From NCBI GenBank assembly GCA_027604505.1, contig JADIIX010000027.1, positions 1 to 64,000 of the forward strand: a stretch of 64,000 bases of DNA. Direction: 5' to 3'. Source of the DNA: Gonapodya sp. JEL0774. Lineage: Eukaryota. Positions 1 through 64,000 of the stretch are shown here, one piece after another. Both the position numbers and the translations under genes were made by a program. Position 1 is the stretch's first letter. Every line of letters starts with the position of its first letter. Below the pieces are notes generated by a model, which was not told the DNA's origin, searched no databases, and saw nothing but the letters and a program-made list of their open reading frames with translations.

Positions 1-143
1 CCTTGCGCACGATAATATTATTATTTACATAAGGTCATGTAAAATGTTGGTTTCTAGAGCACTGTGGTGATGTTACCCGTATGTTTATTAACTGTGGGTC
101 ATGACCTGCCGTTGGTGACCCATGACCCACAGTGCGCAGACTG
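1..143. mobile_element. Right end of a probable hAT-like DNA transposon (partial, continues beyond window start)
   Basis: Ends ...GACCCATGACCCACAGTGCGCAGACTG at 143, which reads CAGTCTGCGCACTGTGGGTCATGGGTC on the minus strand: a CAG-starting terminus with GACCC/GGGTC subterminal motifs as in hAT elements. It abuts the middle of an array unit. The other end is not in the window. Confidence 0.5.
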
Positions 144-1627
144 TGTGGTCAAGTCAACAAGATCCATTTGAAAGTGGAAAAACTACAGTGACAGGTTGTT
201 TGATCTACTGACTTCCGGGTTATGACACACTGCTTGTTGAGAGAGCAAGAACTCAGTGAAAAAGTAAAACAAAAGCAAAAAACAAAAAATTATAGCGACG
301 AGTAGTTTCGATCTACCGACTTCCGGGTTATGATGCACTGCTTGTTGAGAGAGCAAGAACTCAGTGAAACAGTAAAAAAACTTAGCGATGGGTAGTTTCG
401 ATCTACCGACTTCCGGGTTATGATGCCCTCTGTGGTCAAGTCAACAAGAGCTCATTTGAAAGTGGAAAAACTACAGTGACAGGTTGTTTGATCTACTGAC
501 TTCTGGGTTATGAGACACTGCTTGTTGGGAGAGCAAGAACTCAGTTGAAAAAGGAAAAGATATAGCGACGGGTAGTTTCGATCTACTGACTTCCGGGTTA
601 TGAGACACTGCTTGTTGAGGGAGCAAGAACTCAGTTGACAAAGGAAAAAAATTAGCGATGGGTAGTTTTGATCTACCGACTTCCGGGTTATGAGACACTG
701 CTTGTTGAGAGAGCAAGAACTCAAGTGAAAAAGTAAAACAAAAGTAAAAATTATAGCGACGGGTAGCTTCGATCTACCGACTTCTGGGTTATGAGACACT
801 GGTTGTTGAGAGAGCAAGAGCGAATTACAAAAAAAAAGAATAGCGACGGGTAGTTTCGATCTACCGACTTCCGGGTTATGACACGCTGCATGTTGAGAGA
901 GCAAGAACTCAGTGAAGCAGTGAAAAAATATAGCGACGGGTAGTTTCGATCTACTGACTTCTGGGTTATGATACACTGCTTGTTGAGAGGGCAAGAGCTC
1001 ATTTGTAAAAGTAATAAAATATAGCGACGGGTAGTTTCGATCTACCGACTTCCGGGTTATGATGCACTCTCTGGTCAAGTCAGCAAGCTCCATTTGAAAA
1101 AGGAAAAAGTATAGCAACAGGTAGTTTTGATCTACCGACTTCCAGGTTAATGGTTATGAGACACTGCTTGTTGAGAGAGCAAGAACTCAGTTGAAAAGGC
1201 AAAAATATAGCAACGGGTAGTTTTGATCTACCGACTTCTGGGTTAGGGTTAGCTGCTTGTTGAGAGAGCAAGAGCTCAGTGAAACAGTAAAAAAACTTAG
1301 CGACGGGTAGTTTCGATCTACCGACTTCCGGGTTATGATGCACTCTGTGGTCAAGTCAGCAAGATCCATTTGAAAAGGTAAAAACAATAGCGACGGGTAG
1401 TTTCGATCTACTGACTTCCAGGTTATGAGAAACTGCTTGTTGAGAGAGCAGGAGCTCATTTTGAAAAAGTAGAACAAAAGTAAAAATTTATAGCGACGGG
1501 TAGTTTCGATCTACCGACTTCCGGGTTATGAGACACTGCTTGTTGAGAGAGCTAGAACTCAGTGAAGCAGTGAAAAAATATAGTGACGGGTAGTTTCAAT
1601 CTACCGACTTCCAGGTTATGACATGCT
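144..1627 (-). repeat. Tandem array of 16 ~90-bp units, each containing the 3' half of initiator tRNA-Met
   Basis: Core TAGCGACGGGTAGTTTCGATCTACCGACTTCCGGGTTATGA (+) starts at about 186, 293, 383, 474, 563, 653, 754, 841, 931, 1022, 1112, 1208, 1298, 1388, 1491 and 1581 (spacing 87-107, mostly 90). Its reverse complement matches the anticodon loop through the discriminator of the tRNA at 2720-2795. Confidence 0.95.
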
Positions 1628-2696
1628 TAAAGCATCTACGATTCAGTTCGATTCCGATTCAATTTTAATCGATCGTGGCAAAATTTGCCAATCGAAAATC
1701 GACTGGGAATCGACCGAGTGGTGGCAATTGCGATGGGGGAATCGATCGCCTGAGGGGCGATTCCGATTCCCAAATCGACCCATCCCAGCGCAAAATGCAG
1801 TATTTCACCGACAAATCAATGTAAAATCGCTGCAATACATTGTAATGATTTTCAATCGGAGCTTTTCGGTGGCGTTATTGGAATCGTGAGTTGATTGAGT
1901 GGTGATGGGTTCAAGGGGTTGCAAGAGCGTCCGGAAACTCTTGGTTTGCGTCAACTGGCATAGCAACATCACGGAGTATCATGTCTGGTCACGGACAGTC
2001 TCCTACAACGCTGATGCAGCATCACAAACAGGCAATCATGTTCAAGTGACCTCCGGGTACTCTAGTTGTTGCTTTGGAAATTGAAGCAGGACACAAAAGG
2101 AGGAGGTGAGCAATGTGAATGAATGCTTTGGTTCCAAGTCTTCATTTACTGAAACTACAGTCTGTGTCTATCTCAAGTGGATGATGAAGGCAACAAGCAC
2201 ACTCGGGGCCTAAAGGGGACAATCTCAGTCTGAGTCACACCTCTTTTTACCATTTTAGAATAGTATCATAAATGTAAAGAAATGGGTGAATATTCCAGAT
2301 ATCAACTGCACCATGTGTCAATCAACAGTTTTGGTGACAGAGAACAGTGTGTGGCCTGGGTTTGTGGGATTATACTCACCACATAGCACACAGCACACAT
2401 CAAAGAGGGCATTCCCTGTTCCAAAATAGTGGCAGTTGCAAGATATTAAAAATGATATTTGAGTTAAAAGGGAAATTTGCGCTATTTTACTATCAAATTG
2501 AACCGAAATCGAGCCGAATCGAAAATTTTCTGCACACTGAACAAATCGAACCGAATCAATCGCAAAACCCAGGAATCGAATCAAAAATTGACCGAGTGGT
2601 AAAAATTTCGATTATTAATAGATTGTGGGCTTGGAAATCGCTTCGGAATCAATCGGGAGGTTGAAAATCGAATCGAATCGAATTGTAGATGCTTTA
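1628..2696. mobile_element. ~1.07-kb non-autonomous TIR element (hAT-like)
   Basis: Left end TAAAGCATCTACGATTC (1628) and right end GAATTGTAGATGCTTTA (2696) are inverted repeats. Dense AATCGA/TCGATT subterminal motifs at both ends. No long ORF and no target-site duplication seen. Confidence 0.8.
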
Positions 2697-2719
2697 CTCA
2701 TTTGAAAAAGAAAAAATTA

Positions 2720-2795
2720 TAGCGACGGGTAGTTTCGATCTACCGACTTCCGGGTTATGAGCCCGGCGCTCTGAGACCAGCTGAGCTACGTCGCA
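2720..2795 (-). tRNA. tRNA-iMet: Initiator-type tRNA-Met (CAT), full length, with atypical T1 and D-loop
   Basis: Minus strand TGCGACGTAGCTCAGCTGGTCTCAGAGCGCCGGGCTCATAACCCGGAAGTCGGTAGATCGAAACTACCCGTCGCTA folds as a cloverleaf: D stem GCTC/GAGC; anticodon stem CCGGG/CCCGG with three G:C pairs; loop CTCATAA; T loop ATCGAAA (A54/A60, eukaryotic initiator hallmark). An oligo-T tract follows. Confidence 0.88.
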
Positions 2796-2829
2796 CAACA
2801 AACTCGTTGAAAGCGTGAGCACTTTCAAG

Positions 2830-2840
2830 TATATATTTAT
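2830..2840 (-). promoter_or_regulatory. TATA-like element ~35-45 bp upstream of tRNA-iMet
   Basis: TATATATTTAT at 2830-2840. A similar TATACATATTT lies at the same offset (7710-7720) from the truncated tRNA copy. Confidence 0.45.
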
Positions 2841-2929
2841 TAAGCTTATGTAGTAACAGTCCTGGATTCCATTACCCAACTGCTGTTCTTGGAATTGGCA
2901 TCCTCCAATCCCCTATGAAGCTAGCATCC

Positions 2930-4432
2930 GCTCACCGGCGGAACCCACTTGAAAAGGAACCAAACCACTGGAAATAATGACCGGGATCTACGATGCCCCG
3001 GCACTGCTTGATGTTTTCGTCAATTCGTGGAGGGGGAGGTTCTGCGTGAAAGGACTGCCGACAGAGCAGGCGGGGCGAAACACACATGTGTAGATTCCGA
3101 CATGGACATGGATAGGAAGAAAACAAAACCTCCTGGAACCTGGACGAATCGTGTTTGGATAGAGGTGAGTGCTCGTTGGCTGCGATTCTGATTTACTTTC
3201 GAATATGCTTGACGCAGCTTCGCTTCATTTGAGTACAAATGCTCTACAACTCCACGCGAAGGACACCAGGTAGAGTCATCCACTTATGGCGGCAATTTTT
3301 CCTTCCCGTCTGTGCTCCCAGCGCACCCATTCACATTCCCCCATGGACAATCTGGGCCGTTACTTCAGTTGACAATATTGATTCCGTAATGAAAAGGTGC
3401 TCCGCGCAGGCAGAACACGCTTCCAAGCTGACCGTTTGTGCTGGATGTGAGTGAAACCCAGTGGCTGCATTCGTTTTGGTGTTTTACCGCCCGCGAGGAG
3501 TGATCATATGGTTCTATTCTTGCACTCAAAAGAATCACCTGCTACGAGAGATCAGGAGAAGCGACGACAAGATACGCGAAGACGAAAGAGGCATGGACGG
3601 GAAGAGCAAGGACGAGGAAACGTGAGGACTGGAGGAGCTAGGATAGGAGAAGCATGGGGGGAAGTAGTGAGGACGCGAGGACCGAGGACCGGAGACACAT
3701 GGACACAGGAGGGAGGACTAGAGAATTATGGACGGGAGGGAGCAGCGAGAACGAGTGAAACAAGGACAGGAGAAACATGGAGGTGGGGAGCGAGGACGGC
3801 AGAAACTACGACGATGGGAGGAACGACGACACAGAAACATGGACGGGAGAAGCGCCGAGCGAGGCGAAGAGGAGCTAGGACAAGCGAAACAATGACGGCA
3901 GAAGTGAGGACCGGGAGGTGTGAGGACGGGAGAAAACTGTACGGCAGGAGTGAGGACGGCGGAAGCGAAGACGAGAGGAGTGAGGACGACAGAAACGCGG
4001 ACCGAGAGGAGGGAGGACGGGAGGAAGGAGTAAGGACGAGGACCGGGGGGAGGACGGGAGAAACATGTACGGCAGAAGCGAGGACGGCAGAAGGAAAGAC
4101 GGGAGGAGTGAGGACGGCAGGACGCGGACCGAGAGGAGGGAGGACGGGAGGAAGGAGTGAGGACGAGGACCGGGGGGAGGACGGGAGAAACATGTACGGC
4201 AGGAGCGAGGACGGCAGAAGCAAAGACGGGAGGAGCGAGGACGGCAGAAACGGGGACGACAGGAGCGAGGACGGGAGAAACAAAGAATCAGTGATTTTAT
4301 AAAGCGCGGAGAAGCTTGTAGATATCGCAGACACATTTACATAAAGCAAATACTAATTGTACAATTATCTCTTAAATACACATGGTGGCGCGATTGCGAG
4401 CTATTGAATCGTGCCCATTGAGCTTGGTCAGT
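2930..4432. repeat. Direct repeat copy 1 (paralogous to 7822-9052), with expanded GA-rich minisatellite
   Basis: 2930-3790 aligns nearly base for base with 7822-8675. Weaker similarity continues to about 4432/9052. 3900-4280 contains many GAGGACGG(G/C)AG units. Confidence 0.9.
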
Positions 4433-4552
4433 TTCCAGTGCGGCGAATTCCTGTGCGGCGAATCGGCCAATGTTGGTGTGCCGTTCCTTCCACACACTCA
4501 CCACTCCACCACCAGAATCACCTTTTCAATCCCTCTTGCTGACGAAACCACA

Positions 4553-7342
4553 ATGAACAATCCGGTCAAGTACGATCCTTCTTACGACTGGGAAGGGGAG
4601 CCGGAACTCAGACGTCCACCCAGAGTCTATTCGCGGTCCGAGGTGGAAGAGCTGGAGAACAATGGGAATCTGGCGAATCCTCACGACGATGCCCCGATCG
4701 GCTACACCGGGCCTCCCACGTCGATTTCATCTCTTGGCACAAGGAGTTTCAAAGGCGTAGTGTACCATACTCCTCCGAGGAACCATCCTTCGTACCCGAA
4801 ACGGTGGTCCTGTATTGCGACACCCGAACCCGCTTCCAACTCTGAAACTCCCTCTCCTTTGAACGACGATCTCCAGTCAGACACATCTTCTGACTCAATT
4901 GGTGCTTCCAACTCGGACAATGGTGTTGAACAGGAACCCCCGCACGTTGGTGAGGAACTCCCCCAAAGATTTGTGTGGATCATTGACACCACTCACCAGT
5001 TTCCACGCCACTCTGACTTTTCCACACCCCAACCCCACACTCGCAACGTCCACAGACGACATGGATGTTGATGAACCCGAGTTTGCTCTCGACGATGAGA
5101 CGGAACAAATCGCTCAACTGCTCCAAGAAAGTGAAATCCGCTCGAGCGCGACACGTTTCGGTGAAGAAGCGTGTGCAGACGAATCGGAGGATGATGTTGC
5201 TGATGCGCCGCCTGCCGCCGCGTCTGGTCCAACTGGTGCTCGCAAACTGCCGGATTTCAGCACCATCACTTTGGACGAAATAGAAAACATGCGACGACTT
5301 CACAACTTGGTGATCTTTGAAAAAACTCGAGAGGCTCTTGATTCGCTCGAACCTCGTCCCTCACCCAGCGTCCTTCTCCAAATGAAAACGAGACTGCTCG
5401 CTTTGATTAAATGGCATGAAGAGAAATGCCCCGCGTGCACTGTTGAGGAGGCAAAGCATGTTTTCAATGTTGAGCGAAAGAACGATGCCGAATTTATCGA
5501 GTTGGCCAAGAAACAGTTCCCTCTGGACCGTGGGATCGTGTCCGTGTCACCTGGAATTCCGATCAGCCGTCACAAGTGTCTTCTTTCGTACCTCCCAATA
5601 TACGCGAAGCTCTTCCATTTTGACGATGTGATCGGGCCAGGGATACCCAGTCCAATCGAGGAACTTGACTCGTGCCACGCACCATCTTGGTCGTCAGCAG
5701 CAGCACATGTACTGGACCCTGTGTGGCATGGCCTTATTCACGCACCGAGCTTGCTTGCTCGGGCTGAAATGAATCTCGGGTACCAGCCTGTCGACTTGAT
5801 GAGGCCTCCGCTCACCATCACTGACGTGGCAAAGTACTCTGACTTGACCAAGAGTTTCACCAGTCGATTTGGGAACACCATAGAGAATGCGATACCTTCT
5901 CAAGCCGCTGTGAACTGGTCGTATCGTACGCAGATGGATCTCGAGTCCAAATCACCTGCTCTCTCCACTTTCTATTTTCAACGCACTGTGTGTGGGAGAT
6001 GGGGCAGGACGATGAAGGAGAAATTCCCACTGGGTACAGTCATTGTCGACATCAAGGATGTCTTGGAACGAGATCTCAAACAAGCTTTCGATCTGGCCAT
6101 CTCTCGCATGCCCGAGTCTGACCGGCAGGATGTTGTCCGTTACAAGCCAGAGTTTTTGGAAGGATATCAGCATGTTATTGCTATTTCTGAAACTTCAGCC
6201 TTTGTCAGCTCGGAAATGGAGCACCCTTGCGGTCCCATGGCTCGAGGTTCTTCTGGCGCTCCCTGGTCTATGCTCGCTTTGCACATTGGACGCTCTATTT
6301 TCCAAGTGGGAATTGTACCAAATCTGGACGGGCTATTGGGCATTGACGGCCAGTTTTCTGCTGGGAAATCTCACTACTTCACAATCTTGAGCGAGTTCAT
6401 CACCAAGTTGGAGCGGAGATCATCTGAACTGCTTGTTCAGATTGGCCGAACGACAAACAATGAAGACGATGTAGCTCGCTTGTGGAAACAATTTGAGCTG
6501 TTCACAAAGGAGCTAGGTGTGAGCAAGGAGAAGGCAAACAAAAGTGTGTTCACTTGGTTGATTTCTTCTACTGTCTTGATGTGGTTCGCTGCTTTGGTAT
6601 GCTTTTTTTTTTAACTCGCTTCTCTCTACCCTTTGTGCTTTTCGTCAGTTTTCCGTCTTGAAGGTCATGGTGCCCGTCATACTGGCTATCCTTCATGTGG
6701 CAAACATCGAACCCACCCCCAAGCTGCCCTTGATACCTCTCCTCAATCTTCTGCTCTCACTCCATCTTCAGGGTCCTCTCTTCCATTGAAATCACAACCA
6801 ATCTCCCATGTAGAAGCCCAACAGGCACTTGCGATTGTCAAATCAAACTCCCGATTCATGTCTTCCGCCAGCAAGTCTACAACGGCATTTCTCCAACAAA
6901 TGTGTGTCTTTGTGGATGAGAGGTTATCAGGTATTCCTACAGAAATTGATTCAGGCAAGTCATTCTGCTGCCTTTTTTTGATGCTGCACTGTGGACCTTA
7001 GTGTTTTCAACACTTAACCCCACGTACACAACAGAACTTCCGAATTTATTTGAGGGCCCTCCTGCATACTTCAAGTGTCCCACTCCAGGGTGTAATTCTG
7101 TCAAGATTCGTCGCCATTACTTTGACTTGTCTTGTCGCCATGTGTTCATGGTCCGAACAAATTGTCTGATTGCCAAAACGAGGACGAATTATAAGCTGGT
7201 CAGTACTCCAGGTACAGAACACCTGATTGTTACTAAAAAATCACGTTGGGACAAGTGGTGTCGGTTAGGGAAGTGTGGAGGTGCAACGGAGTGTTACAAG
7301 TGTGGGGAGAATCTTCCCCGTGAATGGTCAGGCAAAGGTTGA
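4553..7342 (+). CDS. Orphan spliced gene, unknown function, Cys-rich (zinc-ribbon-like) C-terminus
   Basis: ATG 4553. The GT-AG intron 4950-5055 joins the 4382 and 4899 ORFs in frame, giving a 1.5-kb open exon to 6596. A GC-AG intron from 6955 joins to a final exon with CPTPGC...CRH...CRLGKC...CYKC. The junction after 6597 is not resolved in frame. Confidence 0.6.
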
Positions 7343-7646
7343 GATTTCTTCTCGCTGATTTTCAAACAATAGATAATCAGTAATTGTTAGCTTTTGAATT
7401 TTGTACAACTTATACCAGCAAAATGGCAAATGTTCGCATAAGCATGCATGGACAAAATGCCAGTGTCCATGTCGATGACTCGATGTGGTGTCACTGTTGA
7501 GCCGGGCGACGCCAATAATTGATAATTGGAAAAAGAGTAGTTATTTCGTTCATATGACAGCAGTCTACTATTGTGGTATTTGACAGTAATCTACTGAATT
7601 GATACTCCATCTCGCTATTGTGCAGAAACCCCAACAATTCGATCTG

Positions 7647-7675
7647 CGGCGCTCCTCCAGCTGAGCTACGTCGCT
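7647..7675 (-). pseudogene. Truncated tRNA-iMet (5' half only)
   Basis: Minus strand AGCGACGTAGCTCAGCTGGAGGAGCGCCG is the acceptor 5' strand (canonical A1), D arm and start of the anticodon stem. It is followed by CAGATCGAA and unrelated sequence; no anticodon is present. Confidence 0.8.
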
Positions 7676-7821
7676 TTCCCCTTTGTTGCGAGAGAGGGAC
7701 CTTTTTGAATATACATATTTGGAAATTTCTATCGGCTGATGGGGACTCCTTCTGTCTGAAGTGGCGAGGTCACAGCTAGACGGTGAATGTGACTTTCCAC
7801 ATTCCCCCATCACAAGTGTCA

Positions 7822-9052
7822 GCTCACCGGCGGAACCCGCTCGAAAAGGAACCAAAACATTGGAAATAATGGCCTGGCTCTACGATGCCCCGGAACTGTT
7901 TGATGTTTTCGTCAATTCGTGGAGGGGGAGGTTCTGCGTGAAAGGACAGCGGACAGAGCAGGCGGGGCGAAACACACATGTGTAGATTCCAACATGGACA
8001 TGGATAGGAAGAAAACAAAACCTCCTGGAAGCGTGGACGAATCGTGTTTGGATAGAGGTGAGTGCTCGTTGGCTGCGATTCTGATTTACTTTCGAATATG
8101 CTTGACGCAGCTTCGCTTCATTTGAGTAAAAATGCTCTACAACTCCACGCGTAGGACACCAAGTAGAGTCATCCACTTATGGCGGCAATTTTTCCTTCCC
8201 GTCTGGGCTCCCAGCGCACCCATTCACATTCCCCCATGGACAATCTGGGCCGTTACTTCAGTTGACAATATTGATTCCGTAATGAAAAGGTGCTCCGCGC
8301 AGGCAGAACACGCTTCCAAGCTGACCATTTGTGCTGGATGTGAGTGAAACCCAGTGGCTGCATTCATTTTGATGTTTTACCGCCCGCGAGGAATGATCAA
8401 TTCTCGCACTCAAAAGAATCACCTGCTACGAGAGATCAGGAGAAGCGACGACAAGATACGCAAAGACGAAAGAGGCATGGACGGGAAGAGCAAGGACGAG
8501 GAAACGTGAGGACTGGAGGAGCTAGGATAGGAGAAGCATAGAGGGAAGAAGTGAGGACGCGAGGATCGAGGACCAGAGACACATGGACGGGAGGAGGGAG
8601 GACTAGAGAAATATCGACGGGAGGGAGCAGCGAGAACGAGTGAAACAAGGACGGGAGAAGCATGGAGGTGGGGAGTGAGGACGGGAGGAACGGTCACGGG
8701 CTTGCGAAACGTGGAGAGGGGAAACAATGACGGGAGGAGCGCTAAACCAGGCCCGCAGAAGCTATGGCAAGCGAAGCAAAGACGGTGGAAACATGGACGG
8801 GAACAGAGCGGAGCGACGCCTAGAGGAGCTAGGACAAGCGAAACAATGACGGCAGAAGTGAGGACCGGGAGGAGTGAGGACGGGAGAAGCGAGGACGGGA
8901 GAAACAAGGACATCATAATGCGCGGAGAAGGGTGCAGATATCACAGACACATTTACATAGAAGACCGAGCAAACAATAGTATACCTCTATCTATCAAATC
9001 TATGGTCGAGTGATTGCGAGCTATGGAGTCGTGTCCTTTGATCTTGGCCCGT
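7822..9052. repeat. Direct repeat copy 2 (paralogous to 2930-4432)
   Basis: Near-identical translated fragments in both copies (e.g. 3239..3454 vs 8132..8347). The minisatellite is shorter in this copy. Confidence 0.9.
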
Positions 9053-9881
9053 TGGTGGCAGGGAGGGACAGCAGGAATGCAGGAAGTCGTGTGTGGAGAA
9101 TTCACAAATCACACAGCTTGGATCAGGGATGGGAGGCAGCTCCAAGTGAACTGAGAAGTGCGAAATTGTGGTTAGATGACTTCTTAGCCGTGCTTGCTGG
9201 CTGGACTGCTTTAGGTCTTGTCCCAGACTGCCAAACGGAATATCAACACTGGTCCTGCAAGAGATTTTGGTCACTATGTAGTTCTAACTCATGATATACC
9301 TTCATCATTAATGTGCAAAGATGATGATGGAGATCTGTTGCCTGTTTACTTTGGCTCTGTCACGACTGTGTGGAGCTTCCAATTCAAAGCGACGACTTTC
9401 CCTGCAATTATGCGCACTTGAAGGCCCCGTGGATATCAGAATTACTAGTCTTATTTTCCCTTTTATGGTGGTTCTTGGCTTGCCGTTCTGTTCAGAACCT
9501 GGCGAACTAAGTATCTGTTGGGACGTTATGTACATGAGTGCTAGTTGCAAACCGAACTTCAATTCACCGTCTTTCACTCAATTGTGAAACTCACCAATTT
9601 GTAGCAGCTCTCCTTGCCCCGCTTTTAATCGTTTCTATGTCCATTAGCACAGTATATATTCCGTAGCAAGTAGCATGGCCCAGTGCATCCGCCATACTCA
9701 CAGCACCGACGCTCCAGACCTCCAGCTTTTCATTCGTACAAACTGAGGAAGGAAGCTCCGTTCGACTTGTGGGAATCTTATTGAATCGTTCAGGGTTGCT
9801 GTGATGCGTCAAGCTCAGCCTCACAGATGGTCCAGGTCGGTGGTGCTCCCTAACGTCTCCCGTTCCCAACTTCAATCCAAG

Positions 9882-11192
9882 ATGGCTTCTGCAGCGGCTG
9901 CTCGTGGTCTTAATGACCAGGAGGTTCAACAGGCAAGCTATGCTCATTACGTTCTCGGCAATGGGTGGTGAATGCGTAATGATTGACCAAATCCGGGGAT
10001 TTTTGGTTGCCCCAAACGCCAATTCCCACGTTTTCCTGATAACTTCATACAGGAGATGAACAAGATGGTAGGATGGCTTCTTTGCTGGTGTCTTCTGTAC
10101 TTCTGTCTGAATCGATCTCCACCTCTGCATCAAACCTTCACACCCCCAGACCTCATTCATTAAGCAAGAAGCGCTCGAGAAGGCGCGTGAAATCAAAGTC
10201 AAAGCGGACGAGGAATTTAACATTGAGAAGGTATCGCTGCCAGTGGTGCATATTGCGTACGTCGATTCAATTTGGTTGTTTGGTACGCGCTTTTGATTCA
10301 CAGGCCAAGCTCGTTCGCCAAGAAACGTTGAATATCGAAGCATTTTACGAGAAAAAGCAAAAGCAGGCGGAAATTCAGAAGCGCATGTGAGCGAATCTCC
10401 TCGTCTTCCTGTTCACTTCACCGGAAACAAATTCATCATTCTGGCAACTCTCAGTACCCAGTCCACTCACGTGAACAAGTCACGTTTGAGGGTTTTGCAG
10501 ACTCGTCAAGCTCTCTTGAACCAGCTCATGGAGGAGGCGAAGCAGAATTTATTCAAACTCTCTGCTGACCAAACTAAATACCAGAAGCTACTGAAGGACC
10601 TCACGCTCCAGGTGCGACTCAGGTTTGATTCCCATGATTTCTCTGACTTGGAGGGCTCAACCTTTTGTCTTCATCCGTAGGGTTTGTACCAGCTCATGGA
10701 GAAGGATATAATCATTCAAGTTCGAAAGAAGGACGTTGCACTTCTTGAAGCTGTCCTACCCGCCGCCAAGAAGGAGTTTGAGGCCGCTTTGAAGATACCG
10801 TCGAACGCTGTCATAGACAAGACTAACTTTCTGCCCGACACCAGGTGCGTGTCACCCGTATGCTAAGAATTACAGAGTCTTGCGAACCCCTTAACTATTG
10901 GCTTCAGCGCCGGAGGGGTCGTTCTTTACGCTCTAGGTGACCGTGTCAAGTGCTCCAACACGTTGGAGAGCCGCCTTGAGATCCTCGGTGAGACTGCACT
11001 ACCCGATATGAGGACCATGCTGTGAGTCACCAATTAGGTACATATTTAATCATCGTCATTGAATGATCACTTTCAATCTTTCCTCCAAGTTTCGGTGGTA
11101 AGTTATGAGCATGCAGAGTGGTCCAATTGAGTTCGCATTCAATTTTGTGCTCCATCTTCGAAGTGTCCACCTCGAGGAAATTCTACTCGTAG
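9882..11192 (+). CDS. VMA4: V-type H+-ATPase subunit E
   Basis: Spliced: MASAAAARGLNDQEVQQ|EMNKM|TSFIKQEALEKAREIKVKADEEFNIEK|AKLVRQE...AGGVVL...CSNTLESRL...LFGVSTSRKFYS*. Confidence 0.96.
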
Positions 11193-11304
11193 TTTTGTCA
11201 TTACAAATGTATTGGGAATAGTGGAATCCGAGTGTATTCATTCATTGCTCATTTCGAGTTGTTCAATTGCGAGGACATACTGCGTACATAACCTATATTG
11301 CAAC

Positions 11305-14300
11305 ATGGCCGCAGGATGGGCGAATTTCGCGGAGACGGTGTTCTCGGAGGAAGCATTCGTAGAAGGAATTAGCGAACGCCTCGTGGAAGATTCGAGGAAG
11401 CAGAATCAAGGTGTGTTTCGGGTTGAATGAAGTTACACGCCTCAAGATTGACGTCTCATCACACGTCTCTTGACCACCCTATAGAGTTCAACCCAAAGGG
11501 CTTTATTAGAACTTTCGAATCAGCCGCTGAGGAGGTCACGAAACTTCGAAAATCAATGCTTCGGCGGATTGCCGATCTTGAAGACACAGCAGCAGCAGCA
11601 GACGCTTCTCGACGAAAACGACTAGGAGAGCTCAACGTAGTGTTCGAGGTGAATAATGGACATTCATTAGTGATCGCTTTAGTCGAACAGCTGTTTACGG
11701 GGAGACATTGCAGGAAGTTTATTCCGCATTTGATGGATTGGAGACCCGAATCGCGGAAATCGGAAACACTGCCGTTCGAGTCGGTACGTTGAAAAGGACA
11801 ACTAATTTCAATCTGCGTTATGAGATGGGTGAATTTGATGTCGCAGGTGAACAGCTCGAGGTCATAAACAAACAAAAGTCCAAAGCGTCTGAAGCCCGAG
11901 AGGTTATTCTGTACTTCCTCGAGATGCAACAAGGTGATACTCGGCGGCTGGAAGCATTGAGGCAAAGCGGGCAGGATGGTGAATACCGAGTCGCGGTGAT
12001 TTCACGGCGTCTGAGCGCAATAGCAAAGGAAGTTGATGCACCAGGAACTGAGAAGGTAGCCGTTTGCTGCATGCAATTTAAAGGGACCCTCTGGCGACTC
12101 ATAATTGTTAACTCTCAGACACGGGCCAACATCGAGCGTTACTGCGAGGAACTTGAAAAACGAATGCTCGATTCGTTTGACAAAGCTTACCGATCAGGAG
12201 ATGTGAAAGGGATGGCAGTGAGTTTTGCTTGATTGCTGATGTGCGAACGTACGGTTGGCAACAGGTCTTCACTTGCCACAGTACTCCGCCAAGACCCTCT
12301 ACGATTTTAATGGAGGTAGCTCGTGCGTGCAAGCTTACGTGAACCAACATGAATTTTTTATCGATCGGTGAGAACTGGTCCCCTTTACATCAAATCATGA
12401 GTGCAGAACAAATGCTTCCTGTGAAATAGCGCGAAAGTGGAGCTCGCGGAAAGCGATTCGTGAGAATCCTAATATGCCCCCGTTTCGTATCATGCGGCTC
12501 TAATCTTGCCCTAGCAATCTTGAGGAAGGCTTGGTTAAACTGTTCACTGATATCGAGGATACCATCAAGAGAGAATGGGAGGTTATGTGCATTGTGTTCC
12601 CAAATGCAGCCGCGGTAATGCAGCAATTTATTGGTCGTATATACGCTCAATCCGTGAGTAAACGCTTTATTCATTTGGATGTAGTTGTGCCTTTCACGGA
12701 ACGGATCCGCTGGTATTCCTTTCACAGGTCCAGACCTACGTCGAGAATATGTTAGAAAATGCGGGGAAAGAATCGAAGCAGGCGTACCTTCGGGGCCTTT
12801 CTACTGCTCACTCAATGTCTAGAGGCCTCGCCAAAAAGCTGAAGTTTGATGATGTCGGATCGAATCGTCGCTCTGGGGGTGTTGCCCTCAACGCCACGTC
12901 CATCGTGAACACTCTGGAGCGATGTCACGAAGACCTGTTCATTCCCTACACTGAAGGAGATCGTTATTTGCAACGAGAACTTAAATACCTCACAGAGCTG
13001 TACGAAAGGGAGCTATCGACTTTTATGGCTTATCATGTGAGCGAGATGATGTTTCCTCCCTCGACCAAAGTTTTGGTTCTTTGACGGATTTCTGTACAGA
13101 CTCTCCGCAAGCAGCAAGGGCGTCAGCATGTGTTGCTCACAACCCTCAGAGATGTCCAATCAGCTGCATCCAGCCAGCTGCTCTCTCTTTCAATTCCAGG
13201 TCTCTCCGCAAGCAGCGCCAAAGACTCCACAGAGCCGGTAAAACAGACGGCCGATGAACTTTTATCTCTTGAATCCAGCCTTCAGATCACTGCTGCTCAC
13301 GCTGAGGCGATCGCTCGTTGCGTGGAGCTCACGAAGCTCACCGATACGTGAGAAACATCCGCTCGAGAAGCTTTTAAAAGCGCGGCACCTTTCATAATGC
13401 ATTTATCTTGCCATTGCTAAACAGACCGCGTCATGTGCTTGCCCTGTTTAAGAGTTTGATTGATGGCGTTGGTCGACGATATGTGGAGGGAGCCATTGAT
13501 ATGTCAGCATCCAGGAGCGCTCACCATTCCTGAGGGTCAGGCACTAACCTTCTTCCATCTACGAATCCAGGGTGCTTGAAGATCTTAATTTAACCGACTC
13601 AAAAACAGAGCCCGCAGTACGGCATCTCACAGCCGTGAAAATTGCTAACCAAATCATGCAACTACTTCAACTTCATTCCCAGCAATTCATTGTAAGCCTT
13701 GCCGCAATTTGTCTAATGATTAAATGCTTCTCCAAAATTGGCGCATATCTTTCTTTGTCTGGTTTTCTCACTTTTAGGTACCATTCGTGAATCCGGCACC
13801 AACGCTACATCGCGAAATGGTGCTCTACAAGAATGGCTTTTTTGGAGATGTGGAAGAGAAAATCAATAAGCTTCTTGCAAAGCAAACTGATGGTGGGTGA
13901 AATGAGACCTTTCCGGAATCACAACGCCCAATGACACTCCACGGGACAGTCATAGTCAACTGGATGAGTTCTGTTCTCGGTAGACAAAAGAAGACTGAAT
14001 ATCGACCTAAGGAAGACGTAATGTCGTCGGGAATCACATCACTGGTGACTCCAACCTGTGTCCAACTGGAAACTTTCATCCGGCGAATTGCAGTGGAATG
14101 CCCGAAATCCCTCGATGGAGATAATTTGAGTAGTTTTATGCGTCAAGTCGGGAGTTCCTTTCACAGGTGAGAACCGTCTTCTGTTGGTAATTGCTGGCGT
14201 CATTTGGAATCGCGATCCAATGTCATAGTTTGTTGCTCGATCACCTTAAGAAAATTTCAGTAAGCACGATGGGTGGGCTTTTTCTCACAAAGGATCTTGC

Positions 14301-14511
14301 GACATACCAAGAAGCCGTTGCCGCCTTTAAGCAACCTGTCATTGATGAGAAGTTCGAACTCCTGAGACAGATTGGTAACCTGTTCGTTGTTCGACCCGAA
14401 AACCTCCGAACAGTCATAGGTGAAGGGTACTTGGCGAAGTTAGATCGGGAGCTACTCGTACCATATATAAACTGCAGGGCAGACTCCTCTTCCCTCGGAC
14501 ACTGGTGGTAA
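11305..14511 (+). CDS. SEC10: Exocyst complex component Sec10
   Basis: Multi-exon. N-terminal coiled coil with IGNTAVRV|GEQLE; ANIERYCEELEKRMLDSFDKAY; C-terminal KFELLRQIGNLFVVRPENLRT...YINCRAD. Confidence 0.9.
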
Positions 14512-14597
14512 TGGCTGGACCCAACACCGCACAATCGTTTTTGGAATCCGTATTATATATTGCTTCATCTCACCACGTGCATCCTTCAATCTATAAA

Positions 14598-17297
<2,700 letters not shown>

Positions 17298-17712
17298 TTT
17301 CGTCCTTTTGTGCAGGTGTTCGTCCGTTGTGGAAATCAAGCATATATTTCTTTATTTCTTTCCTGGGCCCACCCCGCCCACCTCACTGTGGACACCATCA
17401 ACAGTAACACATTTACATGACACTGGACTGGGATGCTCCATTGACAGATCTGTACATTCTAAAAAGTTTTGTCTTAAAACATAAAAAGTGGATCCCATTG
17501 AGCTCTTCGGAAAGCGAGAGAATCAGGGAGATGAAGGTTGCCTTCCTCAAGAGATATTTGGGCTGCAGACGGAGAAGCAGTTTCGGTGCTACAGGTACCT
17601 TACCTTGCGCGGGCACTTATTGTGGGGGTGTTCGCAGCGTGTCAGGCAGGATCTGATAGCCAAAAATGTATGCACTCCTTGCTCGCAACTATCAAACCAA
17701 GTACGTCCGACG

Positions 17713-19874
17713 ATGGGAGACACTCAGCCCTCGCCCGTACACCCACTGCAGCTCAAGGTCTGTTACCTTAACTCGTTTTCTTTCGCGGATTCATTCCAAC
17801 TCGGTCCACACTTCGATGCGTTCATATGCAAATTTGATCGATCGACATCGTTGCATTTCTGACTCTGAATGCCTTCGCGTGCAACGGCGGTGATCCTATC
17901 CTGAAACCACGCTGGCTACCAGGTGATGCGGCTCTCCGCACCAACATTTGTCCCTTCGTCCCCTGTTTTCGCCCACTCTCGCAAAGATAACCTAGTCTCC
18001 CTGGCACTAGATGCTATCGCGCTCTCGGACCCTCTCACACTCCGAGATTCGAATCCGTCAACATCATCACCCGCACCTCCCTGTCTCCCCTCAATCAATG
18101 CACCTCCTGTCCGTCTCCGTGACCTTGGCATATCCGATCTGCTCTCGCTGCCTACATCGTTTGGGACAATTTACTTGGGAGAAACATTTTCTTCATATAT
18201 CGCGATAAGCAATGAGTCGCAGAGCACAGTCAAGGATGTAGCCATCAAAATTGAGATGCAAACCACGGCGCACCGATTCACCTTAGTCGACACAACTGGG
18301 GGAATGCCCAACGCAAATGCCTCGTCGGCATCTCTGCCGAATGTACCAGTTATTGGAGGTGAGCGCACGTGGACTGTTTAGACGAGGGTGGATGGGTCGA
18401 GGTTTGCATCGTGAGCATAGTGGGTTGGAGGCACTATCATTCGAGATTGTTTTGAACGCATGGTGGTCTTGAATTCGAATTCTGGATTTGATTATCGTTG
18501 ATTGCGGGACAGTGCGCAAGTAGCATATGGCGTAGTCGTTAGACAATTCTCGATGAAGCTATCACAAGGCATCCATCAACTGACGCTGTTCCTGCATTCC
18601 ATTCCATTGCAGCGACTCCCCCATCCTCTGCTGCATTCGTAGACCTCCCTGCCCACCTAAACTCTGAACACGTTGTCCATCATGAAATCAAGGAGCTCGG
18701 CACCCATATTCTCGTGTGCTCCGTTCACTATACTCCCAACTCATCTTTGTCGCCCTCCCTGTCTTCCTCCCAAAATCCACCCACCCTGGACCGCCGCTCA
18801 TTCCGCAAATTTTACAAATTCCAAGTATCGAACCCACTGTCAGTGCGAACAAAGGTCCACTCCACGCCTGATGGTCGGGTTTTCCTTGAAGCGCAGGTCC
18901 AAAACGTGGCTCAGGTGCCGATGTTTGTGGAGAGAATGAGATTCGAGGCGAATCCCGTATTCGAATATAAGGATTTAAACTACGTGTGGTGCGATACAGG
19001 TGGCAGGGCAAAGGGTGGGGCGTATGCCGCCAGAGCGGCAGAAGGGACGAAGGGAAAGAGAGACGGAATCGGGAGCACCGCAGTGGAGTCGCCAGCATCT
19101 GACCCCAAGTCGAACTCTCAACCCCGTCACTCTGGCGGAGAAATTTTTCACGCTGTAGCAAACGGAGCGTTATCCCGTGGCCTCGACTCACATTTTGTTG
19201 CGGCAGGCAGTAATAGTGCTGGGGGTCTTGCAGACCGATTACTCAACGTCGTCCCCAGCGTTACCACCTCTTCCAATCTTCAATCAGGGACCCCAACCTC
19301 ACTCCACATTGAATCTGTTTTCGGCTCTTCCAATATACTCCACCCCACGGATGTCCGACAATACCTCTACCTTCTCTACCCTCGACCGGACCAACCCTTG
19401 ACCACCTCCCTTGTTGCGGCCACATTGGGCAAACTCGACATTCAATGGCGTGGCCCCATGGGGGAAATTGGGCGACTGCAAACTTCTCAACTTGGCCGGA
19501 AGGTTCCCGTTCTGGATGCACTTGAAGTCTTGCCCGTCGAGGTTCACGGCGGGTCTGTCGTGGTGTTGGAGCGTGCTTTCCGATGCAAGCTCCGCGTCCG
19601 CAACAATAATCCCTCCGATGCCATGCGCATAGTGGTCCACGCACCCTCAAAGAAACTGATGGGGTCTGTTCTCCTTAGAGGACCAAGCACCTACAATGTG
19701 GGCGACGTAGTCTCGGGTGGTGGCACCAGGGAGTGGGAGATGGAGTTCGTGCCCGTGGTGGCAGGATTGCACAGAATCGGGGGATTTAGGGTGCAAGACC
19801 TGATTTCTGGGCTTAGTAAGGAGGTTGACGGGGTTTGTGAGGTCTTTGTGGTGGTTGGCGATCCGGAACTGTGA
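17713..19874 (+). CDS. TRAPPC13: TRAPP complex subunit 13 (DUF974)
   Basis: HPLQLK|VMRLS; LPTSFGTIYLGETFSSYI; RKFYKFQVSNPLSVRTK; LGKLDIQWRGPMGEIGRLQTSQL. Confidence 0.92.
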
Positions 19875-20090
19875 TGTCATGTTGCGGATGGCGGGTCCGA
19901 GGACAGTGTTCACGAACGGGATTAATTATATTGGTTTGCACATGATCTCCTGGATTCCTTGTTCCATGTCTTGCAGCCCCATAGTGTTCAACTTGAGAAT
20001 TGAAATTCTGGGGCCAACTTGACCGCAGTTACTGAGTGGATCGTGGGATGACTCCCTTTATCATTTGACGAACAGTCTCACGCCACCAAA

Positions 20091-20983
20091 ATGTCCGGGC
20101 CGAATCAGGACGGAATCGCGAAGAATGAGAATGAAGTCACGGAGAAGGAAAAGAAGCCATTGGTTCCACAGCAAGGTGCGTTCTCTCCAGCTGCAGGTTT
20201 CCCGTGTTCTCTCTGACAATAGTTAAACACAACTGCGGTTGGGTCGATCGACAACTCTGTTGTCCGCTTCAGTCTTCAGTAATGATGGAAGCTTCTTGGA
20301 GAGATTCAAGGTCCGTGGTGGTTTACCAAACCAACATGCACGTGTGGAGCAAATCATCATTACACATCTTGATTACAACTGCAGCTTCTCAAGGGTATTG
20401 AAGATGAGAAGAAGAAGGCACAGGAATCACTAAAAAGGTGGGTCTCGACCAGGAAAGTCTGGCTTTCAGAGAGCAGGTTTGGGCCATGTTTCCCCGACGC
20501 AGTCAATCTGTTAATCCGGAGTTTCAAGCTCGTGGTGCGTCTTTTTGCTTTAACGGTGCGAGAGCGGAGACCAGGGAAATTCAAAGGAAACCATTGAGTT
20601 CCCTCTTTGCCCCCCAATATCAAACATGATCGCCGTGTTACTGATGCACTGAGTTTCTGCATGACTACTACATAATTATCACACCGCATTGCAATTTTTT
20701 TCTGGGTGAAGGCGTAGAGACTGGGAGGATTCCTTGGTGAGTTTCGTTTGTGAAGTTGCGTTTCTAGCAACCCATACATCTAAAAATTCATCTGGTCACT
20801 GCCACGTGCACTCTCACTTCTAAGAAACGACGCGGCAAGCGGAAGAAGGCCCAGGTTGGCGAGGATGGAGAGAAGGCGGGAGACGAGGCAGATGCTGCAG
20901 CGTCAGCATACCTCAAGGAGATGAAACAATATACGTCACGGTTACTCAAGGATGACACAGGCCCTAGACCATTGGTGAAGTGA
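20091..20983 (+). CDS. TRIR: Small TRIR/C19orf43-like protein
   Basis: Exons encode FSNDGSFLERFK, KRRGKRKK and C-terminal AYLKEMKQY...DDTGPRPLVK*, matching recalled TRIR motifs. Confidence 0.75.
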
Positions 20984-21131
20984 AATCGCAAAGTTGTTGG
21001 GATCCCAGGATTTTGTACAAAGGCACCACCACCGTGACAAACAATAAAAGTTCGAAACTAAAGATGCCCGCCGATCCTAAAATAACTTGCATTACTGTCA
21101 TACCTATCCCGCAAAGTCCATCTCCGCCTCC

Positions 21132-23249
21132 ATGGCCATCAGAACCTCCATCTGGGCTCGTATCGTAAGTGTGACGCCGAGATCAGTGATGATGCTCGAT
21201 GACCATCAATTACTCGGAATCGATAGGCTCTCGAGTCATTTTGACGATCGTTCAGCCTCGCCACACGGAGCAATACATGAAATGGCCCGCGGGAACACCC
21301 GAGAGAGCTTAATGGGTGCAATCAGGACCAAGTTTCAGATGGCGACAGACACGGAAGAGGATGGTGATTATAGAGACAATGACGTGTTCGACGAATCTGG
21401 TGCGTTGAGTAGCGATAGCAACAAACGGGATTAGTTAATGGATAGCCGTTCCAACAGAGCGGGATGCAGGATGGCCCAACTCGTCGACTTGCACTCTGGA
21501 TAAACGCCCGCTCTCTCCAACTCGTCTGGCAACCAAACTACCTTCAAGAACTTTGTTAAACCACGCCAATCGATTTCATCGGCGTTCGTCGTCACTCCCT
21601 CCTACTGCGACCCCCCGTCTCATAGATCTGATAAAGGAGCTTCGCACCCGTGCGGAGACTGCAGAGAAACTGCTTGAGCAGGAAAGGGGGAAGTGCAAAA
21701 TTTGGGAAGAGAGATCGGTGAAGGCTGAACAGGAGCTGGTGAGTTAGTACCAGGGAGATCAGCTGACAAGGTCCCAAAGGGAGCCAGATTAAAGTGATCC
21801 AAGGGTTCAAAACAGTCACCACTCATTATTTATCAAGGTTTTGATCTGGTGTGGATCCTGCTCCTGACTCTCAGTGGGAACGATTTGCTGCCTGAAACGA
21901 TACACTGACTCCGATTTTCCCAAGCATTCCACTCGCGCACACCTCACTCATCTCCGAGCACGTGTATCTCGTCTCGCTTTGGCTCGTTCGAATCCTACAA
22001 TGGACGGTCGAAACGTGGAGCTTGAGAGTACACTGGCCCGGATGAGAGAGGAGTTGTTGGCTGCCCTCGAAAAGGGGCAAGTTCATGAACAACGGCGAGT
22101 GGAGAGGGAAAAAACGAACGAGGCGAGTGAGAGGGAGAGAGAACGAAGGGAAGCGCTACAAAAGGCGAGAATTGGAGTGCTATCGATTTTTAAGTACAAT
22201 GAAACATCTGTCCACATGCTCCAGATACACAACCAAGACCTCGAAATCACACGTATCCGTGCAGAATTAGCTTCCAAGGTGAGAATATCCTGGCATGGCT
22301 CTCGGTAATCTCCTTTAACGTCGGCGTTTAACTCGAAGAGTCGCGAACTGTCACGTGCCTCATCCTCCTGCCATTTGTACCGCGAGGAACTTGCCCGCCA
22401 ACGCATTGAGTCCACTTCAAATGCCCGACATTCAATCTTGCTTGCCCAGCGCCTATCGGCAGTCCAAAGTTCTCTCACTGCACGTTCAGTGGCACTCAAA
22501 GAGGCTCTTTCAGCTTTGAAACGTAACAAAGACGAGTTGACGGGCGTTAAGAAGTCAGCTGAGGTCGCAAAGGCGCATGCAGAGGAGGCGAGGAGAGTTG
22601 CCAGGTTGGAACAGGCGAGAGGGAGGTTTAGGCAAAGAGCAACGTTCGAGGTAATCGCAATCCACAGTCCTTTTGAATTGCCAAGTACTCCTTTCTCCTG
22701 TCTCCTTGTTTATCAGACTACCGCTGCTAACCAGTCTCGCATCCGCTCACTCGAAAGGAAGAATGAAGTTATGAGTGTCCAGATGCAGGAGAAAGAGCGC
22801 CGAATCTGGGAGTGTGAGAGATTGCTTCGAATCAAAGAAGCGAAACTCACGGTGGTGTCGAAGAGCATGGCATCCAATGAAACACCAGCAATTAATGATA
22901 CGGTATTGGAAGCAGTGCCAGCTGCGGTACGATGCGACTCTTCGGAATTGCCTCCACCCATTCCACATGAAAAAACTCAGGCCCTGCACGAAACTTATGC
23001 GACGTCGTCACCGAACCCTTCTTTGAGCTCCGATGCAGGTTCCCATTGTCGACACTGTCCTACTGCTTTCACCAAACGTCGAACATCAGAGGATGCAGTA
23101 GCCGCTCGTGCTGCTGAAATTGCATCACAAGTAAGAGCGCAATTTGCCCTTTGCGCCTTTTCTTCAAGCCCGCACACAAGTCTTCATTCTCTCTCTCCAA
23201 GATTCTTCGTATTGATCCTTCTGCTCTACCGCTTTCCTTCGCGTCCTAG
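21132..23249 (+). CDS. Hypothetical coiled-coil protein
   Basis: Chain of E/R/K/L-rich heptad exons with GT-AG boundaries. Last exon 23202-23249. Start codon uncertain. Confidence 0.6.
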
Positions 23250-25092
23250 CAGATCGCCTCTTTTCCTAAAACGCTTGCAACTTTTGCCCCCGTGACACCT
23301 CGAATTCCTCCCTTTCCCTTGCCTTTACCAAACTTTTTGGATCGTGCCTCCACCACATCTCCTCCATCCAGTGCAAAGAAGGTAACTGTGCCCGCAGAGA
23401 CAAGTGAGATGATAAACCGCGTCACGCTCTTTGGAATTGTGGAGGAAAGGCTTGAAGATGTGCGTGCGGATGGAGTATGCGAAGGAGACTGCGATGGGTA
23501 CTTCAAAAGACCTCGAAATACCGAGGGGTCAAATGAGCTGAGCATAATGAAATAGAGCGTGGTCAAATACTTTATGTTCTAGCCAACCCCTCCCACAAAA
23601 AAAAAAATAAGATAAACGGCATGGAGTCCCCTCTCAGCGAGTACACAGTGCTCCGACCTTCGTTTACGGTTAGCTCTAATCGCCGCACCCTCAGAGTTAC
23701 TCACGTTGTAACAACGACTCGGAAGTGCGGCTCTCCAGGCATGCTTTTCCGAAATCCGTGTGCAGCGCGATAAACTAAGAAGTGCTCTCGCAAAGAGAAT
23801 GTGTGAATTTGAGTATCTGGTTTGCTTTTCCAGGTTGAGAGGGATGAAGACTTTAGTTGGGAAGAGCTCAGAAAGTGAGCCAGGACACAGGATTCAATCA
23901 GAGGCACACTCACCGTTCGCCACGGGAGGTAAAGCTGGTCGCCCACTAATCCGGTTATGGCACGGAATATCAGGAGTGGCGTCGCAAGGCGGTAGAGAGC
24001 GACTATATATTGTGGAAGGTAGTTGCTTCTTGAGGCCATCAGGAATTTGACAGTAGGAGTTACCAGCCTTTTAGCCCATCTGCCATCAGCTCTTTTCCAG
24101 TGGTCCAGGCATTCCTCGCCCAAACTAGCAGAGACTTCCAAAATTTTAAAGATACAGAAACCTCCTTCAATTTCACAGGCTTTACTGGCGGCATTGGGTA
24201 CAGCAAATCCGAGTTGTGGCGGAATACAACGAATCCGATGCGTTTGAGGTGGGTGTAGACCTGTCGTACAAGAGAAAGCCGCACCGTCCATGATGGGATT
24301 AAATGGCATCAGTTTTACTGCAATGTTTCTCCCGTTGGCGTACCTGATACTCGGATAGTGTCAGAAGTTGAAGGGGAAGTTCCGCGCCTTTCCTTGGCAG
24401 GGAAGTTGTCACTTTCGGCTCTGGATCCAGCAATAACGAGTAAGCTTGTTGCAGCGACACGATCACTGAGCTGATGCCAGCGGATGGTTCGTTCGAGTGT
24501 GTGAGCTCGATTTCAAGGGCGAGACGCCCAGTCTCCATCAGGAACAGGCATTCCTCTGGCAGGAGCCATGTGATACCCGCGACGGTTCGACCGAGAGAAT
24601 TAAATAGCGGACCGTGGGCAACGCGGACGCGAGCGAGCCGAACGGGGGGAAGGTAGGTTGCCACGGAGCACATTCGACTGAGCGAAGAGCAAAGCGAATC
24701 TTCAGTAGCACATTGAAGCTCGAAAAATAACTTATATTACACCTAGCAAGCATTCTCTCGTCGGCGATGACTTGTCTCACTGCTTCGTTTGCGTTTCTAA
24801 TCCATGCAATCTCCTCGTCTGAACCTAACGGTGTGGAGTCTTTCCCCGTGAGCAAACCAGCAGATATCCTCTTCGGATCCCTGATCGAGAAGAAAATGGC
24901 AGAGTAACAATAATTATTCAAGATTCATTTCGCGTCAAAAGTTCGTGGACCAGCTTTGAACACCAACGCGAAGATTCCCCCAGCCAGCGCTCCGTAATCC
25001 ACTCCTTCGTCTCCCTCCGCCACGATGTCTTCAGTCTTTTCCGCTGTTTGGGCAAGGGGATCGCTATCTTCGTCCGATTCATGGCCATTCAT
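23246..25092 (-). CDS. SEN54: tRNA-splicing endonuclease subunit Sen54
   Basis: WLLPEECLFLMETGRL; SLQQAYSLL; YQ|VYTHLKRIGFVVFRH; PHFRVVVT; last exon 23537-23246 with FIISLVSAGTVTF (splice phase matches). Confidence 0.85.
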
Positions 25093-25198
25093 AGTGAATC
25101 AGAGGAGTCACAAATAATTCTGTGCTCCGCATTGCCGTGGCCGCACATCGATTGAGACGCCAACGCTTTTCAAACACGAACTCTAACCTCCACTCGAC

Positions 25199-26272
25199 AT
25201 GGTCAGTTGCTACCAGTGATTTGGTATTCTGGTTTCAATCAATCAACCTGGAGTTAAGCTCAGTTACTGCTCTGATGGGCCAACGAAGTAGCGATGCTGT
25301 CATGCAAGCGGTCCCCCGTCCAAAACTTGCTTTGAGAGAGCAAATTCAATTTAGGTGCAGAGAGCTGATGTGCTCGTATAGGGAGCTATCTGGACTCACC
25401 ACTCTTGGTGAAACGCATTGTCGTTGACTTCTGTCGAGTTGAGACCGTAACTCATCATAACACCATCACATTCTGCCTGCTTATGCTAGTCCGAAGTTGA
25501 AGAAACTATCAAGCGCCTCTCTTCCCACAAGGGTGTCGAGGGGATCGTTATCGTCAACTCTGAGGGGATTCCCATCCGATCCACCATTGACAACAACCTC
25601 ACGATACAGTACTCTGCCCTCATAACCCAGCTCGCTGCGAAAGCAAAGAGTGTTATCAGGGATTTGGATCCCCAGGTGAGCGAGAGTAGAGGAGAACGAG
25701 CTTGGAGTTGCCGTATCAACGTGTCCGAGGACGGAGCTTTGGGGCAAATTTGGGGGATAAGGAACTCTCATTCGGAGAAATCAAACATTGCCCCCCTACC
25801 GATAAATGTGACTTGACTTTCTTGGGAATCTGGGTCATGAGTCACCTGGTGCCAGATATTATATCAACTCTGTTGCAACCAAGTTGTTGCCTTCAATGGT
25901 TGACCGTCGGTGACTGTGTAGAGATACCTATCAAATGCATGCACTTCTAACGTTCCAGAACCCCAAGGCGCTATGAACAACTAAATTCGTGCTTCAAGGG
26001 CCTTTTAAATTGAGCGCGCAGAGTTATCTTCTGAACTGACCAGTCCTTTGCACTCTCGCCTGCAGAATGACCTCACTTTCCTGCGCTTGCGTACAAAGAA
26101 ACACGAGATCATGGTAGCCCCTGGTACGTGAAATTGGCGCCCTAATTGCTGTGTTATCGTTCCAGGGCTCCTATTGATTCTCACGCGAATCTTCATTCTC
26201 ATGTTTCCATAACTGCCAGACAAAGAGTATATTCTCATAGTGATTCAGAATCCGCATGAGGCGTCTTCGTAA
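25199..26272 (+). CDS. DYNLRB: Dynein light chain roadblock-type
   Basis: [33 protein letters not shown]...[37 protein letters not shown]. Confidence 0.96.
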
Positions 26273-26682
26273 ATGGCAGCGACCACATTTAGTTCCGCCT
26301 TTCAGAGGGCGGGCGGGGGGGCAGGTGAGCTTCGAACGGACCATGTTAGAAAACGGGACGATTGAAACTGATTTTAACAACTGTAGGACCATACACCGCC
26401 TGTGTTCCGTGAACTGTGGCAGTGAATAGTGTCCTCGATATTTGAGAGTATTGATGGCGATTCTATACCATGCAATTCTTTTGCTGCATAAGATGTAGTT
26501 TATTTCGATGACCTTGTGTAAATAGAAGATGATGGCGAAGGTTTTGTTCATGTGATGATTGCCTCCGCTGCTTCGCCCACATGATCGTCAACTGGGCCAG
26601 CCGAACCTTGTCGCATGGTCCTGGACCCTTCCCTACACGAACACTTGTCCCTTCCCTGATTCGGTGTAGAGCAGTGTACTCG

Positions 26683-27646
26683 ATGCCACCAGTAGCGACG
26701 GGAGTGAGTGCAGGTGAGCTCCTTGGGCATGGAGACGTTGGAAGATCCTTTCCAGTTTTTGGAATCTCGAGACGATATTCCTGACAGGGGTTGCTTCATC
26801 AAAAGCAGACGTCTTTACCGGGCATGATTCGACTCAGGTTGGTTTCCCGGAAGCATCTTCCCCGTGTTTCCAACATCCAACATGACTCTCTATGGGTCGC
26901 CCTGCTTTGGCATACTGTCAGATCGCTCTCATGGAGGAAAACGTCATAGTCGTGGACTCCTTTGATCGGCCAATCCGCGCCGGTACCAAGAAAGAAACTC
27001 ACCTCATGGCATCAATTCGCTCGGGTCTCCTCCATCGCGCATTCTCTGTGTTTCTCTTTGATACACAGGGTCGACTGCTCCTCCAGCAACGCTCTGATGA
27101 GAAAATTACCTTCCCAAAAATGTGGACCAATACTTGTTGCTCTCACCCCTTGCACCACCCCGCGGAGATGGAAGAAGCAGAAGCAAGAGGAGTCAAGGTA
27201 GCTGCAAGGAGGAAGCTGGAACATGAATTGGGTATTCCCCAGAGTGCAGTGGAACTGGACCAGTTTCGCTACCTTACCAAAATTCACTACTTGGCACCAT
27301 CGGACGGACTGTGGGGAGAGCATGAGAGTGAGTTCTTCGATACTAACAGAAAGTAAAAAGTTATCTTCAAATCTCTAACTGAGGGTTCGCTTCCTTCTTC
27401 TTCAAAGTGGACTACATTCTCGTCTTGCCCAACCTTGATCTCCCTATCGACCCCAACCCGAATGAGGTCAAGTCAGTGAAGTACGTGTCCCAATCTGAAC
27501 TTCGTGAAATGTTCGAGCGGCAAGAAGAGATGGGTATAGAGTTCACACCTTGGTTTAAGATCATTGTGGAGAAGTTTTTATACGGGTGGTGGGAACACTT
27601 GGACAGTCTAGACCAATTTGTGGATATGAAGATTCATAGAATGTAA
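26683..27646 (+). CDS. IDI1: Isopentenyl-diphosphate delta-isomerase type 1
   Basis: LLHRAFSVFLF, LLLQQRSDEKITFP, WTNTCCSHP, WGEHE|DYIL, FTPWF. Confidence 0.97.
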
Positions 27647-27777
27647 ATGCAATATTGTGATCTTTTGAAATTTTCAGCGACTTGTTTTATTGGAATGGTG
27701 TTGCGTGCGGAGAGCTTGGACAGCTTGCGTGCGCAAACCTCCTCTTCCCGCAATCCACATCGATATCAGACGCAATA

Positions 27778-28954
27778 ATGGTGTGTTGCCTATACCGATT
27801 CGGAGCACTCGACTTCCTGGAAGCTCTCCTTATACGTTTGCTTCGCGCAAATTCTGCCCTCCCACTTCCAAACTTGCGTGGACCGACTCCTGTTGAATGC
27901 CTAGAGTATCATGGACTACAACGGTGCTGTAAGTCAAACATTTTCAGCTCAACCCTTTTGAATTAAATTGGTTTACTGGACATTTTGTCTCTCTTCTCAA
28001 TGCTGTTCAAACATCCTCATCCCACAAACCCAGGCTCTCGTTGCCATGAAGGTCTGTACTCAATCGGCCGCTTCCGGCTTTCACTACGATAACCCCACTT
28101 TTTGGTGGCATTTTCTGGTTCGGCACCCTTCTGGTTGTCGTCCCTTCTAGGGCAAAAACTGTGTTGCTATCGCCTCGGACAGGCGATTCGGCGTCCAAGC
28201 CCAGACTGTCTCAACCGACTTCAAGAAGATTTTTGAGGTCCACCCGAAGTTGTACTATGGGCTGGGTGGTCTGGCAACGGATGTGCTTACTCTGTGGGTC
28301 TACCAACCCCTCACCGTATCAGCTTGCCCCTCCTGAAACCCTCAAACAATAATGCCACCATTTTAGCTCCGAAATGTTCACATACAAACTCAACATGTAC
28401 AAACTTCGTGAAGGTCGAGACATTTCCCCGAAGACCTTCGGCCATCTCGCTGCGTCTACGCTTTACGAGCGACGGTTTGGGCCTTGGTTCGTTGAACCAG
28501 TCATTGCCGGTCTTGAAAGTGACGGAACACCATTCGTGTGCGGAATGGATCTTATCGGGGCACTAAATTTCGCGACAGACTTCATTGTATCTGGAACTTC
28601 GAAGGAACAGTTATATGGTATGGCCGAGAGTTTGTGGGAACCAGATCTGGTGAGTGTTGACGGTATTGAGCTCAAATGATGGTCAAACGATGGCCAACGG
28701 ATCTTCGTGGGAAACTTCCAAGAACCCCGACGAATTGTTCGAGATCATCTCGCAGACACTTCTGAATGCACAGGATCGGGATGCGTTGAGTGGATGGGGA
28801 GGAGTGGTGACCGTGATGTAAGTGCTTTACACCTGTGCACATCTACCAATCCTAGTTGACGAGAATTCAACGCAACCCAAATCGTTCGCCTTTGCCTTAC
28901 AACAGCACCCCCGAAGGGACAACGACTAGATACCTTAAGAGTCGAATGGATTAG
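27778..28954 (+). CDS. PUP3: 20S proteasome subunit beta-3
   Basis: [55 protein letters not shown]; ends YLKSRMD*. Confidence 0.96.
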
Positions 28955-29112
28955 TTTGCATTCTCATTGTAGTGGAGGCAGGCGTTTGGCAGAAATGCAG
29001 GCTCTAAAAGGCTTAGCAAGCTGTCTATCCTCAACAATTTCATTGATCGCTTGATTGATTGGCCCGTGCACGACTGAAGTCTTCGCAACGGGGAAACTTT
29101 GTCTGATTTGAA

Positions 29113-32100
29113 ATGGCACCAGGTTCCCAGAATAAAAAGTGGGTGGAAGTCTTGACCCCATCACCCGAGAAACATGGACGTGTCGCTGGCTAAACGACCT
29201 GAATTCGTGCTGGTTTCTCGCGTTGGCACAAACCCACCAACATGTTTGCAGACCTGCGCAGAGCGCACATGGATCCAAGGCAAGCAGTCAACAGCCGACC
29301 CTTGTAGCACTGTGGGCAAAGCAGGCAGAGCGCAGCTTGGCGTCTGCCAAGTCGTCTCCAAGCTCGACACGAACTCCGTCCTCCAGCCTCTCCCCCATCC
29401 GCGAGACCGCTGTGATTGTGATTGACGGCCCAGATGAAGATCCGCCGAGTGATTCTTTAGCACTTTCAGTTTCATCTTCGTCTTCTGGCTCGTCAAGCCC
29501 GACCATTGTCCGTCATCCGACTCCAATTCTCATACCGGCACGGAGGCAACGTAATGAAGAAGGAGAAAATGAGACTGAGGAATTCAATGGCTTTGATGGA
29601 ATTAAACGTGGGGAAGTGGATGTCGTCGGGCACAGTGTTGATCTTAGTGGAAGAGCGAAGAGAGCACGTCGGAGCGCAAAGTCCCTCTCGCCTTCAGTTT
29701 CCGTTGCAGAATTTTCGCATGACACTCTATTTCACTCGCGCGCGCGAGTCCCTGTCCGCCCTGATGCTTTGCTCGACGAGATTTCGAACGTGCAGTGTTC
29801 GGAGCTTCATGGCTTACCAGCCAACGCCAGCGTGGAAGACGGCGAGGAAAACCAAGTGCAATATGTGTCTCGTGATTTTTCTTTTGACGTGGATGAAGGG
29901 AAGGATGAATCTCACCTTGCTCACAACGCATGTGATGATGGCCTTGGGAGCCCAGCTTCCTTACCAGACGCAACCCTGTTTACACCCCCCCGTCAACTTG
30001 AACCCTCTCTCCCTCTTGCTTCTCCCTGCTCTCCATCGTTTTCCGATATGGATGTGCGAGAGCCCCTAAATGACAATTCACATGAGGACCCTGCAAGCCC
30101 ATCAGTCCCATTTGCGCAACCTAGTCTGGCAACACTACGACATCCTTCTCTTGTCGCCACTCCTCGCACTTTGTCTCAGCAAAACACGCAAACCGCTCGA
30201 GACTCTCGCACACCACCCTTCGGCTCAAGAAAACCTGCGGCGCCCCGATCTCTTTCCTTGCAAGCACAACTCTCAACTGCATCCGCAGGAATAGAGAAAG
30301 TTCAACTTGAAGTACCTACCATAACTCAAAGCGTGAATATGAGCATCCACAAGCGTCTCGAACATGGGACCTCTGGTGGTTCGGAGAGTCCGCAAATCAA
30401 TGGAACTGGAGAGAACCCTCCACAAAATGCGACGACGCGCATCGCTGGGGAGCTTTCAGAGTTAATGAGTCCTACCCTTATCCGGGCGAATGCACAAGAA
30501 CCACAATCGACTGTTCCTTCTTCGCACCCGAAATTTGAATCAAAGCAACGAGGTGCACTGTATTTCACCACAGGCGCACTGCCAAAACCAAGCGTGGGCA
30601 GCCTTGCTCGTGTCTCAAAGATTGCGTCTTGTCTGACTGTTGCAACAGCTGCTAATCGGCATGTCAATTCGGATTCGGATTCAGACTCGGACTCGTCCTT
30701 GCAGTCCCCGTCTTCCATCCTCGCCTCCGCCATTCAAAAATCCAAGATGACTCTCCTTTCGTCGAGTGCTGTGGTTGCCCAACCTCCTCGCCGCACCTCC
30801 ACCCGCCTCTCTGCCTCTTCCGTCAGTTCTGGCTGTTGTATTGAGACTCCATTAACGCCTCGGACCATTGTACCAACACCCCAAGTTGACGCATCTCTTG
30901 TGCGCTTCCGAAAACTGGTTGAGGATACAAAGAAACGTGATGAGGCCGAAAGGTGGAGAGAAGGCGTCAGAAAGGAGGTGAGCGGTTAGTCTTGTGTGCT
31001 TCTACAAATTATGAGTGCAATTTCGACAACATCTCGCAGTCCTTACCACTCTCGGATGCTGGTGGTGATGAAGTAATGGAATCCGACAACTTGGTGGGAG
31101 GGTCCGAGGTAGATGTGTTTGCACTCGAAAGAAAATTTGGGAAAGAGAAAGGTCGGGAGATGGGGGAGGTTCGTCTGTGGAAGATTTGTTGGGGGAACGG
31201 CATCCCAACCTCTGCGATCACCTGCACCACAGATGATTCGAGAATCTTATGTTACACATAGTCGTTCATTTATTGAGCCGCTTCGGTCCTCGGTACGTTA
31301 CTCTTCCACACGAAACTTAGTCGGCGTCCAACCCACCTCTCCTGTAGCGAACTCTCCCATTATCCGAACTTTCCTACGTCTCTACTCTCCAAGTAGATCG
31401 TGTAAAACATGGATGTTTGGCAGATGTGAACGCAGAACGAGGGAGGAGGAGATTTGAAGGTCAGGTTGAGTGCATGGTTGCTTCTGCGGGTATTGGTGAG
31501 TCGTAGCATCCACGTGCATGGGAACATTCACAGTTTTAACTTTTGAGGAAAGACCTACACGTGCGCCGTCACCTGCTAATATGTCGAAATCTGGCGAGAG
31601 CCGTGCGCAAAGGGTGGACATGTCCAACAGAAGTCATGGAATGGTTGGCCGATGTAGGTGAGTGACGGCGAAGGAATGGTTGATAAAATTGGGATCGTGG
31701 CTGATAATTAGTTTATTGAAAATAACATTTAACTCAATGCTCTAGTGCTCACGTGTTCAGAAAAACTCACCGTCCATGCTGCGAAAAAGTCTTTCCTCAG
31801 CATCAACGCAGGTTCTGTGAGAATTCTTGGATTTCAAAGCGCATTTGGCATATATCCGCGACAACTGACACTCCCTTTGCACAATAGGGGACCACCATGG
31901 CTGCAATGGTGCTCCTGGACAGGGCGATTACAGCATGGCACGTACCAACAGAGTGGCTGGATTGCGATGTGCTAAGCGAAGTCGAGAGTATACAAGCTAA
32001 AAAGGAGAGAAACGTGTTGTCCGAGCGAATGAGAGTGGTGGAGGAGAGGGAAGGCAGATGTGAGTCTGGTATCCACTTTGATTTGGCCGTTGTAGTGGAG

Positions 32101-33353
32101 TTTGGGCACACAAGACTGGGTATCTCCCTGAGCCAGTAGTATGGAATGCGGACGACGAACTTGTCTCCCAGAACTCAACGCTGACCAATGTGGCGGGTGT
32201 TTTGGACCTGCTGGTGTCATGCATGAGTCTGAGAACATCGTAAGTTTCTTGTCAGCATTCCTTAATGCCGGTTTAGTTTTACGAAGCCCCACTCGTGCCA
32301 CTAAGTGCCCGCTTCTACTCAACTCCGTCCCTCCTCCGTGCTATCATGCTCACGGTGGTGTGTGCCTTGGATCACAGACTGACTGCACAGGCGGGTAAAA
32401 TTGTCAAGTGTTTTACGCGACTAATAGAAGCGGTAGAATGGAAGGAATGGGAGGGAGCTGTGAGTATCTGACCTGTTCGCTCAGTGTCTCACTGTAGAGC
32501 TTCACTTGACACCACCACCCAAGTTTGACCGTCTGGTACCGATTAGCGCTGGATTCTTGTCCTTCGCATTTCCAACTTATCCGCAGGTGACCGTGTCGTC
32601 CAGCACGCCCTCGTACGGACCCTTCGGTCGAGCCACGGCAGAGCTCGGTGGTTGGTTGTGCAGTTCGCGAGGGCATGCTCCCTGGCACATGCGAACGGAG
32701 TAATTGAAGATGGCCATTTACCTAGGAAGGTGAGGGGTCGTCTTTGCCTCAAGGTTCTGGATTGTTGAAAGTCTCCTTCTTTGCAGACTTCTTCTTTGCG
32801 CCGTCCTGTTACTTTGGTTGACCTCGCAGGGGAGCTTGACTCTGACCCGCCGTCAACTGTATTGGACTGCGACCCAGTATTTCGAATCGGTAGTGGGACC
32901 AACTACGCGTTACTGAGAGGCTCGGTGGAGGTTTTGTTGAGGGCTCTTGGAGGCCCACGTGGAATAAAGGAGGATAAGGTTCGTTTGAAGTCGCTGGACA
33001 TGAATTGTTGCCTCACGACAACTGACTATTTGACAGGCTGCTGCGAAAGCATTGTCGCGGAGAAGTCTACATCGATATGGACGGATCAGGGACAGTGCAA
33101 CCAACTTGGATCCGGTGGAGGTACGTTTCAAAGTGTGGGCCTGGTTATTTCCTTTAATCTCCTAGTGCTTTCCCATGCAATCCGCACCAAATGACAGGCT
33201 AAACATTTACTTCTCTGTATTTCGCACTTTATCAACAGTGTGGTCTCTTCAGGTAGTGCATTAGGAGAGGAGGCAAGAATTCAGAAAAGTATTACCGGTT
33301 ATTTCAAAAGTGCTGGGGGAATTGGCAACGCAGATTTTGATGCAGCTTTGTGA
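29113..33353 (+). CDS. Large protein, disordered N-terminus and helical C-terminus with PIP-box; possibly SLF2/Nse6 (FAM178)-like
   Basis: A 1.8-kb S/P-rich exon is followed by many small exons. C-terminal RIRDSATNLDPVE|AKHLL and QKSITGYF. The family assignment is recalled resemblance only. Confidence 0.5.
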
Positions 33354-33479
33354 TGTGAATGTGCTTGAGTGTCATGATGGTCCTGCGCATGCTCTCACTT
33401 GTGAGCGTTCCACATGGCACTCCGTTTGCCGAATCTCATCAACCAATCAATCCTGACATCCACCTTTACACGCACTCTT

Positions 33480-34469
33480 ATGACGCACAGTGATCTCACG
33501 TATGTAGTTTGCACATGAAGTGGTGGATTGATACAAAACTACCATATGAGAATGTTGTCGTGATGGTGTTTCAAATCTTCCACAGCCCTGTATTCCCTAC
33601 CGGAGCCACGCCCCTTGGTACGATTCTTCGATGCGAGATTTTCCGATTTCTTATGCTTTCTTGTGATCGTTTTCTTGTGCCACTCGTCCTTATTGCTGTC
33701 TGTGGATGGACTTCCGGATCATTCATCCTTTGGCTCTGCAGCACCCTACACACCAGGTATCAAGGCCGGTGGATTTCTGTTCGTGTCTGGTCAGCTAGGC
33801 ATTGTTGATGGAAAGCTTGTTGATGGCGTTGAGGCGCAGACGAAGGTGAGCATGAGGACTTTGGTAAATGAAGACGATGGAATCAGTTGCTCATGTCACT
33901 TATATTGATTTCTGCCATCGAACCGAAAGGTTGCCCTTGAAAATCTGAAAGCTGTGCTTGAAAAGGGAGGATCATCCGTTGACAAGGTGAGTTCCAGTAG
34001 ACCGGCCACACTAAGAGTCTGTTAAATCTCGACCACAACGCCTCTTCAGGTCTGCAAAGTCACCGTGTTTCTAAATGACATCGCCGACTTCCAAAAAATG
34101 AACGCCGAGGTAGGTTCGCAGACTTCCAGACGTGTTGGTGGATAATCCACAAGTTCGGTGAGCGTTCGTTTAACAAGAGTCGATTCTGTCTTCCTGCACA
34201 TAGTACGGGAAAGTGTTTGACAGCCACAAGCCTGCACGGTGTGTATTTCCTTGCAACGATAACGAGTACGCGTCTCTGTAGTAACATCGTCGCGAAACTG
34301 TTCCTTCTTGACTCTATGCTGGCAAAACCTCAGATCGGCATTCCAGGTCAGTCATACACATTGTTGGGGGGGTGATCATTGTATGTCAACCGCAAGTGTT
34401 CTCGTTTTGAAGGTTGGAAAGCTCCCCCTCGGTGGTTTGGTTGAAATTGAAGCAATCGCCTTAGCCTAA
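33480..34469 (+). CDS. RidA/YjgF/UK114 family imine deaminase
   Basis: APYTPGIKAGGFLFVSGQLG; ALENLKAVL; KVTVFLNDIADFQKMN; PAR|SAFQ|VGKLPLGGLVEIEAIA. Confidence 0.93.
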
Positions 34470-35519
34470 AATTGTCGCTGCCTGCCAATATAGATATTCA
34501 AGTCATTCTTGGAGGTGAAGAGTGTAGGCTGATCTTCGTTTCCCAATGAATCAGGACAGGACCGGCGTTAGGGGCAGCCGGTTTATTGAACGCCACATGT
34601 CCGCACTCTACAGAATGGGCTGTGAAAGGTGTGGTACTTCCGCATATTGTGCTCCGACCCAGTGCGCACCAGGACACACAATTTCTGGACTGTCGGTTCG
34701 CATGGGACTATCCTCTCGTCACCAACAACTAAGTAATATACATACCGTATAGCGCCGTCGTCTCGCTATTCTCCAAAAACATCGCAAATCGCTATCACTC
34801 TTGCCAAATAAAAAACTACCAGAATACTTGCGTCGGGTTATACTGGTTACCGTCTCAGGAAGCACTGGACTGCTCAACCGGGAGTGCCGGCCAGACCGAT
34901 TTCGGGTCTTGCTCCGGATTCACAGAACCATAGCATGCTGGGTCATGTGATCGCGTGATGTGAGGAAGAAACATCATTGTTCTATTCCTCCTCAATCACG
35001 GTTTTCGGAAGAAGTTTTCGTTACTCAATCATCTTGCTGTGGCGTTTGTCTGCCATAAGGCAAAGGAGGTTCGCTATTGTTATTGGGTTGTGATGCGAGT
35101 ATGTATTATAGGAATTCCTGGGGACATTGGTGTTGGGAGGAGTGATGGTTGTTCTAGTGCGCTTATCAAAGAAGAATCAGTGACAAGATGTGACATTCAT
35201 TTGAAGTGCATGACATCGCGGACAGAAAATGAAGGTGTACAGAGTCCACCTGAATGTTTGGCAGGTTCAAGAAGTGTCCACAGCCGCCAGCCTTACCCCC
35301 TACAAACGAAGAGCAGACTAATATGTAATAAGAGCTTGCATGCCTAAATCAGTTTTGGGGGTCATAATGAAAATAATAAAGGACCTTCTTTCTTTTCGAT
35401 TTCAATCGTTTCTATGCTGTTTCCATTTGCATTCTCTCATCCGCTTCCACCTGTTCAGGTATCCAATTCCGTACCTGATCGCAGCAGATCGCTGAGCACT
35501 GCAACACAAATTGTCCACC

Positions 35520-38500
35520 ATGGCGGAGTCCACCAAGCTGGGTGCTGGACATCCTCCGGGCGCCCCGTCCATCGTGAGGTCTGCAGCTACTGAACAAATG
35601 CCTGGGGGATCCGGAAGATCGGGCGAACGACTGGCCAGTCTTGAGGACGGAACGAACAACAGCGACATTAGCTCGAGCACCAGCAGCTTTGTTGAGCTTC
35701 CTCTGATTGATGGAATCCTCTTCTGGCTTACCGAAGCCTTAAATCGATTGGTCGTCGATCCTTTGGCTGGCTCAATCCAGCCTATCCCCATCGACCACTG
35801 GTTCTTGGGAGTATGGACCCAACTTATTCTAATTGTTCACATAAACAATATGATAGTCATCCCTATGTCGGTGAGATTGCAGGATCGAGGAACTGGCCGC
35901 TCCGTTCAGAATCAGCTCACCTCACCTTCTCCAGATTGCCTGGCCATGCGCGTTTATGAGGGGTTACGGGCTGGTAGTCTACGGCGGAGATATTCTTCTG
36001 GCTGTGGATCTTGCTATTGATTTCCTGAAGGAGTACCGCAATGAGTTCGGATTCATTGTAAGGAGCCAACCACTGAGTACGTTGGCAAAAAGGCGTGATC
36101 AGCCAGCATTCGCAGCTCAATGAATTTCACTGCCCCCCCTTGCAGTTCGACACCGTTTCCTCAATGACGAGGCTGGGTGGCTTAAAATAGTGGCAAGGTG
36201 TCCAGTGGATATGATTCCTTTTGCGATCGTTTTAAACGCGGAGATTGAATGTATCCCGTACAGGTGAGCGCTTTTCATGCAGTGAAATGAAGTTTGCCTT
36301 GCATTAACAGCTGCTGTACTGTTTCGTCGACAAGTAATTTTGACATCTGGCGGTTGTGGGCTCTTTTGAGGTTAACCAGATTTATTCCAATGATAAAACT
36401 TCTACGATGGTTTTTAGCAGCCCATGTGCCAGGCATTCATGTGAGGACAACTTAAGCGTATTCCAAGATCGTCTTTTCATATCCTCTGTGCCGCCAGCCT
36501 TCGATATCTCGAATGCTGAAGAACCTTCTCATCATTTCTATAACTGCTCACTTCAGCGCCTGTCTTTTTTGGCTGATATCATCTGTTAGTCACAGTGAAG
36601 TTAGCTGGATTCACCTCAATCGACTGGACTTGAACGAACGTGGGGAGCCAGCGACATTTGCCGAGCAGTACCTTCACTCAATTTACTCATCGCTTCGAGC
36701 AATATTTTTTGTGTATCGAGAAAAGGTGGAAGCCGTGCCAGAGAAGATCTATACATTGTTTGAGACTCTTTTTGCTGCGGTGAGACCGTGGCACCTTAAG
36801 CAAAGTTTTTGGATCTGCCTCTTGAAGAGCGTGCGCGACTAGGTTGTTTACGGAAGCTTGTTTGGAAATCTTGCCAGTATTATTCGATACCTGGACTCCT
36901 CAGAGGCCGGTAAGTGATGCACGACTCACTTTTTGTGAACTGATATTGAATTGGCCTCATCGTGTGGTGAAAACTGTCAATAGCTAACGAAGCGGGTATG
37001 TTTACTTCTTCTTGACCATTTGAAACTTTTTGTCATTTCTATGTGGCTTTGCCAGTTGAGAAGCACAATTACCATGTCACGAAAATTCGTAGATATCTGC
37101 AGGAAAAACAGTTTCCGGCGGAGCTCCAAAAGAAAATTCTCGATCATGAGCACTTTAAGTGAGCCCTACAATACTCTTTTTCTGCTCGAGTTCGATGGGA
37201 GTGACATAATCGCGGTGACCAGATTTGTGCATACACGAGGTGCCGATGAAGCAGCGTTGTTCAAGGTTTTTCTTCCTATTCTTTGTTCTGTATTCTGGTA
37301 CTCTACTCTAAACGTTGGTCGTTCTCATGCCAGGAGCTTCCGAGGGTTCTGCAAGTGGAAATTTACACGCACCTGTATCTCGGCTTGATACAGGGTTTAC
37401 CGTTATTCAGGTGAACACTCCTCTGCATTTTGTCAGAACAATTACGGAATAATGACCGTGCTTTCTTCAGAGATACTGCTCTTACGTTCCAACAGTCAAT
37501 CACGCTAGCTTTACGACCCATGATCGCTTTACCTGGGTGGTACGTATTCCGGGAGGGAGATGAAGCTGCCGAGATGTACTTCGTCAAAATGGGACTTGTC
37601 GAGGTTACTTCAAAAGACGGCTCAAAGGTATTCGTTCAACTCGGCGAGGGAAAATTTTTCGGTGAAATAGCCCTTCTGGAGAACACCAAGCGCACTGCGT
37701 CTGTGCGTGCAGCGTCGCTCACAGAGCTCTGCGTGCTGACGAAGGCGGATTTCGAAGAGATTGTGAATGTTCACCCGGGTATTCGAGAGAAGATGGGGAA
37801 GGTAGTGGAAGAGCGGAAGGAGGCTGATCGGAAACGAAAAGAAGCTGCAGCAGCGCAAGCGGCAGCAGGTGAGTCACTTTTGCGGCATTCAAATCCACAT
37901 CGTGCCTCATGCAATTTGATCCTGCACTTTTATTTTAACAGCAAGTAAGTATTGATGAAATGAATCTAATGTTGATCTTCACAAGAAATTGTCACCGTTT
38001 TCCTTTTCGCACAGGCGCCATGCCAACGCTGGGGACCCAACACCAGTCTTATAGCAGTTCATCCACAAGCATGAGTAGGAAATGGTCGAATATGTTCCGG
38101 GTATCCACAGGTGGTCGGAAACGTGGAAATATCAGTACTGGAAGGTTTGTCGTCTGCATAGACTGTGCAGGTGTACATACTCTCATCTCTTCGTCTCCTG
38201 TTTGATGTGTCGAAGCGTAACCATTCCACGGTAAGAAAACAGCAGTCGTTACCGACTCTTCAAAATTGATAAACAGCAACATTATTGCAGACGAAACGAT
38301 AATGAACAGATAGCATCTGCTACGTCCATTTCGCTACCATCGGGGACAATTCGGCGTGGAGATCGTTCTCATGAAGAAGCTGATCCTGGACCATCTGTTG
38401 GGGCTCCTCAATCCTCAATCTCCCCGATCGGTGTACAAGTAACAACGACACGAGGCGAACACAAAGCAGACAGTGACAGTGAACCTGTAACACGTGATCT

Positions 38501-39524
38501 TGGAACAACATCCCACGTTTTGTCTCCCGCTTTTGTACACCATTCGGTCATTCCCTCCAAGGAGCATGGAAACTCATTAGTGGGGACCACTCGACAGCTG
38601 TCTTCTTCTTCTCCACAACTCGCTGCAAAGCTAAACATCTCGCGGGAAGATAACGCTCCATCCGAACCCCCAATTTCCGAGACCGATAATGAGAATGACA
38701 ATGACAGAACTGAACACAGAGATTTACCGTTGCAAAGTAGTCACATTGCACGGGCAAATCCCAATCCTGCATTGGTGGAGCCAAAACGGCAAGTGGATAT
38801 GAACGGATCCAAAGATCGCAAAGACCAGGAAAATCGCAAAGAACGTGAGAAAAGCTCGCAGAGTGAGCATTCAGACGGACAGTTCTCGGAAAAGAAAGAT
38901 ATGCAGCATCTTTCCCCGCATACGGTTCTGGGGGCTGAGAGGCTCCAACACCAATCAGAGCAACTATCAATCGGACTTGAGCAAACAAAAGCGGATGAGG
39001 AGCGGCATAATGCCGTCTCCGTGACTTTGTCTCCGTCGTTGTCGATTTATGATCAGCCGACTCGATCGCACAGCATCCGCGGACCGCAAACTTCTCCTAT
39101 AAGTGCCCGTCCTTCGATGGGCACTTCGCTCAGGGATACCACAGACGTCCGCTATCCGCAAAACTCACCCTCTCCATATCTCCCTCATCCAACATTCCAA
39201 CCTCCGCAAGCTTTTCCCACTCCAGTCATTTATCCAGGAGCGTATCCTGCCACCTTTTCTACTTCGTGGCGAGAGAATGGGACTTCTTTTGGTTCAAAAT
39301 TTTCACCTGCCAGTACTTTTGGCACTGTTCGGGTACCCAGCTTTTCTCCTCCACCGGTCTTCGAAAGCCCAGTAGCCTCGTTTCCGGACATATCCCACCC
39401 AGCTATGGCGAGCAGACAGTCTGGGACGACGACAAACGACCAAAGGGAGTCGAGTCAGATACTTTCGACGTCCTCGACACCGGCACGACCACTTGTAGGG
39501 CGGGAAAGGAGGTACGATCGATGA
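35520..39524 (+). CDS. Cyclic-nucleotide-binding-domain ion channel (CNG/KCNH-like)
   Basis: S4-like WALLRLTRF; S5 AHFSACLFW; S6 YGSLFGNLASII; CNBD VFREGDEAAEMYFV...FFGEIALLENTKRTASVRA; long disordered tail. Confidence 0.88.
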
Positions 39525-39620
39525 CAATTGCATCATTGTGGCAGCGATGTAGCGGCACTGTCTCCTAATTTATACAAGTTTGGATTATATGTTCAATTCC
39601 TCGTGATATAATATGTCTCC

Positions 39621-42604
39621 TCATAAATCAAATCGTAAACCTCTCACGGTGCATACCCTGTCGAATACTTTCCTTCCACCCTCTGCCATCCCTCCTTCAG
39701 CTTTTCTCCACACCTCCCCTAATCTCTTCACTTCTTCCTCATTATCTCCACACGCCCCTTCCAGCGCCCTCAAACCTGCCGTCACTTCCACGTCCAGCGC
39801 TGAAATGACATTCGCCAAGTATCCTGCATCTGTGCCCATTTGCTTTGCTGCCTGATATCCAAGAGATTTCGACTCCCTGCCATCAGGGGCAACTGCTTCC
39901 ACCGCCCTTGCAACGAAACTTATCATGCATCCCTTCGCCACAGCCGACAGCCAGGCTCTCGCAACAACAGCTGGGTCAATTTGCCCACGCGTTGCCTCCG
40001 CATCCCTTGCTGCGGCCTCTACCTCAGCCCGCTCATCGTCTTCGAGGTTTGGTAGGTCACAAGCACGATAGGCGAGTGCGGGACCTTCCGTTGGAGACTC
40101 CGCTAACGAAACAAGAAGCTGGGGTAGGCCCAGAAGGTGCTCCCCGAGGCGGGTCGCGGGGGTAGATGGAGTGAGTGAAAAGGAGAGGCCCGCATCAGGT
40201 TCCGTCGGCGACTGTCCTGCCCCAATTGGATTCCACACAGCCATCGCTCCGTGCGCTTCAATTTGCTTTTCCATGGGAGCTAGGAAAGCCGCCAAGATAG
40301 CTCCATGTGCATCCCCAAGAAGATTGGAGAGAGCCCCTCTTGCGGCCTCAAGTACAATAACGTGGATAGACACATCTTCCGACAGAACCGCGCCGAACAC
40401 TTCAGCCAGATGTCGTCCAACGGTCCCTTCGAAGGCATCTTTTACTAACCCAGAGACACGGGAAAACTCTGTCTCAACGTTTTCAACACCAGATTCAGCG
40501 TCTCGTATAAGCGCCACAAGGCCAATCGCAACGATGAATGCGTCACCACCACGCATATCATTAAATGTAGAGTTGCCCACTACTAGATGCTGTGCTTCTC
40601 CCGCGGATGCGGACAAAACAATGGCCCTGTATGCATCCTGTGCAATAGGACGGCACGATAAGACAACCTCCGAGACGAATGAAGCCGCTGCTTCCGCAAA
40701 TGTATCGATACTACGACCACGAGTAGCCTCCATACATCGTGAGGCCGTTTGGGATGCCTCGGAGAGAGCGGAGGCGATACGGGACGGAAGCAGGCGGGCA
40801 CGGGCAACTAGAGTGAGGTTTTGTGGGGACGTCGTGGCCGGTTGTAGAATGCCGGCGATACGTGCACGCAGGTGAGCTCGTTCTAGGTTATCGGAGCGGC
40901 TGCGGGCAGGAACCAAAGGTCTGAGAAGAAGTGATAACCAAGGGGAATCTGTGTCTGAATCAACGTCTAAAGGTGATCCTTGAGCGGACTCGACAGAACG
41001 GATGAAGGAATCAGAGGCGGAAAAAGCTGCGCACAGATCAGGCCACGCTGATAACGCTGTACTTTGATGCGCCAGTGATGAGGTGGTGGGACTCATGCTG
41101 TCCAATTCGGCCAATCGCCGCTTTACCCACCCCGCTATTGAGCGAGATACGCTTGCCATGGCTGTCGAAATCACGGCGTTTATCGCGACTATACGTGAAG
41201 ATCCGATCACCGGATCAGATATAAGCCCTTCGTCTTGAGCGAGGGTTGCAAGGAGGTGGAGCCCTCGCGGAACGGCATCCGGTATGTCCGATTCGATGTC
41301 CGCGCGGCAAGACGAAACCACGTCCATGGATCGGGCCACGGCATATTTGCGATCAAACCAGGCACCATGGCCTACCCGGACGGCGACTCCGCGGATTCGG
41401 TCAAGCTGAGCGCGCGGGGTGGGATCTGAAGGGCGCGATGAAGATGCGATGAGGTCGGGCAGCATCGCCGAGCAAAGGTGCGTCGCTAGGGAGTCCAGAA
41501 GCGCTCGACGGGCAGAAGATTCAAGATCGTCAGGCCTTGCGGAAGTGCGAGTTAAAGAAGTGGTTGACTGCCCCAGTTCTGCATGGGAGTCAACCAATGT
41601 TGCAAGTTCCAAAAGACGGTCAGCCGCGCGCTCCCACTCGCCGTCTGCAGCGAGGGAGCGCGCTTCCCCTGGAAGAAGGGACCATCTCTGAGAGCGACTG
41701 AGAGCGTCCAACGTGGAAGTGAGGTTGAGTCGGGCTGTGTGGAGGGTGGCAAGTTCTGCGGGTGGTTGTGACAGAGGGTGAGATTGCGACGTACCCTTAT
41801 CTCTGCAAGAGCACGATAAGATCTTTACTTCCCCGGCACGAGATCTGACTTGCAAATTGTTTCTTCTCCATTGAACTCACCATCAGCATCTGCCAACAGA
41901 AGAGACGAATTTATTTTTGCTCCGGAAACATTTGAGTCCCCGTCCAGCGCACCATCTAGCCCGAGCACAGTTATTCGAACGGAAGGTTGTGTCACTCCTG
42001 ATGTAGTGAAAGATTCTGAGCCCTGATTCGGGTTCGCCAGAACATGACTATCTTGGTCAAGTCCTTCTGCACTCATTGACACGGCGCACGTTTTCGTAGC
42101 AAGATCTCTCAGCTTGTGCAATTCCCGCGCTGCGCGGGCTGCGTCCCGAGAGATTGAATCAATTTCTAGGTTTACCCGCGGTAGGATTTTCGTTGTAAGA
42201 TCATCCTGAACTGAGTTGGCGCGCTTCAGGAGGTCAGTTGAGGCAGCAGAGAGGCGAGAGAGAATAGATGATGCCCGTTGTTCAACTGATGTCGGTTGTG
42301 GGGAATACTTAGTGTCCAAGGTTACAGAGGCAATGGACGTTCGTAAAGCTGGTAGTTGCGACGGGCTCGTGCTGAGTGGAGTTTCAAGAGACGAGGTCGA
42401 CGAAGACTTCGAGCTGCTGCTACCATCGCCTGTGTTGTGCCCTCCGTTCGTGTCCGCCTCTTGGTATTCATCATGCAAATCCCATCTCCCGGAAAGAGCT
42501 TGGTTTATCCATTCTTTCACATCGAAGCTGCGATCGCTTGAAATGCCTACTACAGAAACTGATGCCGCTGCGAACACACTTGTCGGTGACAAGCTGCCCT
42601 CCAT
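39621..42604 (-). CDS. COG7: Conserved oligomeric Golgi complex subunit 7-like
   Basis: N-terminal SFDVKEWINQAL; FSLTPSTPATRLGEHLLGLPQLL; QMGTDAGYLANVISALDV. Confidence 0.82.
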
Positions 42605-43471
42605 GAACGTCGTTCCAACAATCAATGAAGTGCTGACTGAATTCCTGCAGCATACATTTAATACTGTGAAGAACAGCAAACGGGATTACAGATACAAATA
42701 GAAACATATATATTTTCGTAGTTAAAAATTTGCTTTCACCATAGATCTTTGGAGAATCCGGAGCACTGAGACCTGGGCATTTTCGGATGAGAAGTCCAGT
42801 GCTTTGTGAGACGGTAAACAGTAACTCGACGCAATTGTAGTGATATGCATATTACGAAGTCATTGGTAATGAGAGGATAGTCCTAGGCGTCCGATAGTCG
42901 AGAAATAGTGTGTCCTGGTGCGCGTTTGTCAACTCACCTGTGTATGAAGTTTTCCCACGAAGGTCGAAGGAGGGGCTGTATTCAAGGGTAGGAAGGTTAG
43001 ATCACTGGATACACATGGATCTTATGTCACGACATTTGTGGTGTTTCATGTAGTCATCATGATGAGTGAGTGACTAAGTGGGACCCACTTTCACTAGGCA
43101 TCCACTGTCAGCACCGGAATCACGGTTTTGTAGGAAAGTGAGCATGAGTGAAAGTGAAAGTGAGGGTGAGGGGGAGAGTGCTTAGCAGTTCAATGACGAA
43201 TGTTGCCTGATGCCAACGTACGAGCGCAGGGTGGACTCTGGTTGCCCATGTATGTGGGCAGGAAACAAGCGAGCCTTGGGTCCCACTTAGTCTGGTTTGG
43301 CAGACGTCAATGTTGGCAGATTTGGATGGGACCGAGTGCACATTGAAACCTCCGGCAAGCCTTTCTGCGTGAGGTGGGATGGGGGTTGCCCAACCAGCCT
43401 GGGGTCCCATTACCTGCGATCATGGTTTCGCATGTGCACATTATTGTCCAGACCACCCCCCACCCCCCCGG

Positions 43472-45297
43472 ATGGGTGATTCGATCGCGACGATCGCATC
43501 GTATTCGGGTGACCCTCTATTCAAGAGTGAGAATCTCCCACGTTGTGAGGTAGTAGAACCGCTCCAGGAACGGGGAGAAACTGGGACATCTGAAGAAGTC
43601 ACAGAAACCCCGTATGGGTGGCTACTCGCGATAGCCTCTTCTATCATAGTACGTTACTTGTCATCTGTTTGTGTGTTTAGCAACATAAAATTTACCGTGT
43701 TTGGTGGAAGGGGGCTTTTGCGATTGGTTTATTCAGTGCATGGGGTATCTTTCAAAAAAACATCATTTTCGAGCGATCGGTATTCCAGGGAAGCAATAAT
43801 GCAGAGCTAGCAATCGTCGGGAGCCTTGCCATTGGTGGGTCCTAGTGCCCTCTGGTCTGATAATAGTCCCCATGCATCTACCATTGATAGGTCCCGTCAC
43901 CGCCTTTGGTGTCTTCACGGGAGTTTTGAGCGATAAGTTTGGCTCTCAGCTCATCGCAGCATCTGGTGGAATCCTGGCCTCGCTCTCCCTCGCCGTCATG
44001 TCATTTTCGACTCAAATGTGGCACCTTTACCTCGCTGCGCTGATGTATGCGCTGGGTTCTTCCATGAGTCTAACGCCAAGCTTGGCGGTAACACCTCAAT
44101 GGTTCGGAAAGTGGCGGTCAGTTCACCCCTATCGCCGCTGTTATTTGTGATTAGGAGTGCACAAAGATCCACTCTTCCCGCCCCTCGGCCTCCCCTACCC
44201 CCCCAACACCCTATTCATCGATTCTCTAGTGGCGTAGCTGTCGGTGTAAATGCCGCTGGTGTCGGTCTCGGTGGCCTTGTATTTCCTCCCCTTGTTCAGT
44301 GGCTGATTGATTTGTGGGGATGGGCTCTCGCACTACGAGTGCTGGCGATTCTCACCCTCGTTTTAATGACAGGCAGTGGAGCGCTTATAAAGCCACACCC
44401 GCGAATTGTCCAAATGGTGGAGCGCAGGAAAATGGAAAAAGAGAGTTCTGCTGGTGAGGGTCTAGTGGTGAGCAAAGAGCGCTTTCAGAACGCTAGTAGA
44501 TCGACGGAACTTTAATCCGCAATCCCTTTCGTCATCGAGACCTTGACAGGTCATACTTCATCCTTCCAGATGTCTTTGCAGCTTCTTCGCAATCCCACTT
44601 TTGCCTTCATCTTCGCATCGCCCTTTCTGTGTGGGTGGAGTTTCTTCGCCCCACAGGCGTACATACCCCAGGCACTCGCAGATGGGGGCTATTCATCTGG
44701 CGTTGGTGCGGGTATGGTGTCCGCAATAGGCGCAACCAACATGGTTGGGCGAGTCGTCCAAGGCCGAATAGGCGACGAACTGGGCACAGTCAATTCGCTC
44801 ATCATCAGCAATCTGACGACCGGACTGTCTGCGCTTGTGTTTTGGCTTGCAGCACCCACCAACATCGTTACAGTGTCACTAACGGCGGTATTTTGGGGCT
44901 TTGCCAACGGAGGGGTGATTGTTGCTTTGCCCATTTTTGCCGCAAAGTATTTTCCTCCTGAGCATGCGGGGCTTGTTACTGGAGCCTTGTTTAGCGGATT
45001 GTGAGTGTCCATCTTGATCTAGGATGTTGCGCTGTTTCTTGCCAGCCATAACTCACCACCATTACATACAGCTTCATTCCTGACATGATTGGCCCTATCG
45101 TCGCGGGGGTCTTGGCAGATGCCTGTACGACTTACCAGGACTCCATTGATCCAAATCTGACTGAGCGGGTGCGAGTGCGGACTTACTGGCCGCCTCTGAT
45201 TGCTTTCATCGGCGTGGTCTGGATTTTGGGAACAATACCAGTGGTGTTTGCCAGGCGCCACGTCCTGCATAGTTGGCAGGTATGGGTTAAAGTGTAG
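43472..45297 (+). CDS. MFS transporter, monocarboxylate (MCT/Mch) family
   Basis: YGWLLAIAS; GVLSDKFG; PQWFGKWR; GVGLGGLVFPP; GRVVQGRIGDELG; many hydrophobic segments. Confidence 0.88.
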
Positions 45298-45446
45298 TTC
45301 TGGCCCTGGCTCGATATTTCTGTGCATGCCGACTGCGCTTGTTACTATAAAAGCAGATAGAGTAGACTGTACAAGATATAGTAGGAATCAACTCCACTCG
45401 CAATACACTTTGGGAAGGGACACAATACTGTACTCAGTGCAAACTG

Positions 45447-45977
45447 CTATCCGCGCCCAGAGCCAGACGCACCTCCAATGCCAAATTTCCCTTTGATAGC
45501 CTCTAATTTGTCAAGTTCGTCATCCTCCGCCAAGTTTCTATCTACATCAGAGTCCACACCTCGTGTAATAGTTTCTTGTACGTCCGTTTCTGCCTCTCCT
45601 TCCACCTCCTCATCCTCGTGCATACTCTGGAACATCTTGGGCAAGTTCAACCCCACTCGATTAGCACTGGCTTGGATACGCTCGGAGTCCGTCATCCTAT
45701 CGACGGGCCAGTACGTTTCCATCATGTGCCGGTGCGCACGGGTTTGTTCGAGATATGTGGCAAGGTCAGCGAGATTACGGTGCTCAACGACGGAAGGAGG
45801 AATCGCGGTCGCTAATGGAAGCGACGTGGAGAGGGCACCACCCGAGGAACGAATAATATTGATCGTTGTGGATTTGAAGACGGTGCTTTGGTTCACGGAC
45901 GTGTACTGTTTCCTCACTTCGCGGAGGATGCGGCGGTAAAGCGAAGGAAGGGAAGGGAGTGGTGCATTTGTGGACAT
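45447..45977 (-). CDS. FMC1: ATP synthase assembly factor Fmc1 (LYR family)
   Basis: SLYRRILRE; ATYLEQTR; ERIQASANRVGLNLP. Confidence 0.8.
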   Translation of the reverse strand: MSTNAPLPSLPSLYRRILREVRKQYTSVNQSTVFKSTTINIIRSSGGALSTSLPLATAIPPSVVEHRNLADLATYLEQTRAHRHMMETYWPVDRMTDSERIQASANRVGLNLPKMFQSMHEDEEVEGEAETDVQETITRGVDSDVDRNLAEDDELDKLEAIKGKFGIGGASGSGRG

Positions 45978-46362
45978 TTCGGAGATGATCCGGTAATGCG
46001 ATCTTAAAGCAGCGATTTGCAGGAAGTGTGCATGGGAACGGAAAAATTGGCTCCCCCCACCCCGCCTCGCACACCTGATACAGAAAGCAACCACCCTTCG
46101 CCTAAACAGTGCAAACGAATTGGATGGAAACTTATGCAACCAGGCCCTGCTACTTGGTAAGCGAGGTGGGCATCTGATAACAATTTGCATTTGTCACTTG
46201 TCAATGAGTATGATACAGTCGTACAGAAGTGAAAATAGTCCTATGAATGAAAAATTCAACCACATCACAGGTTAGTCGATTATCCGTGCAATGTTCGTTC
46301 TTCAAGCTCGTCGCATCGTGTGTATGTCCGCCCAACCCCAATATCACAGTGTTTCCGGAGGG

Positions 46363-46834
46363 TTACTTCCTACTCTGTAACTCCGGATTCTCTCCCGGAC
46401 TTGCAGTTGGTGGTGCAGATAACACCGTAGCTGCGAGGAGTCGTCGTTCTTCGTCGAGGAGGTCAGCAAGCCTACGTTCCTGTAGAGACATTTGCAGGAG
46501 TCATGAGTTGGATTAGCGTTGACGGACGGTGAGAAGGTAATGCAAGAAGGGGTGAGAGGGAGAATGGTGGAAAGCAAGGAAGCGTGAAGAGAGTACTCAC
46601 TTTCCGCGTCAATCGGATGTGCTGCTCCAGGTAGGAGCCCCCGAGTGACCCTAGTGTAACCAGTCCGAGAGCCTGTGATTAGATGAAAATGATGTTCGAG
46701 GAGAAATCAGGAGACGTAGTGAATGAGAAGGACGATGGTCAACAGGGGAAACGTAGCCAAGGTTCTACCTTGAGAAAGATGGGCATCCCCGATGCAGGAA
46801 CAGAGGACGTATTCGTCGTCCAGATGGCCTTCAT
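46363..46834 (-). CDS. Small hypothetical protein (~84 aa, one hydrophobic segment)
   Basis: Three exons joined in frame by GT-AG introns: MKAIW...PIFLK|ALGLVTLGSLGGSYLEQHIRLTRK|ERRLADLLDEERRLL...SRK*. Confidence 0.55.
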
Positions 46835-46986
46835 TTTTACAGTACAAAGGGATAAATTGTGTTCGCGGCTTTGTCGTGATTGATCTTCACAGAAAGATTC
46901 TAGCCTGGCAATAATAATCGCTGTGTTATGTAATCACATAAAAAATACTTTGCGTGTAAAGATTCGTGACTCACTAAAGGTTGCGA

Positions 46987-48051
46987 ATGACCGGCAAAAT
47001 TTCCCAATCTCCAAGCAGAATTTATTCTCTCTTCGGATTCGCCGTTGTCGTCGCATTTGCTGCAACTCTTTTTGCCGCGTCCCGGGTTCCTCCATCAATC
47101 AACCAAAATATGACCCGTGGTCCCTACGAAGCGCTCGCCGAAAACTTGGAAATCTCTCACCTTGTACTCAAGAGGGGTGTCAAACAGCTTGAGATCGTGA
47201 GTTTCTTGGTACTTTGGGCGGGATTCTGTTCCACGAGAATAGCGATTCCCCGCTCTGCAGCTTAGAACCGAGTCATTCTCTTCATTCTGTCTCCTCAGCC
47301 TGAACTTTTTTGCTTTCGTATCTGCATTTCTTACTTCCCTTATTCCATGCTACCTCTCCGCTATCGCCACTTTCTGGTGGACTGCAGTTCGGTCCCAAAG
47401 TAACGCCTGCTGAACTCCCATCCTTTCTGGGCTACGCCCTCGCCTTCCTCGCCAATCTTGGCTCCCACCATGATCAAGAGGAAGCAGTCGTATTCCCCGC
47501 TTTGTCCCCCAAGGTCCCTGCAATCGCACAACGACACGCAGAGCACGTTGTGCTCCACGCTCACATGGACGCATTCAAGTCCTGGCTCGAAAACTGCAGA
47601 GACGGCAAGGAGACTTGGGATGCGGTGAAGTTCGCAGAGCTCCTCAAACCCGTCAAAGATACTGTTATTCCTCACGTCACCGCGGAGGAATCTGACGTGG
47701 TTCCTGGATCGCTCAAAGCTGCAGGGATTTCAGAGGAAGAAATTACCACTCTGGTCCAAAATATGGCTCAATCTGGAAAAGCGACACCTGATAAGTCAAT
47801 GTCAGTAACACGAAAGTTTCCTTGATCCAATAGCTCAATTCTCACACACCTTGCACTATTTCGTGGCATATCTCTCCTGCCCACCATAAATCGACTCCAG
47901 CATTCTAGCTTTTCTTTTCGTTCACACTACACCGGAAGAACGCTCTCGATTCTTCGGAAAAGCGCCTTACATAGTTCGTGAATATGTGTTCTGGACCTAC
48001 ACGCTCTGGAACTACCAGTACTGGTCCTATGCTTCGACTGCGTCATTGTGA
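46987..48051 (+). CDS. Hemerythrin (HHE)-domain protein
   Basis: His/Glu ligand pattern SHLVLKRG, HHDQEE...FPAL, HAEH, HVTAEE. An N-terminal hydrophobic stretch is present if ATG 46987 is used. Confidence 0.82.
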
Positions 48052-48270
48052 ATTTTGGTGATAGGAGCCAACTCAGGTACATGTCACGGTTTGGTGGTGA
48101 GAAAGGAGCGTCGAGAGAAGTTGGTGATTTGGGTCACACATGGATTGTTACTTTAATCGCTGTTCTGTGTACTCCATGTAAATCGTGCTGCGCGAATACA
48201 AATGACGAGAACACTATATTCAATCTCCAAATCGTGTGTCAATGTGCGTAGTGGCATTCTATCATTGCAT

Positions 48271-51200
48271 TTACAGTTTCGCCTCCACCACAGCTTTCCA
48301 GGTGGGCCTTGCGATTCGTGCGAGAGACAATGGCACAGGAGTGCCCGTTAAGGTTGATGAAGAACTTCTCGAAAACAGTACTATTACTTACCAGAACATT
48401 TTACTGGCTTCAGATACATCCAGACTAATGACTTTTTGCACATTTTCAAGAGAAACCTTCATGAAGACATCGTGGAATTGAGTATTGACGCCTGCGAGTC
48501 AGTCATTGAAATCGACATTACCGCTCGAATTCGATAACTCTTGCTCTTCGTTGCCCTCTTGGATATCTCAAGAGGCGTCAGTTCCGGCACAAATTTGGAT
48601 TTGGAAACGAGCACGGTGTTTTCGTTGGAAGCCGGCTCCAAGTCCGATTCCGGTGTGTCAATCGCCATTGTATCGTCTCCGTCGGATCCTGTTGTGTCCG
48701 AATCCGAATCATCGCTCAAGAAATGAGCAGGCTCCACAGTATCGGCTACATCGCTGGGCCAGCCTTCGATGGGATTGACCTGGGATCGACGACAAAAGTC
48801 GATTGTTTGAAAGTCCAAAACATGCAAAGAGATACAGTCCACGAAAGTCTCACCGTCCTCGCATCTCTGCCATTGACGCCATAGCCAACAGCCTCCAAGA
48901 AGGTGTCGAGATTCGGCGTCGGCTTCCCATCGACCTCAGTAATGAACCAACAGGCGCTGAGAGAATCCCGCTGGGCCGGGCTCCCGGAGTACAACAGGCT
49001 CACGTACACCCCCTGTGGAATCTGCTTGACTTGGAAAGTGATCGGTCTGTGGGGCATTTGAACAATAGCACCTGCCCAATGGACAATCTGAACGCGCGGT
49101 AACCCTGATAGAAATCGTGTCGGTACAACGACTTCAATCTCCTTGCCTTCTCGAAGAATACGAAGGGTGACAGGTGAAGGTCCTCCCTTATCCCAAATTG
49201 ACGAAAGTTCCCGCGGCGAAGTAATGAGTTGGCTGAGGTCCCTCATTCGCGTCACAAGACGGCCATTAATGGTCAGAAGTAGGTCGCCTTCCCTCAGTGA
49301 CGTTTCCTCGTTGTAATCTCCGACATAATGGTTCGTGCTATTCACTATGCGAGCAGGAATTCGGCGTACAGTGACTGGGAATAAATGTGGTCTTTGGAGC
49401 TCGCTCCTCTCCAACACAACAGAACAACATTCCTTCTACTCACCAAAACTGTAACGTGAGGGCCCGCCGGGTAACAAGGTCGATTCCTCAAAGTTTGCGT
49501 CTTCTTCAATTTCTTCCACGACGGCGTTCTCTTCGTCCAAGATCTCCGAGTCCTGAATTGCATCGAGGTACGCGAGTGTGCCCTGATCATCCATACTCGC
49601 GTTAACGGGGCGTATAGTGGCCTTAGAGGCCTTGGACCTGGCCTTCATCATCCTTGTGATCCATTTCTCATTCAACCCCAGCTCCCGTGCTTTCCAAAAG
49701 TACGACTCAGTCAACTCTACATCAAGAACACGGAGACATGGGAGGCCCCACACTTTCTCCTCTTCGTTGACTGAATCCACTCTTTGCTGAATTCTCTGGA
49801 TAGAATCCTGCACAGCCTTGATGATTTCGGCGATCATCCCACCAGCTTCAAGGGAAGCCCCAATGTAGGTGCTTGACTCCGGATGCATCAACCAGATCGC
49901 CATGGCGATCCCATCCTCATTCAGAATAACCCCCGAATCCTCGTTCATCGGTTTATGGAGAGTCACAGCCTCGTCAAAGCTGAGGGTACGGTACTTCGGA
50001 GGGTGGGTGTCGGCGAACAGGTAGTAACCTCTTGACTTGACTTGGGTTTTCAAAGCACGAGGAACAGCGGTGGAGGAATTTATTGTGACAAGGTACACGG
50101 GATCATTGGCGACGAGAGTTCCGTGACGTGGTTCAGGGAGAGTAACTTGTCGGATGGGAACGTTGGCGGCAAGGTTCACATCATACTGTTGTATTTTGTG
50201 TGTGTGGGGGGGGGGAATTCGTGAGATGGAGAAGATTAATGACGACTTGCAAACACGAAATAGAGATTTGAAGTCAAGAGCCGGACCACAACTCACGCGA
50301 ACGAGGACAAAATTTTGCTGTGGATGGATCCACTGGACCACTGCCGGCACCATCACCGTGTTCGCAAACAGCACAAACACTTTTCCCAGAGCCGTCGTAG
50401 TCACACTTCTATCCACAATCACCAGTCCCAACTCCTGATCTACCACCACACCCACACCTTCGGACCACTTGGAGTTCACGCCGTCGATCCCAAATGGTGC
50501 ATGGAACTCGACCACGCAAAGCGACCGTGCCGCGTTGTGTGAAAGCTTGGAGATTGTGTTTCGTTGTGGGGAAAAGTCCGCGAAGCGTGCGGTGTGAACG
50601 CGCGGGGGTTCAGGAGATGGCAGGGAGTGAATGTGGGTGAATTTCCAGAGCCCCGTGGAGTCGTCGCGCGTGACGAGGCGGAGGCGACCCCAGCGTTTCT
50701 CTAACCAAGTAGGTTACCATGAATGCTGGGAGACATGCTTGAACAAGACAAGACGGACTTAACGACTCACCAATGGTGATGATCTTCACCAGCTCCACAT
50801 TCTTCTTGGACAGGGAATAGTACCGCACTGCAACAACCCACATGCGATGTGAATATCCAAGATTGATTCCACAGCATTTCCCCTCCGACAACGGCAACTC
50901 ACCAGGTACTCTCTTATCATTTGGAAGCTTCTGCATCACTACAACCTGGAATGGTCAACTCACATCAAGGTGCGACAGGCTCTCTCATTGATGTCACTCA
51001 CCGTTGACAAATGAAACGATATCGGGTGTGCGCACGTGATTGACGCTCACGATTATGGAAAACCCAGGAATGCCCGCTGCATCACGTTAAAAAAAATCCA
51101 TTGATGGGGAGGCGTGGAGGAGTGGAGAGAATGCACGTGCACAAAGCAAAGGTGCATGTAAAGTCACCACAAATGTCCAACGAATCACACCAAAGCGAAC

Positions 51201-51980
51201 CCACCCAACGCAAACATATGACCCGCATCCGCGACAAACACCCCACCACACGGATGTAGGTATGCCCGTGCGAGCTGGAAGCTGAGCGGATGCACGCTGC
51301 CCCCGCCCACCTCCACGTACTCTGCCGGCGTCACCGCACGGAGATCCTGGGCGTAAATGGAAACCTCGACGATCTTCCCGTTGCGGAGCACCGTGAGCGA
51401 CACGGGTTTGCCGAGGCCCGGAATCGGCAGGGCAGCGGAATGGTCAGGCGACGATGCGGAGTCGGGCGCCGCGCCCGCCGCCGAAGCGGTCGCCGCCAGT
51501 CCCGCCGCGACGCCCGGCTCAGCTGGTACATCCTCCACCGCAGTGTCGACAACCTCGGCCATATCTACAAAGTGGTTCACGAGCTTGCCCTCGACCTTGA
51601 TCACCAAATCGCCTGTCCTGAGCAACCCGTATCCTGGTCCTCCCGGCACAATGTGCCTCACCGCCAGCACGCCGTTCAGATCGGGATTCAAAGCCCTGAA
51701 CTGCGATTCCAAGTCCGCCGGCAGACCGAGCCTCTTGCAATCGTCGTAGGTCCTCTGCACAAACTCCACCTGCAAGGTCCCTCTGGGAACGGGCTCTCCC
51801 CGCCGCAGCCGATCGAGGGCAACCTTGACGCGCTCAAGAGGGAGAAAGAAAGATGAGGCTGCGGAGGAGGAGCCGCCGGCGTTGAGCGCCACTGCTTCTC
51901 CTTGAATGTTGATCACAGGACTTCCAGAGGATCCGCCCGAGGTGTTGGACGAAGCCTGAATGTAGAAGGTATTGAGGTCA
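48271..51980 (-). CDS. NMA111: Nma111/Ynm3 HtrA-family serine protease (5' part missing)
   Basis: DLNTFYIQASSNTSGGSSGSPVINIQGEAVALNAGG...FFLPLERV...PRGTLQ; PDZ-like segments. No upstream exons found. Confidence 0.92.
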
Positions 51981-52069
51981 CTATCGTTTGTGTTTGGTTG
52001 AAAAGGAGCGTGTCAGTCAGCCTTGGAAACCTCCCCCCCCCCACCCACCACCGCGCATCCAAAACACAG

Positions 52070-53722
52070 GTTCCCCTTCATTCAACCAGGTCCCAACTCT
52101 TAATCGCCCCGGCTCATGGAAGGATCAAGGGATGTACGTTCCCCACAAACCAAACTCCATAGACAACTGTGCGGCTCCCCCTCTTCGCCCCCCCGCTCAT
52201 CGACCCCCGCCACGACCCCGCAGGCTACATTTCCTGGTCCCACGCCATCCTCTCCGCGACGGTGGACCGCGCACGCACGCTCACCGCACCCACCCGCGAC
52301 CTGGCGCTGGCCGGATCGTTCTTCCCTGCCAACGACCAGGACCGCGACCCACACGCCGCCCACCACCCGTCCCCCTCATCCACCGCCGGGCTCGGCGCGT
52401 GCGACACCCCCGACACCCTCGTCCTCCCTACCCTGCAAGTCGCTCCGCTCGCCATCCGCAACGATCACGCGCTCCTCCTCGCGCTCTTCTCCCTCGTCGC
52501 CCACTGCGGGGATCGTGCAATTGCGTGGTTTACCTCGGGGTACTTCAACGTCGAGAGGGGGTTGTGGGACCGCATCGTGGGCGGTGGGGGCAGGTGGAGG
52601 GTCGCGACCGCAGCGCCCGAGGTGGGTCTGCGGGGTTGGGGATACGCTAGGCTGGGGCGATGAGTGGAGTGGGTGGAGTGTGGGAATGGTCACGGGGGGG
52701 GGAGCGCTGGAGTGGGTTGCATGCTGTACAGTGGCATGCCCGTCCGGCCGCTGTCACGAATCTGTTACCCCCCACCAGTGCTGACCTGCTCTGCTCCCAC
52801 CTCCCACCTCCCATCTCCCCCTCCCTCTCGTTGATTTCGTCTCTTCGGACCGTCCCGACTACCACACCACGCCAACCCGCATCCCCCCCCCCCCGCGACC
52901 ACCCGCCAGGCCAACGGATTTCTCAACAGTTCAGGCGTGTCCCGTCACATCCCCGCAGCTTACACCCACCTAGAACGCGTCGCTTTCGAGGACGTGCAAA
53001 GGGCTGGAAAGACCCACCAGGTCGACATCGCAGAGTGGAAAAGGGCAGACTGGACGTACCACGCCAAAGGTGGGTGCTCTTGGGGGCTGACGGCTGACGG
53101 CGTCGGGATGGTGACGCAGCCGTTCAAGGCGTGACGGAGAGCACGGCGGCGCTTTGTGATGGGGTGGGTGCAGTGCGGTGGTGTCGGTCCGAATTCAGTC
53201 TCACTTTGAGATTTCTCCCGTCGTCCGTCATCCGTGGGGACGCGTGGCTTGTCTCTGCCCACTGCCACTATCTCTGCCTCGGCAGGTTTCTGGCTCGCCG
53301 CCCCCTCTCTCTTTCCCCCTCCACTCGCCCCCTCCGGCACTCCTCCCTCGCCAACCGACACTCCGACGGTGGATCCGGCGCCATTCCTAACCGTTGTCGG
53401 ATCCACAAACTTTGGCGAGCGATCGTTCACACGGGATGTGGAGGCGAACGCGGTCATCATCACGTCGAATCGCACACTGAGGAACGAGCTCGCCAAGGTG
53501 AGACGCCCAGGGTATGGCAGGAAGGGTTTGGGGGAGGCGATGCGCGTCGTTGTAAAGATGTCTCACCTACGTGTGATCGGACCTTTGGTTCCCTTTCTTC
53601 AGGAGGTTGAGCGTCTCTGGTCGCACACCGAACGCGTTACGGCGGAGACATTTGAGCGGCCGGACAGGGCCGTGCCGAGATGGGTCAAGGCGGTTACCAA
53701 AGTGCTGAGGACATCCTTTTAG
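52070..53722 (+). CDS. PGS1: Phosphatidylglycerophosphate synthase (5' part missing)
   Basis: FTSGYFN; AAPE|ANGF...SGVSRHIPAAY; WTYHAK|GFW; VVGSTNFGERSFTRDVEA. The first HKD-like half is not seen. Confidence 0.9.
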
Positions 53723-54012
53723 ACGGTATAGACGTAGACCCGGAGGAGGGGGGTGTTGGAGCGATGCGATATTTGGTGTGACGAACATAAGAACCATGAG
53801 GGACTCTGTGTTGTGAAGCGGATTCTCATGACGGTGGCACTCTCTTTGTAATATTGCACCCGCGTTTACAGTACATGAGACTTTTACTTTTCACGGATGT
53901 TAGTAGATACGGAAGTTTGTTTACATGACGAATATGTGACGAACAAAACTAGAACCTCCAAAATGTTTCGAAGGCCAATACAGCCCCCGCTTGCCCAGGT
54001 CCTTGGAATGTC

Positions 54013-56814
54013 TCAGCGCCGCAACCGCTGGTCCAAACTCGCTCGTTGTTGTGCCAACCAGCTGCTTCCCACGGGACTCGGCGGCGCTTTTCCTGCCACC
54101 ATCTGCGGTTGCCCGTTCATACCCATACTCCGCCGCTGGAGTTGCATACCGACGTCGTACCAGGCCGACATCAACAGCCGCTGTTCACGACGGGCTGAAC
54201 TCCGAGTCTCGTCGAGGGCGTCTTTCGTCTCCTCGAGGGTTTTCCGAAGACGCGCGATATCAGACTCTTTAGCGGCGATTTCGGATTTTAAGGAAGTGAG
54301 TGCCTCGTTGAAGTTGACAGCATCCTTCATGGGACATGAAACAGCCCCACGTGTGAAAGGTTACTATCCCAAACAGTGACAAACCAGGCTACTGGGGAGT
54401 GTCACTCACCGACCCGACGCCTGCAGCTTTGAGTTCTTTTATAGTCGAATCTTGAGTAACAATGTAGTCCTTGGCTTTCTTCAAAGCTTTCTCCAGTGTG
54501 CTATTGCGGGCTTCAAGTTGCTTGCTTCTTTCCACCTCCGCAGCAAGTTTAGCAAGGGCTTCCGCTAGCTCAGAGTTGTTCTGTACCCTACTTACGCGGA
54601 AACAATGAGTATGGACTGATTGTAAGCGTAAGGGCCACTTACTTAGCTTCCGCATTGGCTCGTTCCAACTCGGCTCTCGTCGCCCTCAATTCAGCTTTTG
54701 TCTTCTCCAATTCCTCCCTCAATGAATCGTCCCTCACACTCTTAGATCGAGCGTCCGCCAATTCACGTTCAAGGTGTGATACTTGAGAAAGGCTTGAGAG
54801 AGTAAACTTGTTGGAACATGTTATGCACACGATGGTGCTCAAAACGCACTTACAGGTGACTCCGGTCTTCATAGTCGTTGCCTATATCCCGCGATGCCGC
54901 TCTTGCAGCTGCACCTATCAGGCAGAGTGCAATCTGTTAGCTGCGCCATTAACAGGTGGTTGACAGCCCTCTAACACAAACCAGCTACATCGGACTCTGC
55001 GAGTCTCTCTTCCAGTTCCACAGTCCTCATGTCTGCTTCTTTTCGAGCTTCTTGTTCTCTCTCCGCCATCTCCTTCCATTTGTTGGCGTCCATTTCAGCC
55101 ATACTCTTTTCCTTGGCCAACATCCTCAACTTGGACTCCAGCTGCTCAACCTGGTACTTTTCTCCCGCACCTTGCGTTCTTGCGTCTAGCAATCTCGTAT
55201 ATTCTTCTCGAACCCGTTCCAGCTCCAACCGGGCCGCCTCGCATTCCTCTTTTACATTGGTGAGTTCCCGGCGTAACTCCACAGACTCCTCGGCCCGTTT
55301 ACGGAACCTTTCCAATGCCGCTTCTGCTTTGGCGTGCTGATCAGCGATAAGACGAAGAGAAGAAAGCTCGTCTTTCAACCGAGGAATTTCGTCAGCGTCG
55401 CGGGCAAGAGAGTCCAGCTTCACCAACAGGTCAGAGACTTCGAGTTTACAGTCAACCTGTCAGCCTGACATGGTTCTTACCTTTCTTTGGAGTTCCAAGT
55501 GCTCTTCTCTTTCCTTTTCGTACCGCTGTTGAGATTCTTGCCGACGCGCATCGCTCTCCTCCCTAGCCGTTGTGGTATTGAGTCATCCTTGTCGTCATGA
55601 ACGTACTTTTCGTTTAGGCCAAACTCACAGTTCCCTTTTGAGAGCACCGATTTCACTCCTCAGCAAGAAGTCCACCTTTCCATCACGTTGTGCTTGCTTC
55701 GCCTGTGTAAGCTGTTGCTCAAGATCAGTTACTCGTGCGAGAAGCTGCTCAGACTCTGATAGGTTTTGGTCCTGGTGCAAATATAGAATTGGTGGTGGTT
55801 AGAAGAGAGAAGGTTGTTGACGTGGGAAGGCTCGCATTTGGTCTCGTGACTTCCCCTTTTGATTTTCCGCCGCCACCACACGCAAAACATAGTGAATTGT
55901 TCCTTTTGTAAACGATTCAACGATTCAACACACCAGCTGCTCTCGATATTCTGCGATTTGGTCCATCAAAGCGTTATTCTCTTCTGCAAGCTCTTTCTCG
56001 CGCTCTGAAAAACCATTGTAGGCAGACGCAGCTGCAGCCGAGTGGCCTGAGCCTCCGAGCTCGGTTTCGAGGTCAGGATCCACATGAGGTTCAGGTTCCT
56101 CATCCCTAACAAGTCGTTCGGAATATGCCATGAACAACTTAGAGCTACCGAACGAAGGAAAAAAGAGAGAAGGCTACCAGACTCACTCATCAGGTACGTC
56201 ACCTTGTAACCTCTGAATGACATTTTCAATCACAACCATCAGGGCGTGTTGGGATGTTTGGTCCAAAGACTGGATGAGCTGAATGTAACGCTGGTTGTCC
56301 TCGCATTGAACCGCAACAGCCACAACAAGGGCAGCAAGTTTGAGTGTTTCATGAGTCTCGGCATCTCGAGCCACCGCGTTCAGGTTTGGCTGCTCGAGAA
56401 GTTGAACAGAGAGTCCCAGGACCTCCTCAAAGTAGCCATTGACGAGCTGAGCAAGTCGTTTGAGGTTGTTGTACTTCAGGACCCAGTTGGGACCACATTC
56501 CAGCGTCTTTATTGATGCAAACCAGGTTGGGTCTCTAAATTGGGGACATATGAAACCGATGTTGGTGACCGCAACCAGGTTTTCACGATTCTCCGGTCAC
56601 TCAAGCCCATCCAGAGCTTTCAGACACTACATCAATCAACTTCCGATCCCCATTAATCCGTTAGAACCCACATCTCGCACAAGATGGCGGCAAATGCTGC
56701 TCCGTCTGCCAGATCCGCCACAACTGCTGCTGCCAATCCCGGGTACGAAGGCAAAAGCACCGCATTCACCCAAGACACGACGCCTTTGGCAAGTTCTGGT
56801 GAATCCGTCGGCAT
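54013..56814 (-). CDS. HOOK: HOOK-family dynein adaptor
   Basis: SWVN...DLADGAAFAAILCEI|DPTWF...NWVLKYNNLKRL; AVQCE...YIQLIQSLDQTSQHALM; coiled coil; REQRLLMSAWY. Confidence 0.9.
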
Positions 56815-57179
56815 TTGCGCGGGTTTCGGTGAAGGACTGATTGGGGTGAAGAAGGGGTGGCTATGTGCTCATGCGCACCTGTCATTTCACTCTCTCCCTT
56901 CCATTTGGACCTCACAAGCAGGTGCAATTGAGAGGCACTCCAAAATGTATTCTAGCGTCTTCCAGGCTACAATATTACGTATTGCATTTCTCGGACCCAT
57001 TCTATATGCCCCAGTGAACCGACGGAGGCATACAATCGCTCATATCAAGAGGCAGAGAAGCTTTAAAAACCTCCATCCTCTGTTGCCAAGAAGGCAGAGG
57101 AATTTCCCTGCTTTTGTCACGGCCGTGTCACTGCACGTCCCAAGTTTGCCACGACATTTTGTGCAGCGCTTGATCCCAA

Positions 57180-58670
57180 ATGGCGACGCCTTCTGGTGGG
57201 CGGATCGTCACGCTGAAGGCTGAGATCGAAGAGGTTGATGCGAGCATCAAGTGAGTATCTGCGGGGTTTCATCCCTGTGTCAGTCCTGGTTCCTGACGAT
57301 ATTACTTTGTGAAAATCTGCCTGTGCCCAAGATCAATATACAACGAGCTGGACGCCATCGAAACATGGGACCGGCAGCAATTAACGGTTTTCCTGCAGCC
57401 GTATCTACCTCCTCCGAACCCTCCTCTCCCCTCCGCTACCCCTCCTCCCACTCCCGAACCTCCGGTATCCCGGCCGTCTTCTCGTAACCGCCCTCTGCAA
57501 TCACAACGACCAGTAAATCCTCAAATCCCTCTATCTCGAGTCTCTCAAAATGCTCAGAAACCCCCAATCCCCCCTTCATCTGCAACAACACCTCCGCCAT
57601 CGTTTCCGTTCAACCATACCGATTCTCAAGATGCCGCTTCTCCTCGCGAATCGGAGAATCCACCTTCCCCTTCTTCCTCTCTCCCTCCTGCCACTGTGCC
57701 CCATCAGCGACCATTGTCCCCGTTTCATCGTCGGCGTCCTGGCGGCGCCAACTCCCTTGCGTCAGCTCCGGACGACGAAGCCGGTGAAACCTCAGGCGCC
57801 GAAACCTCAGACTCCGGCATTTCAGATAGGAGAGTGGCTGGAGGAAGAAATCCCGAGGAGGAGCGGATGAAGACATGGCGAAAACTCATACTGCGGGTGC
57901 AGGAGGACATCTCCAACCTAAGATGTGGCCCCAAGTTTAAAAGTCTGAACAGACAAGAGGATCAGGAGATGAATAAATTTGCACGGGAACATGTGGACTT
58001 AGATTCGATAAAGAAGGGTGTACGGAATGGGGTGAGTTGGGCTGAAAGAGGAGCTTCAATGTCATAGTTGAGTTAATATGGCATTCCGGAGAGAAACGCT
58101 GGCGAATGTAGAACCGCCCATTGATTGTGTAACAACTTGGTGTCCATCGCCTGGGCAACTGCTTCGTGTTGTTCGTCACCTCAAACGAATTTTTGATCCC
58201 CACAGACTATCAATACTACAGCACAGTTTCATCGACACGTCCTTCTCATGACGCTAAACCACCTTATGTTTTACCGGGAAGGCACTCCTAAACATGCCGA
58301 GGCATACGAACTCCGAGAGCAGGCCGAGGACATCGTTCGGAGCTGTCGAATGAATCTGGAGAGAGTTCAGGGAAGGAGGAAAGATAGCTTAGGAGCCAGT
58401 GATTGGCCTTTCCGCGGAGAAAGTGCTGGCAGCGGGATGTCTCTGGGCAGTGGTGGGTGGAACATTTTGAGTTGTGTTTTCCTTACACTTTTGAGGACCA
58501 ACTGAGACCAATCGATCATCGTTATTTTCCTCATGGTGCCAAATTACTCAGACTTTGACCGTTCTTCCCCTGTTCCGCCCGACGTGCCGCAGTCAGTCCC
58601 CGTTCTTCCATTGGCACCCAAGGAAATAAAACCCGAAGGTCATGTCGCCAAGAAGGCGAGAGGAAAGTGA
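57180..58670 (+). CDS. Divergent bromodomain protein (BRD8-like)
   Basis: Pro-rich linker, then WRKLIL...VDLDSIKKGVRNG|TINTTAQFHRHVLLMTLNHLMFY. Confidence 0.6.
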
Positions 58671-58834
58671 TGTGGTTCGAATATGTAAATATACGATGGA
58701 TTTTTTGAGTAATTACCGCAACTACAATCTTCGTGAAAGTGAGACTGGTGGTGCATGATGGAGCCCTCTTCAGTCCAACATCCACAGCAATATACCCCAT
58801 ACTTACCGTGTTCCGGCTATCATAACCAGCCAAG

Positions 58835-59909
58835 ATGACCGAAAAACCGCCCTCGGAGGCCCCTGCTCCGCCTTCCTCCACCACACCTGCGACTCCTGCG
58901 TCTGCGGATCATCCGATGAAGGAAGAACCGACAAACGAACCTTCTGCGCAGGTTACAGCGGATACCAGGGATAAAGGAAAGGAGCCAGCAGATTCAAGTG
59001 CAGGTGTTGCAGTAGGAGGTGACTCGGAGGTTTGTTATACTACCTGAGAACGACTGCTTTTCCAGATTTGAGACGCTGAAGCTCAAGCTGAACGGACACC
59101 GCCTTTTATGTTTCCATGACACGCGTGACTCACAATCCGCGACATGAATCGATACATCTACTACCTACTGATATCTAATCGTTTCTGGACCGGTGGAAAC
59201 TTGCTCTTTCTTCTTGGGCAGGATGCCACCCCGGAGAAGCTTCGTGAAGCAGAAGCGCATTTGCAGGAGCTTATGCAGAGGAAAAGACAGACGGAGCGAA
59301 GTCTGGTAAGACCTTAGAACACCCAATGAGCCTGCCAGACCCTCACTTCTCTTCTGTCTGGCTGCGCTCCGTTCCTAGGCCAATCTCGAGAACCAAATAT
59401 ACAAATTCGAAACATCGTATCTGGAAGACACAGGAGCCATAGGGAACATAGTGAAGGGATTCGAGGGATATGTTAATATGTCGCGTGGAGCTTCCTCGCG
59501 TCAGAAGCAGAGGGTTGCAGAAACTGACAGAGTGTTCTCCAGGAGCTCAACCACTTATGAACAGGTAATGTGCACTTGAAGATTACCTGCCGGGATCTTC
59601 TATTCTTTCATGGATGCCCGGTGGGATTGTTCGACGGACTGTGACTTCATTCAGCCTCTAAAACAAAATGATTCTGCCTTGTTCCCGCACACAAACCAGT
59701 CTATCGCTCATATTCGTGAAAAAGAGGCTCGACATGAACAGCAGCAGCAGCTCAAGAAGCACCGACTGTCGTCCGAAACCCCAGCAATGGGCGCCAGCAT
59801 GGCCTCCAGCAGCACAGTTCTTTCAGCGATGCAACAACAGCAAATGATGTCCCCAAACCACAAAAAAAAAAAGAAGAGATGGAGTGGCGCCGATGAAGAC
59901 TACCGATGA
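58835..59909 (+). CDS. EAF6: NuA4 histone acetyltransferase subunit Eaf6
   Basis: LQELMQRKRQTERSL|ANLENQIYKFETSYLEDT..GNIVKGFEGY...DRVFSRSS. Confidence 0.92.
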
Positions 59910-60121
59910 GGCTGTGCGAGAATCAATTCTTGACATGCTTTGCATTTAAATGAGTCGTGACGGCAAACAATTCAGCAGTCATTTTTTTTTCTGTACATAA
60001 CATGCATGGTTCGACTGCGTATATCGCGGTCTGTTTTACGTTTGATGCAAAAGGTTCAATTGTGTCGCGGTGTGTAGTTGCCTCACGAACGTCAACTTAC
60101 TGGCTACTGTATTTACACGGA

Positions 60122-63100
60122 ATGGCTTCCCAAGGCCCCCGAGTATTTCTTTCAGGCGTGGACACGCCGCTTGGGCACACCATCTCGCGGCTCCTGTCAC
60201 GTACTGTTGTTGGTTCGCGCCGACCACCATCCGATGAGAACGCCGAAACGGAGAAGGACGAAACTGCGGATGATGATTCTGGAGAGAGGTCGCACGCGCC
60301 AAAACCAACCTACAGGGTCGTAGGCACGCTTACTGTCCCACGCATGTCTTACCCTGAGGCATTGGATTACTCAGCTGGCAATGTTCCTGGAGTCATGTCT
60401 GAGACTGGAGATCGGGCACGTGATACACGGCGCAGAGAAGCCATAGAGAAGTTTGCACTGCCGGGCGTATGCCCAGCGTGGGTGGAAAGCGTGGTAGAGG
60501 TGGGAGATTATGTTGGGAGTTCGTGCTTTGAATTTGTCATGTTTCCATTGACGTTTCTCGTTCACATGTTCCAGTCCCGGGACAGAGAGAAATTGAAGGA
60601 GGAGCTAATGGCATCAGATGTTATCATTTACGACACGTTGAGATGCATGGACGAAGCGGTTTGGGCGGCAGAGAGTACGTAGACGTTCCGTGTTCAAGGT
60701 CATTCTGCCAACATAACGCTCGGCGCAGCTCTGTCTGCTGCTGCTGAAACATACCCGGACAAGCCCAAGCTCTTTGTTGCCCTTTCCACCGTCTTGACGT
60801 GGGCGCGAACGAAACCGGAGGAGGTCAGTCAAAGCTCCATCACCGAACAATGAAAATTTGATCTGGTTTGTCTACACTCTTTGTTGGGTCATCTGTGTGA
60901 AAAGGATGATCCGGACGGTGTTCTCCACGACTATGAATTTCGCCGTCGGAGAGCACACCCGAATTTTAAAGCGAACCTCGCAGCGGAGAAGGCCATTAGC
61001 AAAGCTGGAAAGAAAACCTCTTTCCACACGTGAGTACTTGTCCAAGGGAGGAACTGCTGTATTCTATTTCACTGTGTGCTGTTGTCGTAGCTACATCGTG
61101 AATGTCGGGCTTGTGTGGCACTCCGGTGAATCGATATTCCATTATTTTTTGAAGGTAAGCAGATTGCTGTTTTTCTCCGCAATTTGATCCTTGTTCCGTA
61201 ATGGCCGTATCCGCAGAGCGCCTGGCACAATGCCGATTCTCTCACCGTCTATGGAGATGGCAACAACATCGTTCCCACTATTCACATAGATGACTTGGTG
61301 AACATTGTTGTGGATGTGGTAGATTCACCCCCTGGTGAGCAAAAGTATATCCTAGCAGTGGATGACTCCAAGAATACGATGATGGACATCGCCAAGGTTC
61401 GAAGGAGCGAGTCCACCCTTGCAGTGGGAGCATGTGAACTCACCATGAGACATATGCTTGTCAGGCCATCTCTGCTGCACTGGGGACCGGCAAGGTTGAC
61501 CTTGTGGCGAAAGAACATGCTCTGCTCCAAAAGAGGTTCACCCAGTACGAATATGACACAATCACAATGAACTTGAAAATGGACCCAGGAAAATCCAAAG
61601 AAATGGCCTTCGAATGGAAGTATGAGGTCCGTTCCTGGCTGAGATCGTCCGAGTCTTTGTCCCTTAACTAACCTTGAGTTGAAGTCCGGAATAGCCGAGA
61701 ACATGGCGGTCTTAGTGCAGGAGTACAAGGACGCCCGTGGGCTCTGGCCGCTTAAAATTGTTGTTCATGGCCCACCAGCTTGCGGGAAAACGACACTTGC
61801 AAAGGCGCTGTCTGAGTACTATAAAATCCACTATATTGACGCAGACGGAGTGATGAAGAGTGTGGTCGAAAAGCTTGTGAGCAAACTTTTTGCGGGAATG
61901 AAACTCTATGAGCTGCGCGTTCCTCATACTTGACGATTGTTACAGGAAAGCCGGGCTGCTGCTGCTGCAACAGATGCAGAGAATTCTGAAGATGATCCTG
62001 AGGCTGCAAAAGAACTTCTCGAGGAGCTTCAAACTGCTCTAAAAGCAAATGGAAGCTACCCTGTGGAAAAAGTCGCTGGGTTCATCAGGGAGCGGCTCAA
62101 CAGCATGCCATGTAAAAATCAGGGGTACATTCTCGACAGTTATCCTGCAACGATGGAGGATGCTGGGATGGTGTTTAAGAGTGGGTCAAGTAAATCGAAA
62201 TTCGATCGAAGTGCTTCAAGTGACATTCGTTCATGGTGGAATCGTTCCACAGTTCTCGATGACGATGACTCAGGCGACGACAAGAAAGCGAAATTTGACG
62301 AGATCGTGATGCCGGAAATCGTAATCGCACTGGAAGCGTCTGACGACTTCCTTAAAGATCGAGTAATGAAACTTCCGGAGACAGACGATCTCAAGTCCAA
62401 GTACGCGGAAGAAAGTAAGGGTCATATCAAACATTTTTCTACGTATTACGACCAATGATTGATCAACATGATGTTCCCCAAGATTTCTTGAAGTCTCTTG
62501 AAAACTACGCTAAAGTCAATACACCGGACACCACTGTCCTCAACTACTTCGACGAGAACGAAGTTCATCCTCTTGCAGTCAGTGCGGAGACTGCGGACCC
62601 ATTGAAACTACAGGAGGATGTTATTTTGAAAATCGGGAAGCCCAGAAACTACGGTGCAACAAAAGAGGAGATTGGGGAACGAAACAGAATTCGAGATGAA
62701 GAGAAGGTCTGTCATCGTTTTGTGGAACCATGTCAAATCAAGCTGATTTGTTTTCAGGCTCGAGAAGCTGCTATTGCTGCCGAGCGCCAGCTCCTTCGTG
62801 AGCAAGAAGAATCGGAGAGACAAGCTAAAGCTCTAATAGAATGGAACCTCCGTCTTGAGGAAGTCCGCAAGCAAGAACGGGAGGTTCTAGAGGCGCAGAG
62901 TATCCCCCTTCGCAATTATTTGATGAAATATGTCATGCCAACGGTATCACAGGCCCTAATTGAGGTTGTGAAAGTAAGGCCTGAGGACCCGATTGATTAT
63001 TTAGTGAGTTGAATTGGGCAGCTAGTTTTGCTCAGGCGCCTTAATTTTTTTGTCCCGAGAATTCACGCTGTGGGTCGTTTGGTGGCCAGGCGGAATACCT

Positions 63101-63140
63101 CTTCAAGCACGCAAATGCATCACCCCCATCTTCCACATGA
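60122..63140 (+). CDS. AK7: Adenylate kinase 7 (axonemal; Rossmann-like + AK + Dpy-30)
   Basis: LSTVLTWART; RRRAHPNFK; GDGNNIVPTIHIDDL; P-loop GPPACGKT; PLRNYLMKYVMPTV...RPEDPIDYL|AEYLF. Confidence 0.94.
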
Positions 63141-63359
63141 TGAAAGTGGACAAGAGAGTCGAATCTGTGAAGACTTATTATGTACTTCACAATGCATCCA
63201 TTGGTCAGCATCCGCAAAAAAATGTATTTCACTTCCTGGTAAAACAAATTTCAAGACGTAATACATAATCGAAATCATCAAAGTACAATCTACACTTCAC
63301 CTCGAGTGCTCAACCACATAGGCACTGGGCCTCGAAGCATTATGAACATTGAGGCTTCC

Positions 63360-64000
63360 CTACACGTCAAAAGTAACTCGACTTTCCTGTACTCTTCCCC
63401 GACGCCACACCCACTTCCCCTGCCCTGGTCGGACTGGAGCGTTTTGCCGCAGCACCTGCTCCCAGTCTGAATGACACCTGTGGGATCGTGGCGCCTGGCG
63501 CTGGAACTGGAGATGAAACTCGAGACGCAGGGCGTGTGGGGTCGTACGGGCGGTTGGTATCGTAAGGTCGAGAGGCAGGATCATAGCTGGAACCGGGGCG
63601 GGTCTGAATGGGTGGTATCCATAGCGTCCGCGATCACTCTCCCGGCTGGGACCACGAGTTAATCCATACACATGCAATTCCAACTCACCTTGTATTCCCT
63701 GCCCCCTAATGGAGCGTATTTGTCAAAATCCAGCTCGCCCACACCACCAAGTCCGCCCAATCCACCTAATCCGCCTGAAGTCCCACTGGCGCCTGCCCCA
63801 CCTAGCCCTGCCGAACGGGAATACCCTGTTGAGATTCCGCTAAAACCACCGAGGCCGCCGAGTGGACGGTGTATGGGGTCCTCGTTGAGCTGCTTATGAA
63901 GCCATTCGATAACTAGGGAATGAGGATCCGGCCCGTCGTTTTAGCATACCACAGCTTGTGTTCAGGCCAACCCCCTAGTACACGGGACACTGACTTACCA
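63360..64000 (-). CDS. 3' part of an unidentified spliced gene (Gly-rich exon), continues beyond window
   Basis: Open Gly-rich exon (HKQLNEDPIHRPLGGLGG...REYK) ending at a GTGAGT donor near 63688. The final exon and stop codon are uncertain. Confidence 0.4.

Follow-up and report, generated by a model that had tools for sequence, protein, structure and literature searches.

Our analysis of the 64-kb window (the whole stretch of DNA studied, 64,000 nucleotides of Gonapodya sp. JEL0774) revealed that a whole initiator tRNA gene is followed on the minus strand by 16 copies of its 3′ half, and that an orphan tRNA 5′ half lies upstream of it, with an intact antisense ORF between the two 5′ halves. 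Repeated insertion at the anticodon arm fits the locus better than decayed tandem tRNA genes or a minisatellite, because the leaders of the units do not align to tRNA 5′ halves, neighbouring units are no more alike than random, the halves are pristine outside CpG sites while their flanks have diverged, and the ORF nearby is recombinase-like. It is probable that the units are footprints of insertion, whether left by a nested element or by 90-bp circles. The best explanation that we can offer is tentative, being possible rather than probable: a ~5-kb mobile element may have inserted copy after copy at the tRNA-iMet anticodon arm, each of the 16 units being the downstream end of one such copy. 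A previous sequence-only reading had proposed iterative site-specific integration growing beside the gene much as a CRISPR array does; its insertion part is retained here, and the CRISPR-like growth is not.

The tRNA-iMet gene and its 3′ half array

A single tRNA-Met(CAT) was called by both ARAGORN and Rfam, at 2795-2720 of the minus strand. Its anticodon stem has three G-C pairs at the foot and its T-loop has A54/A60, both of which we take to be marks of an initiator. The gene had been described as intact. It is indeed whole, but it has a U1-U72 mismatch and three additional bases in the D-loop, and it is possibly a spare carried by the element or a chimeric gene. The features of this part of the window, in the order in which they are read on the minus strand, are as follows.

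2796..2926, minus strand: spacer upstream of the whole gene, 131 nt
2720..2795, minus strand: whole tRNA-iMet(CAT) gene (ARAGORN and Rfam, 58.7 bits)
2697..2719, minus strand: T-rich trailer of the gene (19 nt) and the initial 4 nt of a leader, in the format of a unit
1628..2696, no strand assigned: non-coding element of 1069 bp, bounded by perfect terminal inverted repeats of 12 bp and also carrying subterminal repeats
141..1627, minus strand: array of 16 units, each a 3′ half (from nt 32/33), a T-rich trailer of 16-37 nt, and a 30-nt leader of type A or B
Half starts of units 1-8, minus strand: 1622, 1532, 1429, 1339, 1249, 1153, 1063, 972
Half starts of units 9-16, minus strand: 882, 795, 694, 604, 514, 424, 334, 226

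An anchor scan found 17 copies of the 3′ half, one in the gene and 16 in the units (1622 to 226), which together with the ARAGORN and Rfam calls confirms the initiator tRNA with 16 half copies noticed earlier. Fourteen of the 16 halves are near-exact and two (at 514 and 226) are degenerate, and Rfam called no tRNA in the units. The TRF score for the array was ~1000-1450. Identity with the gene resumes at U33 in eight of the 16 units and at C32 in six; the loops of the remaining two are altered, and the earlier claim of identity from the anticodon loop onward in every unit is corrected accordingly. The altered junctions lie at 1249-1256 and 1153-1160 (minus strand). One of them resembles two telomere-type hexamers and the other contains a short near-duplication of the anticodon loop. 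They could be repair scars at the cut site.

The sequence-only reading placed the units behind the gene. This order is borne out, but the 1069-bp inverted-repeat element parting the gene from unit 1 had been omitted. The element sits within the first leader, of which ~17 bases are absent, and no target duplication was seen at its edges. It is likely an unrelated non-autonomous DNA transposon.

Two leader types were distinguished, A (n = 12) and B (three whole and one cut off), which are 11-12 edits apart in 30 nt. All 12 leaders of type A are 30 nt long, the whole ones of type B are 30, 30, and 31 nt long, and the final 4-5 bases vary among units. The trailer measures 19 nt in 11 of 17 cases and retains a T-run of 4-9 in all 17. 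The period is 90 bp in nine of the 15 intervals and ranges from 87 to 108 bp overall. These regularities favour a different form of insertion, in which each unit would be a complete minimal element made of a 3′ half, a terminator, and a leader serving as the attP arm. Such units would leave the array as ~90-bp circles and insert again at the anticodon loop. The recombinase would then act in trans and come, most simply, from the family of the upstream ORF. The constant length of the leaders despite the edits between the two types agrees with such circles, as do the identical trailer types found at non-adjacent positions (see below), and lost element bodies would be unnecessary. It has been reported that Cre excises at 82 bp and not at 80 bp, its activity falling steeply below 94 bp, and that Flp does so at 74 bp (PMC4929723); a spacing of 90 bp is therefore near the known physical floor.

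At the far end of the array, the last leader (type B) is cut off at ~141. An inverted repeat with a 12-bp stem (91-133) starts right past this point; it may mark one end of a further insertion by which the array was truncated. The array terminates 140 bp from the start of the window and repeats are prone to collapse, both of which would suit an assembly artefact affecting in part the order or number of the units or the upstream arrangement. However, collapse would not create the many private differences of the units in the pairwise table, and we regard an artefact as extremely unlikely.

Divergence and decay of the units

When the halves of 14 units were compared with the gene (the two degenerate units were excluded), changes were found at 19 of the 140 CpG positions and at 2 of the 350 positions outside CpG (p = 2e-9). 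We infer that the CpG changes are in-place decay of the methylation type. In nine type-A units with short trailers (36 pairs), differences amounted to 31% in the trailers, 13% in the leaders, and 0% in the halves at non-CpG positions. The short trailers comprise 11 distinct forms requiring ~38 edits in 19 nt, and they differ mainly by substitutions at constant length, not by slippage. Leader A, compared over its initial 24 nt, was changed in 13 of 288 cells, which is more divergence than in the halves (p = 0.001). Since the halves are near-unchanged outside CpG while trailers and leaders have diverged, the halves must have been constrained or refreshed as their flanks changed.

The spacers of neighbouring units were as similar as those in random order (p = 0.75). 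Trailers are identical in units 1 and 8 and in units 4 and 14, with no CpG change in common, as expected if their source was fresh. Units 13 and 16 have decay in common, and therefore some copying took place in situ. Units farther from the gene showed no more CpG decay than nearer ones (rho = 0.09, p = 0.75), a comparison of low power based on few events. The array had been called polarised, which is true of its layout but not of its age, and the lack of an age gradient leaves ordered CRISPR-like growth beside the gene unsupported.

The leaders of the five units tested did not align to tRNA 5′ halves (122-996 of 1000 shuffles scored as high). According to the sequence-only reading, alignable leaders would have meant decayed tandem tRNA genes, and such genes are hence disfavoured. 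Neither decayed tandem tRNA genes nor a neutral minisatellite fits: the leaders do not align to 5′ halves, the non-CpG divergence is uneven along the unit, and neighbours are no more alike than in a random order. The minisatellite in particular is a misfit because non-CpG positions of the halves are pristine beside ~31% trailer divergence and because adjacent units show no special likeness.

A further explanation is an old satellite. A single deletion or rearrangement would have produced a 3′ half unit that was amplified long ago, and gene conversion, with active tRNA-iMet genes as donors, would have kept its halves fresh since then; the upstream features (orphan half, both R repeats, and the ORF; see below) would belong to a separate segmental duplication or transposon. 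Conversion would then have to be frequent and limited to 42 bp, and the position of the orphan half beside a lineage-restricted multi-copy ORF would be mere chance. The leaders, moreover, can be aligned to neither 5′ half, neighbours are not more alike, and the trailers differ by substitution at constant length rather than by slippage. On the other side, the absence of an age gradient suits a satellite, a single decayed unit gave rise to both 13 and 16, and T-rich tracts mutate fast. The tRNA also contains a 5-nt internal repeat (nt 10-14 and 31-35), and the last 8 nt of the leader are loosely like its nt 1-8. Altogether, we consider an old satellite quite unlikely.

The upstream half gene, repeats, and candidate recombinase

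The orphan 5′ half, the direct repeats, and the intact antisense ORF upstream of the gene are all absent from the sequence-only reading. They are listed below in minus-strand order.

7819..9053, no strand assigned: repeat R2, which ends 143 nt ahead of the orphan half
7647..7675, minus strand: orphan tRNA-iMet 5′ half (nt 1-29), broken in the anticodon stem, score 39
4553..7342, plus strand: ORF with introns, in antisense to the tRNA (P0001 in the NCBI gene models, 745 aa), candidate tyrosine recombinase
2927..4433, no strand assigned: repeat R1, a ~620-bp unique part and a 15-bp minisatellite, direct repeat of R2

The score of the orphan half compares with a maximum of 31 among 100 shuffles. 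This half lies 4.9 kb upstream of the whole gene and is joined to the ORF-bearing segment. It has A1, A20, and a D-loop of normal length, and the 5′ half of the whole gene is the less canonical of the two. Each 5′ half is preceded by a copy of R (1.2-1.5 kb), across a spacer of 143 nt at the orphan and 131 nt at the gene; these two spacers match in 75 of 151 aligned columns. R1 and R2 agree at 88% over 1105 bp, with 23 substitutions in 627 columns of the unique part. Our search of R showed no clear ORF and no credible Rfam match, and no copy of the antisense ORF follows R2. The 15-bp minisatellite of both repeats occupies 3558-4295 and 8442-8919, and a 127-bp higher-order repeat is present in R1.

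Several other candidates were tried and rejected. R1 and R2 do not appear to be the LTRs of a retroelement, as neither a primer-binding site near either repeat for the tRNA 3′ end or a half-tRNA primer nor an RT or gag match was found. An intron-related split was discarded because identity resumes at nt 32/33 and not at 38. A likeness of leader A to the upstream flank of the orphan was reached by 0 of 300 local shuffles but by 30 of 100 window-wide ones, and was dropped. Two left-end echoes, an 8-nt match to the T-loop (386/2000) and an inverted echo of the 3′ end (369/2000), were not significant.

The ORF starts 1.8 kb upstream of the gene and is located between the orphan 5′ half and R1. No stops occur in its two long exons, and its predicted last exon (~7001-7342) is Cys-rich. 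Across 85% of its length, the ORF at 4863-6611 shows 100% identity to an NCBI hypothetical protein of Gonapodya sp. JEL0774. Gonapodya is a genus of early-branching aquatic fungi, and our Pfam analysis identified housekeeping genes of fungal type in the window (TRAPPC13, COG7, Sec10, a PDZ protease, and HOOK). Two paralogs of the candidate protein, 83% and 46% identical, were found on other contigs (9.4 and 16 kb) of the same organism. A profile search against 1.84 billion representatives returned only these two Gonapodya paralogs, no longer or shorter form turned up in searches for homologs, and phages yielded none.

Residues R447, H542-x-x-R545, and Y573 are conserved in P0001 and its paralog P0002, with Ile at the His/Trp position. 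The spacings from the first arginine to the histidine and from the histidine to the tyrosine are 95/31, versus 96/34 in lambda Int and 116/35 in Cre. The motif pattern, which was drawn after viewing the sequence, occurred in 2 of 5000 shuffles (the second box alone in 52 of 5000). The two motif boxes presumably resemble those of yeast Flp. For residues 195-660, the nearest named Atlas clusters were QRICH1/DUF3504, ALOG, and DUF3435 with scores of 0.81-0.83, which, being below 0.9, are leads only and were attained by a third of shuffled proteins. Nine of the ten best named Atlas matches belonged to one family or clan, and DUF3435 stood at rank 19 (score 0.81). A second Atlas search, restricted to residues 425-600, returned nothing usable. 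ALOG is of tyrosine recombinase origin. DUF3504 is described as descending from the Crypton tyrosine recombinase (PMC3212892), and DUF3435 as that of Starships (PMC10104507).

No tyrosine recombinase match was found in Pfam, PHROGs, or PDB sequences, no Pfam match to DUF3504, GCR1_C, or DUF3435 was obtained, and general family scans gave no DDE family match. AlphaFold models of the ORF had pLDDT values of 35 and 34 and were unusable, and Foldseek returned no match. Comparison with Cre and lambda Int by hhalign and pairwise alignment was blank, as was the control of Cre against Int. The signs of a tyrosine recombinase are weak; on balance we slightly favour the ORF being one. The earlier statement that no recombinase is visible in the window is doubtful, since this candidate lies at 4553-7342.

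Just before the ATG of the ORF, 33 nt at 4520-4552 (plus strand) resemble an inverted trailer plus leader B. Nothing else in the window matched better, the array itself aside (score 37, attained by 1 of 100 shuffled queries), and it is possibly a putative recombinase binding site at the start of its own gene.

Insertion models and comparison with known elements

Under the nested model, insertion would be carried out by the predicted tyrosine recombinase, and the element would likely carry a spare tRNA-iMet near its end. Read on the minus strand, the element would comprise a left end at 7646, the antisense ORF, R, the spacer, the whole tRNA, the 19-nt terminator trailer, and the 30-nt leader as its right end. 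Copy n+1 would land in the tRNA delivered by copy n. Bodies with their 5′ halves would thereby be stacked upstream, one whole gene would be kept in the middle, and stubs of 3′ half, trailer, and leader, each from a different element lineage, would be stacked downstream. The large upstream repeats would collapse, either by recombination in the genome or when the reads were assembled; the stubs of 90 bp would persist and decay at CpG sites. Nesting of different lineages would explain the conserved halves, the diverse trailers, the two leader types, and the two kinds of 5′ half.

Several observations stand against this model. There are one body and one partial body for 16 stubs, so that most bodies would have to have been lost or collapsed, and R2 has no ORF following it. 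The breakpoints differ, that of the orphan being after nt 29 and those of the units before nt 32/33, and no common overlap or target duplication between them was found. Inverted symmetry at the unit junctions is little (4-7 of 11). Nesting predicts an age gradient, which was not observed at the low power available, and it gives no reason for the near-fixed 90-bp period. A long element with the leader junction as its boundary was not directly seen in the window.

Little inverted symmetry and no age gradient also count against 90-bp circles. The ~90-bp minimal unit of the sequence-only reading is possible in view of the period; however, it leaves the orphan 5′ half and R1/R2 unaccounted for, and the ORF lies between two 5′ halves and not between a 3′ half and a leader. 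Taken as the origin of the array, the circles seem to us unlikely. They may operate on top of nesting once junctions are 90 bp apart.

A more specific proposal would be a new eukaryotic family of tyrosine-recombinase transposons, which integrates in the initiator tRNA anticodon arm and supplies a spare that keeps the gene working. It would leave behind or generate units of 90 bp, at the looping limit of the recombinase, so that the locus would tally at least 16 integrations. We hold this to be rather doubtful. If true, it would add a recombinase family with a conserved eukaryotic target and a eukaryotic counterpart of tRNA-targeted genomic islands. The unproven circular mechanism of the Crypton type would become testable on a 90-bp substrate, and tRNA half arrays would be usable as markers to find such elements.

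The locus works like a tRNA-targeted integrative element, and its features do not place it among Cryptons, Starships, Dada, or prokaryotic islands. Bacterial genomic islands rely widely on site-specific integration in which the tRNA gene is restored. The whole tDNA and the displaced fragments are all in the same orientation at our locus. The Islander account describes a comparable layout, with the gene regenerated, the fragments displaced, and tandem arrays formed, the tRNA genes there being split in the anticodon loop region; among 3919 islands there are 125 tandems of at least two and 4 of at least three (PMC4383910). Our locus differs in its eukaryotic host, in the 90-bp spacing of its 16 fragments, between which neither integrase nor cargo lies, and in having a displaced 5′ half and displaced 3′ halves both at one gene. 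The members of prokaryotic tandems have their own integrase, whereas the units of 87-108 bp have none. The candidate recombinase is found on the 5′ side, and no integrase profile matches it.

Cryptons are described as elements with a single tyrosine recombinase ORF and no terminal inverted repeats, and occur in fungi (PMC3212892, PMC13565253). Our locus is similar, with a single candidate recombinase ORF, no terminal inverted repeats, and a fungal host, and the nearest Atlas clusters are Crypton-derived (DUF3504 and QRICH1). However, it has no Pfam match to DUF3504 or to the GCR1_C of CryptonF, and the 4-6-bp terminal direct repeat was not found at the element ends, which are themselves inferred. 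tRNA targeting and gene restoration do not figure in the Crypton accounts drawn on here (PMC3212892, PMC13565253). Crypton transposition is without experimental demonstration, according to what a 2026 review states on the point (PMC13565253).

Starships are likewise fungal elements with a tyrosine recombinase, some families of which hit 5S rDNA (Pol III), and the passages cited report nested and tandem insertions (PMC11162782, PMC10104507). The element proposed here differs in having no Pfam match to DUF3435, the family of the captain that stands first in a Starship, a length of ~5 kb, no cargo seen, and a host that does not belong to Pezizomycotina. Insertion of a Starship is said to disrupt the 5S rRNA and not to restore it (PMC11162782), and circular Starship intermediates are reported in a preprint (10.64898/2026.09.21.753150).

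Dada transposons insert around the tRNA anticodon in antisense. They have introns, are free of terminal inverted repeats, at times substitute the target bases on one side, and are known from a fungus (PMC3706591, PMC8869645). A Dada-like DDE transposon that targets the anticodon arm could have left the stubs by nested or one-ended transposition. Our locus does have a eukaryotic tRNA insertion near the anticodon, with an antisense, intron-bearing ORF with a Cys-rich end. However, Dada has a DDE transposase and 6-7-bp target duplications (PMC3706591, PMC8869645), and neither was seen here, at the junctions or in the family scans. The Atlas leads at 0.81-0.83 point instead to families derived from tyrosine recombinases, and the 1.84 billion representatives contained no relative outside this organism. 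Neither arrays of 3′ halves nor target restoration is described for Dada in the portions of the literature cited (PMC3706591, PMC8869645). We regard a Dada-like origin as very unlikely.

The eukaryotic elements on Pol III genes that we found in the literature are Dada (tRNA genes) and Starships (5S rDNA). A literature search covering openly readable papers and few of those under subscription returned no eukaryotic tyrosine recombinase element that restores a tRNA gene. A survey of cryptophyte polinton-like viruses found tRNA genes to be absent from their insertion sites (PMC12220804). A metagenome scan for the tRNA 3′ half without its anticodon stem gave 0 matches, as did a scan of viral contigs. 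A looser metagenome pattern gave four matches, all of them whole tRNA-Met genes from other organisms without arrays.

Two further observations were made. An inverted repeat of ~200 bp in pieces (80-91%) lies at 34664-34888 and 42776-42923, ~8 kb apart, around host-like genes in the window; it could represent copies of a MITE, or a large element could end at these two places. Three metagenome contigs of 3.8-6 kb (L002, L003, and L004) contain 19-28 different eukaryote-type tRNA genes, closely packed in both orientations, and the same tRNA cluster recurs across three samples.
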